Positions 1 to 64,000 of a DNA stretch of 64,000 nt are shown here, piece after piece. The stretch lies in the NCBI RefSeq assembly GCF_050920415.1, contig NZ_CP169309.1; one strand, given 5' to 3'. Under the pieces are notes generated by a model that had not been told where the DNA came from, did no database searches, and was given only the letters and a program-made list of their open reading frames with translations. Positions within the stretch are counted from its first letter, which is position 1; the number at the start of each line of letters is the position of its first letter. The DNA comes from Escherichia coli. Lineage in GTDB: Bacteria; Pseudomonadota; Gammaproteobacteria; Enterobacterales; Enterobacteriaceae. The translations under genes were made by a program, and so were the position numbers.

Positions 1-432
1 GCACGACCTGATGCCAGCGAACAAGAGTTACAAACAGCACTGGATAACGCGTGGGTCAGTGAGTTTCTACCGCTCCTGCCACAAGGCGTTGATACGCCTG
101 TTGGCGACCAGGCTGCCCGCCTTTCCGTAGGCCAGGCACAACGTGTGGCGGTGGCGCGTGCATTACTGAATCCCTGTTCGCTATTACTGTTGGATGAACC
201 CGCAGCAAGCCTTGATGCTCACAGTGAACAGCGCGTAATGGAGGCGCTGAATGCCGCCTCTCTGCGCCAGACAACGTTAATGGTCACCCACCAGTTAGAA
301 GATCTTGCTGACTGGGATGTCATTTGGGTAATGCAGGATGGTCAGATTATCGAGCAAGGACGTTACGCGGAATTAAGCGTGGCTGGTGGTCCTTTCGCCA
401 CATTGCTGGCCCATCGTCAGGAGGAGATTTAA
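1..432 (+). CDS. cydD: Cysteine/glutathione ABC exporter CydD, C-terminal part (5' end lies outside the window)
   Basis: Open frame from base 1 to the stop at 430-432; translation has an ABC signature-like LSVGQAQR and Walker B LLLLDEP; directly precedes cydC as in the cydDC operon. Confidence 0.9.
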   Translation, partial: ARPDASEQELQTALDNAWVSEFLPLLPQGVDTPVGDQAARLSVGQAQRVAVARALLNPCSLLLLDEPAASLDAHSEQRVMEALNAASLRQTTLMVTHQLEDLADWDVIWVMQDGQIIEQGRYAELSVAGGPFATLLAHRQEEI

Positions 433-2154
433 ATGCGCGCTTTGCTACCCTATCTGGCACTGTATAAACGTCATAAATGGATGTTAAGTCTTGGTATTGT
501 GCTGGCAATTGTCACGCTGCTCGCCAGTATCGGTCTGTTGACACTTTCCGGCTGGTTCCTCTCGGCCTCAGCGGTAGCGGGGGTTGCCGGACTGTACAGC
601 TTCAACTATATGCTACCCGCTGCGGGCGTGCGTGGTGCAGCAATCACCCGTACTGCCGGGCGCTATTTTGAACGTCTGGTAAGTCACGACGCGACTTTCC
701 GCGTGTTGCAGCATCTGCGCATTTACACCTTCAGCAAATTGCTACCCCTCTCCCCTGCCGGACTGGCGCGCTATCGTCAGGGCGAATTGCTCAACCGCGT
801 CGTGGCGGATGTTGATACGCTCGATCATCTTTACCTGCGCGTTATCTCGCCGCTGGTAGGCGCTTTTGTAGTGATTATGGTGGTGACTATCGGGTTAAGT
901 TTTCTTGATTTCACCCTCGCCTTTACGCTGGGTGGCATTATGTTACTGACGCTTTTCCTGATGCCACCGCTGTTTTATCGTGCGGGAAAAAGCACCGGGC
1001 AAAATCTGACTCATCTTCGCGGGCAGTATCGCCAACAACTGACAGCCTGGCTGCAAGGGCAAGCTGAGCTGACCATTTTTGGTGCCAGCGATCGTTATCG
1101 CACGCAATTAGAGAATACTGAAATTCAGTGGCTGGAAGCGCAACGCCGTCAATCTGAACTGACAGCTTTGTCGCAAGCAATAATGCTGTTAATTGGCGCG
1201 TTAGCGGTGATCCTGATGCTGTGGATGGCGTCTGGCGGCGTTGGTGGCAATACTCAACCAGGCGCGTTAATTGCCCTGTTTGTCTTCTGTGCGTTAGCCG
1301 CGTTTGAAGCACTGGCACCAGTAACGGGTGCATTTCAGCATCTGGGGCAAGTCATTGCCTCTGCCGTACGGATCACCGATTTAACGGATCAAAAACCTGA
1401 AGTCACCTTCCCTGATACCCAAACCCGTGTTGCCGATTGCGTTTCGCTGACGTTACGGGATGTTCAGTTCACTTATCCGGAGCAGTCCCAACAGGCACTT
1501 AAAGGGATTTCTCTTCAGGTAAACGCCGGAGAACATATGGCGATTCTCGGGCGAACCGGATGCGGTAAATCAACATTGTTACAACTGCTGACCCGCGCAT
1601 GGGACCCGCAACAGGGCGAGATTTTAATTAACGATAGCCCCATAGCCAGCCTGAACGAAGCAACTCTACGACAGACCATCAGCGTTGTGCCACAGCGAGT
1701 GCATCTGTTTAGCGCCACACTGCGTGATAATCTGTTACTCGCCTCGCCTGGCAGTAGTGATGAAGTTTTGGCGGAGATCTTGCGTCGAGTTGGTCTGGAG
1801 AAGCTGCTCGAGGATGCAGGTCTCAACAGTTGGTTAGGTGAAGGCGGACGCCAGCTCTCCGGTGGTGAACTGCGCCGTCTGGCTATCGCCCGTGCGCTGT
1901 TACATGATGCGCCACTGGTATTGCTGGATGAACCTACCGAAGGCTTAGATGCCACAACTGAAAGTCAGATCCTTGAATTACTTGCAGAAATGATGCGTGA
2001 GAAAACGGTGTTAATGGTCACCCATCGACTTCGCGGGCTCTCTCGTTTCCAGCAAATAATAGTGATGGACAACGGGCAAATTATTGAGCAAGGTACTCAC
2101 GCAGAACTGCTTGCCCGACAGGGGCGTTATTACCAGTTTAAGCAGGGTTTGTAA
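433..2154 (+). CDS. cydC: Cysteine/glutathione ABC exporter CydC (fused permease and ATPase)
   Basis: 573-aa ORF with N-terminal transmembrane region and C-terminal NBD (GRTGCGKST, LSGGE, LLLDEP); ATG immediately follows the cydD stop. Confidence 0.95.
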   Translation: MRALLPYLALYKRHKWMLSLGIVLAIVTLLASIGLLTLSGWFLSASAVAGVAGLYSFNYMLPAAGVRGAAITRTAGRYFERLVSHDATFRVLQHLRIYTFSKLLPLSPAGLARYRQGELLNRVVADVDTLDHLYLRVISPLVGAFVVIMVVTIGLSFLDFTLAFTLGGIMLLTLFLMPPLFYRAGKSTGQNLTHLRGQYRQQLTAWLQGQAELTIFGASDRYRTQLENTEIQWLEAQRRQSELTALSQAIMLLIGALAVILMLWMASGGVGGNTQPGALIALFVFCALAAFEALAPVTGAFQHLGQVIASAVRITDLTDQKPEVTFPDTQTRVADCVSLTLRDVQFTYPEQSQQALKGISLQVNAGEHMAILGRTGCGKSTLLQLLTRAWDPQQGEILINDSPIASLNEATLRQTISVVPQRVHLFSATLRDNLLLASPGSSDEVLAEILRRVGLEKLLEDAGLNSWLGEGGRQLSGGELRRLAIARALLHDAPLVLLDEPTEGLDATTESQILELLAEMMREKTVLMVTHRLRGLSRFQQIIVMDNGQIIEQGTHAELLARQGRYYQFKQGL

Positions 2155-2195
2155 GCTATTATTGAACGATCCGACTTGCGTGGAGTTTTGCGGTC

Positions 2196-2900
2196 ATGCG
2201 CCTGGTTCAGCTTTCTCGCCATTCAATAGCCTTCCCTTCCCCGGAAGGCGCATTACGTGAGCCTAACGGCCTGCTGGCACTGGGGGGCGATCTTAGCCCT
2301 GCGCGCCTGTTAATGGCTTATCAGCGTGGTATTTTTCCGTGGTTTTCTCCAGGCGACCCCATCCTCTGGTGGTCGCCCGATCCTCGCGCGGTACTATGGC
2401 CTGAATCATTGCATATCAGCCGTAGTATGAAACGATTTCATAAACACTCGCCCTATCGTGTCACGATGAATTACGCCTTTGGTCAGGTCATTGAAGGCTG
2501 TGCCAGCGATCGCGAAGAAGGAACCTGGATCACGCGTGGCGTGGTCGAAGCCTACCATCGCCTTCACGAACTCGGTCATGCCCACTCCATCGAAGTCTGG
2601 TGTGAAGATGAGCTTGTTGGCGGTATGTACGGCGTGGCCCAGGGAACGCTATTTTGTGGCGAGTCCATGTTCAGCCGGATGGAAAACGCGTCCAAAACGG
2701 CGCTACTGGTCTTCTGTGAGGAATTTATCCGTCACGGTGGCAAACTTATCGACTGCCAGGTCCTTAACGATCACACAGCTTCGCTTGGTGCCTGCGAAAT
2801 TCCCCGCCGGGATTATCTAAATTATCTCAATCAAATGCGCCTCGGACGATTGCCGAATAATTTCTGGGTACCACGGTGCTTGTTTTCACCACAAGAATGA
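2196..2900 (+). CDS. aat: Leucyl/phenylalanyl-tRNA--protein transferase
   Basis: 234-aa ORF, length and position (between cydC and infA) match Aat. Confidence 0.93.
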
Positions 2901-3181
2901 ATGTTTTCGGCACATTTCTCCCCAGAGTGTTATAATTGCGGTCGCAGAGTTGGTTACGCTCATTACCCCGCTGCCGATAAGGAATTTTTCGCGTCAGGTA
3001 ACGCCCATCGTTTATCTCACCGCTCCCTTATACGTTGCGCTTTTGGTGCGGCTTAGCCGTGTGTTTTCGGAGTAATGTGCCGAACCTGTTTGTTGCGATT
3101 TAGCGCGCAAATCTTTACTTATTTACAGAACTTCGGCATTATCTTGCCGGTTCAAATTACGGTAGTGATACCCCAGAGGAT

Positions 3182-3403
<222 letters not shown>

Positions 3404-3442
3404 TTGTTTTACCGCCTGATGGGCGAAGAGAAAGAACGCGTA

Positions 3443-3474
3443 AAAGGTCGGTTTAACCGGCCTTTTTATTTTGT
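3443..3474 (+). terminator. Candidate rho-independent terminator downstream of infA
   Basis: Hairpin aaaaggtcgg-ttta-accggcctt followed by tttttatttt. Confidence 0.5.
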
Positions 3475-3577
3475 ACGAAGAACGTTGGAAGTATAAGTAC
3501 ATAACTTGTCTCGATGTAGATATACTGCACAACTTGTTTACAGTATGAGCAAACGAGAATTGTCAGTAAAATTCTTC

Positions 3578-3606
3578 TTGACCGTTTTACTCCAACTCCC
3601 TATAGT
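3578..3606 (+). promoter_or_regulatory. Candidate sigma-70 promoter for serW
   Basis: TTGACC (3578-3583), 17-bp spacer, TATAGT (3601-3606), then a GC-rich discriminator typical of stable-RNA promoters. Confidence 0.4.
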
Positions 3607-3649
3607 AGCGCCCCGTTGCCCCCCATGAGGTCAGGCAGCAAAACAATTT

Positions 3650-3737
3650 GGTGAGGTGTCCGAGTGGCTGAAGGAGCACGCCTGGAAAGTGTGTATACGG
3701 CAACGTATCGGGGGTTCGAATCCCCCCCTCACCGCCA
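3650..3737 (+). tRNA. serW: tRNA-Ser (anticodon GGA), 88 nt including CCA
   Basis: GGTGAGGTGTCCGAGTGGCTGAAGGAGCACGCCTGGAAAGTG...GGGGGTTCGAATCCCCCCCTCACCGCCA; acceptor stem ggtgagg/cctcacc, long variable arm, encoded CCA. Confidence 0.95.
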
Positions 3738-3750
3738 TATTTGAAGAAGA

Positions 3751-3777
3751 GCTCGTACGAAAGTACGGGCTTTTTTT
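3751..3777 (+). terminator. Rho-independent terminator after serW
   Basis: 8-bp stem gctcgtac/gtacgggc with GAAA tetraloop followed by T7. Confidence 0.7.
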
Positions 3778-3787
3778 CGCATTTTAT

Positions 3788-3867
3788 CTGCCTGTACGGC
3801 AGTGAACAAAATTACAAAGCATCAAAACCAGGGAATAGTTTTCTAAGCTGCCTGTACGGCAGTGAAC
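3788..3867. repeat. Two copies of a 20-bp direct repeat ctgcctgtacggcagtgaac (3788-3807 and 3848-3867), each holding a small hairpin
   Basis: Exact 20-bp identity read from the sequence, 60 bp centre to centre. Confidence 0.6.
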
Positions 3868-3926
3868 TCAAATACTACACGTCTAGCCCGTTGTTAATAA
3901 AGCAAAACCATCTCATTTTCCTGCTG

Positions 3927-3945
3927 CCCCCCCCCCCCCCCCCCC
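3927..3945. repeat. Homopolymeric C19 tract followed by T6
   Basis: 19 consecutive C at 3927-3945, then tttttt. Confidence 0.9.
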
Positions 3946-4030
3946 TTTTTTATCCTTACCTTTCAGCTGCACTACTTATCAACAACTTACCATCATCATC
4001 AAAAAAAGGGTCTGAACCTCCTCCACCCCA

Positions 4031-4068
4031 TAAATAAAAAGTCCGTAACCTCTTTCGAGATTACGGAC
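4031..4068 (-). terminator. Candidate rho-independent terminator of clpA
   Basis: Inverted repeat gtccgtaa...ttacggac, followed on the minus strand by tttttattta, just 3' of the clpA stop. Confidence 0.6.
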
Positions 4069-4093
4069 TTCACCAACCTACCTAACAATTAGA

Positions 4094-6370
4094 TTAATGC
4101 GCTGCTTCCGCCTTGTGCTTTTGTGCACTCTGGAATCCGTAAGTCAGCTCATTTTTCTCTTTATCCAGCGCAACCGTCACCTGACCGCCGTCCACCAGCG
4201 AACCAAACAACAGTTCGTTGGCGAGCGGTTTTTTCAGGTTGTCCTGGATGACACGCGCCATCGGACGTGCGCCCATCGCCCGGTCGTAACCTTTCTCGGC
4301 CAGCCAGTTACGCGCTTCCTGGCTCACTTCCAGAGAAACACCTTTCTGATCCAACTGAACCTGCAACTCGACGATGAACTTATCCACCACCTGATGGATC
4401 ACGTCGGTGGAGAGATGATCGAACCAGATAATGTTGTCGAGACGGTTACGGAATTCCGGTGTAAAGATCTTCTTGATCTCTTCCATCGCATCGGTGCTGT
4501 TATCCTGATGGATAAGACCAATCGATTTACGCTCAGTTTCCCGTACCCCGGCATTAGTGGTCATCACCAGCACCACGTTACGGAAGTCCGCTTTGCGTCC
4601 GTTGTTATCGGTCAGCGTACCGTTGTCCATCACCTGCAACAGAATATTGAACACGTCCGGGTGCGCTTTCTCGATTTCGTCCAGCAGCAGCACCGCATGA
4701 GGATGCTTGATGACCGCATCAGTCAGCAAACCGCCCTGATCAAAACCAACGTATCCCGGAGGCGCACCAATCAGACGGCTGACGGTATGGCGTTCCATAT
4801 ACTCGGACATATCAAAGCGTAACAGTTCAATGCCCAGAGCTTTGGAAAGCTGCACCGTCACCTCGGTTTTCCCGACCCCGGTAGGACCAGCAAACAGGAA
4901 CGAACCGACTGGTTTATGTTCGTGACCTAAACCTGCACGCGCCATCTTAATGGCTTCAGTCAGCGCCTCAATGGCTTTATCCTGACCGAAGACCAGCATT
5001 TTCAGGCGATCGCTGAGGTTTTTCAGGGTATCGCGGTCACTCTGAGAAACACTCTTCTCTGGAATGCGCGCAATACGGGCCACCACGGACTCAATATCCG
5101 CCACATTAACGGTTTTCTTGCGTTTGCTTACCGGCATCAGGCGTGCGCGAGCGCCCGCTTCGTCGATAACGTCAATAGCTTTATCCGGCAGATGACGATC
5201 GTTAATGTATTTCACCGCCAGCTCCACCGCAGCACGCACCGCTTTCGCGGTATAACGCACGTCGTGGTGCGCTTCATACTTCGGTTTCAGGCCATTGATG
5301 ATTTGAACAGTTTCTTCGATCGACGGTTCAGTAATATCAATTTTCTGGAAGCGACGCGCCAGAGCACGGTCTTTCTCGAAAATGTTGCTGAACTCCTGAT
5401 AGGTTGTCGAACCAATTACGCGAATTTTACCGCTGGAGAGCAACGGTTTGATCAGGTTAGCCGCATCAACCTGACCACCAGAGGCTGCACCCGCACCGAT
5501 AATGGTGTGGATCTCATCAATAAACAGGATGCTGTTAGTGTCCTGCTCCAGCTGCTTGAGCAACGCTTTAAAACGTTTTTCAAAGTCGCCGCGATATTTT
5601 GTGCCCGCTAACAGAGAACCGATATCGAGAGAGTAAATCGTACAGTCAGCCATCACTTCCGGCACATCGCCCTGAACAATTCGCCAGGCAAGACCTTCCG
5701 CAATCGCGGTTTTGCCGACACCGGATTCCCCCACCAGCAGCGGGTTGTTTTTACGGCGACGGCAGAGAACCTGAATAGCACGCTCCAGCTCCTTCTCACG
5801 ACCAATCAGTGGGTCGATTCCGCCCACACGCGCAAGCTGATTCAGGTTCGTCGTGAAATTCTCCATACGTTCCTCCCCACCAGCTTGTTCTTCGCTGTTT
5901 GGCTGGCTGCCAGGATCAGAAGACTGTGTCGGCTCGTCTTTACGCGTGCCATGAGAGATAAAGTTCACCACATCGAGACGGCTGACTTCATGTTTGCGCA
6001 ACAGATATGCCGCCTGCGACTCCTGTTCGCTAAAGATAGCGACCAGAACGTTTGCACCGGTAACCTCATTGCGACCGGAGGACTGGACATGGAAGACCGC
6101 ACGTTGCAGTACACGCTGAAAACTCAGCGTTGGCTGTGTGTCGCGCTCCTCTTCACTGGCAGGCAGAACGGGTGTGGTTTGTTCAATAAAGGCTTCCAGT
6201 TCCTGACGGAGCGCAACCAAATCCACAGAACACGCTTCCAGCGCCTCCCGGGCAGATGGGTTACTGAGCAGCGCCAGTAACAAGTGCTCGACGGTCATAA
6301 ACTCATGACGGTGCTCGCGCGCTCTGGCGAAAGCCATATTTAAACTGAGTTCCAGTTCTTGATTGAGCAT
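4094..6370 (-). CDS. clpA: ATP-dependent Clp protease ATP-binding subunit ClpA
   Basis: ORF matches ClpA ([31 protein letters not shown]..., two AAA+ modules GESGVGKT and GPTGVGKT); start trimmed to ATG at 6368-6370, preceded by a gggagg SD. Confidence 0.97.
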
Positions 6371-6400
6371 AGGCACCTCCCCCAATTTTTATGCCTGCAT

Positions 6401-6721
6401 TCAGGCTTTTTCTAGCGTACACAGCAATGGATGCTCATTCTCCCTCGCGTACTTGTTCACCATCGCCACTTTGGTTTCTGCAACCTCGGCGGTAAAGACT
6501 CCGCAAATGGCCTTCCCCTGGTAGTGAACAGCGAGCATCAATTGCGTTGCACGTTCTACATCATAAGAAAAGAATTTTTGTAACACGTCAATAACAAACT
6601 CCATCGGAGTGTAATCATCATTGACTAATATCACTTTATACATAGATGGCGGTTTTAGCGCGTCGCGAACTTTTTCTTCCGCCAGTTGATCAAAGTCCAG
6701 CCAGTCGTTCGTTTTACCCAT
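6401..6721 (-). CDS. clpS: Clp protease adaptor ClpS
   Basis: 106-aa [46 protein letters not shown]..., immediately upstream of clpA. Confidence 0.97.
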
Positions 6722-7043
6722 TGTCAGTTATCATCTTCGGTTACGGTTATCGGCAGAACGCCCTGCCGCTGACAAGAGCTTATTTGCCTGACCAATCTAC
6801 TCCACATGATAGATAACTATCATCTATCGTTGGCATCAGCGACATCTGTCACATTCCTGTCAATAGCGTTAACTGCTTCAAATTTTTGATTCATACCTGC
6901 CCCCTGGCCCCTGTCAAATGCTTGACGGCTCGCCCTAATTCTCTAAATTGTATTTCTAGAGTTGGCGAGGTTTTGAACAGCCCCCTCTCTGACCCCGGTT
7001 TATTCCATCTTACTTGTATAAGATTTGCGAAGGATGTCGAAGC

Positions 7044-7268
7044 ATGGAAAAGGGTACTGTTAAGTGGTTCAACAATGCCAAAGGGTTTGGTTTCATCTGC
7101 CCTGAAGGCGGCGGCGAAGATATTTTCGCTCATTATTCCACCATTCAGATGGATGGTTACAGAACGCTAAAAGCTGGACAATCCGTTCAGTTTGATGTCC
7201 ACCAGGGGCCAAAAGGCAATCACGCCAGTGTTATTGTGCCCGTCGAAGTAGAAGCGGCAGTCGCATAG
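7044..7268 (+). CDS. cspD: Cold-shock-domain protein CspD (stationary-phase DNA replication inhibitor)
   Basis: 74-aa CSD protein MEKGTVKWFNNAKGFGFICPEGGGEDIFAHYSTIQMDGYRTLKAGQSVQFDV...; ORF-track N-terminal extension trimmed. Confidence 0.95.
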   Translation: MEKGTVKWFNNAKGFGFICPEGGGEDIFAHYSTIQMDGYRTLKAGQSVQFDVHQGPKGNHASVIVPVEVEAAVA

Positions 7269-7305
7269 CTCTTCTGTCTCATTGTGTACATCCTACAGGC
7301 AAAAT

Positions 7306-7330
7306 GCCAGCCCGATCGGCTGGCATTTTT
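7306..7330. terminator. Hairpin terminator between convergent cspD and macB
   Basis: gccagcc-cgatc-ggctggc followed by attttt on the plus strand. Confidence 0.55.
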
Positions 7331-7340
7331 ATCTCAAAAA

Positions 7341-9287
7341 TTACTCTCGTGCCAGAGCATCTACTGGATCCAGTCGTGCCGCATTTCGTGCGGGTAACCA
7401 GCCAAATAAAATCCCGGTGACCGTCGAGCAGAGAAACGCCAGCAGCAGCGCCAACGGTGAAAAACCAATCTCCCAGCCGGGTAAGAAAAGCTGCAAGGTG
7501 AAAGCAATTAACAGTGACAGTGTTATTCCCAACGCGCCACCGACCAGGCAAACCAGTACGGCTTCGATCAGAAACTGTTGCAAAACATCGCTTGCTCGCG
7601 CACCTACAGCCATGCGAATGCCAATTTCCCGCGTCCGCTCGGTCACTGATACCAGCATAATATTCATTACACCAATACCGCCCACCACCAGCGAAATCAC
7701 CGCCACCAGCGTCAGAAACAGTTGTAAAGTACGTGTGGTCTTTTCAACGGTTTTCAAGACGCCGTCCATGTTCCAGGTAAAGAAATCCTTCTTACCGTGG
7801 CGCAGTGAAAGTAAACGCGTGAGTTGCTGTTCCGCCTCGGCGCTGTCAAAGCCCTCTTTCACCCTGACAGTAATAGAGTTCAGCCACGACTGGCCCATAA
7901 CTCTCCCGGACATCGTGCTGTAAGGTAACCACACGCGCAGCACTTTACTACTGCCAAACATCGACTGTTTTTCCTCTGCCACGCCGATGACTCTCGCTGG
8001 CATATTACCAACCAAGATAACCTCGCCAACCACATTTGCTTTATGGGGGAAAAGCTGACGGCGAGTATTACTGTCGAGAACCACGACTTGCGCACGGCCA
8101 TTCAGCTGTTCCTGATTAAAGGTGTTCCCTTCACTGAAGGTCATGCCATAGACATTAAAATAATCGCCGCTCACGCCATTGGCACTGGCAGCCACATCGA
8201 CATTGTTATAACGCAGGCGCAGGTTTTGCGAGACGGCAGGTGTGGCTGAGGCGACCCACGGTTGTTTTTGGATGGCGATTAAGTCGTCGTACTTCAGCGC
8301 CTGCTGATATTGCGGATCGTCATCGCCAAAATCTTTCCCGGGATAGACATCAATAGTATTCGTACCAATAGAACGAATATCCGCCAGCACCATTTGTTTG
8401 GCGGCGTCGCCGACCACGACAATGGAAACCACCGACGCAATACCGATAATAATCCCCAGCATGGTCAGTAAAGTACGCATTTTATTCGCTGCCAGCGCCC
8501 GCCACGCCATCGTCAGCGCCTCGTTAAAACCGCTGACAAACTGCCGCCAGCCAGACGCCGTGTTGATAACAGGCTCCGTCCCGCCAGCAACATTCACTTT
8601 TTCAATGGCGGGAGGATTGCGCACAATTTCGCCGTCGCGAATTTCGATCACCCGCTCGGCCTGAGCAGCGACCTGCGGATCGTGGGTAACGATAATCACC
8701 GTATGCCCGCGATCGCGCAGCTGATGCAGGATCGCCATCACCTCTTCGCCAGAATGACTGTCCAGTGCGCCGGTTGGTTCATCGGCAAGAATTACCTGAC
8801 CGCCGTTCATCAATGCCCGCGCGATGCTGACGCGCTGTTGCTGACCACCCGAAAGCTGTGCCGGGTAATACTCTGTACGGTCTTCCAGTCCCAGTCGTTG
8901 CAGTAACTCCTGGGCGCGAAGCAACCGCTGTTTCCGCTCAAGACCGGCATAGACGGCGGGTACTTCAACGTTCTGCTCGGCGGTTAAATGTGAAAGCAAA
9001 TGGTAACGCTGGAAAATAAAGCCGAAGTGTTCGCGACGCAGTTGCGCCAGCGCATCGGCGTCCAGCATGGCAACATCCTGACCGGCGACGCGATAGGTGC
9101 CGCTGGTGGCCTTATCCAGGCAGCCGAGAATATTCATCAGGGTCGATTTACCGGAACCCGAAGCGCCGACAATCGCCACCATCTCACCAGCATAAATATC
9201 GAGGGTGATGCCCTTCAGCACCTCAACTTGCTCATCACCGGCAGGATAGCTGCGACGAATATCCTTTAATTCGAGCAAGGGCGTCAT
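7341..9287 (-). CDS. macB: Macrolide export ABC transporter MacB (ATPase/permease)
   Basis: 648-aa ORF with N-terminal NBD ([28 protein letters not shown]) and C-terminal FtsX-like permease. Confidence 0.95.
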
Positions 9288-10399
9288 TGTGCAGCTCCTG
9301 GTTTGGCCTCACCAATCACCACTTCATCGCCCGCTTCCAGCCCTTTGACAATCTCAACATCGGTATCGTTGCGTGCGCCAATCGTCACTTCACGCTCGCG
9401 TGTTTCACCATTACGCAACAATTTGACTTTATAACGATTATCGCCAACCGGATCGCCTAACGCCGACAGAGGGATCGTCAGCACATTTTTCACATCGGTG
9501 AGCTGAATATGCACTTGCGCGGTCATATCCAGCCGCAGCAAACCATTGGGGTTTGGAACTTCAAAACGGGCGTAATAGAAAATAGCGTCATTAACCTTTT
9601 CCGGCGTCGGTAGCACATCCTTGATTTGCCCCTCGTAGCGCGTCAGCGGATCGCCAAGCACTGTAAACCAGGTTTTTTGCCCCGGCTTCAGGTGAATTAC
9701 ATCCGCTTCAGAAACCTGCGCTTTTACCAGCATGGTACTCATATCTGCCAGCGTCAAAATGTTCGGTGCTTGTTGTGCGGCAATCACCGTCTGACCTTGC
9801 AGAGTGGTGATTTGCGTGACTTCCCCAGCCATCGGGGCAACGATGCGGGTGTAATCGAGATTGGTTTTAGCCGTATCGAGAGAGGCCTGATTGCGCTTTA
9901 TTTGCGCGTCAATGGTGCCAATTTGTGCCTGTTTCACAGCCATCTCCGTCGCGGCGGTGTCGAGATCCTGTTGTGAAACAGCCTGCGTTTGGGCCAGACG
10001 TTGCTGACGTGAATACGTCACCCGTGCCAGTTTCAGTTCCGCTTCCGCCTGCTGACGCTGCGCGCGCAACTCCATCAACGTTGCTTCCACCTCCTTGATC
10101 TGGTTTTCAGCCTGTTCAGGATCAATAACACCTAAAAGTTGGTCTTTTTTTACTTTATCGCCAATCGCCACCGACAGCGTTTTCAACTGACCGCTGACCT
10201 GTGCACCCACGTCAACCTTACGCAGCGCGTCCAGCTTTCCGGTCGCCAGCACGCTTTGCTGTAAATCGCCTGGACGCACAATCAGCGTCTGATAAGTCGG
10301 CACGGGTGCGTTAAGAATTCTCCATAACGTAATCAGCCCGGCAATGACTATCACCAGCGCAATAACGTAACGCTTCTTCACGGTTTTCCGCTTTTTCAT
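9284..10399 (-). CDS. macA: Macrolide efflux periplasmic adaptor MacA
   Basis: 371-aa membrane-fusion protein [18 protein letters not shown]...; 4-bp overlap with the macB start. Confidence 0.95.
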
Positions 10400-10513
10400 A
10401 AATATTCTGAATACTCCATATGCCAATCCGGGTCATTAACTTCAACGAAATATCAACAAAACCCTAAAATTTACGTTAGTAATCACACTATTGATGTTTG
10501 GTTAAGATACGCC

Positions 10514-11506
10514 ATGGTGAAATCGACGTTATGTATAACCATTGATTTCATGAATATGTCGCAGCTAACTGAACGGACCTTTACGCCATCTGACTCTCTC
10601 AGCAGCCTGTCACTTTTTCTTAGTCTGGCACGTGGACAGTGTCGGCCGGGTAAATTTTGGCATCGCCGTAGTTTTCGCCAGAAATTTTTGCTGCGCTCGT
10701 TGATTATGCCGCGTTTAAGCGTTGAGTGGATGAACGAACTTTCCCACTGGCCTAATCTCCATGTGTTGTTAACGCGCCAGCCGCGACTGCCTGTGCGTCT
10801 GCATCGCCCTTACCTTGCGGCGAATCTTAGCCGCAAGCAATTGCTGGAGGCGTTACGTTACCATTATGCATTGCTCCGTGCCTGCATGTCGGCAGAAGAA
10901 TTCAGCTTATATTTGAATACTCCCGGGCTGCAACTGGCGAAGCTGGAAGGCAAAAACGGCGAGCAGTTCACGCTTGAGCTGACCATGATGATCTCAATGG
11001 ATAAAGAAGGTGACAGCACAATCCTGTTCCGCAACTGCGAAGGTATTCCTCTGGCAGAGATCACCTTTACTCTGTGTGAATACCAGGGGAAAAGAACAAT
11101 GTTTATTGGCGGGCTGCAAGGTGCGAAATGGGAAATTCCACATCAGGAAATCCAGAATGCGACGAAAGCCTGCCACGGGCTATTTCCCAAACGTCTCGTG
11201 ATGGAAGCGGCCTGTCTGTTTGCCCAACGTTTGCAGGTAGAGCAGATCATTGCCGTCAGCAATGAAACGCATATTTACCGCAGCCTGCGTTATCGCGATA
11301 AAGAAGGCAAGATCCATGCAGATTACAACGCTTTCTGGGAGTCGGTTGGCGGCGTATGTGATGCTGAACGCCATTACCGCCTTCCGGCACAGATAGCACG
11401 AAAAGAGATTGCCGAAATCGCCAGTAAAAAACGGGCTGAATACCGTCGGCGCTATGAGATGCTCGACGCTATTCAGCCACAAATGGCCACGATGTTTCGC
11501 GGTTAA
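10514..11506 (+). CDS. ybjX: DUF535/VirK-family protein YbjX
   Basis: 330-aa ORF in the position and at the length recalled for ybjX; exact start not verified. Confidence 0.8.
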   Translation: MVKSTLCITIDFMNMSQLTERTFTPSDSLSSLSLFLSLARGQCRPGKFWHRRSFRQKFLLRSLIMPRLSVEWMNELSHWPNLHVLLTRQPRLPVRLHRPYLAANLSRKQLLEALRYHYALLRACMSAEEFSLYLNTPGLQLAKLEGKNGEQFTLELTMMISMDKEGDSTILFRNCEGIPLAEITFTLCEYQGKRTMFIGGLQGAKWEIPHQEIQNATKACHGLFPKRLVMEAACLFAQRLQVEQIIAVSNETHIYRSLRYRDKEGKIHADYNAFWESVGGVCDAERHYRLPAQIARKEIAEIASKKRAEYRRRYEMLDAIQPQMATMFRG

Positions 11507-13161
11507 TCCGCGCGACCGCGCGCCAGCCACAGCACGCGTGAGAACATTTTTTTCAGCAGCGTCGGTACGGAGTCCACACCACGACGGCCGGCCTCCATTG
11601 CCACTTCAATGGCAAGATCGGGTTTGGAAGAGCGATGGATCGCTTTCGAGATAATTTTACGCAGATTCATCGGCACATTTTCCGGGATCTGCGCCACGCG
11701 GTGGAACACATCGGAAAATCCCTGGCGATACATAAAATGTTCCATATCCAGCGCCGGTAACGCCGTTAAATGTTCTCGTTCGGCTTCCCGATCGTTATTC
11801 AACAGGCTGCGTACCGTAGCGGCATACTTCTTCCCGGCTTCATCGCCATCGACCAGCACATGCCATTCAATCCCCATTCGACGGGCGAATTTAACCAGTG
11901 GCTTTAGCCCGGACTGGGCAAACTCAATGACCTTGATCCCTTCGGCATCAAAATGATGTCCACACTGACGCGCCAGTTCATTGATAACCCAGGTTTCCGT
12001 TTCGCCTTCCACCAGCAGCCAGCAGCGAGCAAACAGCGATGACGGACGATTAAAACGAATGTGGAAAGAGATGCGTCGGCTATCTTCGGTACTCAAGCCA
12101 CTCGGCCCCAGACGCCAGGCGGCAACGCGAGAGGACTCACGTACCAGTCGGCAAACATGCTCTACCGGCGTTAACGAAAGCAACTCACCCGAGTTGGTGG
12201 TGGCAATGCGCTGCAATGGCAGAAGATTCAACAGATGCCAGGCAACTGAAAGCATAATAGGGTGTAAACGCGTTTCTGGATCTTCAATCAGCAATAATGG
12301 ACGTGCGTCTTTATCGAGCCGCAATGTGCCTTTTGCCTGCAATAAAGTAGCAAACAGGCCGAGCAAAATAACCCGATACGAGCGCCCTCCAGGCCGGTCA
12401 ATCATCCGGTTGATGATATCCAGATAGCGCCAGCTTCGTTGCTCATTGCTGGCTCGCCGCCGCATTAAACGATATCGCGCCTGTCCGGCCCCCTGCTCAG
12501 AGAAATAATGCTCAAGCAGTTGCACCATTGCGGAAAGTCCCTGACGAATCTGCCCATCAGAGAGATTTTGCGGATGTGAGGATAACTCACGGGCGAGGAA
12601 ATCGAGCTGGCGCGCGGTGACTTCCACATTAGGGACATTTGGCACCGTGCCGTTACGAATACGGCGCATAAAGCGGGCATCACGCAAGCGCAGCACCGGC
12701 ATTAAACGCACCAGATGGCGTGCCTGATCGTTAATATCCTCGACATCAATCGGATGTCCGTCTTTATCGAGAAAACTGCGGAGTGTCATCACGCTGCCGT
12801 CTTCCGCACTCTCCCCTTCCAGACGATAAAAAATACGGTGATAGCCATCGGTGCATGGCGTCCAGCACGCTTCCAGCGGCCGATAGCGGCGAACCCGATG
12901 TCGGCCTGGCAGAGATTCGCGGAAGGTCAAAATAATATGCAGATGATGTTCTCGCCCGTTGATATCTCCCGGCGGGAACCAGAAATCGTCGCGCTCAAAA
13001 TGGTAGAGATCTGATTCTGGCGATAGCAGCAGAGTTAAGGCGTCCAGCAAGCTGGATTTACCCCACGCGTTCTCCCCAATCAGGACGTTGTTTTGTTCCA
13101 GCATCAACGACAAACGGTTGATACCGCGAAAACCCACAATTTCAACGCGCTCAAGAATCAT
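11503..13161 (-). CDS. ybjD: OLD-family ATPase/nuclease-like protein YbjD
   Basis: 552-aa ORF with N-terminal P-loop LIGENAWGKSSLLDAL; position and length match ybjD. Confidence 0.85.
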   Translation of the reverse strand: MILERVEIVGFRGINRLSLMLEQNNVLIGENAWGKSSLLDALTLLLSPESDLYHFERDDFWFPPGDINGREHHLHIILTFRESLPGRHRVRRYRPLEACWTPCTDGYHRIFYRLEGESAEDGSVMTLRSFLDKDGHPIDVEDINDQARHLVRLMPVLRLRDARFMRRIRNGTVPNVPNVEVTARQLDFLARELSSHPQNLSDGQIRQGLSAMVQLLEHYFSEQGAGQARYRLMRRRASNEQRSWRYLDIINRMIDRPGGRSYRVILLGLFATLLQAKGTLRLDKDARPLLLIEDPETRLHPIMLSVAWHLLNLLPLQRIATTNSGELLSLTPVEHVCRLVRESSRVAAWRLGPSGLSTEDSRRISFHIRFNRPSSLFARCWLLVEGETETWVINELARQCGHHFDAEGIKVIEFAQSGLKPLVKFARRMGIEWHVLVDGDEAGKKYAATVRSLLNNDREAEREHLTALPALDMEHFMYRQGFSDVFHRVAQIPENVPMNLRKIISKAIHRSSKPDLAIEVAMEAGRRGVDSVPTLLKKMFSRVLWLARGRAD

Positions 13162-13586
13162 ATCCCCTCCAGAAATATGTGACTTATCCTTTACGCTGGC
13201 AGTATAACGGGAAAGGCCTTGCTAATACGTGATGACATCACATTTAAGCATGGCAAATGTCTGAAAAATGAGCGAATAATCGCGTTATACTCCCTCTTGC
13301 TGATAAGTCTGCAAAAACAACAAAATCAAATAATTAGCATGATAAATTATTTTTTATTACGCCTAAAGGATTAAATCTTTTGCTTGCACTACACTGTCAA
13401 TCAGACAAATGACTATATGGGGCAACCCGCTGTTGCCCTAAATCAAATTTACTGGATTTATTTATCTGGTGAATGACTCGCCTTCGTTTTTAAAATAGCC
13501 GCGCATTATTTCCGTCGTCACTTTTTTACGACGACCCTATAAAACGACCATATTTTTCACAGGGTCAATTTTTAATTGAGGTGGAT

Positions 13587-14282
13587 ATGTTCAGAAAATT
13601 AGCAGCTGAATGTTTTGGTACTTTCTGGCTTGTTTTTGGTGGCTGTGGTAGTGCCGTACTGGCCGCAGGCTTCCCGGAATTAGGCATTGGTTTTACCGGC
13701 GTAGCGCTGGCATTCGGTTTAACCGTTCTGACGATGGCCTTCGCTGTTGGTCATATTTCTGGTGGTCATTTTAACCCGGCGGTCACTATTGGCTTATGGG
13801 CTGGCGGACGTTTTCCGGCAAAAGAAGTCGTTGGCTACGTAATTGCCCAGGTTGTCGGCGGTATTGTTGCAGCGGCGCTGCTGTATTTAATTGCCAGTGG
13901 TAAAACGGGATTTGACGCGGCAGCCAGCGGTTTTGCTTCTAACGGTTATGGCGAGCATTCACCAGGCGGTTATTCCATGCTTTCCGCGCTGGTGGTTGAA
14001 CTGGTATTGAGTGCAGGTTTCTTGCTGGTGATCCACGGCGCAACCGACAAATTCGCTCCGGCGGGTTTTGCACCAATTGCCATTGGTCTGGCATTAACGC
14101 TGATTCACTTAATCAGTATTCCGGTGACTAACACTTCCGTTAACCCGGCGCGCAGTACTGCGGTTGCCATCTTCCAGGGCGGCTGGGCGTTAGAACAACT
14201 GTGGTTCTTCTGGGTAGTGCCAATTATCGGCGGTATTATCGGTGGTCTGATTTACCGGACTCTGCTGGAAAAGCGTAATTAA
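13587..14282 (+). CDS. aqpZ: Aquaporin Z
   Basis: 231-aa MIP-family protein with two NPA motifs (HFNPAV, SVNPAR); [25 protein letters not shown]... Confidence 0.96.
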
Positions 14283-14291
14283 TTAACGCAG

Positions 14292-14320
14292 AAGGCCTGG
14301 CGCAATGTCAGGCCTTTTTT
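14292..14320 (+). terminator. Rho-independent terminator after aqpZ
   Basis: aaggcctg...caggcctt hairpin followed by tttttt. Confidence 0.6.
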
Positions 14321-14379
14321 AAATATATAGATTCATCTTCCTGTTGCGCTCCTTGATGTGTTAAGCCACATATAGTCAC

Positions 14380-14600
14380 TGGCGCAGGGAGCGCGCAGGG
14401 GGCGGCCAATCGCCGCCGCCCCCTGCACCCCCGGGCTCTGGCGAACAAAATCGCCGCTGCGCGGTGCCCTCGACTTATCCCTTGCGGCTACCGGGTCGGG
14501 CGCGAGGTAACATCCCGGTAAAACGCGCCCTCAGCCCACATCCATGTGGGCTGCCCCGGCCTTCAGGGAACGCCTCGGCGATTTTGACGCCACCAACACC
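14380..14600. repeat. GC-rich multi-hairpin intergenic element (possibly a Box C or other small repeat family)
   Basis: Perfect 11-bp inverted repeat cagggggcggc...gccgccccctg, palindrome cccacatccatgtggg, several GC-rich stems; sharp contrast with AT-rich flanks. Confidence 0.45.
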
Positions 14601-14766
14601 GGTGCGGTTTGTAATTAAAGCGCAAGAACATCTTTAAATGAAAATGAATACCCTACCGATCCTTATGCATAACATTTCCTTTTAATTGCAACTTTACTCG
14701 TCCTTCCGCTTTCAGTAGTGTGTCATCGCGCATTTCGACTTATTTCTTTGCAAGGACTGGTTTTTC

Positions 14767-15666
14767 ATGTTTTCTGGGCTGTTAATCATTCTGGTTCCCC
14801 TGATTGTGGGTTACCTCATTCCGCTTCGCCAAAAAGCTGCATTAAAGGTTATTAATCAGCTATTAAGCTGGATGGTTTACCTTATTCTCTTTTTTATGGG
14901 TATCAGTCTGGCGTTTCTCGATAACCTCGCCAGTAACCTGTTGGCGATTCTGCATTATTCCGCCGTCAGTATTACCGTTATTTTACTGTGTAATATTGCC
15001 GCCCTGATGTGGCTGGAGCGAGGCCTACCGTGGCGCAACCACCATCAGCAAGAAAAACTCCCGTCACGTATTGCGATGGCGCTGGAGTCCCTCAAGCTCT
15101 GCGGTGTGGTGGTGATTGGCTTTGCTATTGGCCTTAGCGGATTAGGTTTCTTACAACACGCTACGGAAGCCAGCGAATACACGTTAATTCTGCTACTTTT
15201 CCTCGTCGGTATTCAGTTGCGTAATAATGGCATGACCTTAAAGCAGATTGTCCTTAATCGCCGGGGAATGATTGTCGCTGTGGTGGTGGTGGCCAGTTCT
15301 TTAATTGGTGGTTTAATTAACGCCTTTATTCTTGATCTTCCCATCAATACCGCGCTGGCAATGGCTTCCGGTTTCGGCTGGTATTCTCTTTCCGGTATTT
15401 TATTGACCGAATCTTTTGGTCCGGTAATCGGGAGCGCGGCGTTTTTTAATGATTTGGCCCGTGAGCTGATTGCTATTATGTTGATCCCTGGGCTGATTCG
15501 CCGTAGCCGCTCTACTGCACTGGGCTTATGCGGTGCGACGTCGATGGATTTCACACTGCCCGTTCTTCAACGTACTGGCGGACTGGATATGGTCCCGGCG
15601 GCGATTGTTCACGGTTTTATTCTTAGCCTGTTAGTGCCGATCCTCATCGCCTTTTTCTCTGCGTAA
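14767..15666 (+). CDS. lysO: L-lysine exporter LysO (YbjE)
   Basis: 299-aa polytopic membrane protein; position and length match ybjE/lysO. Confidence 0.88.
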   Translation: MFSGLLIILVPLIVGYLIPLRQKAALKVINQLLSWMVYLILFFMGISLAFLDNLASNLLAILHYSAVSITVILLCNIAALMWLERGLPWRNHHQQEKLPSRIAMALESLKLCGVVVIGFAIGLSGLGFLQHATEASEYTLILLLFLVGIQLRNNGMTLKQIVLNRRGMIVAVVVVASSLIGGLINAFILDLPINTALAMASGFGWYSLSGILLTESFGPVIGSAAFFNDLARELIAIMLIPGLIRRSRSTALGLCGATSMDFTLPVLQRTGGLDMVPAAIVHGFILSLLVPILIAFFSA

Positions 15667-15772
15667 TACCTCTCTGGCGGTAGATCCCTGCCGCCAAAAT
15701 TGCGCTAAATCAATCTCCCTTAAAGTTGCATGAAAAATCCCTTTTATCCCCGCGTTAAGCGTCTTAACCTTA

Positions 15773-15795
15773 AACATGTATATTAAATATAACTT
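15773..15795 (+). promoter_or_regulatory. Candidate NsrR operator in the hcp promoter
   Basis: aacatgtatattaaatataactt, an imperfect inverted repeat resembling the NsrR consensus, about 15 bp upstream of the hcp start. Confidence 0.4.
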
Positions 15796-15809
15796 TAAAA
15801 GGTGTGATC

Positions 15810-17462
15810 ATGTTTTGTGTGCAATGTGAACAAACTATCCGTACTCCGGCAGGAAACGGCTGCTCATACGCGCAGGGGATGTGTGGTAAAACGGCGGAAA
15901 CCTCTGACCTTCAGGATTTACTCATTGCGGCGCTGCAAGGGCTTTCGGCCTGGGCGGTAAAAGCACGTGAATACGGCATCATCAACCACGATGTAGACAG
16001 CTTCGCGCCGCGCGCATTTTTCTCAACCCTGACTAACGTTAACTTCGATTCTCCGCGTATTGTCGGCTACGCTCGTGAAGCAATTGCCCTGCGCGAGGCG
16101 CTGAAAGCACAGTGCCTGGCTGTAGATGCCAACGCCCACGTCGATAACCCGATGGCTGACCTGCAACTGGTGAGTGACGATCTCGGCGAGCTGCAACGTC
16201 AGGCGGCGGAATTTACTCCCAATAAAGATAAAGCGGCGATTGGCGAAAACATTCTCGGCCTGCGTCTGCTCTGCCTGTATGGCCTGAAAGGTGCTGCCGC
16301 CTATATGGAACACGCGCACGTTCTCGGTCAATATGACAACGATATTTACGCCCAGTACCATAAAATCATGGCATGGCTGGGTACCTGGCCTGCCGATATG
16401 AACGCACTTCTCGAGTGCTCCATGGAAATCGGCCAGATGAACTTCAAAGTGATGAGCATTCTGGACGCAGGCGAAACCGGTAAATACGGTCACCCGACGC
16501 CAACTCAGGTCAACGTCAAAGCGACGGCGGGTAAATGCATTCTGATTTCCGGTCACGATCTCAAAGATCTCTACAACTTGCTGGAACAGACCGAAGGCAC
16601 GGGCGTTAATGTCTACACTCACGGCGAAATGCTGCCTGCCCACGGCTACCCGGAGCTGCGTAAATTCAAGCATCTGGTCGGTAACTACGGCAGCGGCTGG
16701 CAGAATCAGCAAGTAGAGTTCGCTCGCTTCCCTGGACCTATCGTGATGACCTCGAACTGCATCATCGACCCAACCGTAGGGGCTTATGACGATCGTATCT
16801 GGACCCGCAGCATCGTTGGCTGGCCGGGTGTGCGTCATCTGGATGGTGATGATTTCTCAGCAGTTATTGCCCAGGCACAACAAATGGCGGGCTTCCCGTA
16901 CAGCGAAATTCCGCACCTGATCACCGTGGGCTTTGGTCGTCAGACGCTGCTTGGCGCGGCGGATACGCTGATTGATCTGGTGAGCCGTGAAAAACTGCGT
17001 CATATCTTCCTGCTCGGTGGCTGTGACGGCGCACGCGGCGAGCGCCACTACTTCACCGATTTCGCCACCAGCGTGCCAGATGACTGCCTGATCCTGACCC
17101 TCGCCTGCGGTAAATATCGCTTTAACAAACTTGAGTTTGGCGATATCGAAGGTCTGCCGCGTCTGGTAGATGCTGGTCAATGTAACGATGCTTACTCAGC
17201 GATTATTCTGGCTGTCACTTTGGCAGAAAAACTGGGCTGCGGTGTCAACGATCTGCCGTTGTCGCTGGTACTCTCCTGGTTCGAACAAAAAGCGATTGTT
17301 ATTCTGCTGACGCTGCTTTCTTTGGGCGTGAAAAATATCGTTACCGGCCCGACTGCACCTGGCTTCCTGACGCCAGACCTGCTGGCGGTACTGAACGAGA
17401 AATTCGGCCTGCGTTCTATCACCACTGTTGAAGAAGACATGAAGCAACTGTTGAGCGCGTAA
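15810..17462 (+). CDS. hcp: Hybrid-cluster protein Hcp
   Basis: 550-aa [31 protein letters not shown]... with the N-terminal Cys cluster. Confidence 0.96.
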
Positions 17463-17473
17463 GGAGTTTGTCG

Positions 17474-18442
17474 ATGACGATGCCAACCAATCAATGCCCG
17501 TGGCGGATGCAGGTTCATCACATTACGCAAGAAACGCCGGATGTGTGGACGATTTCCCTGATTTGCCACGATTACTACCCGTATCGCGCCGGGCAATATG
17601 CGCTGGTCAGCGTGCGTAACTCAGCGGAAACGCTGCGTGCTTACACCATTTCCTCCACGCCAGGCGTGAGTGAATACATCACTCTGACCGTGCGACGGAT
17701 TGATGACGGTGTCGGTTCCCAGTGGCTGACCCGCGATGTAAAACGCGGTGACTACCTCTGGCTTTCGGACGCGATGGGGGAATTTACCTGCGACGATAAA
17801 GCAGAAGATAAATTCCTGTTGCTGGCAGCCGGCTGCGGCGTCACACCGATTATGTCGATGCGTCGCTGGCTGGCGAAAAATCGCCCGCAGGCGGATGTGC
17901 AGGTGATCTACAACGTGCGTACGCCGCAGGATGTTATTTTCGCCGATGAATGGCGTGACTATCCGGTGTCACTGGTGGCGGAAAATAACGTTACCGAGGG
18001 TTTCGTTGCCGGGCGTCTGACACGTGAACTGCTGACAAGCGTTCCTGATTTAGCCTCTCGTACTGTGATGACCTGTGGCCCGGCTCCGTATATGGATTGG
18101 GTAGAACAGGAAGTGAAAGCGCTCGGCGTGACGCGTTTCTTTAAAGAGAAGTTCTTTACGCCAGTGGCGGAAGCAGCAACCAGCGGTCTGAAATTCACCA
18201 AACTGCAACCGGCGCAAGAATTTTACGCACCTGTTGGCACCACACTGCTGGAGGCTTTGGAAAGCAACAAAGTTCCGGTTGTCGCCGCCTGCCGTGCAGG
18301 CGTTTGCGGCTGCTGTAAGACGAAAGTAGTTTCCGGTGAATATACGGTGAGTAGCACAATGACGCTGACCGACGCCGAAATCGCAGAAGGTTATGTACTG
18401 GCCTGCTCCTGCCATCCGCAGGGGGATTTGGTTCTCGCATAA
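17474..18442 (+). CDS. hcr: NADH oxidoreductase Hcr (reductase partner of Hcp)
   Basis: 322-aa ORF with C-terminal 2Fe-2S ferredoxin motif CRAGVCGCC; SD aaggag at 17461-17466. Confidence 0.95.
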   Translation: MTMPTNQCPWRMQVHHITQETPDVWTISLICHDYYPYRAGQYALVSVRNSAETLRAYTISSTPGVSEYITLTVRRIDDGVGSQWLTRDVKRGDYLWLSDAMGEFTCDDKAEDKFLLLAAGCGVTPIMSMRRWLAKNRPQADVQVIYNVRTPQDVIFADEWRDYPVSLVAENNVTEGFVAGRLTRELLTSVPDLASRTVMTCGPAPYMDWVEQEVKALGVTRFFKEKFFTPVAEAATSGLKFTKLQPAQEFYAPVGTTLLEALESNKVPVVAACRAGVCGCCKTKVVSGEYTVSSTMTLTDAEIAEGYVLACSCHPQGDLVLA

Positions 18443-18574
18443 TCGTATTATGCCCGATGATATACCTGTCATCGGGCAGTTTAACCGTTAGTGCCTCATT
18501 TTTCTCCCACCCCATCCCCCTCCGTCAGATGAACTAAACTTGTTACCGTTATCACATTCAGGAGATGGAGAACC

Positions 18575-20293
18575 ATGAAACAAACGGTTGCAGCTTATAT
18601 CGCCAAAACACTCGAATCAGCAGGGGTAAAACGCATTTGGGGAGTGACTGGCGACTCTCTGAACGGTCTTAGCGACAGTCTTAATCGCATGGGCACCATC
18701 GAGTGGATGCCCACCCGTCATGAAGAAGTGGCGGCCTTTGCCGCTGGCGCTGAAGCCCAACTTAGCGGAGAACTGGCAGTCTGCGCCGGATCATGCGGAC
18801 CTGGCAACCTGCACTTAATCAACGGTTTGTTCGATTGTCACCGTAATCACGTTCCGGTACTGGCAATTGCCGCTCATATCCCTTCCAGCGAAATTGGCAG
18901 CGGCTATTTCCAGGAAACCCACCCGCAAGAGTTATTCCGCGAATGTAGCCATTATTGCGAGCTGGTTTCCAGCCCGGAGCAGATCCCACAAGTGCTGGCG
19001 ATTGCTATGCGTAAAGCGGTGCTAAACCGTGGCGTTTCCGTTGTCGTGTTACCGGGCGACGTGGCGTTAAAACCGGCTCCGGAAGGGGCAACCACGCACT
19101 GGTATCATGCGCCACAACCAGTCGTCACCCCAGAAGAGGAAGAGTTACGCAAACTGGCGCAACTGCTGCGTTACTCAAGCAATATCGCCCTGATGTGCGG
19201 TAGCGGCTGCGCGGGGGCGCATAAAGAGCTCGTCGAGTTTGCCGGAAAAATTAAAGCGCCAATTGTTCATGCCCTGCGCGGTAAAGAACATGTCGAATAC
19301 GATAATCCGTATGATGTCGGAATGACGGGATTAATCGGCTTCTCGTCAGGTTTTCATACCATGATGAACGCCGACACGTTAGTGCTGCTCGGCACCCAAT
19401 TCCCCTACCGTGCGTTCTACCCGACCGATGCCAAAATTATTCAGATTGATATCCACCCAGCCAGCATCGGCGCACACAGTAAGGTGGATATGGCACTGGT
19501 CGGTGATATCAAATCGACTCTGCGTGCATTGCTGCCTTTAGTGGAAGAAAAAACCGATCGCAAATTTCTGGATAAAGCGCTGGAAGATTACCGCGATGCC
19601 CGCAAAGGGCTGGACGATTTAGCTAAACCGAGTGAGAAAGCGATTCACCCACAATACCTGGCGCAGCAAATTAGCCATTTTGCTGCCGATGACGCCATCT
19701 TTACCTGTGACGTTGGCACACCTACGGTATGGGCGGCACGTTATCTGAAAATGAACGGAAAACGCCGCCTGTTAGGTTCTTTTAACCACGGTTCGATGGC
19801 TAATGCCATGCCTCAGGCGCTGGGCGCGCAGGCAACCGAGCCGGAACGACAGGTGGTCGCCATGTGCGGTGATGGCGGTTTCAGTATGTTGATGGGCGAT
19901 TTTCTCTCAGTGGTACAAATGAAGTTGCCGGTAAAAATTATCGTCTTTAACAATAGTGTGCTGGGCTTTGTGGCGATGGAGATGAAGGCTGGTGGCTACC
20001 TGACTGACGGCACCGAACTGCATGACACCAACTTTGCCCGCATTGCTGAAGCGTGCGGCATTACGGGTATTCGCGTGGAAAAAGCGTCTGAAGTCGATGA
20101 AGCCCTGCAACGCGCATTCTCCATCGACGGCCCGGTGCTGGTGGATGTGGTGGTTGCGAAAGAAGAATTAGCCATTCCGCCGCAGATCAAACTCGAACAA
20201 GCCAAAGGTTTTAGCCTGTATATGCTGCGCGCAATCATCAGCGGACGCGGCGATGAAGTGATCGAACTGGCGAAAACGAACTGGCTAAGGTAA
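18575..20293 (+). CDS. poxB: Pyruvate oxidase (ubiquinone) PoxB
   Basis: 572-aa ThDP/FAD enzyme [32 protein letters not shown]... Confidence 0.97.
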
Positions 20294-20330
20294 AAAGGGT
20301 GGCATTTCCTGTCATAAATAAGGACATGCC

Positions 20331-21332
20331 ATGATTGATTTACGCAGTGATACCGTTACCCGACCGAGCCGCGCCATGCTCGAAGCAATGATGGCCGCCC
20401 CGGTTGGGGACGACGTTTACGGAGACGACCCTACCGTTAATGCTCTGCAGGACTATGCGGCAGAGCTTTCCGGGAAAGAAGCCGCCATTTTTCTGCCTAC
20501 CGGCACTCAGGCCAACCTGGTCGCTCTGCTCAGTCACTGCGAACGCGGCGAAGAGTATATTGTCGGGCAGACTGCACATAATTATCTGTACGAAGCCGGC
20601 GGCGCTGCGGTACTGGGCAGCATTCAACCGCAACCTATCGATGCTGACGCCGACGGTACGCTACCGCTGGATAAAGTGGCGATGAAAATCAAACCCGACG
20701 ATATCCACTTTGCCCGCACCAAATTACTCAGTCTGGAAAACACCCACAACGGCAAAGTATTGCCGCGTGAATACTTAAAAGAAGCATGGGATTTTACCCG
20801 CGAGCACAATCTGGCGCTGCATGTTGACGGTGCGCGCATCTTTAATGCCGTGGTGGCTTACGGCTGCGAACTGAAAGAGATCACGCAATATTGTGATTCG
20901 TTCACCATTTGTCTGTCGAAAGGTCTTGGTACGCCAGTCGGTTCATTACTTGTCGGTAATCGTGATTACATTAAACGCGCCATCCGCTGGCGGAAAATGA
21001 CTGGCGGCGGGATGCGTCAATCCGGGATTCTGGCCGCAGCCGGAATGTATGCGCTGAAAAATAACGTTGCACGCTTGCAGGAAGACCACGATAACGCCGC
21101 CTGGATGGCGGAGCAACTGCGTGAAGCAGGCGCGGATGTCATGCGCCAGGACACCAATATGCTGTTTGTCCGCGTCGGACAAGAAAATGCTGCCGCGTTA
21201 GGCGAATACATGAAAGCGAGAAACATACTGATTAACGCCTCGCCGATTGTCCGCCTGGTAACCCATCTCGATGTCTCGCGTGAACAACTGGCAGAAGTCG
21301 CAGCCCACTGGCGCGCTTTCCTGGCGCGTTAA
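20331..21332 (+). CDS. ltaE: Low-specificity L-threonine aldolase
   Basis: 333-aa [36 protein letters not shown]... Confidence 0.95.
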
Positions 21333-21342
21333 GGAGAGAGAC

Positions 21343-22773
21343 GTGCCGCAACGCATTTTAGTTCTCGGTGCCAGTGGCTACATTGGTCAGCATCTGGTGC
21401 ACGCGCTTAGCCAACAAGGGCATCAGATCCTGGCGGCGGCACGTCACGTCGACAGGCTTGAAAAGCTGCAACTGGCAAACGTCAGTTGCCATAAAGTCGA
21501 TCTCAGCTGGCCGGATAACCTTCCGGCCCTGTTGCAGAATATCGATACCGTCTATTTTCTGGTGCACAGCATGGGCGAAGGCGGCGATTTTATCGCTCAG
21601 GAACGCCAGGTAGCTCTTAACGTCCGCGATGCGCTGCGCGAAGCACCGGTTAAACAATTAATCTTTCTCAGTTCATTGCAGGCCCCGCCTCACGAGCAGT
21701 CGGACCATCTGCGCGCCCGTCAGGCTACGGCGGATATTCTTCGTGAAGCGGGTGTCCCAGTGACCGAATTGCGCGCCGGAATTATCGTTGGTGCAGGTTC
21801 AGCGGCGTTCGAAGTCATGCGCGATATGGTTTACAACCTGCCAGTGTTAACGCCGCCACGCTGGGTTCGTTCACGCACCACGCCCATCGCGCTGGAAAAC
21901 TTGCTGCACTATCTGGTGGCGCTGTTAGATCATCCGGCCAGCGAACACCGCATCTTCGAAGCCGCCGGACCAGAGGTGCTCAGTTATCAGCAACAGTTTG
22001 AACATTTTATGGCGGTGAGCGGTAAGCACCGCTGGTTAATCCCCATCCCCTTTCCCACCCGTTGGATCTCGGTGTGGTTTCTTAATGTGATTACCTCCGT
22101 ACCGTCAACCACCGCCAAAGCGTTGATTCAGGGACTGAAACACGATCTGCTGGCTGATGACACCGCGCTACGTGCACTCATTCCACAACGGCTGATCGCT
22201 TTCGATGACGCGGTACGTCGCACCCTGAAAGAAGAAGAAAAACTGGTCAACTCCAGCGACTGGGGATACGACACTCAGGCCTTTGCCCGCTGGCGACCGG
22301 AGTATGGCTATTTCGCCAAACAGGCAGGGTTTACCGTTAAAACTTCTGCCAGCCTTGCGGCTTTATGGCAGGTGGTGAATCAAATCGGCGGTAAAGAGCG
22401 TTATTTCTTTGGCAATATTTTGTGGCAAACCCGGGCGTTGATGGACCGCGCAATCGGTCATAAGCTGGCGAAAGGCCGCCCGGAGCGTGAATATTTGCAG
22501 ACCGGAGATGCGGTGGATAGCTGGAAAGTGATTGTCGTTGAACCGGAAAAACAACTTACGCTGTTATTTGGCATGAAAGCGCCGGGGCTGGGACGACTGT
22601 GTTTTACCCTGGAAGATAAAGGTGACTATCGTACTATCGATGTTCGCGCATTCTGGCATCCGCACGGTATGCCGGGGCTGTTTTACTGGTTATTGATGAT
22701 CCCCGCGCATCTGTTTATTTTTCGCGGAATGGCAAAACGAATCGCCAGACTGGCAGAACAAAGCACAGATTAA
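21343..22773 (+). CDS. ybjT: NAD(P)-binding Rossmann-fold protein YbjT
   Basis: GTG start at 21343 gives 476 aa, preceded by aaggag; N-terminal [10 protein letters not shown] dinucleotide-binding motif; ORF-track 5' extension overlapping ltaE rejected. Confidence 0.85.
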
Positions 22774-22871
22774 TCGACAAAACCTGCGTTATTCTTTCAT
22801 GTTTCCCATTGCATCATGGGGGAAATCACGGAAGAATGCGCACGTCATTTTCTCAACAACAGTGGATTGAT

Positions 22872-32478: not shown

Positions 32479-33604
32479 ATTGCTTCACCAACAGTGTCAG
32501 CACTTCATAGTGCGCGGTGTGCGGGAACATATCAAAAAGCTGTACCCGTTCAATACGATAACCTGACAGTTCGCGGATATCTTTGGCCATCGTTTGGGCG
32601 TTACAGCTGGAGTAGATGATAAAACGCGGAGCCATCGTTGAAAGATAATCACACAGCGGTTTACCAATGCCGCGGCGCGGCGGGTTAACCAGCACCAGCT
32701 CCGGCACCTCCCCCTGAGCGGTGGCAAACTGAGTGGAGTCCAGCGCCTGAAATTGTAAACGCGTTAAGCCCAGTTCAGCGGCTGACTGCTTTGCACAGGC
32801 AATGGCCTCTGGCGCAATTTCGATCCCGGTTAACTGCATGTCAGGCGTCGCGCAGTGTAAACCAAAGCCCCCCACACCGCAGAACAGATCCCACATATGT
32901 TTAACCGGCAGCTGTCGTACCCAGTCGCGCGCGGTGGCGTACAACTGGCTGGCGACCGCCGGATTAGTCTGGAAGAAACTTTGCGGACGGATCCACAGCG
33001 GTACGTCATTAAAACGCTCTGCCAGCGCCTGTTGTTCGGTCAGGTAGATCTCCGTCTCCCCTTCCATAATCGCCATATGTACCGGCTGAATGTTGACGGT
33101 AATAACTTTCAGCTGCGGCAGTTGTGCCTGTAACCACGGTAGCGCCTTACGCAGTTGTGCCAGCTTGGTTTCGGAACGCAGTACAAAGCGCAGCATCATG
33201 CCACCATCGCTCTGGCTTTCAGTCAGCAGAATGTATTTCAGTTCGCCACGCTTACGCGCCACATTGTAGGGGGTTAGCCCCGCACGGGCGATAAACGGTT
33301 TTAGCGCCGCAAAAACGGGCGCAAATGAGGCAGGATAAAGCGGGCAATCGCAAAGGTCTTCTGGTGTGCCGTCGCGATGCAGCATACCGAGCAGTGGTTT
33401 TTCAACGCTACCACTCACCACCATTTTGGCTTTATTACGAAACCCTTGCTCCGGGCCTGACACCGGCGCGCACCATTCCTCAACCGAAAAGTCGGCGAGC
33501 AGATTTTTAAGATCGGCGGTTTTAGCGGAGAGTTGCTCTGGAATCAGCTGCGTTATCCACTGACAGGAACGACAGCGACCCGCGTCGTAAAGTGCGCACT
33601 GCAT
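32477..33604 (-). CDS. rlmC: 23S rRNA (uracil747-C5)-methyltransferase RlmC (RumB)
   Basis: 375-aa ORF with N-terminal Cys cluster [16 protein letters not shown] and a SAM-methyltransferase fold. Confidence 0.94.
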
Positions 33605-33644
33605 ACATTGACCTTCACATCATCAGGGGCGACGATTATACACA

Positions 33645-34133
33645 TTATTGCAACTGGAAGAACCGCCGACTGGTCGAGGGAACGAACAGTAGCAACAGGA
33701 TGAGCATATCCGGCAACTTCTGCAGCATCAGACTATGGAAGATTTCACGTTTTGATTCACCGGGAATGCTGAACAGCTCCGGATAACCATACCCCAGCGA
33801 AGCCGCCCACAAATAACTGGCGGCCGTGATTTGTGTCAACAGATACAGCCAGCGCGCCCAGCGACGCCCTTTCACCAGTGAAAACGCACACCAGATCTCA
33901 ATGAAAACCAGCACCAGGCTGCTTAAAAAGACCAGTGTTAAACTCCAGGTTTGTACACTGCGATGAATGAACTCGCCAATACCGCGCACGCCCAGCGTAT
34001 TGAAAATCATCAGCACGTCGAGGCCACGGATCATAATAATGGCGAGCGCCGCCACCTGCACCAGCGCAGGCACATTCAGGCGAGCATGAGATGAAGATGT
34101 TTTCTTAAAAAATCCCAACGTTTCGTCTTCCAT
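33645..34133 (-). CDS. ybjO: Inner-membrane protein YbjO
   Basis: 162-aa hydrophobic ORF in the expected position. Confidence 0.85.
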   Translation of the reverse strand: MEDETLGFFKKTSSSHARLNVPALVQVAALAIIMIRGLDVLMIFNTLGVRGIGEFIHRSVQTWSLTLVFLSSLVLVFIEIWCAFSLVKGRRWARWLYLLTQITAASYLWAASLGYGYPELFSIPGESKREIFHSLMLQKLPDMLILLLLFVPSTSRRFFQLQ

Positions 34134-34192
34134 GAAAACAATGCCGCGACATGCGCGGCATTATGTAGCCAGGTTGGCAAATTTTAGTGTCT

Positions 34193-35038
34193 TCAGCCAC
34201 GTCTTGCACGCTGGATGTCGCGTATCCGCTGTTTTTCTGCACGCGCCATCAGATACCAGGCGATAAATCCGACAATTCCGACCGCGCCGAGGATCAATGT
34301 TGCCAGGGCGTTGATTTCCGGATTCACCCCCATCCGCACGCTGGAGAAGACCAGCATCGGTAACGTGGTGGCTCCTGGCCCGGAAACAAAGCTGGCAATC
34401 ACCAGATCGTCGAGCGACAGAGTAAAAGCCAGTAACCAGCCAGAAATGATCGCGGGCATGATCATCGGTAGCGTAATGACGAAAAACACTTTCAGCGGCG
34501 TCGCACCGAGATCCATCGCTGCTTCTTCAATGGAACGGTCCAGCTCCCGCAGACGCGACGAAATAACGACTGCCACATAAGCCGTACAGAAAGTGACATG
34601 CGCCAGCCAGATGGTGAGCATGCCTCGCTCCGCAGGCCAGCCGATGGCATGTGCAAGTGCGACAAATAACAACAACAGCGACAAGCCCGTGATGACATCT
34701 GGCATCACCAGCGGCGCGGTGATCATAAAGGCAAAACCATTTGATCCGCGAAACCTGCCAAAGCGCACCAGCACGACCGCCGCAATCGTCCCGAGGATCG
34801 CCGCCGCCGTTGCCGCACAGGCAGCTATTGTCAGGCTTAAACCAACCGCGCTCATCATCGCGTCATCACGCAGTAATTCGCCATACCAGCGCGTTGACCA
34901 GCCCGCCCACACCGTCACCAGCTTCGAGCTGTTAAACGAATAGATAACCAGCATCAGCATTGGCGCGTAGAGAAAGGTGAAGCCCAACAGCAAAATCACA
35001 ATTCGCCAGGGCGAACGAACCACCGGTAAATTATTCAT
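34193..35038 (-). CDS. potI: Putrescine ABC transporter permease PotI
   Basis: 281 aa from MNNLPVVRSPWRIVILLLGF...; start overlaps the potH stop (ATGA). Confidence 0.95.
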   Translation of the reverse strand: MNNLPVVRSPWRIVILLLGFTFLYAPMLMLVIYSFNSSKLVTVWAGWSTRWYGELLRDDAMMSAVGLSLTIAACAATAAAILGTIAAVVLVRFGRFRGSNGFAFMITAPLVMPDVITGLSLLLLFVALAHAIGWPAERGMLTIWLAHVTFCTAYVAVVISSRLRELDRSIEEAAMDLGATPLKVFFVITLPMIMPAIISGWLLAFTLSLDDLVIASFVSGPGATTLPMLVFSSVRMGVNPEINALATLILGAVGIVGFIAWYLMARAEKQRIRDIQRARRG

Positions 35039-35988
35039 CCGTGTTCTCCCACGCTTTTTTGCTGATGCTTGTGGAACCACATTATCGGCACAATTAGCAG
35101 CAACAACATGATGATCGCCACTGCCGAGGCCACCGGCCAGTCACGGTTGTTAAAGAACTCCTGCCACAGCACGCGTCCGATCATGATGCTATCCGGACCG
35201 CCGAGCAGCTCCGGGATTACAAACTCGCCCACAGCCGGGATAAACACCAGCATCGATCCGGCAATAATCCCGCCTTTGGTCAGCGGCACGATCACAGTAA
35301 AGAACGTTTTCAGCGGTCGTGCACCGAGATCCAGTGCCGCTTCCACCAGCGAATAATCAATACGAATCAACGCGGTATAAATCGGCAGCACCATAAACGG
35401 CACGTAGGCGTAAACAATGCCAATATAAACGGCCAGGTTGGTATGCAGAATGGTCAGCGGCTGGTCGATAACCCCCAGCCACAGCAGAAAATTATTCAGC
35501 ACGCCGTTATTTTTTAATATTCCCATCCAGGCATAAACGCGGATCAGAAACGAGGTCCACGACGGCAGGATCACCAGCAGCAATAAGATATTGCGGGTCG
35601 AAGGCTTACTGTGCGCCACCGCCCACGCCAGCGGATAGCCGATCAGTAAACAACAAATTGTCGAAATCGCCGCTACCTGTAACGACTGGAGATATGCATC
35701 GAAATAGAGCGGATCGTCAGTCAGTTGCAGGAAATTACCAAGATTGAGGGTGATGGAAAGTTGCCCGTCAGCCCACTCCATCAGTTCGGTATAAGGTGGA
35801 ATAGCGCGCGCCATCTCCGCCAGACTTATTTTAAAGACGATCAGAAATGGCAGCAGAAACAGCAAGATCAACCAGATATACGGCAACGCAATGACCAGTT
35901 TGCGCCCATGCTTCATTTGCAGCTGCGACAACCACAGCTTAAATCCGCCCGGCGGTTTCGACTGGGCAGCAGGTTCAAGTGTACTCAT
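35035..35988 (-). CDS. potH: Putrescine ABC transporter permease PotH
   Basis: 317-aa permease MSTLEPAAQSKPPGGFKLWLSQ... Confidence 0.95.
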   Translation of the reverse strand: MSTLEPAAQSKPPGGFKLWLSQLQMKHGRKLVIALPYIWLILLFLLPFLIVFKISLAEMARAIPPYTELMEWADGQLSITLNLGNFLQLTDDPLYFDAYLQSLQVAAISTICCLLIGYPLAWAVAHSKPSTRNILLLLVILPSWTSFLIRVYAWMGILKNNGVLNNFLLWLGVIDQPLTILHTNLAVYIGIVYAYVPFMVLPIYTALIRIDYSLVEAALDLGARPLKTFFTVIVPLTKGGIIAGSMLVFIPAVGEFVIPELLGGPDSIMIGRVLWQEFFNNRDWPVASAVAIIMLLLLIVPIMWFHKHQQKSVGEHG

Positions 35989-35997
35989 CTTTGCTCC

Positions 35998-37131
35998 TTA
36001 AACCGTCAACACCACACAGCTGTCCACTTCCCAGCACAAACGCACTTCGTCGCCCCAGGTCGGTAACCCTTTGCGATAACGATGGGCGTTTTGTAGCTGG
36101 GCGCTAATCATCTGCCCGCTTTTTAGACGAACGTGATACACCGAAAGATCGCCGAGATAGGCAATGTGCATCACCTCCCCTACCGCGAAGTTACAACCAT
36201 TGGCGGGCGGCTCCTCGCAGAGCATGATTTTTTCCGGACGCAGCGCCACATGCACCGGCACGTTATCGACCACCGAAGCATCTACATCAACTTTCAGTGG
36301 ATGCACCAGCCCCGGCGAATAAAGCACCAGACCATCTTCCTGACGCTCTTTGAGTACACCTTCAAAGACGTTTACCGAACCGATAAATTCAGCGCTATAG
36401 CGGGTGGTCGGATGCTCGTAGATCTCTTCCGGCTCGCCAATCTGGACAAATTTCCCACGATTCATAATGGCGATACGCCCCGCCATGGTCATCGCCTCTT
36501 CCTGATCGTGGGTGACCATCACACAAGTCACACCAACGCGCTCCAGAATATCCACCACTTCAAGCTGCATCCGGTCACGCAATTTTTTATCCAGCGCGCC
36601 CATCGGCTCGTCGAGCAGTAATAGTTTTGGGCGCTTGGCAAGGCTTCGGGCCAGTGCCACACGCTGTCGCTGACCGCCGGAAAGCTGATGCGGTTTGCGT
36701 TTGGCGAACTCCTGCATATGCACCAGCCCAAGCATCTCATTGACCCGGCTGGCAATTTCTGCTTTCGGCAGCTTGTCCTGTTTCAGGCCAAAGGCGATGT
36801 TCTGCTCCACGGTCATATGCGGAAACAGCGCGTAAGACTGAAACATCATATTGATAGGGCGCAGGTAAGGCGGCACCTGTGATAAATCGACGCCATCGAG
36901 CATAATCTGCCCGGCAGAAGGTTGTTCGAAACCTGCCAGCATACGCAGCAGCGTGGACTTGCCACAGCCGGATGCGCCCAGCAGCGCGAAGATTTCGCCT
37001 TTATAGATGGTCAGGCTGACATCATCGACCGCATGCTGACCATCGTAAGATTTAGTCAGATTACGGATTTCTAATAGCGGCGTCAGCGCCTTACGGGTTT
37101 TCGCCTGGGGGCGAGGGATAGCGTCATTCAC
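35998..37131 (-). CDS. potG: Putrescine ABC transporter ATP-binding protein PotG
   Basis: 377 aa from GTG at 37129-37131 (N-terminus NDAIPRPQAKTRK...); Walker A GASGCGKST, LSGGQRQR. Confidence 0.94.
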   Translation of the reverse strand: MNDAIPRPQAKTRKALTPLLEIRNLTKSYDGQHAVDDVSLTIYKGEIFALLGASGCGKSTLLRMLAGFEQPSAGQIMLDGVDLSQVPPYLRPINMMFQSYALFPHMTVEQNIAFGLKQDKLPKAEIASRVNEMLGLVHMQEFAKRKPHQLSGGQRQRVALARSLAKRPKLLLLDEPMGALDKKLRDRMQLEVVDILERVGVTCVMVTHDQEEAMTMAGRIAIMNRGKFVQIGEPEEIYEHPTTRYSAEFIGSVNVFEGVLKERQEDGLVLYSPGLVHPLKVDVDASVVDNVPVHVALRPEKIMLCEEPPANGCNFAVGEVMHIAYLGDLSVYHVRLKSGQMISAQLQNAHRYRKGLPTWGDEVRLCWEVDSCVVLTV

Positions 37132-37225
37132 GGCTGCTCTCCGGCATTGAATGTGTGCAAGCGCACCCTGATGGTGCGAATTGCCGGCGGGTGTGGTGCG
37201 CCCGTCCGGCATCTACGGCTGCGGA

Positions 37226-38338
37226 TTATTTTCCGCTCTTCACTTTGGTCCACGCGCGGGTGCGCACACGGTCGATTTTCGGATCCTGCACTTTCAGAGT
37301 GAACAGCTTCGCACGGACATCCGCAGGCGGGTAAATACCGGGGTTATCACGCACTTCCGCGCTTACCAGCGGCGTAGCTTCTTTGTTCGCGTTGGCATAG
37401 AACACATGGTCAGAGATATGCGCTACGACATCCGGACGCAGCAGGTAATTCAGGAACTGATAAGCTTCGTCTTTATTTTTGGCATCCGCAGGCATGGCAA
37501 ATACATCAAAGAATGCCATCGCCCCTTCTTTCGGAATCGAGAACGAGACATTAACGCCATTCTTCGCTTCCTTCGCGCGGTTTGACGCCTGCCAGACATC
37601 GCCCGCCCAGCCAATAGCGACGCAGATATCGCCGTTTGCCAGGTCGTTAATGTATTGAGATGAATGGAAATAACGAATGTTCGGGCGCAGCTTTAACAGC
37701 AGATCGGTTGCCGGTCCGGTGTAATCATCTGCTTTAGTGCTGTTGGGATCTTTACCGAGATAATTCAGCACGGTAGCAAACACTTCTTCCGGTGCATCAA
37801 GGAAAGAGACGCCGCAGCTTTTCAGTTTTTCCAGATTTTCAGGTTTGAGGATCAAGTCCCAGCTATCGACGGGCGCGTTTTCGCCCAGCACCGCTTTAAC
37901 TTTATCGACGTTATAACCAATCCCGGTCGTCGCCCACATATAGGGCATAGCAAATTTATTGTCGGGATCGTGTTTGGCGACCAACTTCAGCAGTTCCGGG
38001 TCGAGATTCTTCCACTCCGGCAATTTGCTTTTATCCAGCGGCTGGAAAACTCCCGCAGTCAACTGGCGCTCCAGAAAGCTGGCAGATGGAACCACCAGGT
38101 CAAAGCCGGTGCTCCCTGCCATTAATTTGCCTTCCAGTACTTCGTTAGAGTCGAAAACATCGTAGACGACTTTAATACCGGTTTCTTTTTCAAAATTGGC
38201 CACCGTGTCCGGGGCGATATAATCAGACCAGTTATAAATGTGGAGTGTTTTTTGTTCAGCCGCGAGCGTGCCGACAGAGACGGCCATCAGAGCACCCGCA
38301 ACCAGACCCGATAGCCATTTTTTATTTAAGGCGGTCAT
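37226..38338 (-). CDS. potF: Putrescine-binding periplasmic protein PotF
   Basis: 370 aa from MTALNKKWLSGLVAGALMAVSVGTLAAEQKTLHIYNWSDYIAPD...; upstream extension trimmed. Confidence 0.96.
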   Translation of the reverse strand: MTALNKKWLSGLVAGALMAVSVGTLAAEQKTLHIYNWSDYIAPDTVANFEKETGIKVVYDVFDSNEVLEGKLMAGSTGFDLVVPSASFLERQLTAGVFQPLDKSKLPEWKNLDPELLKLVAKHDPDNKFAMPYMWATTGIGYNVDKVKAVLGENAPVDSWDLILKPENLEKLKSCGVSFLDAPEEVFATVLNYLGKDPNSTKADDYTGPATDLLLKLRPNIRYFHSSQYINDLANGDICVAIGWAGDVWQASNRAKEAKNGVNVSFSIPKEGAMAFFDVFAMPADAKNKDEAYQFLNYLLRPDVVAHISDHVFYANANKEATPLVSAEVRDNPGIYPPADVRAKLFTLKVQDPKIDRVRTRAWTKVKSGK

Positions 38339-38396
38339 ATCTCTTTCCTTCTGAAAGTTCGTTAACAAACGAACAAAAGTTGTCACACTGAAAGAT

Positions 38397-38413
38397 ATGC
38401 AATATTCGTGCAT
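38397..38413 (-). promoter_or_regulatory. Weak sigma-54-like -24/-12 element upstream of potF
   Basis: Minus-strand sequence aTGCACgaataTTGCAt resembles TGGCAC-N5-TTGCA (one G missing in the -24 box), about 60 bp upstream of the potF ATG. Confidence 0.3.
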
Positions 38414-38688
38414 ATTTTTTATCGGCTCGGTGTAAGAAAAGAGAACTCTCTCCCGGCCAGCACTGCTCGCTATATAAAAGCATCGCAAGAATAACTTTAG
38501 CCAGGGTTTGAGACTATAGCTCGGATTAAAAAACGGTATTTAACAAATTTTTATGCGTATTTGCTCTATGTGATAAAGCCAAATCGGCACAAGAGAAGTG
38601 AAATAATCTTTAAGAAAAGGTTAAAAACAGCAGATAATTTTGCAGCACGCAGTCACTGCGGCAGCGACTGCGTGCTCGAAAGGAGTTA

Positions 38689-39165
38689 TCAGTGGAGGAA
38701 ATAGTTTTCGGTAACGTTGTTTTGCCCTTCATCGTCAGTCGGTAACAGCAGTTGATGGGCATTAGCTTCAAGAATGACCATCGAAATCTGCTCTTCGCTC
38801 TGACGCACGAACCATGCAAACTGCTCATAGGTTACGCCCTGCATAACGGATAAAGACTGGCAAACCACCAGCTTTGGCAGATTATCATCCTGCATATCAA
38901 GAAATGCTTTCACGGTCAGCGAACTGGCATTGATGGCTGATAAATCCGCCGCCAGCGGTAACACGGCTGAAGGTCGAACTTCCGCCATGGCAGAAAACAG
39001 GATCGTGTTATCGATCAGATCGATTTTGGCATCAAAGACACCGTCGAAATTCTGCATATGGGGCAGATGCAGAGCCTGACAGTTATCACATTCAAAAAAA
39101 CTCATCCCCAGGTCATCGAGCCATTGACGCAGCGTATCCAGACCAGGAACGACCAGCGATGTCAT
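38689..39165 (-). CDS. ybjN: YbjN (putative sensory-transduction regulator family)
   Basis: 158 aa from MTSLVVPGLDTLRQWLDDLGMSFFECDNCQALHLP... Confidence 0.9.
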   Translation of the reverse strand: MTSLVVPGLDTLRQWLDDLGMSFFECDNCQALHLPHMQNFDGVFDAKIDLIDNTILFSAMAEVRPSAVLPLAADLSAINASSLTVKAFLDMQDDNLPKLVVCQSLSVMQGVTYEQFAWFVRQSEEQISMVILEANAHQLLLPTDDEGQNNVTENYFLH

Positions 39166-39252
39166 AATTTTGTACAACCTCTTTCGATAAAAAGACCGGC
39201 ACAGCTTACGCAAAAAGCGCAGGCAAAACCATGATCAGTAATGTGATTGCGA

Positions 39253-40155
39253 CTAACCACCCGTTTTCAGGCAATATTCGGTCGTAGCGTGGCGTTCGAT
39301 CCAGCGGATCATTTTACCCGCGATGTCAATACCGGTGGTTTTTTCTATTCCTTCCAGCCCCGGCGACGCATTCACCTCCATCACCAATGGCCCGCGATTA
39401 GCACGCAGAATATCCACACCAGCAACGTCCAGCGCCATCGTTCGCGCGGCTTTTATCGCGATTTCACGCTCCTGTGGTGTGATACTGGCAACGCTTGCCG
39501 CGCCACCTCGATGCAAATTGGAACGAAAATCGCCCTCTTTCGCCCGCCGTTCAATCGCAGCGACCACTTCATCGCCAACAACCAGGCAGCGGATATCGCA
39601 CCCTTGCGCCTCTTTGATATATTCCTGCACCAGAATATGCGCGTTCAGACCGCGAAAGGCGTCAATCACGCTTTCCGCCGCCTGACGCGTCTCCGCCAGC
39701 ACGACACCAATTCCCTGCGTACCTTCAACCAGCTTAACCACCAGCGGCGCACCACCGACCATGTCGATTAAATCGCTGGTATCATCCGGCGAATGCGCAA
39801 TGCCCGTGACAGGCAGGTCGATGCCCTGACGCGCCAGCAGTTGCATCGAACGCAATTTGTCACGCGCCCGGGCAATGGCGACCGACTCATTGAGCGGATA
39901 GCTCCCCAGCATCTCGAACTGGCGCAGTGCCGCCGTCCCATAAAAGGTAATGGCGGTGCCAATACGCGGGATCACAGCGTCAAAATGGGGTAACTTGCGG
40001 CCTTTGTAGTGAATAGAAGACGCCGCAGGATTTATGTTCATGTAGCAAGAAAGCGGATCAAGAATTTCAACCAGGTGACCACGCTGTACAGCGGCTTCAC
40101 GCAGCCGCTTACACGAATAGAGCGTTCCATCCCGGGACAATATGGCAATTTTCAC
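39253..40155 (-). CDS. rimK: Ribosomal protein S6 glutamate ligase RimK (ATP-grasp)
   Basis: 300-aa [25 protein letters not shown]... Confidence 0.95.
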
Positions 40156-40215
40156 CCTGCACCTCTCTGTCAGACCTGGTCAAAAGCCCGCGTATCATAC
40201 ATCGATGTGGCGGTT

Positions 40216-40938
40216 TTAGCGCGTCGCCCAACCCTGTTTGTGCAAATAATCCAGAATAAATGGGCGGCTTTCTTTAATGATTGTTCGGCGGATATGATCG
40301 CTCCAGGTATCCCTGCGATTATTGCTGCCACGGGTGAGGTAATATTCCGCCAGTTGTTCGTCATACTGCGCCAGTGCGTCTTTATCCAGCGGTTGATAGC
40401 TGTTTTCGTGCACCAAAATGGAAGCCGGTAAACGCGGCTTAAGATCTGGATTATCCGCAGGCCAGCCAAGGCACAGCCCAAACAGCGGCAGAACATGCTG
40501 CGGTAATTTCAGCAGTTCCGTCACCGCTTCAATATTATTGCGCAGGCCGCCGATATATACCCCGCCCAATCCCAGCGATTCCGCTGCGGTTAACGCATTC
40601 TGCGCCATCATTGCCGTATCAACGACACCGAGCAACAGTTGTTCCGCCAGGCCAAGTTGTGCATCCGGACAGATCTGTAAATGGCGGTTAAAGTCGGCAC
40701 AGAACACCCAAAACTCCGCCGCTTTCGCTACGTGTTTTTGCCCGCCGGTCAGCGTCACCAGTTCATCACGTAACGCTTTGTCGGTAATGCGAATAATGCT
40801 ACTGCACTGCAAAAAACTGGAACTGGACGTCGCACGGGCGCTGTTAATAATCGCCTCACGCTGCGCTTCGGAAATGGGTTCATCAGTGAAATGGCGAATG
40901 GAGCGATGGCCACAAATAAGTTCAATGGTTGGCGTCAT
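40216..40938 (-). CDS. nfsA: Oxygen-insensitive NADPH nitroreductase NfsA
   Basis: 240-aa ORF MTPTIELICGHRSIRHFTDEPISEAQREAIINSARATSSSSFLQ... Confidence 0.96.
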   Translation of the reverse strand: MTPTIELICGHRSIRHFTDEPISEAQREAIINSARATSSSSFLQCSSIIRITDKALRDELVTLTGGQKHVAKAAEFWVFCADFNRHLQICPDAQLGLAEQLLLGVVDTAMMAQNALTAAESLGLGGVYIGGLRNNIEAVTELLKLPQHVLPLFGLCLGWPADNPDLKPRLPASILVHENSYQPLDKDALAQYDEQLAEYYLTRGSNNRRDTWSDHIRRTIIKESRPFILDYLHKQGWATR

Positions 40939-41209
40939 TATCTTTTTCTCTTTCTGAACGTGAATATTGCGGTGGACGGTTCATCAGCTGTGGGGCAAGA
41001 CGTTTTGCCACCTGAAGAATAACCACCACCGCAGCGGGAAGCATGAGCAAAACACCGAGAAAAATCATCAGAATCTGCACCTCTGGCCGAGAAAATGGCT
41101 CAGGCAGCGACAGGGAGCCGCTTACCGACAGCAGCGCCACCGCCAGCAACATCATTCCGATAAATTCCAGTATCAACACGCTTTTAGGCAATTTACCGAT
41201 CGCGCGCAT
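40922..41209 (-). CDS. ybjC: Small inner-membrane protein YbjC
   Basis: 95-aa ORF overlapping the nfsA start by 17 nt (ybjC-nfsA operon arrangement). Confidence 0.9.
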   Translation of the reverse strand: MRAIGKLPKSVLILEFIGMMLLAVALLSVSGSLSLPEPFSRPEVQILMIFLGVLLMLPAAVVVILQVAKRLAPQLMNRPPQYSRSEREKDNDANH

Positions 41210-41368
41210 ACGCTTCCCTCTGCAAAGTGAGCCTTCAGTCTAAAACTTTTCACTGTACTGTGTTTAACAGTTATAGCTTTTAGCAATTAATGCAACAGGT
41301 TAAACCTACTTTCAGCGAATACATTTTAGCGTGATCATTACAGGCATAAGTCTATGAGGAGAGAAACA

Positions 41369-41626
41369 ATGCAAACCGTTATTTTTGGTCGTCCGGGTTG
41401 CCCTTACTGTGTGCGCGCAAAAGATCTGGCTGAGAAGTTGAGCAATGAACGCGATGATTTTCAGTATCAGTATATAGATATTCGTGCGGAAGGGATCACT
41501 AAAGAAGATCTACAACAAAAGGCAGGTAAACCCGTAGAAACCGTGCCGCAGATTTTTGTCGATCAGCAACATATCGGCGGCTATACCGATTTTGCTGCAT
41601 GGGTGAAAGAGAATCTGGACGCCTGA
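41369..41626 (+). CDS. grxA: Glutaredoxin 1
   Basis: 85 aa from MQTVIFGRPGCPYCVRAKDLAEKL... with CPYC active site. Confidence 0.96.
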   Translation: MQTVIFGRPGCPYCVRAKDLAEKLSNERDDFQYQYIDIRAEGITKEDLQQKAGKPVETVPQIFVDQQHIGGYTDFAAWVKENLDA

Positions 41627-41658
41627 GCGTCTGACAAGCCCTCGTGTTGAGGGCTTAA

Positions 41659-42033
41659 TTAATTTTTTCTGTGCTGTGATTTAAACAAACTGCTGATAAA
41701 TAAGAAACACAATGCCCCCAACGCACACCAGAACACCGCACTTAATAACCATGCCAGCTCTTGCCAGAATGAGCGCGTTGGTGAAAAAAACAGCCGCATT
41801 ATGAGCATCGAACAGGGTGCCGCCAGCATTGCGCCAAACAGAGGTTTCAGGACTTCTCTACGCTGTGAAAAGAAGCTGGCAACCGCTCCAGGAAGAATGA
41901 AAAACAGCAAACCAATTTCAGGATGCCCGGCAGCCCGAAAAGCGCCTTTCATGTGCGTCGCCAGAAAAAGGCACACCACAATGAAGAGGACAAAACAGCA
42001 GATTGCCCCCGCCCAACGTTGTTTATGTTTCAC
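41659..42033 (-). CDS. ybjM: Inner-membrane protein YbjM
   Basis: 124-aa hydrophobic ORF in the expected position. Confidence 0.85.
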   Translation of the reverse strand: MKHKQRWAGAICCFVLFIVVCLFLATHMKGAFRAAGHPEIGLLFFILPGAVASFFSQRREVLKPLFGAMLAAPCSMLIMRLFFSPTRSFWQELAWLLSAVFWCALGALCFLFISSLFKSQHRKN

Positions 42034-42302
42034 TCGTTCCTCCTGACACTGCGTCTATCGAACACATTTTTCGCCAGTGTGGCGTTCAGTAAGATAAAGC
42101 CGCTTCGCATTCCATGCTAATATAGGCCAACGCAATTCATATAGCCGTTGATACCTAATGTGATTACACTAGTAAAATATATTGTTACTTTACTATCGTT
42201 TAGGTGCGCTGAATGAATCTGCGCCCTGAATTCTGGTAAAAAACATTATCGTAAATTACCATTTCTTTCAACAGCTTACTAGTAAACAAGAAGTTAGTCT
42301 CC

Positions 42303-43988
42303 GTGAATATAAACGTCGCCGAATTGTTAAATGGGAATTACATTCTGTTATTATTTGTGGTCCTCGCGCTTGGGCTATGTCTCGGAAAGTTACGACTTGG
42401 TTCGATCCAACTGGGTAATTCCATTGGCGTTTTAGTCGTATCGCTGTTATTAGGCCAACAACATTTCAGCATTAACACCGATGCGCTTAATCTTGGCTTT
42501 ATGCTGTTTATTTTCTGCGTCGGGGTCGAAGCCGGACCGAACTTTTTTTCCATTTTTTTTCGCGATGGGAAAAATTACCTAATGTTAGCACTGGTGATGG
42601 TTGGCAGTGCGCTGGTGATCGCCTTAGGGTTAGGTAAGCTGTTTGGCTGGGATATTGGCCTGACGGCCGGTATGTTAGCAGGCTCTATGACGTCAACACC
42701 GGTTTTGGTCGGTGCTGGCGATACACTGCGTCATTCCGGCATGGAAAGCAGGCAGCTCTCACTGGCACTGGATAATCTGAGCCTCGGGTATGCCTTAACC
42801 TATTTAATCGGTCTGGTGAGTTTGATTGTTGGTGCGCGTTACTTGCCGAAATTGCAGCATCAGGACTTACAGACCAGCGCCCAGCAAATCGCCCGCGAAC
42901 GTGGCCTGGACACAGATGCCAACCGTAAGGTTTATTTGCCGGTGATCCGCGCCTACCGCGTCGGCCCGGAGCTGGTGGCCTGGACCGATGGCAAAAATCT
43001 GCGTGAACTGGGTATTTATCGGCAAACCGGCTGTTACATTGAACGTATTCGGCGTAACGGGATTCTGGCAAATCCAGACGGTGATGCCGTACTACAAATG
43101 GGCGATGAAATAGCGTTGGTAGGCTATCCCGACGCCCACGCCCGACTCGATCCCAGTTTCCGTAATGGCAAAGAAGTTTTCGATCGTGACCTTCTCGACA
43201 TGCGTATCGTCACTGAAGAAGTGGTCGTTAAAAACCATAACGCTGTAGGCAAACGTCTCGCACAACTGAAGTTGACCGATCACGGTTGCTTCCTTAACCG
43301 CGTCATTCGTAGCCAGATTGAGATGCCGATTGATGACAACGTCGTGCTTAACAAAGGTGACGTTTTACAAGTCAGCGGCGATGCCCGTCGCGTAAAAACC
43401 ATCGCCGATCGCATCGGCTTTATCTCGATTCACAGCCAGGTCACTGACTTGCTGGCATTCTGCGCCTTCTTTGTTATTGGGCTGATGATCGGGATGATCA
43501 CCTTCCAGTTCAGCACATTCAGTTTCGGCATGGGGAACGCTGCCGGGTTGTTATTCGCCGGAATTATGCTGGGCTTTATGCGCGCTAACCACCCGACCTT
43601 CGGTTACATTCCGCAGGGTGCATTAAGCATGGTGAAGGAGTTCGGCTTGATGGTGTTTATGGCAGGCGTTGGTCTGAGCGCTGGTAGCGGTATTAATAAC
43701 GGCCTGGGCGCGATTGGCGGTCAGATGTTGATTGCCGGATTGATTGTCAGTCTGGTGCCAGTGGTTATCTGCTTCTTGTTCGGTGCTTATGTATTGCGAA
43801 TGAACCGCGCACTGTTGTTCGGCGCAATGATGGGCGCACGCACCTGCGCGCCGGCAATGGAGATCATCAGTGATACAGCTCGCAGTAATATCCCGGCGCT
43901 GGGCTATGCGGGCACTTACGCAATCGCCAACGTCCTGCTGACGCTGGCAGGGACACTCATCGTCATGGTATGGCCAGGATTAGGATAA
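42303..43988 (+). CDS. ybjL: Putative transporter YbjL (AAE family, with TrkA-C domains)
   Basis: 561-aa ORF with GTG start ([20 protein letters not shown]...); duplicated membrane domains flanking a soluble domain. Confidence 0.9.
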
Positions 43989-44031
43989 AACTGAAGTTGC
44001 CCTGAAAATGAAATTTTTTTGCACAACCGCA

Positions 44032-44059
44032 GAACTTTTCCGCAGGGCATCAGTCTTAA
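44032..44059 (+). promoter_or_regulatory. Sigma-E-type promoter of rybB
   Basis: -35 aGAACTT (44032-44037), about 15-16-bp spacer, -10 gTCTtAA (44053-44059), with the sRNA 5' end a few bp downstream. Confidence 0.55.
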
Positions 44060-44064
44060 TTAGT

Positions 44065-44143
44065 GCCACTGCTTTTCTTTGATGTCCCCATTTTGTGGAG
44101 CCCATCAACCCCGCCATTTTGGTTCAAGGTTGGTGGGTTTTTT
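44065..44143 (+). ncRNA. rybB: RybB small RNA (sigma-E-dependent, Hfq-binding, represses OMP mRNAs)
   Basis: gccactgcttttctttgatgtccccattttgtggagcccatcaaccccgccattttggttcaaggttggtgggtttttt matches RybB, including the terminator hairpin and T run; lies between ybjL and rcdA as in K-12. Confidence 0.9.
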
Positions 44144-44162
44144 GTTATCTAAAATTTATCTA

Positions 44163-44699
44163 CTACCCTGCAACCCTCTCAACCATCCTCAAAATCTCCT
44201 CGCGCGATAGCGGCTTACGGTCGGTGACAAAATGCAGCGTCATCCCCTCAATAAACGCATCAAGCGCGCGGGCGGTTCCGGGTTCAAACCATTGTTCGAG
44301 CGTTTGCTGACTGCGCTGCATCCAGTTTTGCATTACCGTTTTTAATAGCGGTTTTCGGCTAGCCAGCGCGTAGAGCTGGTACATCAGCTCCATGTTATCC
44401 GGCGTTGCAACCTGTGAGCTGTAGATCATATCGGTGATAGCCTGGCATGCGCCCGGAGCATCACTAACATCGCTAAAAAATGCCTGATATTGCCGGGACA
44501 TGATCTCAGTAAAACTGCTGAACGCCTCCAGCAACAACTCATCAATTCCTGAAAAATAGTAGGTCATCGACCCCAACGGTACCCCGGCAAGGGTAGCAAT
44601 TTTGCGGTGCGTAACGGCATGTATTCCGTAAAGTTTCACCGCCTCCAGCGTGGCCTGGATAATTTTTTCTCGCCGTTGCGGATCGTTAGCGCGACGCAT
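44163..44699 (-). CDS. rcdA: TetR-family regulator RcdA (YbjK)
   Basis: 178 aa from [35 protein letters not shown]... with N-terminal HTH. Confidence 0.9.
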
Positions 44700-44782
44700 G
44701 TCATTTCCTCTCTCTGCAATTGTGTACAAATGTACACAACCTTGCTAATGTTGTCTTCCCTCTTCTTATTTTGACGTGATCT

Positions 44783-45991
44783 ATGACCGTAAATTCTTCA
44801 CGTAATGCATTGAAACGCCGAACCTGGGCGCTGTTTATGTTCTTCTTTTTGCCGGGCCTGTTAATGGCGTCCTGGGCAACTCGTACACCTGCTATCCGCG
44901 ATATTCTTTCTGTTTCGATCGCTGAAATGGGCGGAGTCCTCTTTGGTCTGTCGATCGGTTCAATGAGCGGTATTCTCTGCTCGGCGTGGTTAGTGAAACG
45001 CTTTGGGACGCGTAATGTCATCCTGGTCACGATGTCCTGCGCATTGCTCGGGATGATGATATTAAGCCTGGCGCTCTGGCTGACATCGCCCGTGCTCTTT
45101 GCCGTTGGTCTCGGCGTCTTTGGGGCTAGTTTTGGTTCTGCAGAGGTGGCGATAAACGTTGAGGGTGCCGCCGTTGAGCGAGAAATGAATAAAACGGTTT
45201 TACCGATGATGCACGGTTTTTATAGCCTGGGCACGCTGGCAGGCGCTGGTGTCGGGATGGCACTGACGGCCTTTGGCGTTCCGGCAACGGTGCATATTTT
45301 ATTGGCGGCACTGGTAGGCATCGCGCCTATTTATATTGCTATTCAGGCAATACCTGACGGTACTGGCAAAAATGCTGCCGATGGCACGCAGCATGGCGAA
45401 AAAGGTGTACCTTTTTATCGCGATATCCAGTTGCTGCTGATTGGTGTCGTGGTTCTGGCGATGGCCTTTGCCGAAGGTTCTGCCAACGACTGGTTACCCT
45501 TATTAATGGTTGACGGTCACGGTTTTAGCCCCACTTCCGGCTCGCTGATTTATGCCGGTTTTACCCTGGGGATGACCGTTGGACGCTTCACCGGCGGTTG
45601 GTTCATCGACCGTTACAGTCGCGTTGCCGTGGTACGGACCAGTGCACTAATGGGAGCGTTGGGTATTGGGCTGATTATTTTTGTCGATAGCGCCTGGGTC
45701 GCTGGGGTCTCTGTTGTACTTTGGGGACTGGGTGCCTCGCTGGGCTTCCCACTGACCATTTCTGCCGCCAGCGATACCGGCCCCGATGCACCGACCCGCG
45801 TCAGCGTGGTAGCAACGACCGGTTATCTGGCTTTCCTCGTCGGGCCGCCGCTGCTGGGCTATCTCGGCGAACATTATGGATTACGTAGTGCAATGCTGGT
45901 TGTACTGGCGCTGGTTATTCTTGCGGCTATTGTCGCGAAAGCCGTCGCCAAACCCAATACCAAAACGCAGACGGCGATGGAGAATAGTTGA
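44783..45991 (+). CDS. ybjJ: MFS transporter YbjJ
   Basis: 402-aa 12-TM-like ORF in the expected position. Confidence 0.9.
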
Positions 45992-46806
45992 TGAGCATTA
46001 AATTAATTGCGGTAGACATGGATGGTACTTTCTTAAGCGATCAAAAAACCTATAACCGTGAGCGGTTTATGGCTCAGTATCAGCAGATGAAAGCACAAGG
46101 CATTCGCTTTGTGGTCGCCAGCGGGAATCAATATTATCAGTTGATCTCTTTCTTCCCTGAAATTGCTAATGAAATTGCCTTTGTGGCAGAAAACGGCGGT
46201 TGGGTTGTAAGCGAAGGCAAAGATGTTTTTAATGGCGAGCTGTCGAAGGATGCGTTTGCTACTGTGGTGGAACATTTACTGACGCGCCCAGAAGTGGAAA
46301 TTATTGCCTGCGGAAAAAATAGCGCCTATACCCTCAAAAAATATGACGATGCCATGAAAACGGTGGCGGAAATGTATTATCACCGTCTGGAATACGTCGA
46401 TAACTTTGATAATTTAGAAGATATCTTCTTTAAGTTTGGCCTGAATCTTTCCGATGAACTGATACCACAAGTGCAAAAAGCATTACATGAGACCATCGGC
46501 GATATTATGGTGCCGGTCCACACCGGCAACGGCAGCATCGATCTGATTATCCCCGGCGTACATAAAGCGAATGGCCTGCGCCAACTTCAGAAATTATGGG
46601 GAATAGACGACAGCGAAGTGGTGGTCTTCGGCGATGGTGGTAACGATATTGAGATGCTGCGTCAGGCAGGCTTTAGTTTTGCGATGGAAAATGCCGGCAG
46701 CGCGGTCGTCGCAGCGGCAAAATACCGGGCAGGCTCCAATAATCATGAAGGTGTACTGGATGTGATCGATAAAGTTCTTAAACACGAAGCGCCTTTTGAT
46801 CAATAA
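45991..46806 (+). CDS. ybjI: HAD-superfamily (Cof-type) phosphatase YbjI
   Basis: 271 aa, HAD motif I LIAVDMDGT; ATG overlaps the ybjJ stop (TGATG). Confidence 0.9.
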   Translation: MSIKLIAVDMDGTFLSDQKTYNRERFMAQYQQMKAQGIRFVVASGNQYYQLISFFPEIANEIAFVAENGGWVVSEGKDVFNGELSKDAFATVVEHLLTRPEVEIIACGKNSAYTLKKYDDAMKTVAEMYYHRLEYVDNFDNLEDIFFKFGLNLSDELIPQVQKALHETIGDIMVPVHTGNGSIDLIIPGVHKANGLRQLQKLWGIDDSEVVVFGDGGNDIEMLRQAGFSFAMENAGSAVVAAAKYRAGSNNHEGVLDVIDKVLKHEAPFDQ

Positions 46807-46891
46807 AAACGGTAGCACGCCCGGCAACACAAAGCCTGAATGAAGGCTGCATAATTCGCAGAAATTAACCCGCTGCATTATTTCAGGCGAA

Positions 46892-47176
46892 ATGATTATG
46901 AGAAATTGTCTACTGTTGGGCGCGCTTTTAATGGGCTTTACTGGTGTGGCGATGGCGCAAAGTGTCACCGTCGATGTGCCGAGTGGATACAAAGTGGTTG
47001 TGGTCCCTGATTCAGTCAGCGTTCCACAAGCAGTCAGCGTCGCGACTGTGCCGCAAACCGTCTATGTGGCTCCTGCGCCAGCTCCGGCTTACCGCCCGCA
47101 TCCGTATGTTCGCCATCTTGCCAGCGTAGGTGAAGGGATGGTTATCGAACACCAGATTGATGACCATCACCATTAA
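46892..47176 (+). CDS. ybjH: Secreted small protein YbjH
   Basis: 94-aa ORF with signal peptide, Val/Pro-rich repeats and a C-terminal HHH. Confidence 0.8.
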   Translation: MIMRNCLLLGALLMGFTGVAMAQSVTVDVPSGYKVVVVPDSVSVPQAVSVATVPQTVYVAPAPAPAYRPHPYVRHLASVGEGMVIEHQIDDHHH

Positions 47177-47216
47177 TTTGAAAATGCCTGATTGCTTTGC
47201 GCAATCAGGAATTTTT

Positions 47217-48449
47217 TTACCCTTCGTGCGAATTTCCCATCTGTTTATCTTTTAAAAAGATAACCATCAGCAGCAGCCACAAAATCCCGTTGGCAAGGTT
47301 GAAGAGATTAAACAGGCCGTTGCCCCCATTCAGCCAGGCATGTTTGCTGATTTCAATACCGACGGTAAAAATAAGCATTTGCAACATTCCCATCGCCGCA
47401 GAAACCGTACCTTTACTCATATCGCTGGCAAACAGGGTCAATCGCACCAATCCCGCATTCGCCAGGCCAATACCGAAAGCATAAATACTTAACCCGGCGG
47501 TCATCCACAAATACGCGTGCGATGAGATAACCGTTGCCGCAGCAGCGACCAATAGGCCAATCATAATCGGCCAGCCGCCCATAATAATCAATGAACGTAC
47601 GGTGCGGCGCGAGGTCAGACGCGCTAGCAGCAAGTTACCCGCAATTAATGCCCCGAAAATAGGCACTTGCAGCAAGCCATATTCATAGCTACTCAACTGC
47701 TCGCCGGTAATGATGATAATCGGCGACTGGGCGATCCACGCCAGCAACGGCAGGCTAACAAATCCCAGCGCCAGTGCCCCTGCCACAAAGCGACCGTTCT
47801 TCAGCACCAGCTTATAGTCACGACCGAGTTCTTTCAGCGACAGTTTCTCGCCTATACGCGTGGCGGTTTCAGGCATGGCTCGTTGCAGACCGAAAAAGGA
47901 GATCGCTGCCAATGAGGCAAACAAGACGAACATCCCTTCCCAGGGCAGCACATGGATCCACGCCGCGCCCACCAGCGGACCAAGTAGCGGAGCAATCAGC
48001 GCCACGTTCGCCATCAGCGCGGTGATCTTGATACAAACCGCCTCTTCGAAGGACTCCTGAATTGCGGCGTAACCCACAGCGCCAATGAAACAGAGGCTTA
48101 TGCCCTGCAAGAAGCGCAACAGCGTGAATTGTTCAATGTTTTGCGCCAGTAATATCGCCAGACAAGTGATGATAAACCACACTACTCCCGCCAGCATCAC
48201 CGGACGGCGACCAATACGATCCGACAGTGGTCCCAGCAGCCACTGTAAAAACATCCCGCCCGCCAGATACGCGGTCATCGAAGTAGGAACCCAATCAATG
48301 CCCGCCTGATATTGTTCCACCACGGCCAACATACCGGGTTGAATCATATCGTTGCCGATATAGGTTGAAAATTCGTAAAGCACCAGACAGAGAGGGAAAA
48401 GTAACGCCTGACGTCCAAGCCTGGCACCGGAAGCTAATCTATTTTGCAT
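47217..48449 (-). CDS. mdfA: Multidrug efflux MFS transporter MdfA (Cmr)
   Basis: 410 aa from [40 protein letters not shown]... Confidence 0.95.
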
Positions 48450-48734
48450 GCAATTTCTTCGCCAATAATAATCGCGCAAAGTTTAATAAAAGCGCAGCTA
48501 ACGAGAAAGCGAATTTTGTAGCTGAAACTTCGGTTAAGCACATTCTTACATTATTGCGAGTATAGCTACGCTTTCTTTAAGTTTTATTTAACCTATGCTC
48601 GTTACAATCACCCACCGTAAACAGGGCCGCTTGAGGGAAATAAGACGATGCCGCTTTACCCAGTTTAACCTGCACTTTATTCTCAACGACTTGCCTGTAT
48701 TGGCTCCCTTTTAATCACTTTGCGTCGGGAAGTT

Positions 48735-49331
48735 ATGCTGGAAAATTTGAATCTCTCTCTATTCTCTCTTATTAACGCGACGCCAGACTCGGCTCCGTGG
48801 ATGATCTCGTTGGCGATTTTTATTGCTAAAGATTTGATTACCGTGGTGCCGCTGCTGGCCGCAGTACTTTGGTTGTGGGGGCTTACAGCACAACGGCAAC
48901 TGGTGATAAAAATCGCTATCGCGCTGGCGGTCAGCCTGTTAGTGTCCTGGACGATGGGGCATCTTTTCCCACACGACCGACCCTTTGTCGAGAATATCGG
49001 CTATAACTTCCTGCATCATGCGGCGGATGACTCATTCCCGAGCGATCATGGTACGGTAATTTTCACCTTTGCACTGGCATTTTTATGCTGGCATCGCCTG
49101 TGGTCCGGTTCCCTTTTAATGGTACTGGCTGTTGTCATTGCCTGGTCGCGCGTTTATCTTGGCGTGCACTGGCCGCTGGATATGCTCGGTGGATTGCTGG
49201 CAGGTATGATTGGCTGCCTTAGCGCTCAGATTATCTGGCAAGCGATAGGGCATAAACTCTATCAACGTCTGCAATCATGGTATCGCTTCTGTTTTGCATT
49301 ACCGATCCGCAAAGGCTGGGTGCGTGACTGA
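48735..49331 (+). CDS. ybjG: Undecaprenyl-diphosphate phosphatase YbjG (PAP2 family)
   Basis: 198 aa from MLENLNLSLFSLINATPDSAPW... with PAP2 motifs (PSDH, SRVYLGVHWPLD). Confidence 0.9.
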   Translation: MLENLNLSLFSLINATPDSAPWMISLAIFIAKDLITVVPLLAAVLWLWGLTAQRQLVIKIAIALAVSLLVSWTMGHLFPHDRPFVENIGYNFLHHAADDSFPSDHGTVIFTFALAFLCWHRLWSGSLLMVLAVVIAWSRVYLGVHWPLDMLGGLLAGMIGCLSAQIIWQAIGHKLYQRLQSWYRFCFALPIRKGWVRD

Positions 49332-49388
49332 TCTCTGCTAAAAAGTGTAGTATTGAGCGGCTCGCTTCAATAACTATTCAGAGGGATT

Positions 49389-50147
49389 ATGGAAACACGT
49401 CGCGAAGAGCGTATCGGGCAACTGCTGCAAGAATTAAAACGCAGCGATAAGTTACATCTTAAAGACGCCGCCGCCCTGCTTGGGGTTTCGGAGATGACGA
49501 TTCGTCGCGATCTGAACAACCACAGCGCCCCCGTCGTTTTGCTTGGCGGCTATATTGTTCTGGAACCGCGCAGCGCCAGCCATTACCTGTTAAGCGATCA
49601 AAAATCCCGTCTGGTAGAGGAAAAACGCCGGGCGGCAAAACTGGCTGCGACGCTGGTAGAACCCGATCAGACCCTCTTTTTTGACTGTGGCACCACCACA
49701 CCGTGGATTATTGAAGCGATTGATAATGAAATCCCTTTTACCGCCATTTGTTATTCGCTAAATACCTTTCTGGCACTGAAAGAGAAACCTCATTGCCGCG
49801 CGTTTCTTTGCGGTGGTGAATTTCACGCCAGCAACGCCATTTTCAAACCCATCGATTTTCAGCAAACGCTGAATAATTTTTGCCCGGATATCGCTTTTTA
49901 TTCCGCGGCGGGGGTGCATGTCAGTAAGGGCGCTACCTGTTTTAATCTTGAAGAGTTGCCGGTAAAACACTGGGCCATGTCGATGGCGCAAAAGCATGTG
50001 CTGGTTGTCGACCACAGTAAATTTGGCAAGGTGCGTCCGGCACGCATGGGTGACCTGAAACGCTTTGATATTGTGGTGAGCGATTGTTGCCCGGAAGATG
50101 AGTATGTGAAGTACGCGCAGACGCAGCGTATTAAGTTGATGTATTAA
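49389..50147 (+). CDS. deoR: Deoxyribose operon repressor DeoR
   Basis: 252-aa ORF METRREERIGQLLQELKRSDKLHLKDAAALLGVSEMTIRRDL... Confidence 0.95.
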   Translation: METRREERIGQLLQELKRSDKLHLKDAAALLGVSEMTIRRDLNNHSAPVVLLGGYIVLEPRSASHYLLSDQKSRLVEEKRRAAKLAATLVEPDQTLFFDCGTTTPWIIEAIDNEIPFTAICYSLNTFLALKEKPHCRAFLCGGEFHASNAIFKPIDFQQTLNNFCPDIAFYSAAGVHVSKGATCFNLEELPVKHWAMSMAQKHVLVVDHSKFGKVRPARMGDLKRFDIVVSDCCPEDEYVKYAQTQRIKLMY

Positions 50148-50194
50148 TGATGCATAACCGGATGACGTTTCCACGCCATCCGGTTATCACAAAA

Positions 50195-51397
50195 TTATGA
50201 GAACCAGCTGCCGAACCACTGATGGAATTTCATCATCACGAAATCCCACATCCGACCAAAGAATCCACCCTCTTCCACATTTTCCATCACGATCAGCGGA
50301 CGCTGTTCAATGGATTTACCGTTAAGCTGGAAATCAATGGTGCCGACAACCTGACCTTTTTTCAGCGGTGCGGTAAGCTGCGGTTCCGTTAATGTATAAC
50401 TCGCTTTCAGGTTTTTCAGCTGCCCACGCGGTATGGTCACGGATCCCGCTTCGCCTGCCCCGAGATTCACTTCGCTCTTATCACCAAACCAGACGCGCTG
50501 AGTCACAAAGGTGGCATCAGGTTTAATTGGCGTCACGGTTTCAAAGAAGCGGAAACCCCAGGTCAATAATTTCTCAGACTCATTAAAACGGATACGGTCA
50601 GTTTTCGCCCCCAGCACTACGGAGATTAAACGCATATCGCCCTGGGTAGCCGAAGCAACCAGATTATATCCCGCGCCTGCCGTGGTTCCTGTCTTCATGC
50701 CATCAACATTCAGATTGCTGCTCCATAGCAGACGGTTACGGTTAGGCTGACGAATTTTGTTGAAGGTGAACTCTTTCTCTTTATGAATGGCGTACTCTTC
50801 TGGCACATCGTGGATCAATGCTTTACCCAGCAATGCCATATCGCGCGCGGTACTGAACTGCCCCGGCGCATCCAGACCGTGCACCGTCTGGAAGGTCGTG
50901 TTGGTCAGCCCCAGTTTTTTGGCATAACCATTCATCAAACCAATAAATGACTCCTGGCTCCCGGCAACGTAATCAGCCAGCGCAATACAGGCGTCATTAC
51001 CGGACTGGATAATCACGCCTTTGTTCAAGTCTGCCACCGAAACCTGATCGCCTGGTTTGAGGAACATTACCGACGAACCACGCAGTGCCGGGTTTCCCGT
51101 CGCCCAGGCATCTTTACCGACCGTCACCATATCGGTGAGTTTAATCTTATCGGCCTTAAGCGCCTGCCCAACCACATAGCTGGTCATGATTTTAGTCAGG
51201 CTCGCGGGGTCCAGTTTCTCATCCGCATTGCCTTCTGCCAGCACTTTACCGCTGGCGTAATCCATTAAAATCCATGCACGCGCATCCACGCTCGGCGCTT
51301 CAACGGTTTGTTCCGCCGCGAATGCCGTTGGGGCAAAAAGGAATAAAAATGCAGAACCCGCTGCAAGACCACGAAGGAGAGAGGAGTATTGCGTCAT
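50195..51397 (-). CDS. dacC: D-alanyl-D-alanine carboxypeptidase DacC (PBP6)
   Basis: 400 aa from [19 protein letters not shown]... with SxxK (SLTK) and SGN motifs. Confidence 0.95.
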
Positions 51398-51643
51398 AAA
51401 TGCCACCCGAGTATCCATTCAAAAAAAATACGTTATATCGCCGTATGATAAGTTCGGTGATTAATAACGCACACACAAACTTAAAGAAACCGTAAGTTGG
51501 TAAAGTTTTTAAAGTTTATGCAATATCCTGCCGCTTCGCTGCTTCTGCCGTCATTTTTTTGCCAGCTGTTGCTTAAAAGTTAACTTTACTTCACCATCAA
51601 AGTCCTGTTCAGCCTGTGGCTGCCTGTCGGAAAAGGGGTAAGT

Positions 51644-52270
51644 ATGATTACGCTGTGGGGTCGGAATAATTCAACCAACGTAAAAAAAGTATTGCTGACG
51701 CTCGAAGAACTGGAACTACCTTATGAGCAAATTCTCGCGGGCCGTGAGTTTGGGGTAAACCACGATGCTGATTTTCTGGCGATGAACCCTAACGGGCTGG
51801 TGCCGTTGTTGCGTGACGACGAAAGTGATCTCATCCTTTGGGAATCAAATGCCATTGTCCGCTATCTGGCGGCACAGTATGGGCAAAACCGCCTGTGGAT
51901 CGACTCACCGGCACGCCGTGCAGAAGCGGAAAAATGGATGGACTGGGCAAACCAGACGCTCAGTAATGCCCATCGCGGGATCCTGATGGGATTGGTCAGA
52001 ACCCCCCCCGAAGAGCGCGATCAGGCCGCCATTGATGCCAGTTGCAAAGAGTGCGACGCCCTGTTTGCCCTGCTCGATGCGGAACTGGCAAAAGTAAAAT
52101 GGTTCTCTGGCGACGAGTTTGGTGTGGGCGATATCGCCATCGCACCGTTCATCTACAATTTGTTTAATGTTGGCCTGACCTGGACACCGCGTCCAAATCT
52201 GCAACGCTGGTATCAGCAACTCACTGAACGCCCCGCAGTGCGCAAAGTGGTGATGATCCCCGTGAGCTAA
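51644..52270 (+). CDS. gstB: Glutathione S-transferase GstB (YliJ)
   Basis: 208-aa [33 protein letters not shown]... Confidence 0.94.
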
Positions 52271-53382
52271 TTGCGTGAACTAACTTTGAGTAATTCCCCA
52301 CTGGACTCGTCGGTGAGAACGTATAAATAACCGTCGGGTCCAGTGCGAACATCACGAATTCGTTGCCCTCTGTCCGTTAAAATACGGCCATCTTCTGTCA
52401 CTTCGTCGCCGTTGACGCTCATCACAATGACATCTTTATCTTTCAGAGCGCCAATAAATAATTTTTGCTGCCACTGGGGGAATTTGTCGCTGTTATAGAA
52501 GGTCATACCGCTCACGGCAGGCGAATCTTTCCAGTAAAAAACAGGTTGCTCAGTCCCGGTGACGATCTCCCCTTTCGCTTCCGGTATCTTAAATCCCGAA
52601 TAGTTGATTCCCCAGGTTGCCAGCGGCCAGCCGTAGTTTTTGCCTTTTTGCGGCATATTAATTTCATCACCACCGCGGGGGCCATGTTCATTTAGCCACA
52701 GTGCATTACTCCACGGATTCATCGCCATTCCTTGCGGGTTACGAATACCATAAGACCAGATCTCGGCGCGCGCACCGGATCTCCTGGCAAAAGGATTATC
52801 ATCCGGGATCTCGCCCTGGTCAGTAAGACGCACCAGTTTGCCCTGTAATTTATCCAGATCCTGCGCCGTCGGGCGCTGATTGTTTTCGCCCAGAGCAATA
52901 AAAAGATAACCTTTACCGTCGAATACCAGCCGCCCGCCAAAATGGTTGCCGGTAGACAGTTTTGGCATCTGGCGAAAGACGGTGCGGAAGTCGGTCACTT
53001 TTGAGAGATCATCACTTAAGCGGCCATAACCCACAGCAGTTCCGGCTTTGCCATCATCGCCAACTTCGGAATAACTTAACCAGATGCGGCGCGACTGGGC
53101 AAAATCAGGCGCTAAAACCACGTCCAGCAGACCGCCCTGCCCGTGCGCCCAAACGTCCGGCACTCCGGAAAGCGGCGCAGATAATCCTTTTCCTGCTTGC
53201 CAGTGACGCAACTCGCCGCCGCGCAGAGTGATTAACATACCGTGATTATCGGGTAAAAAGGCCAGCGCCCAAGGGTGATCGAGTTTGTCTTGCAGTACTT
53301 CGACATTTACCGTTGCAGGAGCTGCCCAGAGAGCAGAAGAAAGACAGATAAGGGGCACAAGGAAAAAGGATTGTCTCTGCAT
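52267..53382 (-). CDS. yliI: Soluble aldose sugar dehydrogenase YliI (PQQ-dependent)
   Basis: 371-aa ORF with signal peptide; beta-propeller dehydrogenase at the expected position. Confidence 0.9.
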
Positions 53383-53492
53383 AACGCCTCCAGATTGACT
53401 CTGGCTTAAAGCGTAGTCAGTGGAGGAGATAACAAATTCATTTTTACAAAAACTTAAACATGAAGGGGGAGACGCTTTCTCCCCCTTAGTTT

Positions 53493-53876
53493 TCAGGCCT
53501 TCTCAAGCATGGCGTGCTTCTGCAGGCTCTGGATACTCAGCGTTAAGCTCATCAGACAATTTTCAAGCTTATCGGCGTTGACGGTAATAACAGTCGGGCA
53601 ATCATGGTGCCCACTCATCAAACATACTGCGGCTGTCGCTAATGCTTCTTCAGCATGATGAAGAGCACTCCACTCTTCCTGATCCAGATGAAGATTCAAC
53701 CGCAGCGATTTATCGTGCAGTTCGCGATTCAGTTTAAAAAAGTTATCTCGTAGATGATTGCTTTCGCTGACGGACATGTATCCTTTTGCCTTCCTCAGTT
53801 GCACGTATGCAGCGAGGTCAACGCGTGCGTCGATCAACCGGTTCAGCAGATCGATTCGCTGTCTGTCAACGAACAT
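53493..53876 (-). CDS. bssR: Biofilm regulator BssR (YliH)
   Basis: 127 aa from MFVDRQRIDLLNRLIDARVDLAAYVQLRKAKGYMS... Confidence 0.9.
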   Translation of the reverse strand: MFVDRQRIDLLNRLIDARVDLAAYVQLRKAKGYMSVSESNHLRDNFFKLNRELHDKSLRLNLHLDQEEWSALHHAEEALATAAVCLMSGHHDCPTVITVNADKLENCLMSLTLSIQSLQKHAMLEKA

Positions 53877-54088
53877 ACTTCGATCCTCCTCTTTCCAGCC
53901 TTGTTGCAATTAAATAGTATGGCTATTTATTGAGCAAAATGCTGTCCAGGATCAATTCTTCACCCCGAATTAACAAAATTTACATTTCCTTCGCCTCCGC
54001 CAGCGAATGAGATTGCGATACAAATTTTATCCAGAACTCTGTAGAATCCCTGCCCTGACCTTTCCTGTAACTGAATATTTTTTAAGCT

Positions 54089-64000: not shown

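Follow-up and report, generated by a model that had tools for sequence, protein, structure and literature searches.

A cas-less type I-F CRISPR mini-array in the clpA–infA locus of Escherichia coli, with a leader C19 tract that is probably a slippage expansion

The paired repeats and the C19 homopolymer that lie downstream of serW in the stretch of E. coli DNA analysed here (64,000 nucleotides, referred to below as the window) very probably belong to a single feature, the cas-less type I-F CRISPR mini-array of the clpA–infA locus of E. coli, with the C tract being a slippage expansion in the leader of that array. The array has already been described in the literature and is no new element, and the C19 tract is part of its leader rather than an element of its own. 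The array is of minimal size, with two repeats and one spacer. It would be read on the minus strand, in the order leader (about 4037–3868), leader-proximal repeat (3867–3840), spacer (3839–3808) and terminal repeat (3807–3780). The features of the interval, in window coordinates, are as follows.

3650–3737, plus strand: serW, tRNA-Ser(GGA), as context (ARAGORN; Rfam tRNA, 53.8 bits; tRNA-Ser annotation in homologous loci).
3742–3779, plus strand: terminator-like hairpin and T run of serW, abutting the distal end of the array (terminator scan).
3780–3807, minus strand: terminal (leader-distal) type I-F repeat, GTTCACTGCCGTACAGGCAG-ATAAAATG (Rfam CRISPR-DR4, 29.7 bits).
3808–3839, minus strand: 32-nt spacer, ACTATTCCCTGGTTTTGATGCTTTGTAATTTT, targeting the final 18 nt of cas6f/csy4 and the next 14 nt.
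3840–3867, minus strand: leader-proximal type I-F repeat, GTTCACTGCCGTACAGGCAGCTTAGAAA, a perfect match to the consensus (Rfam CRISPR-DR4, 50.1 bits, E=1e-10).
3868–4037, minus strand: leader of a CRISPR4.1-type array, between the clpA terminator and the first repeat (full-length alignment with the clpA-side leader of E2980 and with K-12).
3888–3900, minus strand: putative proximal IHF-like site, TTATTAACAAC (from the inverted repeat 3890–3900 / 3976–3986, 91% complementary).
3927–3945, no strand assigned: C19 homopolymer (G19 on the crRNA strand), the expanded CCC of an ancestral CACCC-TTTTTT.
3943–3951, no strand assigned: proximal arm, CCCTTTTTT, of the leader inverted repeat (a 9-nt perfect inverted repeat with 4002–4010); probable counterpart of the I-F IR-proximal motif.
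3977–3989, no strand assigned: consensus IHF site TATCAACAACTTA (WATCAANNNNTTR), the putative distal one (regex match).
4001–4010, no strand assigned: distal arm, AAAAAAAGGG, of the leader inverted repeat (inverted-repeat and motif scan).
4038–4071, minus strand: terminator-like hairpin of clpA, as context (terminator scan).
4094–6370, minus strand: clpA, transcribed in the same direction as the array (ORF list; clpA annotation in homologous loci, including that of MFDS1022581).

The gap between serW and clpA is 356 nt long, and the ORF list contains no cas ORF within it. The region had been described as bracketed by the terminators of serW (plus strand) and clpA (minus strand), and terminator-like hairpins are indeed found at 3742–3779 and 4071–4038. 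A 98-aa ORF with a TTG start (3741–4037) was rejected as spurious; it spans the tRNA terminator, the two CRISPR repeats and the homopolymer. The sub-threshold Rfam hits nearby (sraA, MicC, Thr_leader and others), all of which score below their own gathering levels, were ignored. Among these, the sraA-like match on the minus strand at 3433–3521 (30.8 bits; gathering score 56) overlaps the terminator region of infA and is probably driven by the terminator hairpin. Elsewhere in the window, two ordinary E. coli features score above the gathering level: the RybB sRNA at 44068–44146 on the plus strand (104.8 bits) and naRNA4/CssrE at 31313–31393 on the minus strand (78.4 bits). In some E. coli an “RtT sRNA” is annotated directly upstream of the orphan array, in the usual place of serW (ETEC1738, locus L007, 136–270), which suggests a rearrangement or an insertion at serW.

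The 20-mer CTGCCTGTACGGCAGTGAAC is present in two exact copies (3788–3807 and 3848–3867), each of which contains the palindrome CTGCC-TGTAC-GGCAG, as had been reported for this region. A search for other copies found none in the 64-kb window, even with up to three mismatches allowed, and 0 copies would be expected by chance. This description stands, but the size of the unit does not: the true unit is 28 nt (3780–3807 and 3840–3867), lies on the minus strand and recurs with a period of 60 nt, the distance between the repeat starts being the sum of a repeat and a spacer (28 + 32). The match of 3867–3840 to the CRISPR-DR4 family covers all 28 positions, exceeds the gathering score of 35 bits and is one of only four hits at gathering level in the entire window; 3807–3780 scores below that threshold. 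The first 20 nt of the terminal repeat are intact, including the Cas6f hairpin (CUGCC/GGCAG), and only its last 8 nt are degenerate. Degeneration confined to the last 8 nt is typical of a terminal repeat, and the same terminal repeat is found in K-12 and other cas-less genomes. The Cas6f hairpin, with a 5-bp stem and a 5-nt loop, is predicted to form in the RNA of both repeats. The terminal repeat of K-12 carries a G-to-A change in the hairpin stem (GTTCACTGCCGTACAGACAG) and that of the window keeps a perfect stem, so the window array would be the better Cas6f substrate of the two.

The leader-proximal repeat is identical to the repeats of both arrays in E2980, a type I-F-positive E. coli, and the repeats align with cas-associated I-F arrays. 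A type I-F repeat, a spacer length of ~32 nt, a homologous 5′ leader and a PAM-flanked spacer are thus all found together at this locus. From these comparisons each 20-mer is identified as the conserved core of a type I-F CRISPR repeat, the two repeats surrounding one 32-nt spacer.

The original prediction had suggested other roles for the repeats beside serW: a degenerate attachment site, sites for protein binding (such as operators), or elements of a terminator. It is true that serW serves as an integration site in some E. coli, and that in several genomes the match to the locus starts only after the tRNA, or breaks there. However, nothing at the 3′ end of serW resembles the 20-mer, the two copies of the latter are the only hits in the window, the full repeats are just 32 nt apart, and there is neither an integrase nor a flanked island; in other words, the arrangement by which a tRNA-associated attachment site is recognised, with repeats of the tRNA 3′ end flanking an integrase element, is absent here. 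Generic protein-binding sites likewise give way to the type I-F CRISPR repeat consensus and to the homology with arrays that are flanked by cas genes. Nor is a role of the repeats in termination borne out, since serW and clpA already have separate terminators. The attachment-site and terminator readings were dropped on the strength of the CRISPR-DR4 match and the homology to cas-flanked arrays, and we regard them as next to impossible.

The spacer matches the E2980 locus at 32 of 32 positions (L003, 4808–4839, minus strand), where the chance expectation is 0. The identity between spacer and cas6f ends exactly at both borders of the spacer, and a CC dinucleotide lies immediately 5′ of the protospacer; the consensus PAM of type I-F is GG/CC (PMC4678832; PMC9602844). 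Judged by these borders and this PAM, the spacer is a genuinely acquired one. It was also considered as a stub of cas6f left behind by a deletion, and this was rejected because the identity stops at both borders, full repeats flank the segment and the CC PAM adjoins the protospacer. The same 32-mer lies within annotated cas6f in many I-F-positive genomes, and just a dozen or so of the 5,426 complete genomes have it in an array. Among the matches listed, the genomes that carry the spacer in an array have a single copy of the 32-mer, which means that spacer and target do not coexist in them. MFDS1022581, which is nearly clonal with the window, also has one copy of the spacer sequence and hence no cas6f target. 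In phage and plasmid collections no full-length match to the spacer was found, only short partial matches at chance level (E ~1 or higher).

According to the literature, the type I-F system of E. coli lies between clpA and infA, and the single cas-less cassette found there is CRISPR4.1-2, equivalent to the CRISPR3 of Touchon and Rocha (PMC2886076; the nomenclature is also used in PMC10910852). Cas-less CRISPR3 holds spacers only against Ypest-type cas genes, with Cas1, Cas3 and Csy2 as targets (Touchon and Rocha 2010, PMC2886076). In E2980 the order is infA, CRISPR array, serW, cas6f-csy3-csy2-csy1-cas3f-cas1f, CRISPR array, clpA, and the window aligns with the clpA-side array and leader of this genome from its first repeat through to clpA. 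No cas1f-cas2/3f-csy1-csy2-csy3-cas6f operon adjoins the window array, and the array is therefore an orphan at this locus. Every spacer that it contains (n=1) matches a cas gene of its own subtype, as is the case in cas-targeting orphan arrays. In cas-less genomes RefSeq/PGAP gives no annotation for the orphan I-F array with one spacer; the longer arrays of I-F-positive strains are annotated as CRISPR.

The interval occurs in about 5,057 of 5,426 complete E. coli genomes. The original prediction was to fall if the sequence proved common across E. coli, and common it is as far as the repeats are concerned; the C19 tract, on the other hand, is found in no other complete genome. The spacer content varies among related genomes. 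The array of 2017-02-2CC (L005) reads [cas6f spacer]-[csy3 spacer], those of Z0117EC0005 (L006) and ETEC1738 (L007) contain the csy3 spacer alone, and 2016C-3878 (L008) has one repeat and has lost all spacers. The csy3 spacer of the sister genomes, GCCAACCGAAAGAAAAACTCGATTTTTATACC, has 2–3 mismatches to csy3 of E2980 (L003, 5495–5526) and a CC PAM; K-12 has a spacer against cas1f, with 3 mismatches and a CC PAM. The cas6f and csy3 protospacers share a strand and are separated by 656 nt; of the two spacers, that against cas6f is nearer to the leader. Because the sister genomes carry the csy3 spacer either alone or distal to the cas6f spacer, the window lineage appears to have lost it through a deletion between repeats.

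The leader contains a set of motifs in which the C tract is embedded. The two leaders of E2980 (4.1 and 4.2), which are otherwise dissimilar, share A5-6G3 at −70..−62, an IHF site at −108..−96 and C3T7 at −129..−120. In the ancestral state, ACCCTTTTTT forms a perfect 10-bp inverted repeat with AAAAAAGGGT, 50 nt away, and the IHF consensus site lies between these two arms. The putative proximal and distal IHF sites themselves form an inverted pair. The window has the homopolymer in place of the proximal arm, and its upstream motifs have moved out by 14 bp, to −84, −122 and −143; the IHF consensus site is accordingly at −122..−110, compared with −108..−96 in the E2980 leaders. On the array (minus) strand of the leader, a consensus scan found no sigma-70 promoter, and no convincing −35/−10 pair could be seen by eye.

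The tract itself is as had been described, with C19 at 3927–3945 followed directly by T6 at 3946–3951, and it lies 59 nt upstream of the first repeat. It is also as exceptional as had been claimed: the second-longest homopolymer in the 64-kb window measures 8 nt, and under an i.i.d. model about 4e-7 runs of 19 or more C would be expected. The original prediction had asked for an alignment of tract lengths across E. coli and could not say whether K-12 has the run. K-12 does not; at this position K-12 and E2980 have ...CTGCAGCACCC-TTTTTT..., that is, CACCC-TTTTTT with no long tract. In the haplotype of the window, CTGCTG is followed by C6 in 2016C-3878, C7 in Z0117EC0005, C8 in 2017-02-2CC and C11 in both MFDS1022581 and N96; ETEC1738 has a G-to-C variant and also C8. 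No tract longer than C11 was found in the 5,426 complete genomes, C11 itself occurs in two of them, and a metagenome scan for this haplotype with C9 or more gave 0 hits. The proposed hypermutability by slippage is supported, although not proven, by this series of C6, C7, C8, C11 and C19 among close relatives.

Over 38.3 kb of shared sequence the window and MFDS1022581 differ by 3 substitutions and one indel, and that indel is the C tract; the tract has therefore either changed in length much faster than its flanks or been miscalled. MFDS1022581 also has two mobile-element insertions relative to the window. One is an island that lies between clpS and yljB and measures about 10.3 kb (L015, 6857–17179), where the window has an empty site; it carries genes for an integrase, a primase, a major capsid protein, a head-decoration protein and a terminase small subunit and looks like a phage satellite, and a 21-bp segment of the window (6807–6827) is duplicated at its two ends. 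The other is an IS2 that interrupts a pentapeptide-repeat protein gene (junction at about 25642–25646 of the window). In the window this gene is an intact 594-aa ORF (25242–27026, minus strand), and in N96 it is frameshifted.

The simplest account of the tract is neutral slippage following a substitution that created the run. By a substitution, the CACCC-TTTTTT of the proximal inverted-repeat arm would have acquired a run of six C, which replication slippage would then have lengthened within the lineage to C7, C8, C11 and C19. Where Cas1-Cas2/3 is lacking, the geometry of the leader would not be under selection, and such slippage could proceed neutrally. The tract is probably without a present-day function, and some uncertainty attaches to its exact length. 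Sequencing errors are frequent in long G/C homopolymers whatever the platform, and it is possible, though on balance unlikely, that the length of C19 is an artefact of sequencing or assembly; the true tract would then be about C11, as in the two closest relatives, and otherwise just a moderately long C run. Exactly C11 is found both in MFDS1022581, with its 3 substitutions in 38 kb, and in N96, which is more distant at 99.1% identity, and the genome and metagenome surveys yielded nothing longer than C11 and nothing of at least C9, respectively. An overcall of 8 nt would be large, however, and long-read platforms more often shorten long homopolymers than extend them; the graded lengths of C6, C7, C8 and C11 over independent assemblies moreover argue that the site truly expands.

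A more elaborate possibility is that the tract acts as a contingency (phase-variation) switch, controlling either how the anti-cas crRNA is transcribed or how competent the leader is for adaptation. Such a switch could operate through the spacing of motifs, through promoter geometry or through a G-quadruplex on the crRNA strand, a G19 run being sufficient for a three-tetrad intramolecular G-quadruplex. The tract does lie inside a functional leader of roughly 150 bp, in which conserved motifs have been displaced by 14 bp, and a long homopolymer that differs in length between near-identical genomes (C19 here, C11 in MFDS1022581) is one mark of a contingency locus. Against this, there are no cas genes at the locus and so no phenotype to switch; the ORF list and the consensus scan show no real ORF and no promoter-like site around the tract; and the long tracts are confined to one rare lineage, which fits drift rather than a maintained switch. 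Homopolymeric contingency switches are not known from E. coli. We consider the switch very unlikely. In its most novel form, a phase-variable CRISPR leader, the hypermutable tract would occupy the proximal inverted repeat by which Cas1-Cas2/3 is positioned, and a change in spacing or a G-quadruplex would reversibly tune or disable spacer acquisition or the transcription of the anti-cas crRNA; this we likewise consider very unlikely.

The spacer of the array was presumably gained through Cas1-Cas2/3 at a time when the I-F system was present. Acquisition was probably primed by the older csy3 spacer that is still found in sister genomes; the shared strand of the two protospacers, their distance of 656 nt and the leader-proximal position of the cas6f spacer fit this route. 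The cas operon would then have been lost, with the array surviving. At present the array is expected to be inert unless I-F proteins enter the cell. The parts for a 60-nt crRNA are nevertheless all intact, namely the 8-nt handle CUUAGAAA, the spacer and, from the next repeat, the 20-nt hairpin, and for this reason an incoming I-F system could be guided against the end of its own cas6f. With I-F proteins in the cell, Cas6f would cut the transcript, and the Csy complex together with Cas2/3 would attack the incoming cas6f end.

It is a finely balanced matter whether the spacer has been kept as a selected barrier to re-acquisition of I-F or is a mere scar of a lethal self-targeting event that selected for the loss of cas. 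The latter, a hypothesis that Touchon and Rocha attribute to Diez-Villasenor (PMC2886076), seems to us to have slightly less than an even chance of being the whole explanation. The spacers date from the cas-positive state, since acquisition requires Cas1-Cas2/3, and the positions of the cas6f and csy3 protospacers are such as priming would give; some lineages have lost all spacers (2016C-3878), and in the lineage of the window the leader is decaying. On the other side, Touchon and Rocha (PMC2886076) argue for a much stronger retention of cas-targeting spacers than of others and for the cas-less array as the widespread state, and every element needed for making the crRNA is still intact in the window. 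We lean slightly towards a scar with incidental potential as a barrier, over a maintained barrier, because the leader decays here and some lineages have lost every spacer.

The main value of the analysis is one of correct annotation: what appeared to be unexplained repeats next to a tRNA is an orphan I-F CRISPR array, of a kind that is not annotated by RefSeq in cas-less E. coli. It goes modestly beyond the 2010 survey (PMC2886076) in two respects. The cas-targeting spacers of this lineage are directed against cas6f and csy3, with canonical PAMs, and the orphan array has a leader in visible decay, with a conserved arm of its inverted repeat expanded by slippage. This decay fits a relaxed selection on adaptation signals after the loss of cas. 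The tract is also a practical warning, either as a fast-evolving typing marker or as a spot of assembly disagreement, since two near-identical genomes differ there and by no other indel.

Compared with known systems, the window array is closest to CRISPR4.1-2, the cas-less CRISPR3 or “anti-CRISPR” (Diez-Villasenor / Almendros; Touchon and Rocha 2010). It occupies the same locus, from clpA to infA/serW, and shares the 28-nt repeat, the terminal repeat, the leader and the lack of adjacent cas genes, and its single 32-nt spacer is likewise directed at a type I-F cas gene. It differs in that the spacer aims at the 3′ end of cas6f, whereas the targets in the 2010 survey are Cas1, Cas3 and Csy2, and in that the leader has a 19-nt C run that is present in no other complete genome. 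As with self-targeting spacers and orphan arrays in general, a perfect protospacer with its PAM exists in the gene pool of the species and appears to be missing from the carrier; here, however, the target is the cognate cas operon and not a prophage or a housekeeping gene.

The long G/C run, with a length that varies among very close relatives, recalls the contingency loci of Neisseria, Haemophilus, Campylobacter and Helicobacter. In contrast to those loci, no gene or mapped promoter depends on the window tract, which is restricted to one rare lineage.

For the leader, the best reference is the type I-F system of Pseudomonas aeruginosa, in which integration involves two IHF sites and two inverted repeats, with a spacing that is critical for Cas1-Cas2/3 (bioRxiv 10.1101/2023.05.26.542337). 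The simple repeat pattern used to extend the comparison to other genera recovered arrays in only 2 of 5 I-F plasmid loci; IHF-like sites and inverted repeats do occur in the leaders of I-F plasmids of Legionella and Vibrio, where the motif sequences and the spacing of E. coli are absent. Like the P. aeruginosa leader, which is folded over ~150 bp, the E. coli leader has an IHF site flanked by a 9–10-bp inverted repeat and a second IHF-like site near the repeat, with distances that are equal in two paralogous E. coli leaders. By analogy, we infer that the E. coli arms and IHF sites correspond to the motifs of the P. aeruginosa leader. The window departs from this plan in that its proximal arm is a 19-nt run and its upstream motifs lie 14 bp further out.

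Follow-up and report, generated by a model that had tools for sequence, protein, structure and literature searches.

The gene studied here, ybjD, lies in a window of 64,000 nucleotides of an Escherichia coli chromosome (contig NZ_CP169309.1). In the list of open reading frames it is on the minus strand, starts with ATG and encodes 552 amino acids plus a stop codon, without interruption. The plus-strand frame over 11503..13161 is full of stops. The first-pass annotation had reported the 552-residue frame without a strand; the frame is real and its strand is minus. The RefSeq label for the identical sequence in E. coli MFDS1022581 is 'ybjD: ATP-dependent endonuclease', and the published ybjD cloning primer (PMC13261556) corresponds to the 5' end of the window gene. 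The neighbours aqpZ and ybjX are also the same here and at the published E. coli locus. The frame is E. coli ybjD, recently renamed oldB, a described ATPase-nuclease of the OLD (overcoming lysogenization defect) family, and nothing material separates it from YbjD/OldB of E. coli K-12 (b0876; COG3593; PMC6755086, PMC13261556). Between the window protein and other E. coli alleles there are 2–7 residue differences, and in its lineage the ybjD DNA is 2–4% diverged from most E. coli, nearly all at synonymous sites. None of the NCBIfam profiles matched YbjD above cut-off; only P-loop-level matches were obtained. The features of the gene are collected in Table 1.

Table 1. Features of the ybjD locus, in window coordinates.
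Feature	Position	Strand	Basis
ybjD (oldB) coding sequence, 552 aa + stop	11503..13161	-	ORF list; identical to RefSeq WP_000599806.1
5' region: -10-like TATACT (13201-13206), GGAGG ribosome-binding site (13166-13170)	13166..13206	-	14-genus alignment
N-terminal ABC-type ATPase region, residues 1-375 (Pfam DUF2813)	12037..13161	-	Pfam
Walker A / P-loop GENAWGKS, residues 29-36, K35	13054..13077	-	direct sequence reading; aligned to Ts OLD K34
Four-helix insertion in the ATPase domain, residues ~179-277, predicted dimerisation domain	12331..12627	-	AF2 model; Ts OLD equivalent
Walker B / D-loop LLLIEDPETRLHP, residues 289-301, E293, D294, H300	12259..12297	-	HMM alignment to Ts OLD
Toprim nuclease domain, residues 376-467, with short 'Insert 3' helix 458-464	11761..12036	-	Pfam; Ts OLD alignment
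C-terminal helical domain, residues 468-552, D472/E474 (putative metal B ligands), invariant S-K513-P motif	11506..11760	-	
TTAA, overlapping stops of ybjD (-) and ybjX (+)	11503..11506	.	sequence

The 5' region of ybjD was aligned across 14 genera. The ribosome-binding site, 5 nt upstream of the ATG, is conserved, and conservation is at least 90% in CCGcTATACTGC, which lies some 40 nt upstream of the start codon. By this alignment ybjD has its own conserved -10-like promoter box. A sigma-70 consensus scan upstream of ybjD returned no promoter, and the TATACT box emerged only from the cross-genus comparison. Regulation by the SOS response was considered and rejected, as the ybjD–aqpZ intergenic region (13162–13580) contains no LexA-box-like site (CTGT-N8-ACAG, at most one mismatch). 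At the other end, ybjX (10550..11506, plus strand) is convergent to ybjD. The palindrome TTAA is read as TAA on either strand and produces the 4-bp overlap that had been noted before. RNA-seq data list ybjD–ybjX as a convergent excludon (PMC12288877). In other genera, tblastn coordinates put the end of the YbjX match 3 to about 40 nt farther from ybjD, and ybjX is absent from several of them; the stop-codon overlap therefore appears to be confined to Escherichia. A functional partnership with ybjX was also rejected: the rate of evolution of ybjX is roughly 3–5 times higher, Klebsiella, Raoultella and Pectobacterium lack it, and the overlap was found only in Escherichia loci.

The N-terminal half of YbjD is an ABC-type ATPase. 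Pfam assigns DUF2813 to residues 1–375 (E 3.5e-160). The P-loop recognised in the first-pass annotation is confirmed: LIGENAWGKSSLLDAL, residues 27–42, includes a canonical GxxxxGKS Walker A motif. K35 is invariant among 80 Enterobacterales orthologues, and in the wider family (57 relatives, 28–54% identity) the position is lysine in 50, arginine in 6 and serine in 1. In the HMM alignment E293 falls on E276 of Ts OLD, H300 on H283, and N323, at the H-loop position, on H310. These three residues are invariant across the 80 orthologues, and E293 is kept in 51 of the 57 wider relatives. Active class 1 OLDs commonly have asparagine at the H-loop position (PMC7049728). The features of an OLD-type ATPase, namely Walker A, the Walker B glutamate, the D-loop histidine and an H-loop asparagine, are all found in YbjD, and on fold comparison its ATPase head resembles the DNA-binding heads of SMC, Rad50 and RecF. 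In the AF2 model, four helices (179–195, 202–223, 242–255 and 259–277) are inserted between ATPase strands, with low pLDDT in the loops 172–176 and 224–241. Ts OLD carries its four-helix dimerisation insert at the equivalent position (PMC7049728), and the insert of YbjD is predicted to be an OLD-type dimerisation domain.

The C-terminal half carries the nuclease. Pfam places OLD-like_TOPRIM at residues 376–440 (E 7.8e-16), so that the Toprim domain whose absence from this half would, by the first-pass annotation, have refuted its reading is present. The metal A residues E385, D438 and D440 align to E377, D431 and D433 of Ts OLD, and the metal B residue E389 aligns to D381. All catalytic residues mapped onto K34/E276/H283/H310/E377/D381/D431/D433 of Ts OLD are invariant in 80 of 80 orthologues. 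Among the 57 wider relatives, E385, E389, D440, D472, E474 and K513 are kept in every one and D438 in 56. At the level of sequence, both catalytic sets, that of the ATPase and that of the Toprim, are intact. The helix 458–464, between alpha3 and beta4, is seen in both structure models. The sequence of the last 110 residues found no match in the PDB; the C-terminal domain was therefore assessed by its fold. In predicted structures a helical domain spans residues 473–548. Its invariant lysine is K513, and position 481 is an invariant glycine. A catalytic role for K513 and metal B binding by D472 and E474 are suggested by the invariance of these residues and by the fold matches to Bp OLD.

Membership of the OLD family, which the first-pass annotation had proposed, was borne out by DUF2813, by OLD-like_TOPRIM and by PADLOC, in which the GajA model PDLC00094 was the best match (7e-80, reaching the model C-terminus) and the Old model followed at 2e-24. 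The YbjD family profile matches Ts OLD (6.6e-21) and GajA (8.5e-20). YbjD was listed as a class 1 OLD in the 2019 survey of the family by Schiltz, which was seeded by YbjD (PMC6755086). By gene context this assignment holds. No UvrD-like helicase, reverse transcriptase/ncRNA or split AriA/AriB partner adjoins ybjD, and the same context is found in 80 loci, with aqpZ divergent and ybjX convergent, ybjX itself being often absent. Like the class 1 proteins Ts OLD (6p74), P2 Old and Vc OLD, YbjD is standalone with the same domain order, and it shares with them the Walker B glutamate, the D-loop histidine and a degenerate signature motif. On the other hand, the structure of Ts OLD/P2 Old-type class 1 proteins does not fit YbjD, in which the Insert-3 helix and the helical domain are present. 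Ts OLD has neither of them, and its catalytic Arg/Lys lies 7 residues after the metal-B glutamate, where YbjD has the invariant glycine. P2 Old is about 18% identical to YbjD and needs RecBC inactivation and its own nuclease residues, and neither P2 Old nor Vc OLD is core as ybjD is, both being accessory or mobile.

The class 2 proteins compared were GajA of B. cereus (8sm3/8u7i) and the C-terminal regions of the OLDs of B. pseudomallei and X. campestris (6nk8/6njw). Like the latter two, YbjD combines the Toprim, the Insert-3 helix and the helical domain, with an invariant lysine in the helical domain as is K562 in Bp OLD. The model of the C-terminal region gave a TMq of 0.72–0.76 against Bp/Xcc OLD and 0.39 against Ts OLD. 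In PADLOC, in sequence identity and in structural matches YbjD is of GajA type. A genuine GajA of the PDLC00094 model, which has DUF2813 and an overlapping GajB, is 31% identical to YbjD over residues 1–548. Two loci (L094 and L099) hold a DUF2813 GajA and a GajB overlapping by 4 bp, and this lineage is located in defence islands. Going by sequence, the true GajA+GajB lineage is part of the same DUF2813 family as YbjD. No GajB or UvrD-like helicase was found beside ybjD in the 80 orthologous loci, nor beside 11 of 13 sampled family members. In a neighbour-joining tree, which is star-like and has no support values, the two GajB-linked proteins form a small clade among standalone ones. Unlike Gabija, ybjD is core, vertically inherited and outside defence islands. 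The earlier description of a standalone class 1 OLD in a housekeeping neighbourhood thus stands for the gene context only, and the predicted C-terminal architecture is class 2-like, that is, of Gabija type. Cran1, a class 5 OLD of Sulfolobales (PMC12796447), is like ybjD order-wide, in a conserved neighbourhood and apparently not defensive. In both proteins an alpha-helical element is inserted in the Toprim and all active-site residues are conserved, a likeness by features rather than by sequence comparison. The two differ in that Cran1 is essential, with cell-cycle regulation, whereas cells lacking ybjD are viable (PMC13261556).

The gene is present in 5424 of 5426 complete E. coli genomes, always with at least 80% coverage and with a median of one copy. 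Orthologues were found in every sampled genus of Enterobacteriaceae and in Pectobacterium, Serratia and Hafnia, with identities that track phylogeny; farther out the identity is 65% in Yersinia, 56% in Proteus, 45% in Aeromonas and 43% in Vibrio. The order hcp-lysO-aqpZ-ybjD-ybjX-macAB is syntenic across Enterobacterales, the frame is intact at 550–556 aa in 80 of 80 orthologous loci, and the cross-genus identity of YbjD is about that of MacA, MacB and LysO. These data show that ybjD is a single-copy core gene, passed on vertically together with the genes around it in the whole of Enterobacterales; Vibrio and Aeromonas also have homologues. Among 50,697 phage records of INPHARED there was no real ybjD match. 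In IMG/VR only two matches appeared, one a host flank and one a GajA of 31% identity, and neither is a true phage ybjD. A phage origin, raised by a strong match to phrog_4747, was rejected on these results. No ybjD was found on true plasmids, as the 'plasmid' matches were chromosomes or chromids. The population marks of a defence gene (patchy, accessory, island or mobile location, rapid turnover) were not seen for ybjD. Other mentions of ybjD in the literature are strain-construction sites, omics tables and GajA genes labelled 'ybjD' in SGI1.

The dN/dS of ybjD is 0.015 against E. albertii, 0.033 against Citrobacter and 0.046–0.067 against Enterobacter and Klebsiella, equal to or below the values of MacB, LysO and AqpZ. 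In every comparison dN was lower for residues 376–552 than for residues 1–375. Within Escherichia, 39–206 nucleotide differences lead to only 2–14 amino acid changes. No diversifying signal was seen. Purifying selection acts on ybjD as strongly as on the housekeeping genes around it, with the tightest constraint in the nuclease half.

The description of ybjD as functionally uncharacterised is outdated. The gene is already known: it is annotated, it was the seed of the OLD-family classification in 2019 (PMC6755086), and plaque assays were published in a micropublication of 2026 (PMC13261556). In that work ybjD was expressed, and the knockout behaved as its parent against 68 BASEL phages. Overexpression from a plasmid reduced the plating of two phages (Bas18 and Bas20) and gave smaller plaques for five (Bas64–68). 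The effect persisted when the whole Toprim domain was deleted, RecBC was not involved, and the K35A mutant was more toxic than the wild type on overexpression (all PMC13261556). The independence from RecBC is shared with Vc OLD, which is RecBCD-independent. All phenotypes on record for ybjD are anti-phage ones. A passage of PMC12796447 quotes ATP as inhibiting GajA.

The explanation that we favour, by a modest degree, is that ybjD/oldB encodes an OLD ATPase joined to a two-metal Toprim nuclease with a constitutive chromosomal function rather than a mobile anti-phage module. The ABC-type ATPase at its N-terminus has a four-helix oligomerisation insert and is joined to the C-terminal two-metal nuclease, which would be completed by the helical domain with its invariant lysine. 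Nucleotide binding may control the activity of YbjD, which would be a homo-oligomeric nuclease or nickase. With GajA as the model, and in agreement with the extra toxicity of one published mutant, K35A, ATP binding would keep the enzyme switched off. The selected function would require the nuclease and may be constitutive maintenance of the genome or of nucleic acids, or a conserved last-line surveillance. A housekeeping role is suggested by conservation alone. Overexpression probably produces the weak, Toprim-independent action on phages as a by-product of surplus ATPase/oligomerisation domain. A narrower form of this idea, which we advance only tentatively, makes YbjD/OldB a bacterial counterpart of archaeal Cran1 and not primarily immune. 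It would be an OLD nuclease that became fixed in the chromosome of the ancestor shared by Enterobacterales, Vibrionales and Aeromonadales and that keeps a Gabija-type (class 2-like) module without a dedicated helicase. Its role in nucleic acids would be housekeeping or stress-linked, possibly together with host UvrD or Rep, its gate would be cellular ATP, and the anti-phage effect would be an artefact of ATPase-domain overexpression. Cran1 gives the precedent for an order-conserved, syntenic, non-defence OLD (PMC12796447).

The main competitor is the framing of PMC13261556, in which ybjD is a dedicated single-gene anti-phage system (class 1 OLD) that senses infection and responds by killing or arresting the cell or by cutting phage DNA. 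OLD relatives do act in P2 Old, Vc OLD, Gabija and retron Eco8, and the island-located GajA+GajB lineage belongs to the same DUF2813 family, 31% identical end to end. The overexpression phenotypes and the toxicity of K35A also fit this reading. However, the knockout equals its parent on the whole phage panel although the gene is expressed, and the phenotype persists without the Toprim, yet the catalytic residues of the Toprim are the most conserved part. It also counts against this reading that ybjD is core and syntenic, occurs universally in a single copy with dN/dS of 0.015–0.07, lies outside defence islands and is absent from phages and true plasmids, and we regard the reading as rather doubtful. 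Core, conserved genes can still be immune genes, and the laboratory panel of 68 coliphages may have missed the relevant phage or trigger. The suggestion of a cryptic defence gene in the first-pass annotation keeps the weak overexpression effect on a few BASEL phages in its favour and loses ground to the null knockout and the missing population marks; that ybjD encodes a conserved nuclease for housekeeping or surveillance is no less likely. An RNA-directed Toprim nuclease, processing or cleaving tRNA or rRNA in the manner of RNase M5 or P2 Old in a stress-responsive control of translation, is improbable in our judgement. The OLD Toprim active site does mirror that of RNase M5 (PMC6755086), P2 Old has been reported to cleave host tRNA in the anticodon arm (Govande 2025, as cited in PMC13261556), and strong conservation would suit a housekeeping RNA role. 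Against this, the closest structural relatives (GajA, Bp/Xcc OLD and Ts OLD) are DNA nucleases or nickases, and the ATPase head is of the DNA-binding kind. The idea that ybjD is a remnant, left over from an old defence gene, decaying or without function and kept by chance, could draw on the lack of a knockout phenotype, on low expression and on the replacement of the H-loop histidine by Asn323. That asparagine is common in active class 1 OLDs, the frames and every catalytic residue are intact in all 80 orthologous loci, and few of the nucleotide changes within Escherichia alter the protein. With a dN/dS no higher than that of the neighbours, the remnant is effectively refuted by the selection analysis.

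There is a tension at the centre of the biology of ybjD. The sole published phenotype is independent of the nuclease domain, whereas the catalytic residues of that domain are the most invariant part of a protein that essentially all E. coli, and the order as a whole, retain in intact form. Therefore, ybjD is a tractable case in a model organism for the native role of a conserved, non-mobile OLD nuclease. It also raises a second question, whether lineages of distinct structure are concealed within the context-based OLD classes, since the YbjD lineage would be a Gabija-like nuclease without its helicase.

The OLD-family gene ybjD lies on the minus strand as an ATG-initiated frame of 552 codons, exactly where the first-pass annotation had placed it, and the plus strand at 11503-13161 contains many stops and no open frame. 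The protein begins with MILERVEIVGFRGINRL, and the P-loop recognised in that annotation is present as a canonical Walker A motif within residues 27-42 (LIGENAWGKSSLLDAL). Its overlap with the convergent gene ybjX was also correctly read: the stop codons of both genes share one TTAA palindrome. By tblastn coordinates, this overlap appears limited to Escherichia loci. In a cross-genus alignment of the ybjD 5' region, the CCGcTATACTGC box is kept in 13 of 14 enterobacterial genera, and the remainder of the aqpZ-ybjD intergenic region is unconserved. No recognisable -35 element was found near the TATACT box, and no LexA box was found in the 5' region. The conservation of the CCGcTATACTGC box across genera suggests a promoter specific to ybjD. 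About 5 kb from ybjD, the RefSeq annotation shows a mobile element of P4-like or satellite type integrated next to yljB/cspD. Besides its integrase and primase, it carries an HTH regulator, YlcI/YnfO, an Icd-like division inhibitor, DUF4222, SSB and, at the window edge, a major capsid protein.

Positions of ybjD, its signals and neighbouring features in the window
Feature	Position	Strand	Remark
ybjD ORF	13161 -> 11503	minus	ATG start, 552 codons
Ribosome-binding site GGAGG	13166-13170	minus	5 nt 5' of the ybjD ATG
TATACT box	13201-13206	minus	within the CCGcTATACTGC motif; ~40 nt 5' of the ybjD ATG
TTAA palindrome	11503-11506	both	common to ybjD and ybjX stop codons
ybjX	10550-11506	plus	convergent with ybjD
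Mobile element	1-6640		RefSeq annotation
Tyrosine integrase	5401-6639		mobile element; RefSeq annotation
DNA primase	1412-3229		mobile element; RefSeq annotation

All but two of 5426 complete E. coli genomes (5424) carry the gene, with coverage always at least 80%, a median of one copy and DNA identity of 95.9-100%. At the DNA level it matches ybjD of E. coli MFDS1022581 at 100%, and the annotated neighbourhood there is poxB-hcr-hcp-lysO-aqpZ-ybjD-ybjX-macA-macB-cspD. MFDS1022581 is the only one of the 5426 with at least 99% DNA identity; all others have 95.9-99% and encode nearly the same protein. The lineage of the window is therefore poorly represented in complete E. coli genomes, at least as far as the ybjD locus shows. 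With one genome scanned per species, full-length orthologues turned up in all genera of Enterobacteriaceae that were sampled, as well as in Pectobacterium, Brenneria, Samsonia, Serratia and Hafnia. The protein identity tracks phylogeny, from 97% in E. albertii and 91% in Citrobacter through 84-87% in Klebsiella and Enterobacter, 80% in Buttiauxella and 75% in Mangrovibacter to 64-68% in other families. Chromosome or chromid records within the plasmid collection gave homologues in Yersinia (65%), Proteus (56%), Aeromonas (45%) and Vibrio and Salinivibrio (42-43%), and the named members of the YbjD cluster are from Vibrio, Tatumella and Motilimonas. The gene order hcp-lysO-(aqpZ)-ybjD-(ybjX)-macAB is preserved at all loci compared, and the identity of YbjD equals that of MacA, MacB and LysO at the same locus.

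The VirK/YbjX-family gene ybjX was considered as an obligate partner and ruled out, because it is strongly diverged and missing in several genera. YbjX shares 57% amino acid identity between E. coli and Citrobacter, compared with about 90% for the neighbours; at the orthologous loci (L002-L081) its dN/dS is 0.07-0.23 and it evolves much faster than all neighbours. It is absent from the ybjD loci of Klebsiella, Raoultella, Trabulsiella odontotermitis and Pectobacterium. No member of the YbjD clade was found among 50,697 phage records, where the lone match was a 2-kb fragment of E. coli DNA. The 2.9 million IMG/VR contigs gave two matches, one host flank and one distant GajA. The sole close match (L093, 100% identity) looks like prophage-flanking host DNA. 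The phage protein family phrog_4747 ('unknown function') matches YbjD at 2.9e-116 and INPHARED holds no phage homologue; this family may have been built from host-flank contamination.

The OLD-family membership proposed at first pass was borne out. Pfam assigned DUF2813 to residues 1-375 (E 3.5e-160) and, where a C-terminal Toprim domain was sought, OLD-like_TOPRIM to residues 376-440 (E 7.8e-16). The best PADLOC match was the GajA model PDLC00094 (7e-80), followed by the Old model (2e-24), and no NCBIfam model scored above its own cut-off. A profile of 57 DUF2813-family members detected both the class 1 OLD of Thermus scotoductus (Ts OLD, 6p74; E 6.6e-21) and B. cereus GajA (E 8.5e-20). Through this alignment, the experimentally defined residues of Ts OLD were mapped on YbjD: K35 (K34, Walker A), E293 (E276, Walker B), H300 (H283, D-loop), N323 (H310, H-loop), E385 (E377, metal A), E389 (D381, metal B) and D438/D440 (D431/D433, metal A). 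The ATPase and two-metal Toprim motifs are intact. The full-length AlphaFold2 model (pLDDT 88, pTM 0.87) shows a predicted OLD fold with a putative oligomerisation insert: an ABC head, a four-helix insertion (179-277) at the place of the Ts OLD dimerisation domain, a Toprim fold (380-467) and a helical C-terminal domain (473-548).

By gene context ybjD is class 1, as the first-pass annotation had stated; its predicted architecture is unlike the structural class 1 prototype and appears Gabija-like. Two elements of class 2 proteins, the Insert-3 helix and the C-terminal helical domain, are missing from Ts OLD, where the catalytic Arg/Lys comes from a loop 7 residues past the metal-B Glu (Schiltz 2020). 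In YbjD, by contrast, residue 481, at the +7 position, is always glycine, and a short helix (458-464) is modelled between alpha3 and beta4. The invariant lysine, K513, belongs to an S-K-P motif that opens a C-terminal helix; in class 2 OLD of B. pseudomallei, K562 is supplied by the helical domain (Schiltz 2020). A separate model of residues 372-552 (pLDDT 96) fitted best to the C-terminal regions of two class 2 proteins, those of B. pseudomallei and X. campestris (TMq 0.72-0.76), followed by GajA (TMq up to 0.61), whereas the fit to Ts OLD was poor (TMq 0.39).

A Gabija lineage was found inside the DUF2813 family. The IMG/VR contig L094 (UViG_3300021604_000070) encodes a 570-aa protein with DUF2813 and OLD Toprim domains, matched end-to-end by the GajA model PDLC00094 (757 bits). 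Its identity to YbjD is 31% across residues 1-548, the S-K-P helix included. Its gene overlaps by 4 bp that of a GajB helicase (PDLC00114, 882 bits), and the pair is flanked by an ATPase resembling HmaC of the Hma defence system and by a type IIG restriction-methyltransferase. The whole forms a compact defence island (L094:135-11066). A 57%-identical relative, P0264, has the same GajA-GajB layout; on L099 this pair adjoins a PDC-M24B candidate. Eleven other sampled DUF2813 proteins are standalone, and the GajB-linked pair is nested among them in a star-like neighbour-joining tree that carries no support values. Other members, P0149 (L084:2068-7671), P0162 and P0175/P0290 (L088:6001-10446), are enlarged to 1000-1900 aa: very large insertions of low complexity interrupt them after about residue 60 and again between the metal-B DxE and the helix with the lysine. 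They retain the usual N-terminus, Toprim core and C-terminal S-K-P helix. On three unrelated metagenomic contigs (those of P0219, of P0217 at L098:4635-5453 and of P0186 at L100:4918-5607), a SLOG/LOG-like gene (Pfam LDcluster4 PF18306 and Lysine_decarbox) lies beside or near a distant DUF2813 OLD gene; the two may form a recurrent module. L100 also carries a beta-CASP/MBL nuclease with a weak Apyc1-like match.

YbjD is under strong purifying selection, strongest on the nuclease half. By the Nei-Gojobori method, dN/dS rises from 0.015 in the comparison with E. albertii to 0.033 with Citrobacter and 0.046-0.067 with Enterobacter and Klebsiella; these values equal or lie below those of MacB, LysO and AqpZ, and dN is always lower for residues 376-552 than for 1-375. 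Within Escherichia, 39-206 nucleotide differences result in just 2-14 amino acid changes. All 80 orthologous loci keep an intact frame of 550-556 aa with invariant catalytic residues in both domains. Among 57 relatives (28-54% identity), the nuclease residues are tighter than the ATPase residues: E385, E389, D440, D472, E474 and K513 do not vary and D438 is kept in 56, compared with K50/R6/S1 at K35, 51 of 57 for E293 and N, H, Q or Y at position 323.

The gene is already known. YbjD of E. coli (b0876) was the seed of an OLD-family survey that placed E. coli among class 1, isolated-gene OLDs (Schiltz et al. 2019, PMC6755086), and the name oldB was proposed after direct study (Atahualpa et al. 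2026, PMC13261556). In the latter work, ybjD expression was detected and the Keio knockout left phage susceptibility unchanged. Overexpression from pBAD-ybjD (0.001% arabinose; 68 BASEL phages) lowered the plating of Bas18 and Bas20 and made plaques of Bas64-68 smaller. These phenotypes were kept by point mutants of the three Toprim acidic residues and by construct 1-377, in which the whole Toprim is deleted; they were also kept by K35A, with higher toxicity, and were lost on deletion of the ATPase domain. P2 Old kills a recBC(ts) strain, whereas YbjD does not (PMC13261556). Thus the plaque assays proposed at first pass had already been done, with a weak and atypical effect of overexpression and none of the knockout. 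The reading as a cryptic defence gene finds partial support and is by now superseded by this literature.

We propose that YbjD may be a homo-oligomeric nuclease or nickase held inactive by nucleotide binding, by analogy with GajA, for which such inactivation by ATP binding is quoted in PMC12796447. The selected role would use the nuclease in a conserved chromosomal function, either maintenance or constitutive surveillance, and the published anti-phage effect would reflect excess of the ATPase/oligomerisation domain rather than native activity. Decay into a pseudogene is excluded by the selection data. The main alternative, a genuine one-gene defence system with a trigger outside the sampled range, is plausible though less likely, because all relatives of known function except Cran1 are immune proteins. 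Cran1, a class 5 OLD of Sulfolobales, is order-conserved and syntenic with all catalytic residues intact, apparently without a defence role (PMC12796447); such a fate thus does occur in the OLD family. The interest of ybjD now resides in the native function of its product and in the clash between a class label based on gene context and a Gabija-like predicted architecture.

What the first reader, a model, noticed from the sequence alone, without database searches (positions are those of the whole stretch)
11503..11506. Convergent 3'-end overlap of ybjX and ybjD
ybjX (+) ends at 11506 and ybjD (-) ends at 11503, so the two stop codons overlap on opposite strands with no room for a terminator between them. 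Transcripts must read into the partner gene, giving potential antisense interference.
Basis: seen in the sequence. Interest (0 to 1): 0.25.

Follow-up and report, generated by a model that had tools for sequence, protein, structure and literature searches.

The report
ybjX/ybjD four-base tail-to-tail gene overlap
Two E. coli genes on opposite strands really do end on the same four bases (TTAA), so their transcripts must run into each other, but this is a common, already catalogued arrangement that the cell handles with ordinary termination machinery.

Summary
ybjX (+) stops at TAA 11504-11506 and ybjD (-) stops at the complement of 11503-11505, so the CDSs share TTAA at 11503-11506. The same 4-nt overlap ([C/T]TA[A/G]) is kept in Escherichia, Salmonella, Citrobacter, Klebsiella aerogenes and two unnamed Enterobacteriaceae. 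K. pneumoniae has lost ybjX.

It is not unusual. Three of about 11 convergent pairs in this window overlap this way, and a 2007 survey counted 58 convergent overlaps in E. coli.

- Read-through into the partner is geometrically forced.
- ExcludonFinder (NAR 2025) already lists ybjD-ybjX as a convergent excludon.
- Adams et al. 2021 report a strong Rho termination region antisense to ybjD, about 0.9 kb past the ybjX stop.
- A lack of intergenic space does not rule out a terminator. A very stable hairpin plus U6 inside the ybjX 3' coding region (11478..11426, - strand) is a candidate embedded ybjD terminator. It is far more stable than synonymous recodings allow in Escherichia and Citrobacter, but not in Salmonella or K. 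aerogenes.
- The T7 run inside ybjD follows from its protein sequence and is not a special terminator.
- Antisense interference remains untested.

Verdict: real, ordinary, already known, low interest.

The parts
11503..11506 (.). TTAA tetramer shared by the two CDSs. The ybjX stop TAA is 11504-11506. The ybjD stop TAA is the complement of 11503-11505.
   Evidence: Conserved as TTAA, CTAG or CTAA in all relatives that have both genes.
10550..11506 (+). ybjX CDS (VirK/YbjX family, DUF535, PhoPQ-activated). The longer ORF start at 10514, used in the K-12 annotation, lies upstream of the transcription start mapped in Shigella.
   Evidence: PGAP annotation. Pfam PF04393 on orthologues. Promoter, PhoP box and start-codon mapping in Shigella from PMC12562796, transferred here by sequence.
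11503..13161 (-). ybjD CDS (552 aa). [quoted passage not shown]
   Evidence: Pfam DUF2813/AAA_15/OLD-like_TOPRIM. PMC13261556.
11426..11478 (-). Candidate intrinsic terminator or 3' hairpin of the ybjD transcript, embedded in ybjX codons. It has a 45-nt hairpin (11478..11434), a CG spacer, then U6 (11431..11426), 25-77 nt past the ybjD stop.
   Evidence: - Flagged by the terminator scan.
- The 121-nt fold has z = -2.9.
- Hairpin dG is -25.7 against -11.1 +/- 3.2 for 3000 synonymous recodings of ybjX, none as stable.
- The result holds in Escherichia and Citrobacter, is weak in two deeper lineages, and is absent in Salmonella and K. aerogenes.
- In the alignment 91.7% of cells are paired, with one compensatory pair.
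- It is the most stable intragenic 50-nt window on this strand across 17 kb.
- No mapped 3' end was available to confirm it.
11507..11552 (+). Weak hairpin (11507-11543) plus T7 run (11546-11552) just past the ybjX stop, inside the last 16 codons of ybjD. It looks like a terminator but is not supported as a selected or efficient one.
   Evidence: - The fold is not distinguishable from shuffles.
- The hairpin is no better than synonymous recodings of ybjD (p = 0.24), and T6+ arises in 64% of recodings of Lys-Lys-Met-Phe.
- The T run is broken outside Escherichia.
- Reads continue about 0.9 kb beyond it.
11507..12388 (+). Read-through segment of ybjX-strand transcription, antisense to the 3' half of ybjD. 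It is bounded by a Rho termination region at MG1655 917246, which maps to about window 12388.
   Evidence: PMC7815308 supplementary file 2: -BCM upstream/downstream reads 299/18, +BCM 568/545, Rho score 15.9, P = 6.9e-53. Coordinates mapped. No + strand promoter-like site was found in this stretch.
11787..12026 (+). C-rich, G-poor stretch (C/G up to 1.9 in 80-nt windows) in the read-through RNA. It is a candidate Rho loading region.
   Evidence: Assigning it as the rut site is an inference.
10489..10532 (+). ybjX promoter as defined in Shigella: PhoP box TATTGA-N5-GGTTAA (10489-10505), -10 TGAAAT (10518-10523), and a transcription start near 10531.
   Evidence: Sequence, matched to the description in PMC12562796. 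Transferred by sequence identity and not tested here.

Best explanation
This is a long-lived, mutually locked 4-nt tail-to-tail overlap of two unrelated genes. It is not a dedicated regulatory device.

Why it persists (inferred): the two stop codons share two bases. Most substitutions there, and any indel between the genes, would damage one or both C-termini, so the geometry has been frozen since before the Escherichia, Salmonella, Citrobacter and Klebsiella lineages split.

Transcription necessarily overlaps (shown by geometry and published RNA-seq), and the two directions end differently:
- ybjX direction. RNA polymerase starting at the PhoPQ-activated ybjX promoter passes the stop and meets no effective intrinsic terminator. 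Once the ribosome has left, the untranslated C-rich RNA recruits Rho. Rho ends transcription within about 0.9 kb, inside ybjD. The Rho dependence comes from a published bicyclomycin experiment. That the RNA originates at the ybjX promoter, and which stretch is the rut site, are both inferred.
- ybjD direction. Transcription most likely ends about 77 nt into ybjX, at a strong hairpin followed by U6 that ybjX codon choice maintains in Escherichia and Citrobacter. This is inferred from anatomy and recoding statistics. No 3' end has been mapped.

The minimal sense/antisense overlap is therefore roughly 11426-11552, and it extends to about 12388 for ybjX read-through. Any antisense effect on ybjD is probably a tolerated by-product that Rho keeps short.
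For: - Stops and overlap.
- Conservation of the 4-nt geometry with three different tetramers across genera, even where YbjX is only 48% identical.
- Commonness: three such pairs among about 11 convergent pairs in the window. PMC2174442 reports 58 convergent overlaps in E. coli, with CTAA/TTAA/CTAG/TTAG tetramers producing the jump at overlap length 4.
- Transcript overlap: ybjD-ybjX is in Table 1 of PMC12288877.
- Rho: a termination region antisense to ybjD with Rho score 15.9, P = 6.9e-53. The same table has Rho regions antisense to amiD, ybjS and yliI, the other two 4-nt pairs of the window. In that study 51.5% of 1078 Rho regions are antisense.
- C>G stretch at 11787-12026.
- Embedded ybjD hairpin plus U6.
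- The - strand RNA beyond ybjD shows only one modest C>G window (C/G 1.53), against a broad run up to 1.9 on the + strand.
- ybjX can be lost while ybjD stays intact (K. pneumoniae).
Against: - No 3' end has been mapped at the proposed ybjD terminator. The curated Term-seq tables of PMC7815308 have no entry for either gene or for MG1655 9177xx-9182xx.
- The hairpin is not above recoding expectation in Salmonella or K. aerogenes. The U tract is broken in Citrobacter and one deeper lineage.
- AAA AAA for Lys-Lys is expected by codon usage (161 AAA against 45 AAG).
- The hairpin folds almost as well in the ybjX mRNA, so it could serve that RNA instead.
- The antisense reads over ybjD could come from an unrecognised internal promoter rather than from ybjX read-through.
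- The 'frozen accident' argument is reasoning, not a test. Conservation is also what a selected regulatory overlap would show.
Confidence: 0.6

Rival explanations
1. Functional excludon. PhoPQ-induced ybjX transcription, running antisense through the 3' half of ybjD, lowers expression of the potentially toxic OLD-family protein YbjD. The mechanism would be polymerase collision and/or RNase III cleavage of the RNA duplex, making the two genes mutually exclusive. Under this reading the conserved overlap is selected for that coupling.
For: - The pair is catalogued as a convergent excludon.
- About 0.9 kb of antisense RNA lies over ybjD in untreated cells, and covers the whole gene when Rho is inhibited.
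- ybjX is inducible by low Mg2+ through PhoPQ.
- YbjD is cytotoxic when over-expressed.
- The gene pair and its exact overlap are conserved across genera.
Against: - No expression data link the two genes; only two papers in the library mention both.
- ExcludonFinder classification is almost automatic for two expressed genes whose CDSs already overlap.
- K. pneumoniae keeps an intact ybjD with ybjX deleted.
- Similar Rho-limited antisense read-through is seen at several neighbouring convergent pairs of the region, so it is generic.
- The p19 dsRNA validation failed for convergent excludons in general.
Confidence: 0.15
2. Collision-driven bidirectional termination. Converging polymerases pause at a stem-loop near the shared stops and terminate each other, giving sharp, overlapping 3' ends without Rho or U tracts (the model of Ju et al. 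2019 and Wang et al. 2022).
For: - The model was proposed for hundreds of E. coli convergent pairs and needs a stem-loop.
- A small inverted repeat CGCGG-TTAAT-CCGCG brackets the stops in this strain and in K-12.
Against: - The inverted repeat is not conserved even within E. coli (L002, L003).
- The ybjX-strand boundary is strongly bicyclomycin-sensitive and lies about 0.9 kb away, not at the stops.
- The mechanism works best for highly expressed pairs. ybjD is probably weakly expressed; I found no measurement of its level beyond detection by RT-qPCR.
- The strong hairpin has a U tract on one strand only.
Confidence: 0.08
3. Annotation artefact. One of the stops is mis-assigned, so the genes do not truly overlap.
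For: The YbjX C-terminus is poorly conserved in sequence (MFRG, MFRD, LFRR, TFKR, ACQR, TCER, CCRP).
Against: - A stop codon is a fixed property of the reading frame.
- Both frames are long, conserved and annotated identically by PGAP and in K-12.
- The YbjD C-terminus is invariant.
- The YbjX frame ends at the same position in every genus despite sequence drift.
- YbjD 1-552 is functional when cloned to this stop.
Confidence: 0.02

Closest known systems
Four-nucleotide convergent (tail-to-tail) gene overlaps of prokaryotes (Lillo & Krakauer 2007, PMC2174442)
   Same: Two stop codons on opposite strands are packed into one of the four possible tetramers (TTAA here; CTAG and CTAA in relatives). 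That paper counted 58 convergent overlaps in E. coli and noted that any terminators must then lie inside the partner's coding sequence.
   Different: Nothing essential. This is one instance of that class. New here are the depth of conservation and the asymmetry of the two termination routes.
Convergent excludons (ExcludonFinder, Sanmartin et al. 2025, PMC12288877)
   Same: This very pair, ybjD-ybjX, is listed among the 165 convergent excludons of E. coli MG1655 defined by overlapping RNA-seq coverage.
   Different: The excludon concept implies mutually exclusive expression through interference or RNase III. That has not been shown for this pair, and with overlapping CDSs the coverage criterion is met almost by construction.
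Rho-dependent suppression of antisense and read-through transcription (Peters et al. 2012 as cited in Adams et al. 2021, PMC7815308)
   Same: A bicyclomycin-sensitive boundary antisense to a gene, downstream of a convergent neighbour's stop, preceded by C-rich, G-poor RNA.
   Different: Here the read-through starts with zero intergenic distance. The Rho score (15.9) is far higher than at the other two 4-nt pairs of the window (3.8-4.3).
Bidirectional terminators between convergent genes (Ju et al. 2019; Wang et al. 2022 preprint, 10.1101/2022.10.23.513370)
   Same: Convergent genes whose transcripts overlap at their 3' ends, with a stem-loop near the ends.
   Different: The strong hairpin has a U tract on one strand only and lies inside a CDS. 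The opposite direction is Rho-dependent and ends far away.

Membership tests
4-nt convergent stop/stop gene overlap | Two protein-coding genes on opposite strands with their 3' ends facing | tested here: met
   ORFs and annotations. Both have conserved homologues with Pfam domains.
4-nt convergent stop/stop gene overlap | Overlap of exactly 4 nt formed by [C/T]TA[A/G] | tested here: met
   TTAA at 11503-11506. CTAG in L011 and CTAA in K. aerogenes.
Convergent excludon | Transcripts of the two genes overlap in RNA-seq coverage (at least 50% of gene coverage, in at least 50% of samples) | not testable with these tools
   Reported for ybjD-ybjX in Table 1 of PMC12288877. The supplement with per-pair values is not held.
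Convergent excludon | Mutually exclusive expression, or RNase III processing of the duplex | not tested
   I found no data for this pair. The p19 dsRNA validation was uninformative for convergent pairs.
Rho-dependent terminator (ybjX direction) | Read-through increases when Rho is inhibited by bicyclomycin | not testable with these tools
   Published: MG1655 917246 (-), downstream/upstream ratio 18/299 without BCM against 545/568 with BCM, P = 6.9e-53.
Rho-dependent terminator (ybjX direction) | C-rich, G-poor untranslated RNA upstream of the termination region | tested here: met
   C/G of 1.5-1.9 at 11787-12026, and 1.2-1.45 around 12327-12526. That this RNA is untranslated is an inference.
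Intrinsic terminator embedded in the partner CDS (ybjD direction) | Stable G+C-containing hairpin in the nascent RNA | tested here: met
   dG -25.7 kcal/mol; 0 of 3000 synonymous recodings were as stable; rank 11 of 5770 windows.
Intrinsic terminator embedded in the partner CDS (ybjD direction) | U tract immediately after the stem | tested here: met
   U6 lies 2 nt after the stem. It is U5 in some Escherichia and interrupted (UUCUU, UUUCUU) in Citrobacter and L011. AAA AAA is expected from codon usage.
Intrinsic terminator embedded in the partner CDS (ybjD direction) | RNA 3' end mapped at the U tract, Rho-independent | tested here: inconclusive
   No 3' end for ybjD or ybjX appears in the curated Term-seq tables I could search. 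Other datasets are not held. Absence may reflect low ybjD expression.
Intrinsic terminator embedded in the partner CDS (ybjX direction) | Hairpin plus U tract beyond what the partner's protein sequence imposes, and efficient termination | tested here: not met
   Hairpin p = 0.24 against recodings, and T6+ arises in 64% of recodings. The fold has z = -0.9. Reads continue about 0.9 kb further.
Bidirectional terminator (Ju et al. 2019) | One stem-loop serving both strands, with sharp overlapping 3' ends, independent of Rho | tested here: not met
   The U tract is on the - strand only. The + strand sequence after the hairpin is ACAAATGG. The + strand boundary is Rho-dependent.

The most novel reading that the evidence does not exclude
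The conserved overlap could be a regulatory coupling between envelope-stress signalling and an anti-phage OLD protein. PhoPQ-driven ybjX read-through RNA, whose length is set by Rho, would act in cis as an antisense throttle on the cytotoxic YbjD/OldB. The ybjX codons would in turn be selected to encode ybjD's own terminator. Conditions that change PhoPQ or Rho activity, including phage-encoded Rho inhibitors, would then retune this single-gene defence system.
Probability: 0.1. Interest if true: 0.45.

Novelty: already known. Interest (0 to 1): 0.12.

Why it matters
As biology it matters little. It is a textbook-type compact gene junction whose transcript overlap and Rho-dependent clean-up are already in published genome-wide tables.

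It has some practical value. ybjD has just been described as a stand-alone Class 1 OLD anti-phage gene and ybjX as a PhoPQ-regulated envelope factor, and both are being studied with deletion mutants. By my recollection of the Keio design (Baba et al. 2006), which I did not check here, only the last few codons of a deleted gene are kept. If so, a ybjX deletion removes the candidate ybjD terminator (11426-11478), and a ybjD deletion removes the region where ybjX transcription is normally stopped by Rho. Phenotypes of either mutant could therefore partly reflect altered 3' ends or read-through of the partner. The claim that ybjD is 'isolated' from its neighbour holds for promoters but not for transcripts.

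Tried and rejected
- Small inverted repeat CGCGG-TTAAT-CCGCG around the stops as a bidirectional element. Rejected because it is not conserved even among E. coli strains.
- T7 run at 11546-11552 as the ybjX terminator. Rejected as a selected or efficient element.
- Direct 3'-end evidence. The Adams et al. Term-seq tables have no entry for either gene and the TERMITe supplements have none. The Dar & Sorek, Choe et al. and Rend-seq supplements are not held. Ju et al. 2019 and Thomason et al. 2015 are not in the library.
- Consensus PhoP-box scan of the window. It was no better than chance (17 matches against 15.9 expected) and missed the degenerate box, so I used the published Shigella mapping instead.
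- Rfam scan of 10300-13600. Only chance-level hits.
- Covariation test of the embedded hairpin. It is suggestive only: one compensatory pair, with 7 to 15 of 500 shuffles reaching the observed values on percentage paired, both-sided changes and covariation score. This is too weak to prove a structure with 12 related sequences.
- Recoding test in Salmonella and K. aerogenes. Negative, so the hairpin is not a family-wide feature.
- The genome-contig scan with YbjX returned only 13 loci. Breadth was extended through YbjD homologues and their contigs.

Full report
**Observation.** The window is E. coli chromosome. Positions 10400-13300 are 100% identical to strain MFDS1022581 and 95-99% identical to 5,423 other complete genomes. 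The sequence around the finding reads ...cgc ggT TAA tcc.... The + strand ORF ending at 11506 is ybjX. The - strand ORF ending at 11503 is ybjD, 552 aa. ybjX stops at TAA 11504-11506, and ybjD stops at the complement of TTA 11503-11505. The stop codons therefore share two bases and the CDSs share four. MG1655 has the same arrangement, with ybjD at 916473-918131 (+) and ybjX at 918128-919120 (-). Its sequence is identical to the window across the junction.

**Are the stops real?** Yes. The YbjD C-terminus WLARGRAD* is identical in every relative examined. A 2026 study expressed functional YbjD residues 1-552 using a reverse primer ending on this stop. YbjX's last residues drift (MFRG, LFRR, TFKR, ACQR, TCER, CCRP), but its frame always ends at the same position relative to ybjD.

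**Is it more than chance?** The exact 4-nt overlap is found in every locus that carries both genes:
- other E. coli strains, E. albertii, E. whittamii and unnamed Escherichia;
- three Citrobacter;
- Salmonella enterica and Klebsiella aerogenes;
- two unnamed Enterobacteriaceae in which YbjX is only 48% identical.

Three different tetramers occur: TTAA, CTAG and CTAA. That is real conservation of geometry.

The class itself is common, however. In this 64-kb window three convergent pairs have it: ybjX/ybjD (TTAA), ybjS/amiD (CTAA at 23882-23885) and gstB/yliI (CTAA at 52267-52270). That is three of roughly eleven convergent pairs. Lillo & Krakauer (2007) reported 58 convergent overlaps in E. coli. 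They named CTAA, TTAA, CTAG and TTAG as the tetramers behind the jump at overlap length 4, and they raised the same terminator question.

**What happens to the transcripts?** Both polymerases must enter the partner gene. This is already documented.
- ExcludonFinder (NAR 2025) lists ybjD-ybjX, and also amiD-ybjS and yliI-gstB, among the 165 convergent excludons of MG1655. With overlapping CDSs that criterion is met almost by construction once both genes are expressed.
- Adams et al. (eLife 2021, supplementary file 2) give more. They list a Rho termination region at MG1655 917246 on the ybjX strand, classed 'antisense ybjD'. Read counts in the 800-nt upstream/downstream windows are 299/18 untreated and 568/545 with bicyclomycin, giving a Rho score of 15.9 and P = 6.9e-53.
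- Mapped through, this is window position about 12388, 0.9 kb beyond the ybjX stop.
- The same table has Rho regions antisense to amiD, ybjS and yliI. In that study 51.5% of all 1078 Rho regions are antisense.

Rho-limited read-through into the convergent partner is therefore common in this region.

The + strand RNA beyond the ybjX stop has a C-rich, G-poor stretch (C/G up to 1.9) at 11787-12026. I take this as the likely Rho loading region, which is an inference. No + strand promoter-like site lies between the stop and 12388, so read-through from ybjX is the simplest source of this RNA. This too is an inference.

**Is there truly 'no terminator'?** I examined two terminator-like features inside the partner genes.

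(a) Just past the ybjX stop there is a weak hairpin and a T7 run (11546-11552).
- The fold is ordinary.
- It is no more stable than synonymous recodings of ybjD (p = 0.24).
- A T6+ run arises in 64% of recodings of Lys-Lys-Met-Phe.
- The run is broken outside Escherichia.
- Reads continue well beyond it.

It is a by-product of ybjD's protein sequence.

(b) On the - strand, 25-77 nt past the ybjD stop, a 45-nt hairpin (11478..11434) is followed after CG by U6 (11431..11426).
- The terminator scan flags it, and the surrounding 121 nt fold with z = -2.9.
- The hairpin (-25.7 kcal/mol) is more stable than all 3000 synonymous recodings of the ybjX codons that encode it (-11.1 +/- 3.2).
- It is the most stable intragenic 50-nt window on that strand in 17 kb.
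- The excess stability holds in E. albertii, a divergent Escherichia and Citrobacter (p <= 0.003). It is marginal in the two deep lineages. It is absent in Salmonella and K. aerogenes.
- Across species the - strand version is consistently more stable than the + strand version, owing to G·U pairs. In the alignment 91.7% of cells are paired, but only one pair is compensatory.
- The - strand RNA beyond ybjD shows only one modest C>G window, C/G 1.53 at 11142-11063.

I conclude that this is a credible, lineage-restricted embedded intrinsic terminator or 3' hairpin for ybjD. No 3'-end map was available to confirm it.

**Does the overlap regulate anything?** ybjX is activated by PhoPQ at low Mg2+; the promoter, PhoP box and true start codons were mapped in Shigella and the sequence is present at 10489-10556. 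ybjD encodes a Class 1 OLD protein that is cytotoxic and anti-phage when over-expressed. An antisense throttle is therefore conceivable. Several points argue against it:
- No data link the two genes' expression.
- Only two papers in the library mention both genes.
- The dsRNA validation in the excludon paper failed for convergent pairs.
- K. pneumoniae has deleted ybjX and kept an intact ybjD, followed by a 146-nt spacer and macA.

The persistence of the 4-nt geometry has a simpler explanation in mutual locking. The shared bases 11504-11505 are needed by both stops, and any indel would reframe a C-terminus. This is reasoning, not a test.

**Comparison with known systems and novelty.** The feature belongs to the 4-nt convergent overlap class, and both defining features are met. 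It is listed by name as a convergent excludon, but the functional half of that definition is untested. Its ybjX-direction termination fits Rho-dependent suppression of antisense transcription. It does not fit the bidirectional-terminator class, because the U tract is on one strand only and the other direction is Rho-dependent. The finding itself is therefore already known. The new elements here are modest:
- the depth of conservation of the overlap;
- the asymmetric termination picture;
- the recoding evidence for an embedded ybjD hairpin;
- the K. pneumoniae ybjX loss.

**Verdict.** The overlap and read-through are real. 'No terminator' is an over-statement, and interference is unproven. The finding is ordinary, already catalogued and of low interest (0.12). 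It does carry a practical caution for people interpreting ybjX and ybjD deletion phenotypes.

Noticed in passing
window 23882-23885 (ybjS/amiD) and 52267-52270 (gstB/yliI): Two more convergent gene pairs in the same window share a 4-nt stop/stop overlap, both CTAA. Both are in the ExcludonFinder list. Both have Rho termination regions antisense to a partner in Adams et al. supplementary file 2.
   Followed up: partly
window 10514-10556: The long ybjX ORF start (ATG 10514, the 330-aa K-12 annotation) lies upstream of the transcription start mapped in Shigella (near 10531). The real starts are Met13/Met15 (10550 and 10556), as PGAP annotates. The degenerate PhoP box TATTGA-N5-GGTTAA is at 10489-10505.
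   Followed up: partly
L020 4154-4310 and L022 (Klebsiella pneumoniae-type loci): ybjX is absent. ybjD is followed by a 146-nt spacer and then macA on the same strand. An 8-bp G+C hairpin without a U tract sits right after the ybjD stop. L022 is labelled Citrobacter koseri in NCBI but has the K. pneumoniae arrangement.
   Followed up: partly
L002-L012, L017, L021 compared with the window: YbjD is far more conserved than its overlapping neighbour YbjX: 86-99% against 48-97% identity in the same genomes. That is unusually high conservation for a protein proposed to be an anti-phage defence factor.
   Followed up: no
window 14373-14447 and about 14532-14581 (aqpZ-lysO intergenic region): These are by far the most stable 50-nt hairpins in 17 kb, on both strands (down to -41.6 kcal/mol). 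They are probably REP-type palindromes or the aqpZ terminator.
   Followed up: no
window 1-7000 and about 25240-26700, compared with NZ_CP169399.1: The best-matching strain differs from the window in two ways. It carries a prophage-like insertion (integrase, primase, capsid genes) next to yljB/cspD, and an IS2 inside a pentapeptide-repeat gene. The window has the uninterrupted cydDC-aat-infA-serW-clpA-clpS arrangement and no IS2.
   Followed up: partly
window 9284-9287: macA and macB (- strand) overlap by 4 nt in the usual co-directional stop/start way. This illustrates how frequent 4-nt overlaps are in this region.
   Followed up: no
L016/L017 (Salmonella) 1900-3001: Salmonella lacks aqpZ between lysO and ybjD, whereas Escherichia and Klebsiella have it.
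   Followed up: no

Follow-up and report, generated by a model that had tools for sequence, protein, structure and literature searches.

What is the GC-rich, hairpin-forming DNA that separates aqpZ from lysO in the window, that is, the whole 64-kb stretch of Escherichia coli sequence analyzed here, and which of its features are conserved? A sequence-only reading had remarked on an abrupt switch to very high GC after the aqpZ terminator, and had considered another small dispersed repeat family, a structured RNA or a binding platform. In our assessment, the element is very probably the aqpZ-lysO copy of the enterobacterial repeat TRIP1 (TRIP1a), equivalent to RRS-lysO, acting by the replication-gap mechanism published for K-12.

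Position and identity of the repeat

The region around the element is the reverse complement of K-12 MG1655 912-918 kb, as judged by gene-order comparison, and the abrupt GC-rich stretch is indeed present as a 222-bp block of 69% GC at 14376-14597. In 100-bp windows, the GC content is 0.66-0.73 over 14350-14599, compared to 0.42-0.48 just upstream and 0.35 downstream, with a mean of 0.50 for the whole window. While the block itself was correctly recognized from the letters, its start was not, as conservation begins earlier, at TTGCGCTCC (14344), a segment that pairs with GGAGCGC at 14388-14394. The locus is organized as follows.

11503-13161, minus strand: ybjD, neighboring gene (ORF list)
13587-14282, plus strand: aqpZ coding sequence, upstream neighbor (ORF; synteny with K-12 b0875; annotated aqpZ under genome matches)
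14292-14320, plus strand: aqpZ intrinsic terminator (8-bp stem AAGGCCTG / CAGGCCTT, 9-nt loop, then a T run)
14344-14602, plus strand: full conserved TRIP1a element (259 bp, 66% GC; alignable across all genera)
14376-14597, no strand assigned: RRS-lysO core (222 bp, 69.4% GC; near-identical between the K-12 lysO and dusC copies)
14767-15666, plus strand: lysO (ybjE) coding sequence, downstream neighbor (ORF; synteny with K-12 b0874)
from 15804, plus strand: hcp, neighboring gene (ORF list)

The terminator stem arms, 14292-14299 / 14309-14316, were recovered by an inverted-repeat search; a simple terminator scan overlooked them since its loop limit was 8, the actual loop being 9 nt. The TRIP1a element begins 24 bp past the T-run, and a 15-nt imperfect direct repeat, TAATTAACGCAGAAG / TAATTAAAGCGCAAG, flanks terminator and element together. 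No second TRIP1 copy was found within the 64-kb window, a promoter scan recovered no sigma-70-like promoter in 13400-15000, and a literature search for the lysO transcription start gave nothing usable.

TRIP1 was described by Rudd in 1999 ('Novel intergenic repeats of E. coli K-12') and surveyed by Li et al. (Genes 2024, PMC10888264). RRS-lysO and RRS-dusC, which Pham et al. equate with Rudd's TRIP1 (NAR 2023, PMC10287960; NAR 2024, PMC11194060), are GC-rich, 222 bp long and each located about 650 kb from dif, and were found independently as the ends of strong lagging-strand RecA and SSB single-stranded DNA (ssDNA) peaks (PMC10287960, PMC11194060). In K-12, 70 bp separate TRIP1a from the upstream aqpZ stop and 158 bp from the downstream start of ybjE (PMC10888264), and Rudd's account, quoted in the same paper, puts it 31 bp after the aqpZ terminator. 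The position of our element relative to the aqpZ end, the terminator and the lysO start agrees with that published for TRIP1a (PMC10888264). Over 14380-14602, the window copy and the lysO copy of K-12 share 98.2% identity, versus 96.4% for the copy at dusC in K-12, and megablast against 5383 genomes returned 100% query coverage. Moreover, the published G-quadruplex (G4) motif GGGGGTGCAGGGGGCGGCGG, taken from PMC11194060, is matched exactly once in the 64 kb, on the minus strand at 14413-14432, with 0 matches expected by chance. Congruent with this match, the sole strong G4Hunter signal of the region is a peak of -1.84 at 14406-14437, pointing to the minus strand.

The window copy agrees with K-12 RRS-lysO in locus, in orientation to the neighboring genes, in hairpins and, exactly, in the G4 motif, and differs by four core substitutions, including one within the GGGCGCG hairpin loop, and by a terminator-repeat spacer that is 10 bp shorter, representing strain-level variation. 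RRS-dusC (TRIP1c; dusC/yohI - mdtQ/yohG in K-12) is a paralogue with the same fold and G4 motif and, according to the published work, the functional partner located on the other replichore. Its locus lies outside the window, it has the inverted orientation with respect to the lysO copy of K-12 (between yohP and dusC in the K-12 record), and it deviates in the loop of the 5' stem-loop and in the 3' tail. K-12 carries TRIP1a, TRIP1b (putP-ycdN, internally shortened by 125 bp) and TRIP1c (yohI-yohG), while TRIP1d (alx-sstT) and TRIP1e (copA-ybaP) have been found in other strains, their frequencies among E. coli genomes being just 23% and 3%, respectively (PMC10888264). The 5' stem-loop and the 12-bp hairpin described below are common to the family, TRIP1b, TRIP1d and TRIP1e included. 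The putP-efeU copy (TRIP1b) is without an internal segment in our paralogue alignment as well, the missing 125 bp belonging to the branched domain and being deleted between short direct repeats, CCCCGGnC.

A megablast search with 14370-14610 matched 5425 of 5426 complete E. coli genomes, with 1-8 places per genome and a median of three. The suggestion of a small dispersed repeat family was therefore right, the family being TRIP1/RRS. The element is already known, as the canonical lysO copy in the K-12 orientation, and detecting it where it would be expected contributes no new knowledge; since it belongs to a named and studied repeat family, any claim of novelty falls. The family is far from functionless.

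Other repeat families were considered as well. The REP consensus core GCCKGATGNCGRCGY, reportedly from Stern et al. in 1984, and the cores GCCGGATG and CTGATGCG are absent from 14300-14650 with two mismatches allowed, in line with the initial impression that the block is not a canonical REP; REP-core hits do occur elsewhere in the window. REP/BIME elements resemble TRIP1 in being GC-rich, extragenic and hairpin-forming, in often following terminators and in being linked to DNA topology, one BIME class binding gyrase. In contrast, TRIP1 is about seven times longer, adopts a branched fold, is present in 1-8 copies rather than hundreds and has no REP consensus. The central inverted repeat of ERIC/IRU elements, for which the sequences of primers ERIC1R and ERIC2 were used, had no match with five or fewer mismatches anywhere in the window. 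Box C elements are about 56 bp long and present in about 30 copies per genome, a description that the element, with its length of about 260 bp and copy number of 1-8, does not fit. An Rfam search of 13000-16000 with 4227 covariance models at E <= 1 had a single hit, a chance match to a group II intron within aqpZ (E = 0.51; 17.9 bits versus a gathering score of 49), and thus no family supporting a structured RNA.

A branched fold and its covariation

Folded as ssDNA, 14344-14602 reaches -77.7 kcal/mol on the plus strand and -79.9 kcal/mol on the minus strand, compared to averages of about -54 and -58 for dinucleotide shuffles (z = -5.95 and -5.71, respectively; 0 of 200 shuffles were as good). 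The plus strand as RNA folds at -132 kcal/mol (z = -5.27). The following structural features were delineated, listed without a strand except for the G4 motif.

14346-14394: 5' stem-loop, GCGCTCC / GGAGCGC (14346-14352 / 14388-14394), with a loop that varies between loci
14395-14426: perfect 12-bp hairpin GCAGGGGGCGGC / GCCGCCCCCTGC with an 8-nt loop (arms 14395-14406 / 14415-14426)
14413-14432, minus strand: RRS G-quadruplex-forming motif GGGGGTGCAGGGGGCGGCGG, exact match to the published motif
14434-14594: large branched domain, closed by a long-range stem of 14434-14453 with 14579-14594
14498-14530: hairpin GGGCGCG ... CGCGCCC (fold prediction; GGGCCG / CGGCCC instead in Klebsiella copies)
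14532-14553: perfect 10-bp hairpin CAGCCCACAT / ATGTGGGCTG, including the palindrome cccacatccatgtggg (inverted repeat 14532-14541 / 14544-14553)

Within the branched domain, inner stems are formed by 14468-14479 / 14568-14578 and 14486-14495 / 14555-14561. The elements first picked out from the letters all recur here. The inverted repeat cagggggcggc / gccgccccctg, at 14396-14406 / 14415-14425, is really a perfect 12-bp pair, and the palindrome at 14535-14550 is part of the perfect 10-bp pair. A 16-nt long-range inverted repeat, 14446-14461 / 14571-14586, is also present.

To follow the fold across copies, we ran an exact-pattern scan of 100,044 species-representative genomes, yielding 38 loci in Escherichia (coli, albertii, whittamii and Escherichia sp.), Klebsiella, Kluyvera and Enterobacter sp. 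ENT03, with at least six copies in K. pneumoniae ATCC 13883, five and seven in Kluyvera and four in Enterobacter sp. ENT03. Two tiny low-coverage contigs, in Bacillus and Pseudobutyrivibrio assemblies, also matched but proved to be E. coli sequence. We then aligned 32 full-length copies from Escherichia, Klebsiella, Kluyvera and Enterobacter, for which RNAalifold returned 68 pairs in three modules: the 5' stem-loop, the 12-bp hairpin and the branched domain with its long-range stem. Changes on both sides were detected in 19 of the 68 pairs across the four genera, with 98.3% of cells paired. In 500 column shuffles the observed number of covarying pairs was never reached, and with the partners displaced by 1-3 columns as a control, 0-4 covarying pairs were left. 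Examples include CCCACAT/ATGTGGG versus CCCGCAT/ATGCGGG, and CAAAATCGC/GCGATTTTG versus CAACATCGC/GCGATGTTG versus GAAAATCGC/GCGATTTTC.

The compensatory changes are distributed over the modules. The main closing helix holds them in 7 of 12 pairs across genera, and the 5' stem-loop in two pairs, with for instance GCGCTCT / AGAGCGC in Enterobacter. In the 10-bp hairpin, 15 copies have A-T and 17 have G-C at positions 14538/14547, and a multiply compensated variant, CGCCGCGCAT / ATGCGCGTCG, is present in two copies. The 12-bp hairpin has 11 of its 12 pairs invariant among the 32 copies, an invariance that is partly ascertainment, as the search pattern included its 5' arm and loop; one copy (L048) displays this hairpin with a compensated GGGAG / CTCCC variant. 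Judged from the alignment, the whole multi-hairpin fold, and not the G-run alone, thus appears to be conserved by compensatory Watson-Crick changes across four genera.

The pairing is almost purely Watson-Crick, in 2099 of 2161 pair cells, counts that come from related sequences and hence are statistically dependent. With one doubtful pair excluded, the remaining cells comprise six G-T on the plus strand and 18 A-C, the latter equivalent to G-T on the minus strand. The asymmetry leans towards folding of the minus (G4) strand, a hint only, as the cells are few and phylogenetically dependent. The near-absence of wobble pairs is the pattern expected if both DNA strands must fold, and the compensatory Watson-Crick changes agree with a fold selected at the DNA level rather than as RNA. 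Hairpin-templated correction could also yield compensated changes without selection, though it would itself require the fold in vivo. As the G-run overlaps one arm of the 12-bp hairpin, the sequence alone cannot separate quadruplex from hairpins as the block.

Orientation and spread of the copies

Among the 5426 complete E. coli genomes, the aqpZ-lysO copy is oriented as in the window in 4028 and reversed in 1015 (19%), the latter counted in colinear genomes with the aqpZ-lysO spacer of strain E69 plus 100-bp flanks as query. This matches the split of 3448 versus 1255 of Li et al., who report TRIP1a and TRIP1c in both directions (PMC10888264). Relative to the same neighboring genes, repeats at lysO and/or dusC run in the opposite direction in E. 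whittamii and in a record labelled E. coli strain E69, whose flanks share about 93-94% identity with the window. Strain CP66-6_Sichuan (NZ_CP053723.1) is another natural carrier of the reversed allele. The two aqpZ-lysO alleles have only the repeat in common, the flanking spacers being unrelated in either orientation. A simple in-situ inversion as the source of the reversed allele was therefore rejected, as the spacers on both sides are unrelated. Strain 2015C-4136CT1 carries a reversed, internally deleted form, in which a compensated GGGAG/CTCCC change keeps the 12-bp hairpin and breaks the G5 run. Considering all loci, copies occur in every orientation relative to the flanking ORFs.

Roughly one in five complete E. 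coli genomes hence carries the lysO copy in the orientation that gives no RecA/SSB peak when engineered in K-12. The natural orientation is not fixed, though orientation is said to matter, and this counts against the full RRS model.

Beyond E. coli, genomes of Klebsiella, Kluyvera and Enterobacter hold 4-13 copies, and copies within one genus are more alike than copies between genera. One Klebsiella chromosome carries the repeat at 13 places, with 83-86% identity and sharp ends at query positions 11-233, defining a unit of about 222 bp. Internally deleted derivatives comprise TRIP1b and two further copies, L048 and L006. A more sensitive search of a plasmid collection gave 34 records, all non-mobilizable; the four that were opened have chromosome-type housekeeping genes beside the repeat and no associated transposase, and based on these flanks we read them as mislabelled pieces of E. 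coli and Klebsiella chromosomes. A phage collection of 50,697 records yielded no match.

We saw no terminal inverted repeats of the element and found no target-site duplication. Comparison of K-12, which is without TRIP1d and TRIP1e, with the filled loci gave no clean empty site with a definable junction, the K-12 sequence there being unrelated; the K-12 alx-sstT spacer, for example, holds unrelated sequence where other Escherichia carry the repeat. A search for tandem repeats in the repeated tails that follow the Kluyvera copies detected nothing above threshold.

Replication gaps and competing explanations

The functional data stem from K-12. The lagging-strand RecA and SSB peaks at lysO and dusC vanish on deletion of the respective repeat (PMC10287960). 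When the G-strand serves as template, Pol I, II and IV are arrested at the G4 site, and placing the G4 on the template strand lowers the efficiency of M13 replication about two-fold (PMC11194060). Pham et al. report that gaps arise wherever RRS is moved, that at least one copy is conditionally essential, with deletion of both possible only with compensating amplification or replacement by inverted copies, and that deletion or inversion of RRS alters genome-wide supercoiling; copies inverted by engineering do not produce a RecA/SSB peak in vivo. According to the K-12 model, the fork exposes the lagging template, the G-rich strand folds into G-quadruplex and hairpins, and the folded strand blocks the polymerase extending the Okazaki fragment, leaving a gap of up to 2 kb onto which SSB and RecA load. 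Single-molecule assays in a 2026 preprint (PMC13308219) show a gap almost every time a replisome meets the element when the lagging template carries the G-strand, and in about two-thirds of such encounters when it carries the C-strand.

With 98% identity to the K-12 copy, the window copy would presumably act by the same mechanism. The G-rich strand here is the minus strand. From the plus-strand GC skew of -0.039 over the window, and from the window being the reverse complement of the K-12 915-kb region on the right replichore, this strand is indirectly assigned as the lagging-strand template, as in K-12. The fork would accordingly run from hcp/lysO to aqpZ, i.e. from high to low coordinates, and lagging-strand (Okazaki) synthesis would enter the element from the aqpZ side and stall near 14395-14432. 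The gap would then span the remaining element and lysO up to the preceding fragment, a position over lysO that is expected from the published model together with the replication direction. The idea of a binding platform would hold loosely in this setting, in that SSB and RecA occupy the ssDNA gap that the repeat provokes (PMC10287960), but not in the sense of a duplex site. The source papers hypothesize that transient gaps act as swivels, or as a topological relief valve, easing topological stress around the Ter macrodomain, with a role at the Ter boundary. The many copies in other genera sit uneasily with a definition by two symmetric sites, one on either side of Ter.

Could the repeat instead spread as a selfish or mobile, MITE-like intergenic sequence that is gained and lost, the gap being a side effect of its stable fold? 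The variable copy number, with 1-8 places per E. coli genome in our search and 0-5 copies at five loci in the published survey (PMC10888264), the many copies in Klebsiella, Kluyvera and Enterobacter, their within-genus resemblance, the two aqpZ-lysO alleles with opposite orientations and unrelated spacers, and the internally deleted derivatives are all of the kind such an element would leave. Of its hallmarks, no terminal inverted repeats, target-site duplication or clean empty site were found in the alleles compared, only the 15-nt imperfect direct repeat around terminator and element; the phage records had no match, no transposase lies near the copies in the four opened plasmid records and all 34 records are non-mobilizable. 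The reported need for compensating amplification when both copies are deleted is also at odds with a mere passenger, and we regard this account as unlikely, although selfish spreading as such is not incompatible with RRS function. A role as a homologous-recombination substrate, with the inverted repeats serving inversion of a 1.3-Mb terminus-containing segment, is documented by 156 rearrangements in 129 genomes, 88% of them TRIP1a-TRIP1c, including the 1.31-Mb inversion of strain SMS-3-5 (PMC10888264). Yet any 260-bp repeat would behave likewise, the rearrangements affect only 2% of genomes, and the compensatory stem conservation, the G-run and the replication-gap phenotype are left unexplained, rendering this role extremely unlikely as the basis of the element.

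A structured RNA, whether a small RNA gene or an aqpZ 3'-UTR or lysO 5'-UTR element for stability, termination or translation, would account for the favorable RNA fold and for the compensatory changes, and a conserved 'double-Y' RNA structure has been predicted for the repeat and its transcription suggested (PMC10888264). Against this stand the lack of an Rfam family at E <= 1 and of a sigma-70-like promoter in 13400-15000, the start of the element 24 bp past the T-run of an intrinsic terminator, the occurrence of copies in every orientation to the flanking ORFs, with 19% of E. coli genomes reversed at aqpZ-lysO, and the near-pure Watson-Crick pairing, unlike typical RNA families. Moreover, the published effects were obtained with ssDNA as template and in transcription-free replication assays (PMC11194060, PMC13308219). 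We consequently consider the RNA interpretation, one of the three initially put forward, as very unlikely, and favor RRS-lysO as an element acting at the level of DNA.

Within the RRS-lysO assignment, what does the conserved fold add? Published work credits the G-quadruplex for the block. We tentatively raise the possibility, short of an even chance in our judgment, that the whole branched fold is the selected unit on both DNA strands, and that TRIP1/RRS is a spreading family for which the Ter-flanking role in K-12 is one lineage-specific use. This reading is supported by the compensatory, almost purely Watson-Crick pairs (19 of 68) in four genera, by the deleted natural variant that keeps the 12-bp hairpin though its G5 run is broken, by the reversed lysO copies with their different spacers in 19% of E. 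coli genomes, and by the 4-13 copies in Klebsiella, Kluyvera and Enterobacter. The C-strand gaps in about two-thirds of encounters (PMC13308219) fit a fold that operates on both strands. The additions made here are modest: cross-genus covariation showing hairpins conserved besides the G-run, pairing restricted to Watson-Crick, and orientation counts. Together, covariation and orientation sharpen the RRS question, namely whether the G4 or the whole fold is the block, and whether orientation is required. With at least one copy reported as conditionally essential in K-12 and a reported influence on genome-wide supercoiling, RRS is a biologically important element.

A functional analogue exists in the pilE G-quadruplex of Neisseria gonorrhoeae, which likewise sets off a programmed, replication-associated gap via a G4; the RRS authors know of no further bacterial sequence that does so. 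No sequence relationship between the two is known, and the pilE site is a short G4 for pilin antigenic variation, not a 222-260-bp multi-hairpin repeat. RRS and the pilE G4 are the sole bacterial sequences described so far as programming a replication gap.

Two arrangements of the aqpZ-lysO spacer

Comparison of the copy of the dispersed multi-hairpin repeat TRIP1 that lies between aqpZ and lysO (TRIP1a) revealed two alleles of this spacer in E. coli, in which the element is oppositely oriented (1598-2053 of locus L047 and 3840-4208 of locus L022, versus 14283-14766 of the window), and the spacer sequences flanking it are unrelated between the two. The arrangement of the window is present in 4028 of 5426 E. 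coli genomes, and the reversed one in 1015 of the same set. A derivative that is both reversed and internally deleted was recovered from strain 2015C-4136CT1 (L048 1598-1916). Here the 12-bp hairpin of TRIP1a carries a compensated change, GCAGGGAGCGGC / GCCGCTCCCTGC, by which pairing is kept and the G5 run is interrupted.

In the window, the aqpZ terminator and TRIP1a are together enclosed by an imperfect 15-nt direct repeat, TAATTAACGCAGAAG / TAATTAAAGCGCAAG (14280-14294 and 14612-14626, 80% identity), which could have matched by chance or could be the scar of an old insertion.

TRIP1 and other repeats at further loci

The alx-sstT spacer of K-12 (L045 3580-3700) differs from that of other Escherichia: where they have the family copy TRIP1d, it contains another block that is GC-rich and palindromic, CCCTCTCCCTTCCAGGGAGAGGGTCGGGGTGAGGG ... 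CCCTCACCCTAACCCTCTCCCC. The alx-sstT slot therefore hosts different repeat families depending on lineage.

Multiple copies were found on single contigs in Kluyvera, with three in Kluyvera cryocrescens (L025-L027, 52 kb) and two in Kluyvera genomosp. 1 (L017-L018, 19 kb). Visual inspection showed two direct repeats of about 38 nt, TTTCAGCTAAAAGCnAACGCCAATAT, just after the 3' tail in several Kluyvera copies; these were not reported by Tandem Repeats Finder. Klebsiella copies are commonly followed by a REP-like unit, GTAGGCCGGGTAAGGCG...GCCGCCACCCGGC, and at one Klebsiella locus (L002, approximately 2860-2910) a partial TRIP1 3' tail, GGTAGTTTCAGCCAGCATGGTAAATAAATTAAAAGCAGGCC, precedes the full copy by about 100 bp.

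Loci L007 and L043 are contigs of 432 bp and 583 bp from assemblies of Pseudobutyrivibrio and Bacillus, respectively. Both contigs display about 0.7-0.8x coverage and 97-99% identity to E. coli TRIP1 loci, and in L043 the putP-side flank is fused to a lysO-side flank. Assembly contamination is the most likely origin of these TRIP1-bearing contigs.

A CRISPR-like block near tRNA-Ser

Elsewhere in the window, two copies of a CRISPR-like repeat, spaced by 60 bp, match GTTCACTGCCGTACAGGCAGCTTAGAAA, which we take to be the E. coli type I-F repeat:

3781-3808, reverse complement of GTTCACTGCCGTACAGGCAGCTTAGAAA, degenerate copy
3841-3868, reverse complement of GTTCACTGCCGTACAGGCAGCTTAGAAA, complete copy

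The block (3781-3951) is flanked by tRNA-Ser(GGA) at 3650-3737 and by a long minus-strand ORF at 4094-6385, presumably clpA as judged from K-12 gene order. It resembles the orphan CRISPR mini-array located between clpA and infA. After the two repeat copies come a C19 homopolymer and a T6 run (3927-3951), the former being of unusual length and possibly prone to slippage.

Follow-up and report, generated by a model that had tools for sequence, protein, structure and literature searches.

What does the short AT-rich block just in front of hcp do, and for which regulator? The window analysed here is a stretch of 64,000 nucleotides of Escherichia coli DNA (contig NZ_CP169309.1) with the E. coli gene order lysO (14767..15666), hcp, hcr, poxB. 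The 550-aa hybrid cluster protein, Hcp, is encoded on the plus strand at 15810..17462 (815.5 bits on NCBIfam model NF003658, whose cutoff is 367, and the RefSeq annotation of an identical locus); at 1,653 nt its gene is as long as that of K-12. Hcr, the 322-aa NADH oxidoreductase partner of Hcp, follows in the same operon and on the same strand at 17474..18442 (638.2 bits on NF007964, cutoff 383, and annotation). The block itself is the 23-mer AACATGTATATTAAATATAACTT at 15773..15795, letter for letter the string quoted in the original prediction, which had been made from the sequence alone. It is nearly certain that this 23-mer is the operator through which NsrR, the NO-sensing iron-sulfur repressor of the Rrf2 family, controls hcp-hcr.

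The operator is an 11-1-11 imperfect inverted repeat, AACATGTATAT-T-AAATATAACTT, with its left arm at 15773-15783, its central T at 15784 and its right arm at 15785-15795; like the other dyad elements described below it is assigned no strand. It is 87% A+T, and 14 nt separate its 3' end from the ATG of hcp at 15810: an AT-rich imperfect inverted repeat directly 5' of hcp, as had been described. How much does the repeat say by itself? Complementarity between the arms extends to 7 of 11 positions, a symmetry equalled by 8.4% of shuffles of the same letters and by 0.93% of all 23-mers of the window. This is not significant, and the symmetry is weak as sole evidence: it is by the motif match rather than the palindrome that the 23-mer is identified as an NsrR site.

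The motif match was scored with symmetric position weight matrices (PWMs) built from the NsrR sites published in PMC5320621, hcp excluded. The main matrix, of 25 sites, gives the operator 25.5 bits, more than it gives to 23 of its 25 training sites; a matrix of 15 ChIP-positive sites gives 24.0 bits, and one made of five classic sites (ytfE, hmp, ygbA, yeaR, tehA) gives 20.7 bits. Under all three the operator ranks first among the 63,978 positions of the window. The exact probability of its score is 7.8e-10 at the composition of the window and 6.6e-8 against a background of 75% A+T; shuffling never equals the score, whether the window is shuffled by dinucleotides (200 times) or the 144-nt intergenic region is shuffled (5,000 times). 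A PWM scan had been proposed as a check on the NsrR assignment, and far from yielding a low motif score it places the 23-mer at the top of the window. (A technical note: the table from which the training sites come was itself chosen with a matrix derived from ChIP peaks that include hcp, and leaving hcp out lessens this circularity while keeping some of it; the operator nevertheless comes first with the matrix of five classic sites.)

Two further PWM matches elsewhere in the window were rejected as operators. One, at 43994..44016 (16.8 bits), lies in the gap after an open reading frame ending at 43988; the other, at 14672..14694 (15.2 bits), lies 73 nt upstream of the start of lysO. Both are at or near the chance level for 64 kb with AT-rich background (0.06-0.6 and 0.16-1.5 such matches expected, respectively).

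The in vivo side of the case (NsrR occupancy, induction by NO, the start point of transcription and dependence on FNR) is taken from the literature, and can be brought to bear on this window by sequence identity. No base differs between the segment 15660-15830, which contains all of the lysO-hcp intergenic region, and K-12 MG1655; the comparison with the K-12 hcp promoter that the original prediction had proposed consequently finds the operator without displacement. For E. coli CFT073 the hcp NsrR site, also 11-1-11, is given as AAGTTATATTTAATATACATGTT (Table 4, Mehta 2015, PMC5320621), a sequence that, reverse-complemented, gives the 23-mer of the window letter for letter. The CFT073 site lies under an NsrR ChIP-seq peak whose summit is 22 bp from the start codon, and its PatSer lnP of -23.87 is the second best in that genome, after ytfE (PMC5320621). 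ChIP-chip in K-12 (Partridge 2009) likewise found hcp, as cited in PMC5320621. Exposure to NO raises hcp expression 43.7-fold and hcr expression 37.2-fold (PMC5320621), and pNF383, a fusion of the hcp promoter to lacZ, is used in the field as a reporter of NsrR and NO (PMC9052748). NsrR occupancy of the site in the window, taken from this literature on strains with identical sequence, would be expected to be the same. The repressor gene, nsrR, lies outside the window and is found in 5,425 of 5,426 complete E. coli genomes; on the NsrR equivalog model, whose cutoff is 182, the K-12 protein reaches 292.8 bits, and it also matches the Rrf2, RirA and IscR family models.

Set against the hcp-hcr NsrR site of K-12 and CFT073 (PMC1274295, PMC5320621), the operator is the same element: its sequence, flanking genes, distance to the ATG, distance to the FNR box and mapped start are identical, and nothing is detectably different. 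The NsrR control that had been proposed for hcp-hcr is accordingly supported by motif score and published site together, and the remark that the site is recognizable rather than novel was also right, for it is already documented at base resolution. It is confirmed, in short, that 15773..15795 is the well-documented NsrR operator of E. coli hcp-hcr, which is an ordinary finding.

How does the operator sit in its promoter? The start of hcp transcription has been mapped experimentally to the T in AAACATG-T-ATATT (Figure S1, Rodionov 2005, PMC1274295), which is 15779 on the plus strand and leaves a 31-nt leader. The hcp-hcr FNR site has been placed at -72.5 (Myers 2013, PMC3688515), and an FNR site is also predicted in PMC1274295; its counterpart is the box TTGCG-CTAA-ATCAA at 15700..15713. 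The centre of this box, 15706.5, falls at -72.5 from 15779, so that mapped start and FNR position are mutually consistent. From the two together it follows that the operator spans -6..+17 and is centred at +6, covering the start point and the initial 17 nt of the leader just downstream of TAACCT (15765..15770, -14..-9, plus strand), the candidate -10 hexamer by its position relative to the mapped start. The claim that the site overlaps the hcp promoter therefore holds for the polymerase footprint and the start point, and fails for the -10 and -35 hexamers. The core promoter is weak, as expected of a promoter that depends on an activator: a scan of 15500-15900 for σ70 consensus elements and terminators returned nothing, no strong hexamer pair included, a result that is uninformative for a promoter of this kind. 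Further upstream, at 15667..15682 (centre -104.5), stands a probable NarL/NarP site of the 7-2-7 type, TACCTCT-CT-GGCGGTA, which we take to be the NarL/NarP site of Chismon 2010; downstream, a likely Shine-Dalgarno sequence, AAGGTG (15799..15804, plus strand), precedes the ATG by 5 nt. NarL/NarP are required for induction of hcp (PMC1274295). There is no σ70 ChIP peak at hcp-hcr (PMC3688515), and dependence of hcp-hcr on σE is cited in the same source; a σE-like -35/-10 pair was not spotted by eye in the hcp promoter between 15700 and 15810.

To the identity, significance and position of the operator can be added its conservation. Searching with a plain pattern for the first 26 nt of hcp, which are conserved, yielded 120 loci; usable upstream sequence was available for 105 Enterobacterales loci (the window counted; 985 kb scanned) and for 13 Aeromonas loci. 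Across the 105, the hcp-proximal NsrR site scores between 19.4 and 30.1 bits (median 25.4). In 92 loci no other PWM match outranks it, and in all 105 it is among the top two. Where another match is better, it is either an upstream element of the hcp promoter (Yersinia, Trabulsiella) or a distant site (Providencia, Proteus, Morganella, Moellerella). The spacing is retained along with the sequence: the proximal site lies 12-21 nt from the hcp ATG in most Enterobacterales loci (40-41 nt in Proteus), and its centre lies 75.5-79.5 bp from that of the FNR box in most genera. The 13 Aeromonas hcp loci serve as a negative control; the PWM scan finds no NsrR-type site in them (all matches at or below 13.8 bits). 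In a gapless footprint of 59 distinct enterobacterial promoters with E. coli-like spacing, information per column is highest for the FNR box (1.84 bits), followed by the NsrR 23-mer (1.77) and the -10 region (1.69), with 0.6-1.1 bits in the spacers; the probable NarL/NarP site is weakly conserved, at 0.76 bits per column. The seven-species alignment of 2005 is in this way widened to about 100 species of Enterobacterales, with the same result.

Within E. coli, the 301-bp stretch around the operator was found in 5,424 of 5,426 complete genomes. The 23-mer is intact in 5,178 of these 5,424 (95.5%), the adjacent 30-nt spacer in 3,894. One variant was seen inside the operator: T7C, at arm position 7 in strain CH10508, a change toward the consensus that scores 26.5 bits.

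An AT-rich block at a transcription start may of course be read in other ways. It could be a core-promoter or initial-transcribed element recognized by RNA polymerase rather than by a repressor: the operator contains two 5/6 matches to TATAAT (TATATT at 15779-15784 and TATAAC at 15788-15793), and the conserved block runs unbroken from the candidate -10 hexamer into the 23-mer. The consensus scan, however, finds no -35/-10 pair that uses either hexamer, and both lie downstream of the mapped start at 15779. Conservation, moreover, tracks the pattern of the NsrR arms (AA..TG.AT / AT..A.CTT), substitutions between genera retain high NsrR scores, and a published NsrR ChIP peak lies on the same sequence (PMC5320621), all of which makes a polymerase-read element very improbable. 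It is just as improbable that the 23-mer is, or doubles as, the operator of some other regulator of AT-rich DNA, such as ArcA, Fur, IscR or OxyR. Matching used consensus strings presumed for Fur, OxyR, IscR, FNR and ArcA. The best that can be said for this reading is the ArcA direct-repeat consensus, matched at 12 of 16 positions at 15777-15792, a match that 5.8% of composition-matched shuffles equal; the consensus is untrained and the match borderline. By contrast, the NsrR consensus is matched at 16 of 22 positions, which none of 2,000 shuffles equals. Fur (11/19), OxyR (7/10), IscR type 1 (16/25) and FNR (6/10) were tried and rejected, doing no better than shuffles (26-96% equal them).

What of the RNA? 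Since 17 of the 23 operator bases are transcribed (+1..+17), the inverted repeat might act as a hairpin in the 31-nt hcp leader, affecting translation or stability. This is the least probable reading of all, next to negligible: a spacer of 1 nt cannot form a hairpin loop, the operator is wholly unpaired in the predicted fold of 15779-15840, and that fold, with a minimum free energy of -6.3 kcal/mol, is unexceptional (z = 0.35; 118 of 200 shuffles give a fold as stable or more so).

How might NsrR, then, act from this operator? In the likeliest mechanism a dimer of the holo form, [4Fe-4S]-NsrR, would bind both 11-bp arms, centred at +6 and within the footprint of RNA polymerase. So placed, it would block formation of the open complex or promoter escape; it is only the position of the site that points to steric occlusion. 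The core promoter thus blocked would be a weak one, dependent otherwise on FNR at -72.5, with an input from NarL/NarP further upstream. NO would nitrosylate the iron-sulfur cluster of NsrR, the repressor would leave the DNA, and FNR-dependent transcription would follow. Dependence on FNR combined with release of NsrR by NO means that Hcp-Hcr should be made only when cells are both anaerobic and under nitrosative stress. The operator would thereby explain why hcp-hcr, an anaerobic NO-detoxifying system, is expressed only without oxygen (through FNR) and with NO (through release of NsrR). The hcp::lacZ reporters that are widely used for cytoplasmic NO likewise depend on this operator. The value of the present analysis lies in correct annotation only; the known picture is unchanged.

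The hcp site shares with the NsrR operators of ytfE and hmp the 11-1-11 geometry and the informative positions (AA..TG.AT.. / ..AT.CA..TT), and each of its arms matches the NsrR consensus AAGATGCATTT at 8 of 11 positions. The arm cores are TGTAT/ATATA, in contrast to TGCAT/ATGCA in sites of the ytfE/hmp type, and with its 87% A+T and 7/11 symmetry the hcp site is more AT-rich and less symmetric than the near-perfect palindrome of ytfE. IscR type 1 operators invite comparison, in that both regulators are dimeric winged-helix proteins of the Rrf2 family acting on inverted repeats of roughly 23-25 bp; applied to the hcp region, the IscR type 1 consensus scores 16/25, which 26% of shuffles equal, the level of chance. 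The logic, nitrogen-oxide-responsive control of hcp, recurs with HcpR in anaerobes, NorR2 in Vibrionales and DNR (PMC1274295), whose proteins and motifs differ from those of NsrR.

Is there a second NsrR operator in the hcp promoter? The second-best PWM match in the window, at 17.7 bits, is a 23-mer at 15723..15745, AAGTTGCATGA-A-AAATCCCTTTT (AAGTTGCATGAAAAATCCCTTTT). It falls between the -35 region and the FNR box; its centre, at -45, is 50 bp 5' of that of the primary operator. Matches as good as this one are expected 0.0006 times per intergenic region of that size, and E. coli alleles of the B2 type carry AAGTTGCATTA, which scores 19.5 bits. The left arm of the element has been listed as a possible NsrR motif (Table 2, Mehta 2015, PMC5320621); the distance printed there, '11', looks like a corruption of 77, the value that the geometry of the window gives. 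Of the 105 Enterobacterales loci, 84 have the element at a distance of 49-52 bp from the primary operator, and its position is in that sense conserved. Its NsrR score is patchy: the median over the 105 loci is 5.9 bits, 33 loci reach 12.3 bits or more, and 22 reach 17 bits or more. In some promoters of Yersinia and Trabulsiella no PWM match ranks above it (21-24.7 bits). The best-conserved columns of the element, an A-tract and CCTTTT, overlap the informative NsrR positions only partly. Because position is conserved across genera but NsrR score is not, the element is not claimed as an operator; judged by its sequence, a second functional NsrR operator at 15723..15745 in E. coli is a possibility, on balance a doubtful one. 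If it were real, NsrR would also occupy -56..-34, besides blocking the start point, and would thus take up the stretch on which polymerase, through its α-CTD and σ region 4, relies when FNR activates from -72.5.

The survey of loci yielded several minor observations. Aeromonas hcp promoters carry a perfect palindrome of the FNR/CRP family, TTGAT-N4-ATCAA (TTGATCTGCATCAA), about 69 nt upstream of hcp (listed for loci L010, L016, L021, L023, L027, L033, L059, L061, L096, L099 and L121), which suggests that hcp may there be under a different regulator, of the FNR, DNR or HcpR type. Four genera, Providencia, Proteus, Morganella and Moellerella, have an NsrR site close to the consensus (28-30.5 bits) at 2.6-6.3 kb upstream of hcp. 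The one in Providencia vermicola (L063, 6524..6546) stands where a tehB homolog begins (TehB model, 408.9 bits), and tehB-like genes are members of the NsrR regulon (Rodionov 2005, PMC1274295). Similar sites occur in L019, L020, L068, L073, L075, L116, L118 and L119; the downstream gene was identified in L063 only.

Two E. coli alleles also deserve mention. That of strain CH10508 (L123, about 220..262, corresponding to 15779 and 15796..15800 of the window) has, besides T7C, lost one nucleotide from the A-run that stands in the leader immediately before the Shine-Dalgarno sequence. In E. coli O169:H41 strain 2014EL-1345-2 the hcp promoter is interrupted by IS421, an IS4-like element (L128, 1150..2510, at a point corresponding to about 15740..15750 of the window), with an apparent 11-bp target duplication, CCTTTTATCCC. 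The insertion leaves the NsrR operator intact and moves the FNR box about 1.4 kb from the core promoter; going by this arrangement, the allele should have lost activation by FNR.

Follow-up and report, generated by a model that had tools for sequence, protein, structure and literature searches.

Stop/start overlaps at six gene junctions in the cydD–gsiA segment of the Escherichia coli chromosome

Six pairs of neighboring genes in the studied segment of the E. coli chromosome overlap by 1, 4, or 17 nt. These junctions are very probably ordinary boundaries between genes of one operon, of the kind that is commonest in E. coli. At the five pairs with a distance of −4 or −1 nt, translational coupling by termination-reinitiation is probable, by analogy with other gene pairs that have been tested. 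The 17-nt overlap of ybjC and nfsA is probably a conserved operon junction as well, outside the range for which efficient reinitiation has been shown. For ybjQ-amiD and ybjJ-ybjI, the most likely explanation is merely co-expression in a lineage-specific operon.

The analyzed stretch of 64,000 nucleotides (below, the window) is the chromosome segment from cydD to gsiA in an orientation that is the reverse complement of that in K-12. The ends of the CDS were taken from the RefSeq annotation of NZ_CP169399.1 (strain MFDS1022581) and NZ_CM169999.1. NZ_CP169399.1 is 100% identical to the window except for two insertions that it carries, namely an integrase/primase island of about 10 kb adjoining a tRNA-Ser gene and an IS2 element. 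Every CDS in the window has a clean translation.

An earlier note on this DNA had listed six stop/start overlaps. The letters were re-read at each site, and they confirm the six overlaps where the note had placed them:

9284-9287, minus strand: macA>macB, ATGA, 4 nt, shared by the macA stop and the macB start
24709-24712, minus strand: ybjQ>amiD, ATGA, 4 nt, shared by the ybjQ stop and the amiD start
30610-30614, plus strand: artQ>artM, TAATG, 1 nt, base 30612 being common to both genes
35035-35038, minus strand: potH>potI, ATGA, 4 nt, shared by the potH TGA and the potI ATG (TCAT on the plus strand)
40922-40938, minus strand: ybjC>nfsA, ATGACGCCAACCATTGA, 17 nt, out-of-frame, from the nfsA ATG to the ybjC TGA
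45989-45993, plus strand: ybjJ>ybjI, TGATG, 1 nt, with TGA as the ybjJ stop

One detail of that list needs correction: the pair written there as amiD/ybjQ has ybjQ as the upstream gene and amiD as the downstream one. At the end of ybjJ, the TGATG sits inside TGATGA, i.e., two tandem in-frame ybjJ stops. The spacing is −4 or −1 in five of the six junctions, and ybjC/nfsA, at −17, lies outside the class of −8 to +6 nt.

Several further tight junctions of the window were absent from the earlier note. The spacing of gsiC and gsiD is +2, and there are three convergent 4-nt stop/stop overlaps: ybjX/ybjD (TTAA), ybjS/amiD (CTAA), and gstB/yliI (CTAA). In one more same-strand pair the stop directly abuts the start:

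430..435, plus strand: cydD/cydC, TAAATG, distance 0

The most frequent distance between E. coli genes is −4, followed by −1, and 707 of 2,987 unidirectional pairs (24%) are spaced by −8 to +6 nt (Huber et al. 2023, PMC10666635). Distances of exactly −4 or −1 occur in five of the 16 same-strand pairs of the window that are spaced within ±20 nt (binomial p = 7.7e-4 against uniform spacing). In the −8 to +6 class are eight of the 38 same-strand window pairs (21%), which does not differ from the genome-wide share (p = 0.85); an enrichment of the window in overlaps is thereby ruled out. The excess of −4 and −1 distances is real and non-random, yet it is a genome-wide property, and the window is typical of E. 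coli.

The observation itself is already known, since supplementary file 3 of Huber et al. 2023 (PMC10666635) catalogs all six pairs for K-12 at identical distances. The same source flags potH-potI (−4), artQ-artM (−1), and macA-macB (−4) as encoding complexes and flags ybjJ-ybjI (−1), ybjC-nfsA (−17), and ybjQ-amiD (−4) as "not" complex. It also gives a median distance of −1 for the ArtQ@ArtM COG pair. Efficient reinitiation has been shown for distances from −8 to +6 (ibid.), and the −17 of ybjC/nfsA falls outside this range.

The proposed mechanism is as follows. Each pair would be carried on one mRNA. At the five −4/−1 junctions, a ribosome ending the upstream gene would halt on the downstream AUG or within a nucleotide of it. 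There it may restart (termination-reinitiation), usually with the aid of a Shine-Dalgarno (SD) sequence that lies within the upstream gene, in its 3' end; restart by the terminating ribosome would thus tie the output of the downstream gene to translation of the upstream one. SD strength was assessed as the energy of the duplex with the 3' end of 16S rRNA. Four of the five −4/−1 junctions have a well-spaced SD-like motif inside the upstream gene, 6–7 nt from the ATG and with energies from −6.4 to −9.5 kcal/mol:

9295..9299, minus strand: SD-like AGGAG in the macA 3' end, before macB, −6.6 kcal/mol
30599..30603, plus strand: SD GGAGG in the artQ 3' end, before artM, −9.5 kcal/mol
35046..35050, minus strand: SD-like GGGAG in the potH 3' end, before potI, 7 nt from its ATG, −7.3 kcal/mol
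45979..45983, plus strand: SD GGAGA in the ybjJ 3' end, before ybjI, −6.4 kcal/mol

At the fifth such junction, the best SD-like match of amiD is weak because of its 11-nt spacer. The nfsA gene is preceded only by a weak purine-rich AAGAG (−2.9 kcal/mol), and cydC has a strong SD, AGGAGG (−10.3 kcal/mol). The geometry of coupling that the earlier note proposed is thus borne out for the five −4/−1 junctions, four of them with an SD.

As for transcription, a simple consensus-match scan, which can miss promoters, detected no sigma70-like sites on the coding strand inside ybjQ or ybjJ. Two sites that may delimit the corresponding transcription units were noted outside these genes:

25114..25141, minus strand: promoter-like TTGACA-16-TAAACT upstream of ybjQ, a candidate ybjQ-amiD promoter from the consensus scan only
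47187..47209, plus strand: strong terminator-like hairpin with a T-run after ybjH, the probable 3' end of a ybjJ-ybjI(-ybjH) unit

For macAB, potHI, and artQM, coupling would suit the production of matched amounts of the subunits of one transporter, and this stoichiometric production by itself suffices as a rationale in these three cases. The other three pairs are flagged "not" complex, and therefore this rationale is inapplicable to them.

We compared the junctions across genera for the five pairs other than macA/macB. The 1-nt overlap of artQ and artM is found in 43 of the 46 Enterobacterales loci with the junction in the flank (36 with TGATG and 7 with TAATG), and an SD of the GGAG/GGGG type before artM is kept across species. 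The −4 overlap of potH and potI is also present in Salmonella (L094) and Klebsiella (L095), both of which keep the SD-like motif as GGGAG or GGGGG. In the same two genera, the overlap of ybjC and nfsA is exactly 17 nt, with a near-identical sequence.

The pair ybjQ-amiD was followed over a wider range: a YbjQ scan with one genome per species yielded 80 loci. In 48 of them amiD follows ybjQ on the same strand, and in 43 of these 48 the genes overlap, 30 at −4 and 13 at −1. The −4 forms include GTGA (Mixta) and TTGA (two Pantoea). The amiD ATG is constant between the two forms, and it is the ybjQ stop that shifts by one codon. Both forms turn up inside the single genera Cedecea and Pantoea, and hence the switch has occurred repeatedly. 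The remaining five loci have spacers: +70 in two species of Pectobacterium, +49 in Brenneria, about +200 in Yersinia nurmii, and +1,819 in Serratia grimesii. Since spacers of 49–200 nt exist in some lineages, the overlap is not obligatory.

These data bear on the possibility that the overlaps arose passively, from the compactness of operons and the drift of gene ends, the downstream genes being translated mainly by fresh ribosomes at their own SD and hardly depending on upstream translation. The fact that the −4 and −1 forms differ solely in the upstream stop, with the downstream ATG and SD constant, agrees with this explanation, and so do the decent SDs at four junctions and the separation of ybjQ and amiD in Pectobacterium, Brenneria, and Yersinia. 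Moreover, among the native E. coli −4 pairs studied in two-reporter assays (hyfHI, astDB, ydbH/ynbE, menDH, and bioBF), bioBF showed de novo initiation despite its spacing (PMC6728339, PMC10666635, PMC12548453). However, the other four of these five pairs were coupled, and spacers of about 20 nt are described in the literature as abolishing coupling. Free drift also accords poorly with the fact that about 90% of species keep precisely −4 or −1, even through the toggling in Cedecea and Pantoea, and amiD lacks a well-spaced SD for de novo initiation. On balance we regard the passive explanation as unlikely. Maintenance of the overlap while its form toggles between −4 and −1 agrees with selection for close spacing, a point that has previously been made genome-wide.

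Termination-reinitiation thus remains the preferred account of the five −4/−1 junctions. One conceivable signature of strict coupling was rejected, namely an RNA structure masking the amiD start. The start region from −30 to +30 folds with −20.6 kcal/mol, but the fold of the 91-nt region around the start is no better than that of shuffled sequences (z = −1.07; 28 of 200 shuffles equally good).

The earlier note went further and took the overlaps of ybjQ/amiD and ybjJ/ybjI, i.e., of genes with unrelated annotated functions, as a hint at functional association. Such a partnership could, for example, place YbjQ in peptidoglycan recycling or make YbjI the phosphatase of a metabolite whose export by YbjJ is controlled by RcdA. 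In its favor, both pairs are probably co-operonic and keep their overlap across several genera, and operon membership generally enriches for related function according to the literature. Both had in fact already been treated as operons: an operon table enters "amiD,ybjQ" as a single unit, and Shimada et al. (2012, PMC3535384) describe a "ybjJI operon" under repression by RcdA, a divergently encoded TetR regulator that binds at a palindromic box between rcdA and ybjJ. In the rcdA mutant, ybjJI is derepressed (ibid.).

Nevertheless, an overlap is poor evidence of association as such. Closely spaced gene pairs of E. coli show a 4.5-fold enrichment in complex subunits, and 69.6% of the pairs at −8 to +10 nt form no known complex (Huber et al. 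2023, PMC10666635); both pairs in question are, as mentioned, among those flagged "not" complex. Co-conservation of ybjQ and amiD also fails beyond one lineage. Their adjacency is restricted to a part of Enterobacterales and coincides with the syntenic block artP-ybjP-ybjQ-amiD-ybjS. In Hafnia the two genes are rearranged, with amiD divergent; in Serratia grimesii the adjacency is interrupted; in Xenorhabdus and Budvicia there is no amiD within 4 kb of ybjQ. Outside Enterobacterales (Aeromonas, Pseudomonas, Zetaproteobacteria, and others), amiD is beside ybjQ in none of 27 loci, although YbjQ itself is 67–82% identical there. Nor was a recurring, tightly linked same-strand partner of ybjQ seen in 31 loci, as judged from ORF geometry, where many flanking ORFs look non-coding. 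Finally, the sequences point to different compartments for the two proteins, since YbjQ lacks a signal peptide whereas AmiD is exported as a lipoprotein; therefore a physical complex of the two is unlikely.

Outside this comparison, we noticed that adeIJK of Acinetobacter is flanked by YbjQ-family genes.

The history of ybjJ-ybjI is similar. The junction reads AGT TGA TGA in E. coli (−1), AAC GCA TGA in Salmonella (−4), and TAATG in Klebsiella and Citrobacter (−1). In these four genera ATGGAG before ybjI is invariant, and the order rcdA-ybjJ-ybjI of the window is kept in the other three. A YbjJ orthologue of 69% identity with the same mdfA-PAP2-deoR synteny, however, has neither ybjI nor rcdA nearby. 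More distant relatives of YbjJ were drawn from a search of representative sequences, where one of them, on a 1.4-kb contig, gave no context. At 46–53% identity, these relatives usually have a divergent TetR gene, and they lack ybjI; the genes that follow ybjJ are unrelated ones and encode an arabinosyltransferase, PEPCK, or a MerR protein. A TetR neighbor is present in three of the four informative distant contexts (L089, L090/L091, and L093, but not L087). According to these gene neighborhoods, the conserved core is the TetR gene together with the transporter gene, and the HAD phosphatase gene ybjI is a later addition, seen in core Enterobacteriaceae only.

We consider a functional partnership in the two pairs, with the examples given above, rather improbable, and the inference of shared function from overlap is the part of the earlier interpretation that is not supported. 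A stricter variant has AmiD synthesis strictly slaved to YbjQ translation because the cytoplasmic UPF0145 pentamer YbjQ would serve a function connected with peptidoglycan turnover. It is suggested by the retention of −4/−1 spacing in about 90% of the Enterobacterales species with adjacent genes despite repeated switching and by the lack of a good amiD SD; we hold it to be quite doubtful. In parallel, RcdA-YbjJ-YbjI could be a dephosphorylate-and-export module. Co-expression in lineage-specific operons is still what we prefer for both pairs.

It is extremely improbable that the overlaps are annotation artifacts of misplaced start codons. The annotated ATG of macB, amiD, artM, and nfsA is the earliest possible start of each ORF. 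The amiD ATG is in addition fixed by the conserved lipoprotein signal peptide and lipobox that open there (MRR/MKR, MxR...LAGC, with a hydrophobic core and a Cys at about residue 17), found in more than 40 species. Some latitude exists for the two other genes: in both E. coli and Klebsiella the potI ORF extends 42 nt further upstream, to a GTG, and the sole alternative start of ybjI is a TTG that immediately precedes its ATG. But in Salmonella the potI frame is closed by a TAA 30 nt before the ATG, and no alternative start lies between them; therefore potI starts at the ATG of ATGA, and the upstream GTG is ruled out. In the ybjI product the HAD motif DMDGT begins as early as residue 9. Besides, any upstream alternative would lengthen the overlap and never abolish it.

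The six overlaps are a textbook feature of bacterial operons, and their significance beyond housekeeping is small. For two of the three odd pairs, data on the operon or its regulator had been published before. The residual value of the observation is that it points to ybjQ-amiD and ybjJ-ybjI as conserved, apparently coupled pairs, each with one poorly characterized protein, YbjQ or YbjJ. If the link of YbjQ to peptidoglycan turnover were true, it would be the first functional clue for a widespread uncharacterized family.

The junctions can be compared with four known systems. The closest are the gene pairs described for termination-reinitiation (Huber 2019, PMC6728339; Huber 2023, PMC10666635; review PMC12548453), with which the window pairs share ATGA, TGATG or TAATG, an SD within the upstream gene, and a probable operon context. 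They differ from the experimentally coupled pairs of these works in that all six lie outside the assayed set and that ybjC/nfsA is outside the −8 to +6 range. Compared with pairs of ABC-transporter and efflux-pump subunits of matched stoichiometry, three of the six pairs fit, namely PotH/PotI, ArtQ/ArtM, and MacA/MacB. The third system is the TetR-regulated divergent transporter unit rcdA/ybjJI. The window likewise has a divergent TetR-family gene adjoining ybjJ, as do the three other genera and the distant contexts L089, L090, and L093, and it differs from the rcdA-ybjJ core of the distant relatives in having ybjI, which was seen solely in core Enterobacteriaceae. The fourth is the SoxS-regulated ybjC-nfsA transcription unit. 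According to PMC11936445 and PMC10953011 (citing Paterson et al. 2002), the nfsA operon has ybjC as its upstream gene, and its promoter belongs to class I of the SoxS promoters; the window shares with this unit the gene pair and the common promoter.

The ybjJ/ybjI junction (45989-45994, plus strand) reads TGATGA, i.e., it holds two successive in-frame ybjJ stops with the ybjI ATG between them. In Salmonella a sense codon, GCA, occupies the position of the first ybjJ stop, and the junction is therefore of the -4 form (ATGA overlap) instead of the -1 form (TGATG or TAATG overlap), with ybjI unaltered. The ybjQ/amiD alignments read ...CGC TGA TGA in the -1 forms and ...CGC CGA TGA in the -4 forms, which suggests, as far as can be read from an alignment, that a one-base CGA/TGA change distinguishes them. 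The earlier note listed stop/start overlaps at several operon junctions; one junction absent from its list is likely to be coupled as well:

430-435, plus strand: cydD stop and cydC start (TAAATG), abutting with zero spacer

This junction is preceded by a strong AGGAGG Shine-Dalgarno sequence (-10.3 kcal/mol).

YbjJ is also found without YbjI. An orthologue with 69% identity (GCA_020523985.1, positions 3001-4206 of its locus) lies within a conserved mdfA-PAP2-deoR neighbourhood and has a TonB-dependent receptor on the opposite flank; both ybjI and the regulator gene rcdA are missing from this neighbourhood. The YbjJ gene call in K. pneumoniae CP178564.1 is 454 aa long, compared with 402-403 aa elsewhere, and its start is probably over-extended in the record. 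Downstream of ybjI in the window lies one more gene:

46892-47176, plus strand: ybjH, 94 aa, without a Pfam family

It begins 85 nt after ybjI, ahead of a strong terminator (47187-47209). The ybjI-mdfA interval of Salmonella, Klebsiella and Citrobacter lacks this gene.

The AmiD homologues of Yersinia nurmii (MKPWFWMLFIMPLVQFHALGA...) and Erwinia persicina (MRPVAVIRPLLVLLAVFIYTS...) have no recognisable lipobox in the N-terminal region. Because of this, their sequences suggest a soluble periplasmic or otherwise anchored form of AmiD in these two species.

According to the window annotation and sequence, 4-nt stop/stop overlaps occur in three of the ten convergent CDS-CDS pairs:

11503-11506, convergent: ybjX/ybjD stop/stop overlap, TTAA
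23882-23885, convergent: ybjS/amiD stop/stop overlap, CTAA
52267-52270, convergent: gstB/yliI stop/stop overlap, CTAA

Thus the ybjQ-amiD transcript must end within the antisense strand of ybjS, and vice versa for ybjS. In Klebsiella gstB and yliI are separated by 2 nt, in contrast to the overlap in the window.

On the other side of ybjQ the window carries an ORF of restricted distribution:

25242-27026, minus strand: pentapeptide-repeat ORF, 594 aa, between ybjQ and ybjP

Its Pfam pentapeptide matches score under the gathering cut-offs. The ORF is present in none of the 80 species-representative YbjQ loci, including those of E. coli and E. albertii. Of 5,426 E. coli genomes, just 543 carry it. 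Two strongly divergent alleles occur among these 543 genomes: 18 genomes show at least 95% identity and 525 show 80-90% (about 81% in the listed examples).

NZ_CP169399.1 (E. coli strain MFDS1022581) is the sole record with 100% identity to the window, from which it differs by two insertions:

window ~3737-4094: integrase/primase/Icd-like island of ~10 kb, adjoining tRNA-Ser (serW)
window ~25240-27030: IS2 in the pentapeptide gene

The latter disrupts the pentapeptide-repeat ORF in an otherwise identical record. Most other E. coli genomes have ~98% identity to the window over its region.

Follow-up and report, generated by a model that had tools for sequence, protein, structure and literature searches.

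GTG start codons of potG, ybjT and ybjL in an Escherichia coli chromosomal segment: agreement with the K-12 annotation and contrasting initiation contexts

We examined translation starts in a 64,000-nt stretch of the Escherichia coli chromosome (contig NZ_CP169309.1, hereafter the window), and conclude that potG, ybjT and ybjL very probably initiate at the GTG codons listed in Table 1, read as fMet, and that these are the orthologous K-12 starts. The window runs from poxB to gsiA, with the gene order poxB-ltaE-ybjT ... art ... potIHGF ... ybjL ... gsi. Positions 36000-38500 shared 100% identity with E. coli MFDS1022581 and 95-99% with nearly every other complete E. coli genome, and the initial ~6.8 kb of the window diverged from the MFDS1022581 record. 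Translated from each GTG, the first 40 residues matched K-12 PotG, YbjT and YbjL, and both the nearest complete genome (annotated by PGAP) and the curated K-12 MG1655 record NC_000913.3 had the starts of all three genes at identical codons. Start position, the GTG itself and protein length were the same in K-12 potG (b0855), ybjT (b0869) and ybjL (b0847) as in the window, with 1.8-6.1% nucleotide difference between the two strains in these genes. A first-pass annotation of the window, made from the letters alone, had named the same three codons by matching to the expected protein N-termini, and this assignment held in every comparison above. It had also expected the assignments to affect annotation; they leave it unchanged because they already match the curated record. 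Since PGAP and NC_000913.3 place the three starts at the same codons, they were already known, and nothing at these coordinates is new: the existing K-12/RefSeq annotation is restated.

Table 1 Coordinates of starts, coding sequences and associated features in the window.
Feature	Position	Strand	Remarks
potG GTG start	37131..37129	minus	same start in PGAP and K-12
potG CDS	35998..37131	minus	377 aa; PGAP and NC_000913.3
potG SD GGAGAG	37137..37142	minus	5 nt before GTG; anti-SD duplex -6.6 kcal/mol
potF stop TAA	37228-37226	minus	13 nt upstream of rejected potG ATG
Rejected potG upstream ATG	37212-37210	minus	ORF 35998..37212, 404 aa
ybjT GTG start	21343..21345	plus	same start in PGAP and K-12
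ybjT CDS	21343..22773	plus	476 aa; PGAP and NC_000913.3
ybjT SD AAGGAG	21331..21336	plus	overlaps ltaE stop TAA 21330-21332; duplex -9.2 kcal/mol
Rejected ybjT upstream ATG	21271..21273	plus	inside ltaE; ORF 21271..22773, 500 aa
ybjL GTG start	42303..42305	plus	same start in PGAP and K-12
ybjL CDS	42303..43988	plus	561 aa; PGAP and NC_000913.3
Near-invariant block at ybjL start	42240..42350	plus	~-63 to +48, ~110 nt, 67 Enterobacteriaceae sequences
ybjL in-frame ATT, codon 14	42342..42344	plus	putative alternative start (INRI-seq), rejected
Short ORF MNLRPEFW ATGAATCTGCGCCCTGAATTCTGGTAA	42213-42239	plus	AGGTG box, upstream of ybjL
rimK GTG start	40155..40153	minus	GTG in K-12 too
ybjM GTG start	42033..42031	minus	GTG in K-12 too

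The 52 genes mapped in the window start with ATG in 47 cases and with GTG in five (ybjT, potG, rimK, ybjM and ybjL), or ~10% non-ATG. Typical E. coli starts are 83% ATG, 14% GTG and 3% TTG, i.e. ~17% non-ATG (bioRxiv 10.1101/063800), and an excess of non-ATG starts in the window is thus ruled out (5/52). GTG starts are routine, since about one in six E. coli genes has a non-ATG start. The earlier list of three non-ATG starts was incomplete, having missed the GTG starts of rimK and ybjM. Across related loci, rimK starts with GTG in 65 and ATG in five, and ybjM with TTG in 36 and GTG in 12.

We recovered orthologous loci by scanning one genome per species for rlmC, a gene located between potG, ybjT and ybjL, and taking 10-kb flanks, which yielded 80 Enterobacteriaceae loci; orthologues were located by tblastn and the codon aligned to residue 1 was scored. 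Few four-fold degenerate sites were invariant in this sample (0/113 in potG, 5/104 in ybjL and 6/132 in ybjT, or 0-5%). Neutral sites are scrambled at the divergence of the survey, while the start codons stay start-capable in all three genes. Of 72 potG sequences, 57 had GTG at the homologous codon, 15 had TTG and none had ATG, and GTG was found at ybjT in 19/19 and at ybjL in 67/67 sequences, with usually no in-frame start between the ybjL codon and the upstream stop. The alignment with orthologues that had been proposed as a check on the three starts therefore came out in their favor. The ltaE start codon was ATG in nine related loci and GTG in seven. In most other genera, the K-12 ybjO ATG aligned with AGG, CAG or ACG, none of them a start codon, and INRI-seq gives an in-frame TTG at +15 for ybjO (PMC9825163); judged from these alignments, ybjO may start elsewhere in other genera, or in K-12.

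The potG GTG follows a Shine-Dalgarno (SD) sequence whose strength equals the median among the 52 window genes. The core CCGGAGA was present in 72/72 sequences, and the 5-nt spacer after it occurred in 22 variants; sequence farther upstream could not be aligned between genera. We picture potG as being translated by fresh ribosome loading on the conserved GGAGAG, which would be independent of potF and would follow a 94-nt non-coding spacer. At ybjT, the SD reported by the first-pass annotation is indeed present, 6 nt before the GTG. It ranks 8/52 in the window by duplex energy, and the hexamer TAAGGA, which includes the ltaE stop, was conserved in 19/19 sequences. The GTG begins 10 nt after that stop, and the ybjT start region (-17.4 kcal/mol) is among the most folded in the window. 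In translationally coupled operon pairs the downstream SD lies inside the upstream gene or where that gene ends, and the merged ltaE stop and ybjT SD (TAAGGAG) are arranged likewise, a layout shared by 19/19 sequences. By analogy with such pairs, ltaE and ybjT are probably translationally coupled: ribosomes terminating on ltaE would open the structured ybjT start region and then reinitiate. Reg-Seq, for its part, handles ybjT as a gene with a simple promoter of its own (PMC7567609). RNA structure as an explanation was discarded, as none of the three start regions folded more stably than its shuffled controls (z = -1.1, -0.4 and -0.4).

Both potG and ybjT can be read as longer ATG-led frames, which the first-pass annotation had set aside on the ground that they would overlap upstream genes. 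This is true of ybjT, where the last 62 nt of ltaE lie within the 500-aa ORF, and untrue of potG, where the 404-aa ORF does not reach potF because the potF stop lies wholly upstream of the ATG. That potG starts at this ATG, alone or beside the 377-aa form, through reinitiation 13 nt after potF, is nevertheless highly improbable. The 404-aa ORF is open in the window strain, in K-12 and in a third, E. coli-like locus, and the potF stop is so near that reinitiation without an SD is possible; the K-12 PotG protein record stands at version 4, and the original 1993 operon description reportedly used the longer form. Those three loci are, however, the only ones with the 27-codon ATG extension. Escherichia sp. 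E1V33 has lost it, E. whittamii has a stop at -13, the ATG or the frame is gone in nearly all other genera, and 17 loci carry a stop at -1, directly before the GTG/TTG, none of them with another in-frame start nearby. The upstream ATG also has no SD and sits inside a GC-rich stem. Against K-12, the 81-nt extension has zero synonymous and two non-synonymous codon changes, compared with 52 and four in the potG CDS. The 404-aa protein aligns to the E. coli PotA structure only from residue 39 (PotA residue 10), so that PotA is collinear with the 377-aa form and lacks any equivalent of the extension.

The longer ybjT frame fares worse still, and a start at ATG 21271 is almost certainly wrong, although the ORF is open from that codon in the window strain. 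K-12 has ACG in its place. Read in the ybjT frame, each of the six differences from K-12 in the 72-nt extension changes the amino acid (six non-synonymous, zero synonymous); read in the ltaE frame, none does (six synonymous, zero non-synonymous). The ybjT CDS shows 68 synonymous and 14 non-synonymous codon changes. In eight loci, from eight other genera, in-frame stops at -4 or -7 upstream of the GTG break the long ORF, and the strong, conserved SD stands directly before the GTG. Homology of the 500-aa form to YlbE (PDB 3dqp) begins only at residue 28 (residue 4 when counted from the GTG), where the Rossmann strand RILVLGASG begins and aligns to YlbE residue 2. Because the potG and ybjT extensions show only non-synonymous change against K-12 and the coding sequences are under purifying selection, we infer that both are chance open frames and non-coding. 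For both genes we thus retain the GTG starts.

Published start-site data bear unevenly on the three codons. INRI-seq (Hör et al. 2022, PMC9825163) translates synthetic transcripts spanning -30 to +150 of every K-12 gene in vitro in the presence of retapamulin. Its templates, with only 30 nt upstream of each start, leave out the potG ATG at -81 and the translation of ltaE. The potG GTG gave 0, 0, 5.2, 7.3 and 0 CPM from a template of 36 CPM and was called, with a Ribo-RET value of 0 (PMC9825163); the peak was weak and passed the authors' threshold in 2/5 replicates (PMC9825163). By our own arithmetic, the potG signal per unit of template is about in the range of that of the ATG-started potI. 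No peak was found at the ybjT GTG (template 39 CPM, Ribo-RET 0) or at the ybjL GTG (template 661 CPM, Ribo-RET 0) (PMC9825163). Non-detection is common in these assays, since INRI-seq confirms ~70% and in vivo Ribo-RET ~18% of annotated starts (PMC9825163), and coupling to ltaE would explain why the isolated ybjT fragment is silent in vitro. The TRAINSPOTTER supplements have no entries for potG, ybjT or ybjL by name, b-number or UniProt accession, and the TetRP supplements have none for the three genes. The published supplements searched thus gave neither an N-terminal peptide nor an in vivo start-site signal for potG, ybjT or ybjL.

The start of ybjL stands apart. Its GTG already heads the longest ORF of the gene, and its anti-SD duplex of -1.1 kcal/mol ranks 48/52, which amounts to essentially no SD; the start region is A/U-rich and unfolded (-4.6 kcal/mol). 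In the INRI-seq data a peak appears instead 39 nt downstream, at the in-frame ATT of codon 14 (51.9 CPM, 4/5 replicates, Ribo-RET 0), and is listed as a putative new site (PMC9825163). Initiation of ybjL at this ATT (42342), or at another internal codon such as the TTG of codon 8, would fit a GTG that lacks an SD and stays silent despite a 661-CPM template. Comparison of 67 sequences makes it very unlikely. Codon 14 was ATC in 48, ATA in 13 and ATT in only six, so that 61/67 carry ATC or ATA, which is ordinary synonymous variation of an isoleucine codon. Rare AUU-initiated genes are known in infC and pcnB. The in vitro ATT peak of ybjL is like theirs, but the ybjL ATT is unconserved (6/67) and has protein-level constraint upstream of it. 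At the protein level, residues 2-13 (NINVA[D/E]LLNGNY) are conserved, and codons 2-13 have six variable sites, five of them at third positions (67 sequences; p ~0.02 by our own binomial estimate). Homology to the aspartate/alanine antiporter AspT begins at residue 5-6, YbjL residue 6 aligning with residue 5 of AspT in PDB 8xw5. The ATT signal was, moreover, obtained in vitro only, from a -30..+150 fragment, and such INRI-seq sites are termed putative by their authors (PMC9825163). The GTG accordingly remains our preferred start for ybjL as well.

This GTG lies within a near-invariant block of the alignment (Table 1). Synonymous variation in ybjL is suppressed in codons 2-16 and returns from about codon 17. 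Because the conservation covers non-coding sequence too, constraint at the nucleotide level contributes at the ybjL start. The block includes a palindrome, TTAC-NN-GTAA at 42276-42285, whose arms are fixed in 65/67 sequences and whose central two bases vary; from this pattern it looks like a candidate protein-binding DNA site. Reg-Seq places three repressor sites in the ybjL promoter, with no factor identified (PMC7567609). None of the three start regions, the ybjL block included, had a match in Rfam, even at E <= 1. The short MNLRPEFW frame just upstream was considered as a ybjL leader peptide and rejected; it is probably not one, since the stretch is unconserved between genera. Initiation at ybjL would rest on the A/U-rich, weakly folded leader within the ~110-nt near-invariant block, and the block could, acting at the RNA level or as a dense operator array, gate the weak GTG start. 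That it is an undescribed cis-regulatory element is an idea to which we give a low probability, together with the weaker one of selection on the potG codon described below.

How far these codons lower initiation, as the first-pass annotation had suggested for all three genes, depends on their surroundings. In reporters, GUG and UUG gave 10-100% of the initiation from AUG (bioRxiv 10.1101/063800). The suggestion is partly supported: it is true on average, it is generic for these genes, and the context differs among the three. Weak initiation is plausible for ybjL because the gene lacks an SD and its GTG was silent in vitro despite an abundant transcript, and initiation there is probably inefficient or conditional. 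The ybjT codon has a strong SD in a coupling layout, and the potG codon a median SD.

The potG codon also raised the question of why it is never ATG in our sample. Parsimony on a neighbor-joining tree of 70 sequences gave five G/T switches at its first base and zero to A. ATG is generally the favored start state (Belinky et al., PMC5622118), and the five G/T switches with none to A therefore hint at selection against ATG in potG. A GTG/TTG-only pattern was also seen in ybjM, and GTG was invariant in ybjL and ybjT; because these genes behave alike, the potG pattern may be ordinary retention of a start-codon state at the depth surveyed. Polyamines enhance initiation that depends on GUG/UUG in cya, cra, spoT, uvrY, frr and gshA, and for gshA the criterion was stimulation at the level of translation that is abolished by an AUG start (PMC4405209). 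Like these members of the polyamine modulon, which have inefficient start codons, potG starts with GUG/UUG; its product is a component of a putrescine importer. In the literature searched, we found no report of a polyamine effect on PotG synthesis, and the link to the modulon is a resemblance and a lead only. As the weaker of the two ideas, the potG start may be kept non-AUG by selection, perhaps making synthesis of the putrescine importer polyamine-responsive.

The potF-potG spacer drew attention for other reasons. A pattern scan found no intrinsic terminator on the coding strand between the two genes. At 37163-37177 the spacer carries a perfect palindrome, GCACC-N5-GGTGC, which we take to resemble the NtrC binding-site consensus; the pattern has two matches in the 64 kb, compared with 0.3 expected. 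Loci of Citrobacter, Enterobacter and Leclercia have similar palindromes at this position. The second 'hairpin' of the spacer was considered as a terminator and is better read as this NtrC-type DNA palindrome. An NtrC gSELEX peak has been mapped in the potF-potG spacer, and potG and potI are induced in an NtrC/RpoN-dependent manner (Shimada et al. 2021, PMC8743547). Inspection of the spacer by eye found no sigma-54 promoter (GG-N10-GC); the nearest match to the sigma-54 pattern lies upstream of potF, outside the spacer.

Several other features were recorded in the window. Between ybjQ and ybjP lies an intact 594-codon ORF at 25242-27026 (minus), where K-12 has no gene; in MFDS1022581, PGAP calls it a pentapeptide-repeat protein, split there by an IS2 that the window lacks, so the window derives from a strain closely related to MFDS1022581 but distinct from it. 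A tRNA-Ser (GGA) gene occupies 3650-3737 (plus), and ~100 nt farther on is a single Rfam CRISPR-DR4 repeat match (3840-3867, minus, 50 bits), which may be a leftover repeat from the type I-F-associated array region of E. coli. Rfam also matched the REP-derived element naRNA4 between artM and artJ, at 31313-31393 (minus), and the sRNA RybB at 44068-44146 (plus), just downstream of ybjL; both are expected from K-12.

The value of this analysis is mainly quality control, in that longest-ORF calls of 404 aa for potG and 500 aa for ybjT are wrong and the shorter GTG forms right. Its most interesting by-products are the conserved block around the ybjL GTG and, between potF and potG, the NtrC-type site. 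Nor does the identity of the start codon by itself predict weak initiation, since ybjT combines its GTG with a strong SD and a coupling layout, whereas ybjL has the same codon and no SD.

Follow-up and report, generated by a model that had tools for sequence, protein, structure and literature searches.

The region considered here lies in the potFGHI operon of Escherichia coli, within a window of 64 kb (the whole stretch of DNA that was analysed, 64,000 nucleotides), where two adjacent genes on the minus strand are separated by a spacer of 94 nt (37132-37225). The potF stop codon TAA occupies 37228-37226 and the GTG start of potG lies at 37131, gene boundaries that the original prediction had placed correctly. 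The genes and the potG ribosome-binding signal are laid out as follows:

37226 to 38338, minus strand: potF coding sequence, encoding the periplasmic putrescine-binding protein.
35998 to 37131, minus strand: potG coding sequence with a GTG start, encoding the ABC transporter ATPase.
37137 to 37142, minus strand: potG Shine-Dalgarno sequence GGAGAG, 5 nt upstream of the GTG.

A query of 501 bp spanning the site finds a match in 5,416 of 5,426 complete E. coli genomes, with potF and potG annotated there. The stretch of the window between 36950 and 37450 is only 94.4% identical to K-12, and no more than 15 of 5,418 E. coli records match it at an identity of at least 99%, which suggests an unusually divergent potF/potG allele or lineage; in the 94-nt spacer, only 4 positions differ from K-12.

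An imperfect inverted repeat of 47 nt is present at 37141-37187, as had been described from the sequence. It had been proposed to form one long RNA hairpin in the potFGHI mRNA, serving to stabilise the message or to direct its processing, and so to set the ratio of PotF to PotGHI. When folded alone as RNA, the 47-mer does form this hairpin, at -16.8 kcal/mol (z -2.45; among 200 shuffles, 4 fold equally well), through an outer stem of 6 bp (CCGGCA/UGCCGG) and an inner stem of 6 bp (CGCACC/GGUGCG), and its stability is above chance, yet modest. However, the outer stem of the isolated repeat is not retained in its real context. In partition-function folds of 94-, 161- and 241-nt contexts, the pair probability of the outer stem is at most 0.002, and the minimum-energy fold of the spacer consists of two separate hairpins, here termed HP1 and HP2. 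HP2 is the inner stem of the repeat (CGCACC-AUCAG-GGUGCG, 37162-37178; -9.6 kcal/mol and z -3.9 alone), and has a pair probability in context of 0.85-0.96, while that of the HP1 stem is approximately 0.99. HP1 is a neighbouring element:

37183 to 37210, minus strand: HP1, a REP-like RNA hairpin, GCCGGACGGGCGCACCACACCCGCCGGC, identified from its fold and its pairing in context.

HP1 is built as GCCGGACGGG-CGCACCACA-CCCGCCGGC and folds alone at -16.8 kcal/mol (z -3.0). It begins 15 nt past the potF stop and overlaps the 47-nt repeat by only 5 nt, yet its 3' arm is the 5' outer arm of the 47-mer, such that HP1, which is also transcribed earlier, captures the CCGGC that the outer stem would need. 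The cost of forcing the outer stem within the spacer fold is 3.1 kcal/mol, and the small size of this difference speaks for the long hairpin. A ribosome-dependent switch between HP1 and the outer stem was considered and rejected, on the reasoning that the stop codon, 15 nt from HP1, is probably too distant for a terminating ribosome to open the hairpin.

Another point in favour of a long hairpin is conservation: neither outer arm varies within Escherichia, and CCGGCA also occurs in Citrobacter and Leclercia. However, the 3' outer arm, UGCCGG (37141-37146), shares 2 nt with the Shine-Dalgarno sequence and lies within GCCGGAGAGCA, a motif present in nearly all Enterobacterales spacers, including those that have no upstream CCGGCA. 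Since the 3' arm is kept in genera that lack its partner, its conservation is explained by the ribosome-binding region. Furthermore, an Rfam scan of 36500-38000 with E values up to 10 returned no match, and a scan of the minus strand of the spacer for terminators returned no terminator-like site; the tails that follow HP1 and the inner hairpin, AUUCGCACC and CUUGCACAC, contain no U-tract. A literature search likewise found nothing on transcript 3' ends, stability or processing in the potF-potG spacer, and the Term-seq supplements searched list neither potF nor potG. Overall, we judge the long hairpin highly improbable as a functional structure.

The inner palindrome matches the binding site of the nitrogen regulator NtrC (GlnG), and is accompanied by a weaker second match:

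37162 to 37178, no strand assigned: NtrC box 1, a 17-bp dyad, CGCACCATCAGGGTGCG in mRNA sense, recognised from the consensus and from published binding, and equal to the inner stem plus loop of the 47-mer.
37143 to 37159, no strand assigned: putative weak NtrC box 2 or half-site, TGCACACATTCAATGCC in mRNA sense, beginning 19 bp after the start of box 1.

Box 1 has the form CGCACC-N5-GGTGCG, and the exact core GCACC-N5-GGTGC is found just once in the 64-kb window. Scored over the 14 specified positions of the 17-bp NtrC consensus TGCACCAnnnTGGTGCA, as quoted in PMC8743547, box 1 reaches 11/14 in the window and 12/14 in its K-12 version, CGCACCATTATGGTGCG. Box 2 scores just 8/14, and box 1 is probably paired with this weaker half-site 19 bp downstream.

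Binding of NtrC to this spacer is already known from two published data sets, which we mapped onto the present coordinates. NtrC ChIP-seq with induced, tagged NtrC (Aquino et al., PMC5217608, Additional file 4) shows a peak spanning 893859-894438, its summit at 894191, ranked 10 of 62, exceeding the peaks at yhdW, patA, astC, nac, ddpX and rutA, and representing the sole NtrC peak in the pot locus (892-895 kb). With potF at 893784-894896 in NC_000913.3 and a 777-bp offset to U00096.2, the converted U00096.2 centres of box 1 and box 2 fall at approximately 894175 and 894194, so that the summit lies between the two centres and inside box 2. Shimada et al. (2021, PMC8743547) report an NtrC gSELEX peak of 95% at 894130, in the potF-potG spacer, and an EMSA in which NtrC retards a "potG" probe; the primers for this probe take in the last part of potF, the spacer and the first part of potG. 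A ChIP-seq study of NtrC at native level in nitrogen-starved cells (Brown et al. 2014, PMC4066584, Table 1) lists 21 regions, none of which is at potF-potG. On the strength of the ChIP-seq, gSELEX and EMSA results, the inner palindrome is an NtrC DNA site.

The distribution of the box across species is in keeping with this identity. In a one-genome-per-species scan with PotG, which yielded 25 Enterobacterales loci, boxes scoring at least 11/14 number 12 in 3,202 nt of potF-potG spacers versus 2 in 134,689 nt of flanking sequence. Such a box occurs in 11 of the 12 Enterobacteriaceae loci, namely those of E. albertii, two Citrobacter, Kluyvera, two Enterobacter, the Enterobacteriaceae isolate RIT691, a soil MAG, Leclercia, Superficieibacter and Mangrovibacter, the spacer of Pseudocitrobacter having none at this threshold, and in none of 11 other Enterobacterales loci, which come from Pantoea, Erwinia, Rahnella, Yersinia, Brenneria, Acerihabitans, Gilliamella and a Pantoea-like MAG. 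The box of the soil MAG is a perfect 14/14. In 9 of 11 genera box 1 is followed by a left half-site, YTGCMC, which in 8 of them keeps the identical 19-bp offset, and Leclercia carries two 11/14 boxes at 19-bp spacing. The start of the box lies approximately 27 nt from the potF stop in one group of loci and 46-80 nt in another, with RIT691 at 121 nt; because its placement with respect to the local hairpins thereby differs between the groups, the box does not belong to any one RNA architecture that is conserved throughout.

Across 16 aligned boxes the GCAC/GTGC core is nearly invariant. Of the pairs of the inner stem, the outermost is the only one to change on both sides (C-G to T-A), and 5 of the 16 boxes have lost the innermost pair with no compensating change. 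The substitutions seen in box 1 among E. coli and E. albertii lie, with one exception, in the central N5. Judged by these alignments, the conserved property of box 1 is sequence identity and not merely pairing, bearing in mind that a formal covariation test cannot tell a DNA palindrome from an RNA stem, and that neither the inner-stem test nor that for HP1 is decisive. As the palindrome also folds in the mRNA (-9.6 kcal/mol), it may have an additional RNA role. In the spacers of Enterobacter, Pseudocitrobacter, Kluyvera and RIT691 (L007, L024, L004 and L008), a second conserved palindrome, TATGGC(N)ACCGGGCCATA, lies approximately 30-50 nt ahead of potG; it is absent from E. coli, and may be a protein site or an RNA hairpin.

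Given that the inner palindrome is the NtrC site, that the 5' outer arm belongs to HP1 and that the 3' outer arm belongs to the potG ribosome-binding region, the complementarity behind the 47-nt long hairpin is coincidental, and the hairpin is no functional unit. We consider it probable, with good confidence, that the repeat merges these three overlapping elements.

The character of HP1 bears on a further explanation, under which the whole region would be a decayed cluster of REP/BIME palindromes without locus-specific function and the match to the NtrC consensus would be fortuitous. HP1 has in common with REPs the sequences GCCGGA and CCGGCA, as well as the following element:

37213 to 37216, minus strand: GTAG tetranucleotide, a hallmark of REPs, 5' of HP1 and aligning with the GTAG of REPs.

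As reference we used the window elements at 31310-31396 and 32329-32426, which are canonical REP/BIME elements (e.g. GCCGGATGCGGCGTGTACGCCTTATCCGGCCTAC) in two intergenic stretches approximately 5 kb downstream of the pot operon. HP1 scores 33 in alignment to one of these REPs, compared to 24-55 for REP against REP, and aligns better than shuffles do (p 0.001-0.02); its similarity to the window REPs is modest. Leclercia has an unmistakable REP at the position of HP1. However, a REP consensus search of the window allowing up to 3 mismatches found nothing at the spacer, and the many genomic copies that a REP family member should have were absent, with a blastn median of 1 place per E. coli genome (using a 43-nt query of limited sensitivity). 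The K-12 RefSeq tables list no repeat feature at the spacer, though such tables may omit REP features altogether. Since HP1 is single-copy and fails the REP consensus search, we describe it as REP-like without counting it among the REPs. The reading of the region as decayed REPs is also contradicted by the NtrC binding, which has been measured and not only predicted, and by the recurrence of the box in genera whose hairpins are unrelated and differently placed relative to it. Consequently, we regard this explanation as extremely improbable, and retain the view that the repeat joins an NtrC site, an arm of HP1 and the potG ribosome-binding region.

Among E. coli, one strain carries additional sequence at this place: in strain 7CC (L084:1377-1500), the interval from the potF stop to HP1 has gained approximately 110 nt, by insertion or substitution, that contain the palindrome CCCTCTCCCCAAAGGGGAGAGGG, with the NtrC boxes and the ribosome-binding region intact and no copy in the window. 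The insert looks like a small mobile or repetitive element, and counts in favour of the decayed-REP reading. The GTAG 5' of HP1 is replaced by TTAG in O157, O145 and 2014C-3061. The HP1 alleles of O157 and E. albertii differ at 5 to 10 of 30 aligned positions and still fold, at -21.1 and -10.3 kcal/mol respectively, and a count of HP1 pairs within Escherichia, which is not a decisive test, gave no supported compensatory change. The HP1 loop GCACCA was considered as a third NtrC half-site and rejected, being kept in Citrobacter and not in O157 or E. albertii.

Local structure after potF recurs across the order. All 24 Enterobacterales spacers examined have strong structure there (mean z -2.9 against dinucleotide shuffles, with 17 of 24 below -2), and in Pantoea, Rahnella, Erwinia, Yersinia, Pseudocitrobacter and Gilliamella the spacer contains a terminator-like hairpin followed by a T-run. 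Such recurrence of a structured element behind the binding-protein gene agrees with the classical REP or attenuator paradigm. The suggestion that a stem-loop stabilises the mRNA at this junction does not suit the 47-mer, whose outer stem does not persist in context, but fits HP1 better in stability, position and recurrence. From its position, its stability and the recurrence of structure in other genera, HP1 is a plausible stabiliser or 3'-end barrier for potF mRNA.

A separate question is which promoter the NtrC boxes serve. The nearest sigma-54 promoter is that of potF:

38398 to 38413, minus strand: potF sigma-54 promoter ATGCACGAATATTGCA, approximately 1.2 kb upstream of the boxes.

This promoter corresponds to the sigma-54 ChIP-seq site OS08 (TATGCACGTTTATTGCA; Bonocora et al. 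2015, PMC4591121), and is the strongest gSELEX peak of the sigma-54 holoenzyme (PMC8743547). Its -24 element reads TGCA versus the canonical GGCA, a deviation kept in all 12 Enterobacteriaceae loci (L002-L011, L023 and L024). The long perfect hairpin GAGCACGCAGTC...GACTGCGTGCTGCAAAATT at 38650-38692 on the minus strand, directly after the ybjN stop and ahead of the potF promoter region, probably serves as the terminator of ybjN.

The published work assigns the boxes to potGHI, as activating sites of an internal NtrC/sigma-54 promoter that would drive these genes separately from potF. In PMC8743547 the peak is given as potGHI, sigma-54 holoenzyme together with NtrC yields a gSELEX peak of 45%, the holoenzyme shifts the potG probe, and nitrogen depletion raises potG mRNA 6.0-fold and potI mRNA 3.2-fold. 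The label of a potGHI promoter draws on the 45% peak, on this induction and on proximity; the induction would also follow if the potF promoter were the target. Moreover, the usual geometry, with an NtrC site 100-150 bp upstream of its promoter, is not found in the E. coli spacer, where no GG-N10-GC site scoring at least 8/12 exists within 500 bp of the boxes on either strand. The distance of approximately 40 bp between the centre of box 1 and the potG start codon leaves no space for a loop and a promoter, making an NtrC-activated promoter between box and gene geometrically implausible. The sigma-54 ChIP-seq tables contain no site at 893.9-894.3 kb (Bonocora et al. 2015, PMC4591121), and holoenzyme alone shows gSELEX binding only at the ybjN-potF spacer, with no peak between potF and potG (PMC8743547). 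A literature search for an internal promoter and for sRNA or UTR data at potF-potG returned nothing relevant. A sigma-70 promoter-like sequence, TGGACC-16-AATAAT (37252-37225, minus strand), is composed of the conserved codons for WTKVKSGK-stop, and we take it to be a by-product of these. Taking both sides into account, we judge the internal promoter unlikely in E. coli.

Other genera provide closer approximations to such a promoter. In Citrobacter werkmanii (L006:2452-2467), the right half of box 1 and the left half of box 2 together form TGGTGCGTTATTTGCA, a motif with correct GG-N10-GC spacing that matches 10/12 of the sigma-54 consensus, and which counts in favour of the internal promoter; however, the corresponding junction in E. 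coli is 3 nt shorter. Judging from its sequence, the box-junction motif may be what lies behind the shift of the potG probe by sigma-54 holoenzyme in PMC8743547. In RIT691 (L008:2309-2324), a near-consensus sigma-54 motif, TGGCACTCTTTTTGCC, is found 16 nt past the potF stop and approximately 100 bp upstream of the NtrC box, and this lineage may have a real internal potGHI sigma-54 promoter.

For E. coli, we tentatively favour the possibility that the boxes are a remote downstream enhancer of the potF promoter, at approximately +1.2 kb, acting by looping with the whole of potF in the loop. This reading draws on four observations: only one NtrC peak is seen at the locus, no good NtrC box exists upstream of potF in any of 23 loci, there is no promoter near the boxes, and box and promoter occur together. 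With respect to the last of these, all 12 Enterobacteriaceae loci carry the potF sigma-54 motif TATGCAYG-N4-TTGCAT ahead of potF, whereas the other Enterobacterales loci (at least 10) lack it, matching the phylogenetic distribution of the spacer box, a correlation that is confounded by shared ancestry. Action at such a distance has precedent, as Reitzer and Magasanik are said to have found in 1986 that NtrC sites function at kilobase distances on either side of glnAp2. The assignment of the boxes to the potF promoter appears in no paper found by our literature search.

A potential scheme for the locus can be proposed on this basis. Phosphorylated NtrC on the inner palindrome (37162-37178) would couple putrescine uptake through potFGHI to nitrogen limitation via sigma-54 RNA polymerase. 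As the potF promoter is the only sigma-54 promoter of the locus, the boxes would most likely be a remote enhancer inside the transcription unit, acting on that promoter approximately 1.2 kb upstream, and an elongating polymerase would have to pass its own activator. Just past potF, HP1 would serve as a stabiliser or 3'-end barrier for potF mRNA, and the 3' outer arm of the 47-nt repeat would simply be part of the conserved ribosome-binding region of potG.

More generally, conservation of a palindrome between cistrons does not by itself make it an RNA element; it may, as here, be a transcription-factor site that is also transcribed, in this instance one that ties putrescine uptake to the nitrogen-starvation response; the appearance of a long hairpin arose from complementary arms that belong to a neighbouring hairpin and to the ribosome-binding region. 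If the potF promoter is indeed served from 1.2 kb downstream, the site would represent a natural long-range enhancer inside a bacterial transcription unit, and would also account for the finding of no NtrC site upstream of potF.

Three known systems offer points of comparison. Intra-operon intrinsic terminators or attenuators are resembled by the hairpins with T-runs in the potF-potG spacers of the six other genera named above, whereas the E. coli hairpins differ in having no U-tract. REP/BIME elements at positions following binding-protein genes protect upstream mRNA from 3' exonucleases, and the stem-loops at malE-malF and hisJ-hisQ are reportedly the paradigm, attributed to Newbury et al. 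in 1987 and Stern et al. in 1988. HP1 resembles these in being a GC-rich imperfect palindrome with GTAG, directly 3' of a binding-protein cistron and without a U-tract, but differs in that it matches the consensus loosely and is single-copy; the 47-mer is another element. Finally, compared to the NtrC sites of glnAp2, glnHp2 and nac, the potF-potG boxes are unusual in being intercistronic, inside a transcription unit, and in lying approximately 1.2 kb downstream of the sole sigma-54 promoter and not 100-150 bp upstream of one, with none in the 500 bp that follow. Yet they share with those sites a dyad of 17 bp on the TGCACCAnnnTGGTGCA pattern, a strong site with a putative weaker one beside it, NtrC binding in vitro and in vivo, and an operon that is induced by nitrogen limitation and has a sigma-54 promoter.

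Follow-up and report, generated by a model that had tools for sequence, protein, structure and literature searches.

Known sigma-54 promoters related to the potF element

The potFGHI genes form a putrescine ABC-transporter operon for uptake, and a nitrogen-starvation sigma-54 promoter has already been catalogued for it. The promoter itself is known from EcoCyc and from genome-wide sigma-54 maps, and potFGHI has an established place in the nitrogen-scavenging regulon of NtrC and sigma-54. The assignment of potF to NtrC and sigma-54 reportedly goes back to work by Zimmer in 2000 and by Reitzer and Schneider in 2001. The closest described system is the potF promoter of Escherichia coli K-12, which was detected by sigma-54 ChIP-seq as site OS08 (peak 892944, motif centre 892939, FAT 2, PSSM 6.83); its motif, TATGCACGTTTATTGCA, is centred 5 bp off the peak centre (Bonocora 2015). 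OS08 was also flagged as an EcoCyc-predicted promoter, with the start predicted 49 nt before potF (Bonocora 2015 Table 1), and both its ChIP occupancy and its K-12 PSSM score are among the lowest reported (Bonocora 2015). ChIP-chip signals of sigma-70, sigma-38 and sigma-54 extend across the potF region (Cho 2014). In gSELEX, no peak of the RpoN holoenzyme in the genome is higher than the one assigned to the ybjN-potF spacer; the peak table gives its coordinate as 892632, roughly 300 bp away from the motif (Shimada 2021).

Expression data from K-12 point in the same direction. Under nitrogen depletion potG was induced 6.0-fold and potI 3.2-fold, and both rpoN and ntrC were needed (Shimada 2021); the measured transcripts are the potG and potI mRNAs, not potF. 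The control of potF also involves other factors. For example, loss of rpoS lowered potF expression about 2.7-fold in stationary-phase cells, and Lrp, ArgR and ArcA were reported to occupy the promoter region. Nothing positive on potF promoter control was found in Brown 2014, in Kim 2023 (on Nac), or in a 2025 paper on putrescine homeostasis.

The promoters glnAp2, glnHp2, glnK, astC and nac of the Ntr regulon share with potF the -24/-12 architecture, the exact box spacing, and a start some 12-13 nt past the GC. They are likewise used under nitrogen limitation, their operons depend on rpoN and ntrC, and they serve nitrogen scavenging. However, potF has TG instead of GG at -24, and its FAT value is 2 compared with 6-24 for these promoters. 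The 350-bp spacer upstream of potF contains no NtrC site, the sole strong one being located 1.2 kb downstream, after the first gene; and the published in vivo NtrC ChIP-seq data list no peak at potF.

The first G of the GG doublet is present in 48 of the 50 intergenic ChIP-bound sites, and the only exceptions are potF and ygfT (Bonocora 2015 Table 1). The ygfT site (OS32) and the K-12 potF site have a common 20-mer, ATATGC[A/C]CGTTTATTGCAT, with 19/20 identical positions (L083:107-123 and L001:1885-1904 in our set of loci). Both carry the same TATGC variant at -24 and both are weakly occupied, so that TATGC looks like a tolerated weak -24 variant. The two sites differ in other respects; the ygfT site is at an unlinked locus with unrelated flanks, it belongs to urate utilisation with presumably a different activator, and it is poorly conserved. 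The shared 20-mer could be a convergence on a weak-promoter variant, or a coincidence.

The potF element and its rare spacer allele

The window (the whole stretch of 64,000 nucleotides analysed) is from an E. coli chromosome, and the test stretch was 100% identical to strain MFDS1022581 and 98.2% identical to K-12. The gene order on the minus strand is rimK, ybjN, potF, potG and potH, and positions 38339..38688 are the entire ybjN-potF spacer. This spacer has 98.2% identity to K-12, and its -24 and -12 boxes are unchanged. The coordinates of the features are collected in Table 1.

Table 1. Features of the potF promoter region and of the potF-potG spacer (positions in the window)
Feature	Position	Strand	Basis or remark
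Sigma-54 -24/-12 element TATGCACGAATATTGCA, 17-mer	38414..38398	-	read from sequence, matrix scan, K-12 orthologue, conservation
-24 box ATGCAC	38413..38408	-	
Spacer GAATA	38403..38407	-	
-12 box TTGCA	38402..38398	-	
Sigma-54 transcription start G	38386	-	homology to K-12 TSS 892959, no spacer indels
48-nt 5' UTR of the sigma-54 transcript	38339..38386	-	read from sequence
Leader hairpin GTTCGTTTGTTAACGAAC	38374..38357	-	+13..+30 of the sigma-54 transcript
potF Shine-Dalgarno AAGGA	38350..38346	-	
Alternative upstream start G	38481	-	K-12 TSS 892864, 18 reads, exponential phase only (Cho 2014 Table S4)
Hairpin with T-run (CCGGGAGAGAGTTCTCTTTTCTT...)	38423..38459	-	per-sequence folding
Strong NtrC-consensus site CGCACCATCAGGGTGCG	37162..37178		potF-potG spacer; 11/14 to TGCACCA-N3-TGGTGCA
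Weaker NtrC-like site TGCACACATTCAATGCC	37143..37159		potF-potG spacer; 8/14, left half perfect

The sequence-only reading had placed a -24/-12-like sequence about 60 bp upstream of the potF ATG. The sequence aTGCACgaataTTGCAt was indeed found on the minus (potF) strand, and the 3' end of its TTGCA at 38398 is 60 nt before the ATG at 38338..38336. The same reading described the -24 box as imperfect and short of one G. The imperfection is real, but no base is missing: the element differs from TGGCAC-N5-TTGCA by two substitutions (ATGCAC for TGGCAC), in which the upstream G of the GG doublet is replaced by T and the preceding T by A, and the box spacing is canonical (ATGCAC-GAATA-TTGCA). The -12 GC is present in its TTGCW context. 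The canonical -24 GG doublet, which is typical but not obligatory, is replaced by TG.

The K-12 promoter is at the same position, with its motif centre 68 nt from the ATG, and has identical ATGCAC and TTGCA boxes; whereas its spacer is GTTTA and that of the window is GAATA. The two alleles differ by two adjacent bases (TT to AA), and with the sigma-54 matrix GAATA gains 2.4 bits over GTTTA. The GAATA spacer was found in 18 of 5,426 complete E. coli genomes, and GTTTA in at least 5,341. There are no indels between K-12 and the window in the ybjN-potF spacer, and from -40 to the ATG the flanks are the same save for one base. In the strain of the window, the NtrC site downstream of potF has one mismatch more than in K-12 (TGGTGC to GGGTGC). 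The sigma-54 occupancy, start-site and expression data were all obtained with the K-12 GTTTA allele, not with GAATA.

Motif scoring and chance expectation

A search of the window for TGGCAC-N5-TTGCA with one mismatch gave zero matches, because the two -24 substitutions hide the element from it; with two mismatches 21 matches were recovered, including the potF element, compared with 26.7 +/- 5.5 in shuffled sequences. The consensus match is thus at chance level and by itself meaningless as a pattern. A sigma-54 weight matrix was built from 49 published ChIP-seq sites (Bonocora) with potF left out. With this matrix the window element scored 12.1 bits and ranked 9 of 127,968 positions, and the K-12 allele scored 9.7 bits. 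The bound sites used for training have a median of 16.1 bits and a range of 6.25-20.9, and the window element falls within this range. No other match above 7.5 bits was found on either strand of the ybjN-potF spacer and the 3' end of ybjN. A sigma-70 and terminator scan of this spacer gave one weak promoter-like match on the plus strand and no terminator.

Other matches were noted elsewhere in the window. The sequence TTGGCGAAGAAATTGCA at 48449..48465 (-) scored 13.9 bits and is identical to the Bonocora site OS07 (ybjG/mdfA region, FAT 10); it is part of the training set, and this score is therefore not independent. Four matches of 14-15 bits with canonical GG/GC, at 27387..27403 (-), 59367..59383 (-), 59619..59635 (+) and 23418..23434 (+), all outscore the potF element.

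Conservation across the Enterobacteriaceae

Eighty Enterobacterales potF loci were fetched and 75 were analysed, 51 with the element and 24 without. In the 51 loci, which come from more than 20 genera, the best sigma-54 match upstream of potF is ATGCA[C/T]-N5-TTGCAT. The genera include Escherichia, Citrobacter, Enterobacter, Klebsiella, Raoultella, Kosakonia, Leclercia, Phytobacter, Pluralibacter, Mangrovibacter, Buttiauxella, Cedecea and others. The element centre is mostly 67-69 nt from the potF ATG, and the box spacing is kept in all 51. Across the 49 unique sequences of these loci neither ATGCA nor TGCAT varies, the spacer occurs in at least 12 versions, and the flanks are 40-90% conserved. 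This conservation matches that in Table S5 of Bonocora 2015. Invariant boxes around a varying spacer are what a functional two-box site should show. The conservation together with the experimental data excludes pure chance.

Among the 75 loci, the element is absent outside the Enterobacteriaceae. Within the family it has decayed in two nested lineages and by different routes. About 70 nt upstream of potF, Salmonella (L011 and L013) has a decayed element, TATGCACATTTCAGGCAT, in which TTGCA has become AGGCA; and Yokenella (L012) has ATGCA-TTTA-TTGCAT with a spacer 2 bp shorter. The NtrC site after potF is also missing in both. A deletion of the Salmonella -12 box was considered and ruled out by the alignment, in which TT is replaced by AG. 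Bonocora et al. designed primers for ChIP-qPCR at potF of Salmonella.

The invariance extends to the 'wrong' A and T of the -24 box and to the T that follows TTGCA, and the conserved positions thus form a perfect palindrome, ATGCA-N7-TGCAT. It might be an operator for a dimeric transcription factor, with the -24/-12 resemblance being incidental or secondary. The ten invariant positions make a perfect 5+5 inverted repeat, sigma-54 requires none of the three 'wrong' or flanking bases that are fixed across genera, and the exact palindrome occurs once in the window with 0.18 expected; but one such palindrome also appeared in 18% of the shuffled sequences. The half-site spacing equals that of the NsrR consensus core, which we take to be AAGATGCATTT-N-AAATGCATCTT. 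The literature search ties neither NsrR nor any other factor to the site, and the motifs of the reported potF factors Lrp, ArgR and ArcA do not fit it. Moreover, the asymmetric conserved positions (Y at 7, G/A at 8, T at 13) track the preferences of sigma-54 and not the palindrome. The ChIP-seq peak is specific for sigma-54, the transcription start is at the sigma-54 distance, and the sigma-54 site of ygfT has the same TATGC variant. An operator as the main function of the site is regarded as very improbable.

Transcription starts of potF

Three potF starts were mapped in K-12 (Cho 2014). One of them, TSS 892959, was found in one study with 7 reads and only in the glutamine (N-limited) condition (Cho 2014 Tables S4/S6); it was unseen in the exponential, stationary and heat-shock samples, and its listed upstream sequence ends with ...ATGCACGTTTATTGCATATCTTTCAGTG (Cho 2014). 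The start predicted from the motif (892958) and the mapped start are one base apart. The corresponding G of the window is 13 nt after C38399 of the -12 GC, within the 11-13 nt usual for sigma-54 starts. The upstream start at 38481 belongs to the sigma-70/sigma-S part of potF control and not to the sigma-54 promoter.

A different explanation of these data is that the sigma-54 site is mainly non-productive or repressive. The closed complex, 95 bp downstream of the 38481 start, would act as a roadblock or competitor for sigma-70/sigma-S transcription, and an overlapping promoter of the sigma-70 type would give rise to the 38386 start. Many sigma-54 sites bind without being promoters (Bonocora, Shimada), the RpoN holoenzyme was proposed as a repressor at some loci (Shimada), and the element is downstream of TSS 892864. 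Sigma-70 and sigma-38 also bind the region, potF is rpoS-dependent in stationary phase, and a -10-like TATCTT with the key A2 and T6 is found at 38397..38392. However, the would-be -10 has no -35 (AAAAAA is at that position), and the sequence from TTGCA to the start, which includes it, is only 40-66% conserved; whereas the sigma-54 boxes are invariant. The restriction of the 38386-equivalent start to nitrogen limitation also speaks against this explanation, as does the rpoN-dependent activation, not repression, of potG and potI. In addition, a site with such low occupancy (FAT 2) would be a poor roadblock. On balance a mainly non-productive or repressive role is very unlikely, and the promoter reading is retained.

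The claims of the sequence-only reading can be judged from these data. It had called a sigma-54 promoter plausible, and the K-12 orthologue with identical boxes is bound by sigma-54; it had named potFGHI as reportedly nitrogen-regulated through NtrC, which agrees with the rpoN and ntrC requirement of potG and potI. Its caution over the imperfect match was justified, since the site is among the weakest bound and one of the two in 50 without the first G. The two refuting conditions that it set were both decided in favour of the element by published K-12 data, namely a mapped start that is compatible with the motif and seen only under nitrogen limitation, and the expression under nitrogen depletion in rpoN and ntrC mutants, here as potG and potI. 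The confirmation shows that a real promoter can be picked out by reading the sequence alone, despite a consensus match at chance level. The published K-12 data, obtained with identical boxes, show sigma-54 occupancy (ChIP-seq, ChIP-chip and gSELEX), a start specific for nitrogen limitation, and rpoN/ntrC-dependent induction of potG and potI. What is new here is modest: the family-wide invariance of the GG-less -24 box, the rare GAATA allele, and the co-occurrence of the promoter with an NtrC site.

The NtrC site downstream of potF

No NtrC site of at least 10/14 was found in the 350-bp ybjN-potF spacer, although such sites are usually placed roughly 80-150 bp upstream of the sigma-54 promoter. 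Nothing in the 64-kb window matches the NtrC consensus better than the strong site in the potF-potG spacer, which ties for first place and is located past potF, 1,216 bp downstream of the sigma-54 start. Its K-12 counterpart, CGCACCATTATGGTGCG, matches at 12/14 and is a perfect inverted repeat; in other genera the match reaches up to 14/14. The adjacent weaker site is centred 19 bp from the strong one and abuts the potG Shine-Dalgarno and GTG (37131), and several genera have a second GCACC half-site after the strong site. Between the NtrC sites and the potG GTG there are only about 30 nt.

The position of the strong site coincides with a 95% NtrC gSELEX peak at K-12 894130, which was ascribed to a 'potG promoter' (Shimada 2021). 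Gel shifts gave evidence of NtrC binding in vitro, and a potG probe was also shifted with the RpoN holoenzyme (Shimada 2021). NtrC ChIP-seq of N-starved cells listed no peak at the pot locus (Brown 2014).

Of the 51 loci with the element, 46 also have an NtrC site of at least 10/14 directly behind potF, compared with 0 of the 24 that lack the element, among them Salmonella and Yokenella; about 4 and about 2, respectively, would be expected by chance. Fisher's test of the co-occurrence gave 5e-15, a value that ignores shared ancestry. Between the potF ATG and nucleotide 700 of potG, E. coli has no sigma-54 motif above 5.5 bits, and with the short distance to the potG GTG a separate sigma-54 promoter does not fit. 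A second sigma-54 promoter for potG was considered and rejected for E. coli, where the best match is 5.5 bits; the matches of other genera at fixed codon positions reflect coding conservation. Since there is no upstream NtrC site and no local sigma-54 motif, and since the site and the element co-occur across species, the sites at 37143..37178 are probably a remote downstream enhancer for the potF sigma-54 promoter.

A stem-loop, GCCGGACGGG...CCCGCCGGC, was noted at 37190..37217 (-), 8 nt past the potF stop and just upstream of the NtrC sites. It is without a T-run, and it might set the potF:potGHI ratio by stabilising the mRNA or directing its processing.

Proposed mechanism of potF activation

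It is likely, in our view by a wide measure, that the element is the sigma-54 (RpoN) promoter of potFGHI; its activator is most likely phosphorylated NtrC, which would act from the downstream site by looping. RNA polymerase with sigma-54 would bind the -24 (aTGCAC) and -12 (TTGCA) boxes as a closed complex, and the T in place of the upstream G of the GG doublet would make this binding weak. When nitrogen is limiting, the closed complex would be remodelled by an enhancer-binding ATPase (most likely phosphorylated NtrC), and transcription from G38386 would produce an mRNA with the 48-nt leader. NtrC would act through DNA looping from 1.2 kb downstream, bound between potF and potG at the strong site and at the weaker one beside it. 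The absence of an upstream NtrC site, and of any other sigma-54 motif that the downstream site could serve, leads us to infer this pairing. The sigma-54 promoter would be one of several inputs, together with the exponential-phase upstream start, a partial rpoS dependence, and Lrp, ArgR and ArcA.

The activator might also be another one than NtrC at the downstream site. NtrC could act from solution, or from upstream sites too weak to have been detected; alternatively, a different enhancer-binding protein could be used. The NtrC site between potF and potG would then have a separate role, such as a potG promoter or a roadblock. The treatment of potG as a separate NtrC/RpoN promoter, with the gel shifts and a 45% RpoN+NtrC gSELEX peak (Shimada), is in favour of this alternative, and so is the missing NtrC ChIP peak at the locus (Brown 2014). 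In some Citrobacter, a sigma-54-like motif of 13.8 bits overlaps the NtrC site. The searchable literature describes no natural NtrC enhancer 1.2 kb downstream of its promoter. On the other hand, E. coli itself has no nearby -24/-12 motif above 5.5 bits and only about 30 nt from the site to the potG start, and the NtrC site and the potF element were gained and lost together. NtrC sites moved by more than 1 kb, including downstream, reportedly still activate glnAp2 (Reitzer and Magasanik, 1986). This alternative deserves serious weight, although its likelihood is well below even.

If NtrC does act from the downstream site, the locus would be a possible natural case of a remote downstream enhancer, and the downstream-enhancer reading offers a testable account of a discrepancy in the literature, where RpoN is placed upstream of potF and NtrC between potF and potG. 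A further, tentative proposal, to which we give somewhat less than an even chance, is that a natural far-downstream enhancer inside the transcription unit loops to a deliberately weak, non-canonical promoter, the two having been kept jointly in most Enterobacteriaceae and lost jointly in Salmonella and Yokenella, with the conserved 'wrong' -24 bases reflecting selection for low basal occupancy or for a second binding protein. The invariance of a sub-consensus -24 box over the whole family bears on the tuning of sigma-54 promoter strength and on the treatment of GG-less sites by weight matrices.

Structures and other sequences in the ybjN-potF spacer and leader

The stem of the leader hairpin has compensatory changes (UA/CG/GC) in 3 of the 4 predicted pairs over 22 species. 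The hairpin is located 7 nt before the Shine-Dalgarno and has a conserved GTTAAC in the loop; an Rfam search gave no match for it.

The hairpin at 38423..38459 has a purine-rich and a pyrimidine-rich arm. It lies downstream of the 38481 start, and about 20 nt separate the end of its T-run from the -24 box. Its structure is conserved but not its sequence; 48 unique sequences had a median dG of -12.3 kcal/mol and a median z of -1.7, with many below -3. Klebsiella, Citrobacter and Pluralibacter have strong versions of it, but that of E. coli is weak (z -1.2). An RNAalifold consensus over this hairpin gave no structure, owing to indels. The hairpin is possibly a terminator or an attenuator, or it may insulate the sigma-54 promoter from the upstream start.

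In the AT-rich upstream half of the spacer there are ARG-box-like sequences (14/18) at 38542..38559 and 38597..38614 (-), which fits the reported occupancy of the potF promoter region by ArgR, Lrp and ArcA. At the equivalent of 38542..38559, K-12 has a closer ARG-box match, TATGCATAAAAATTTGTT, by our own count. An ARG-box fit to the potF element itself was also tried, and fails on spacing.

A long GC-rich inverted repeat (GCACGCAGTC...GACTGCGTGC) is found at 38645..38675 and begins 14 nt past the ybjN stop. The nearest T-run is about 15 nt beyond the stem, and four differences from K-12 put a mismatch and a wobble pair into the K-12 stem. This repeat is probably the 3' stem-loop of ybjN.
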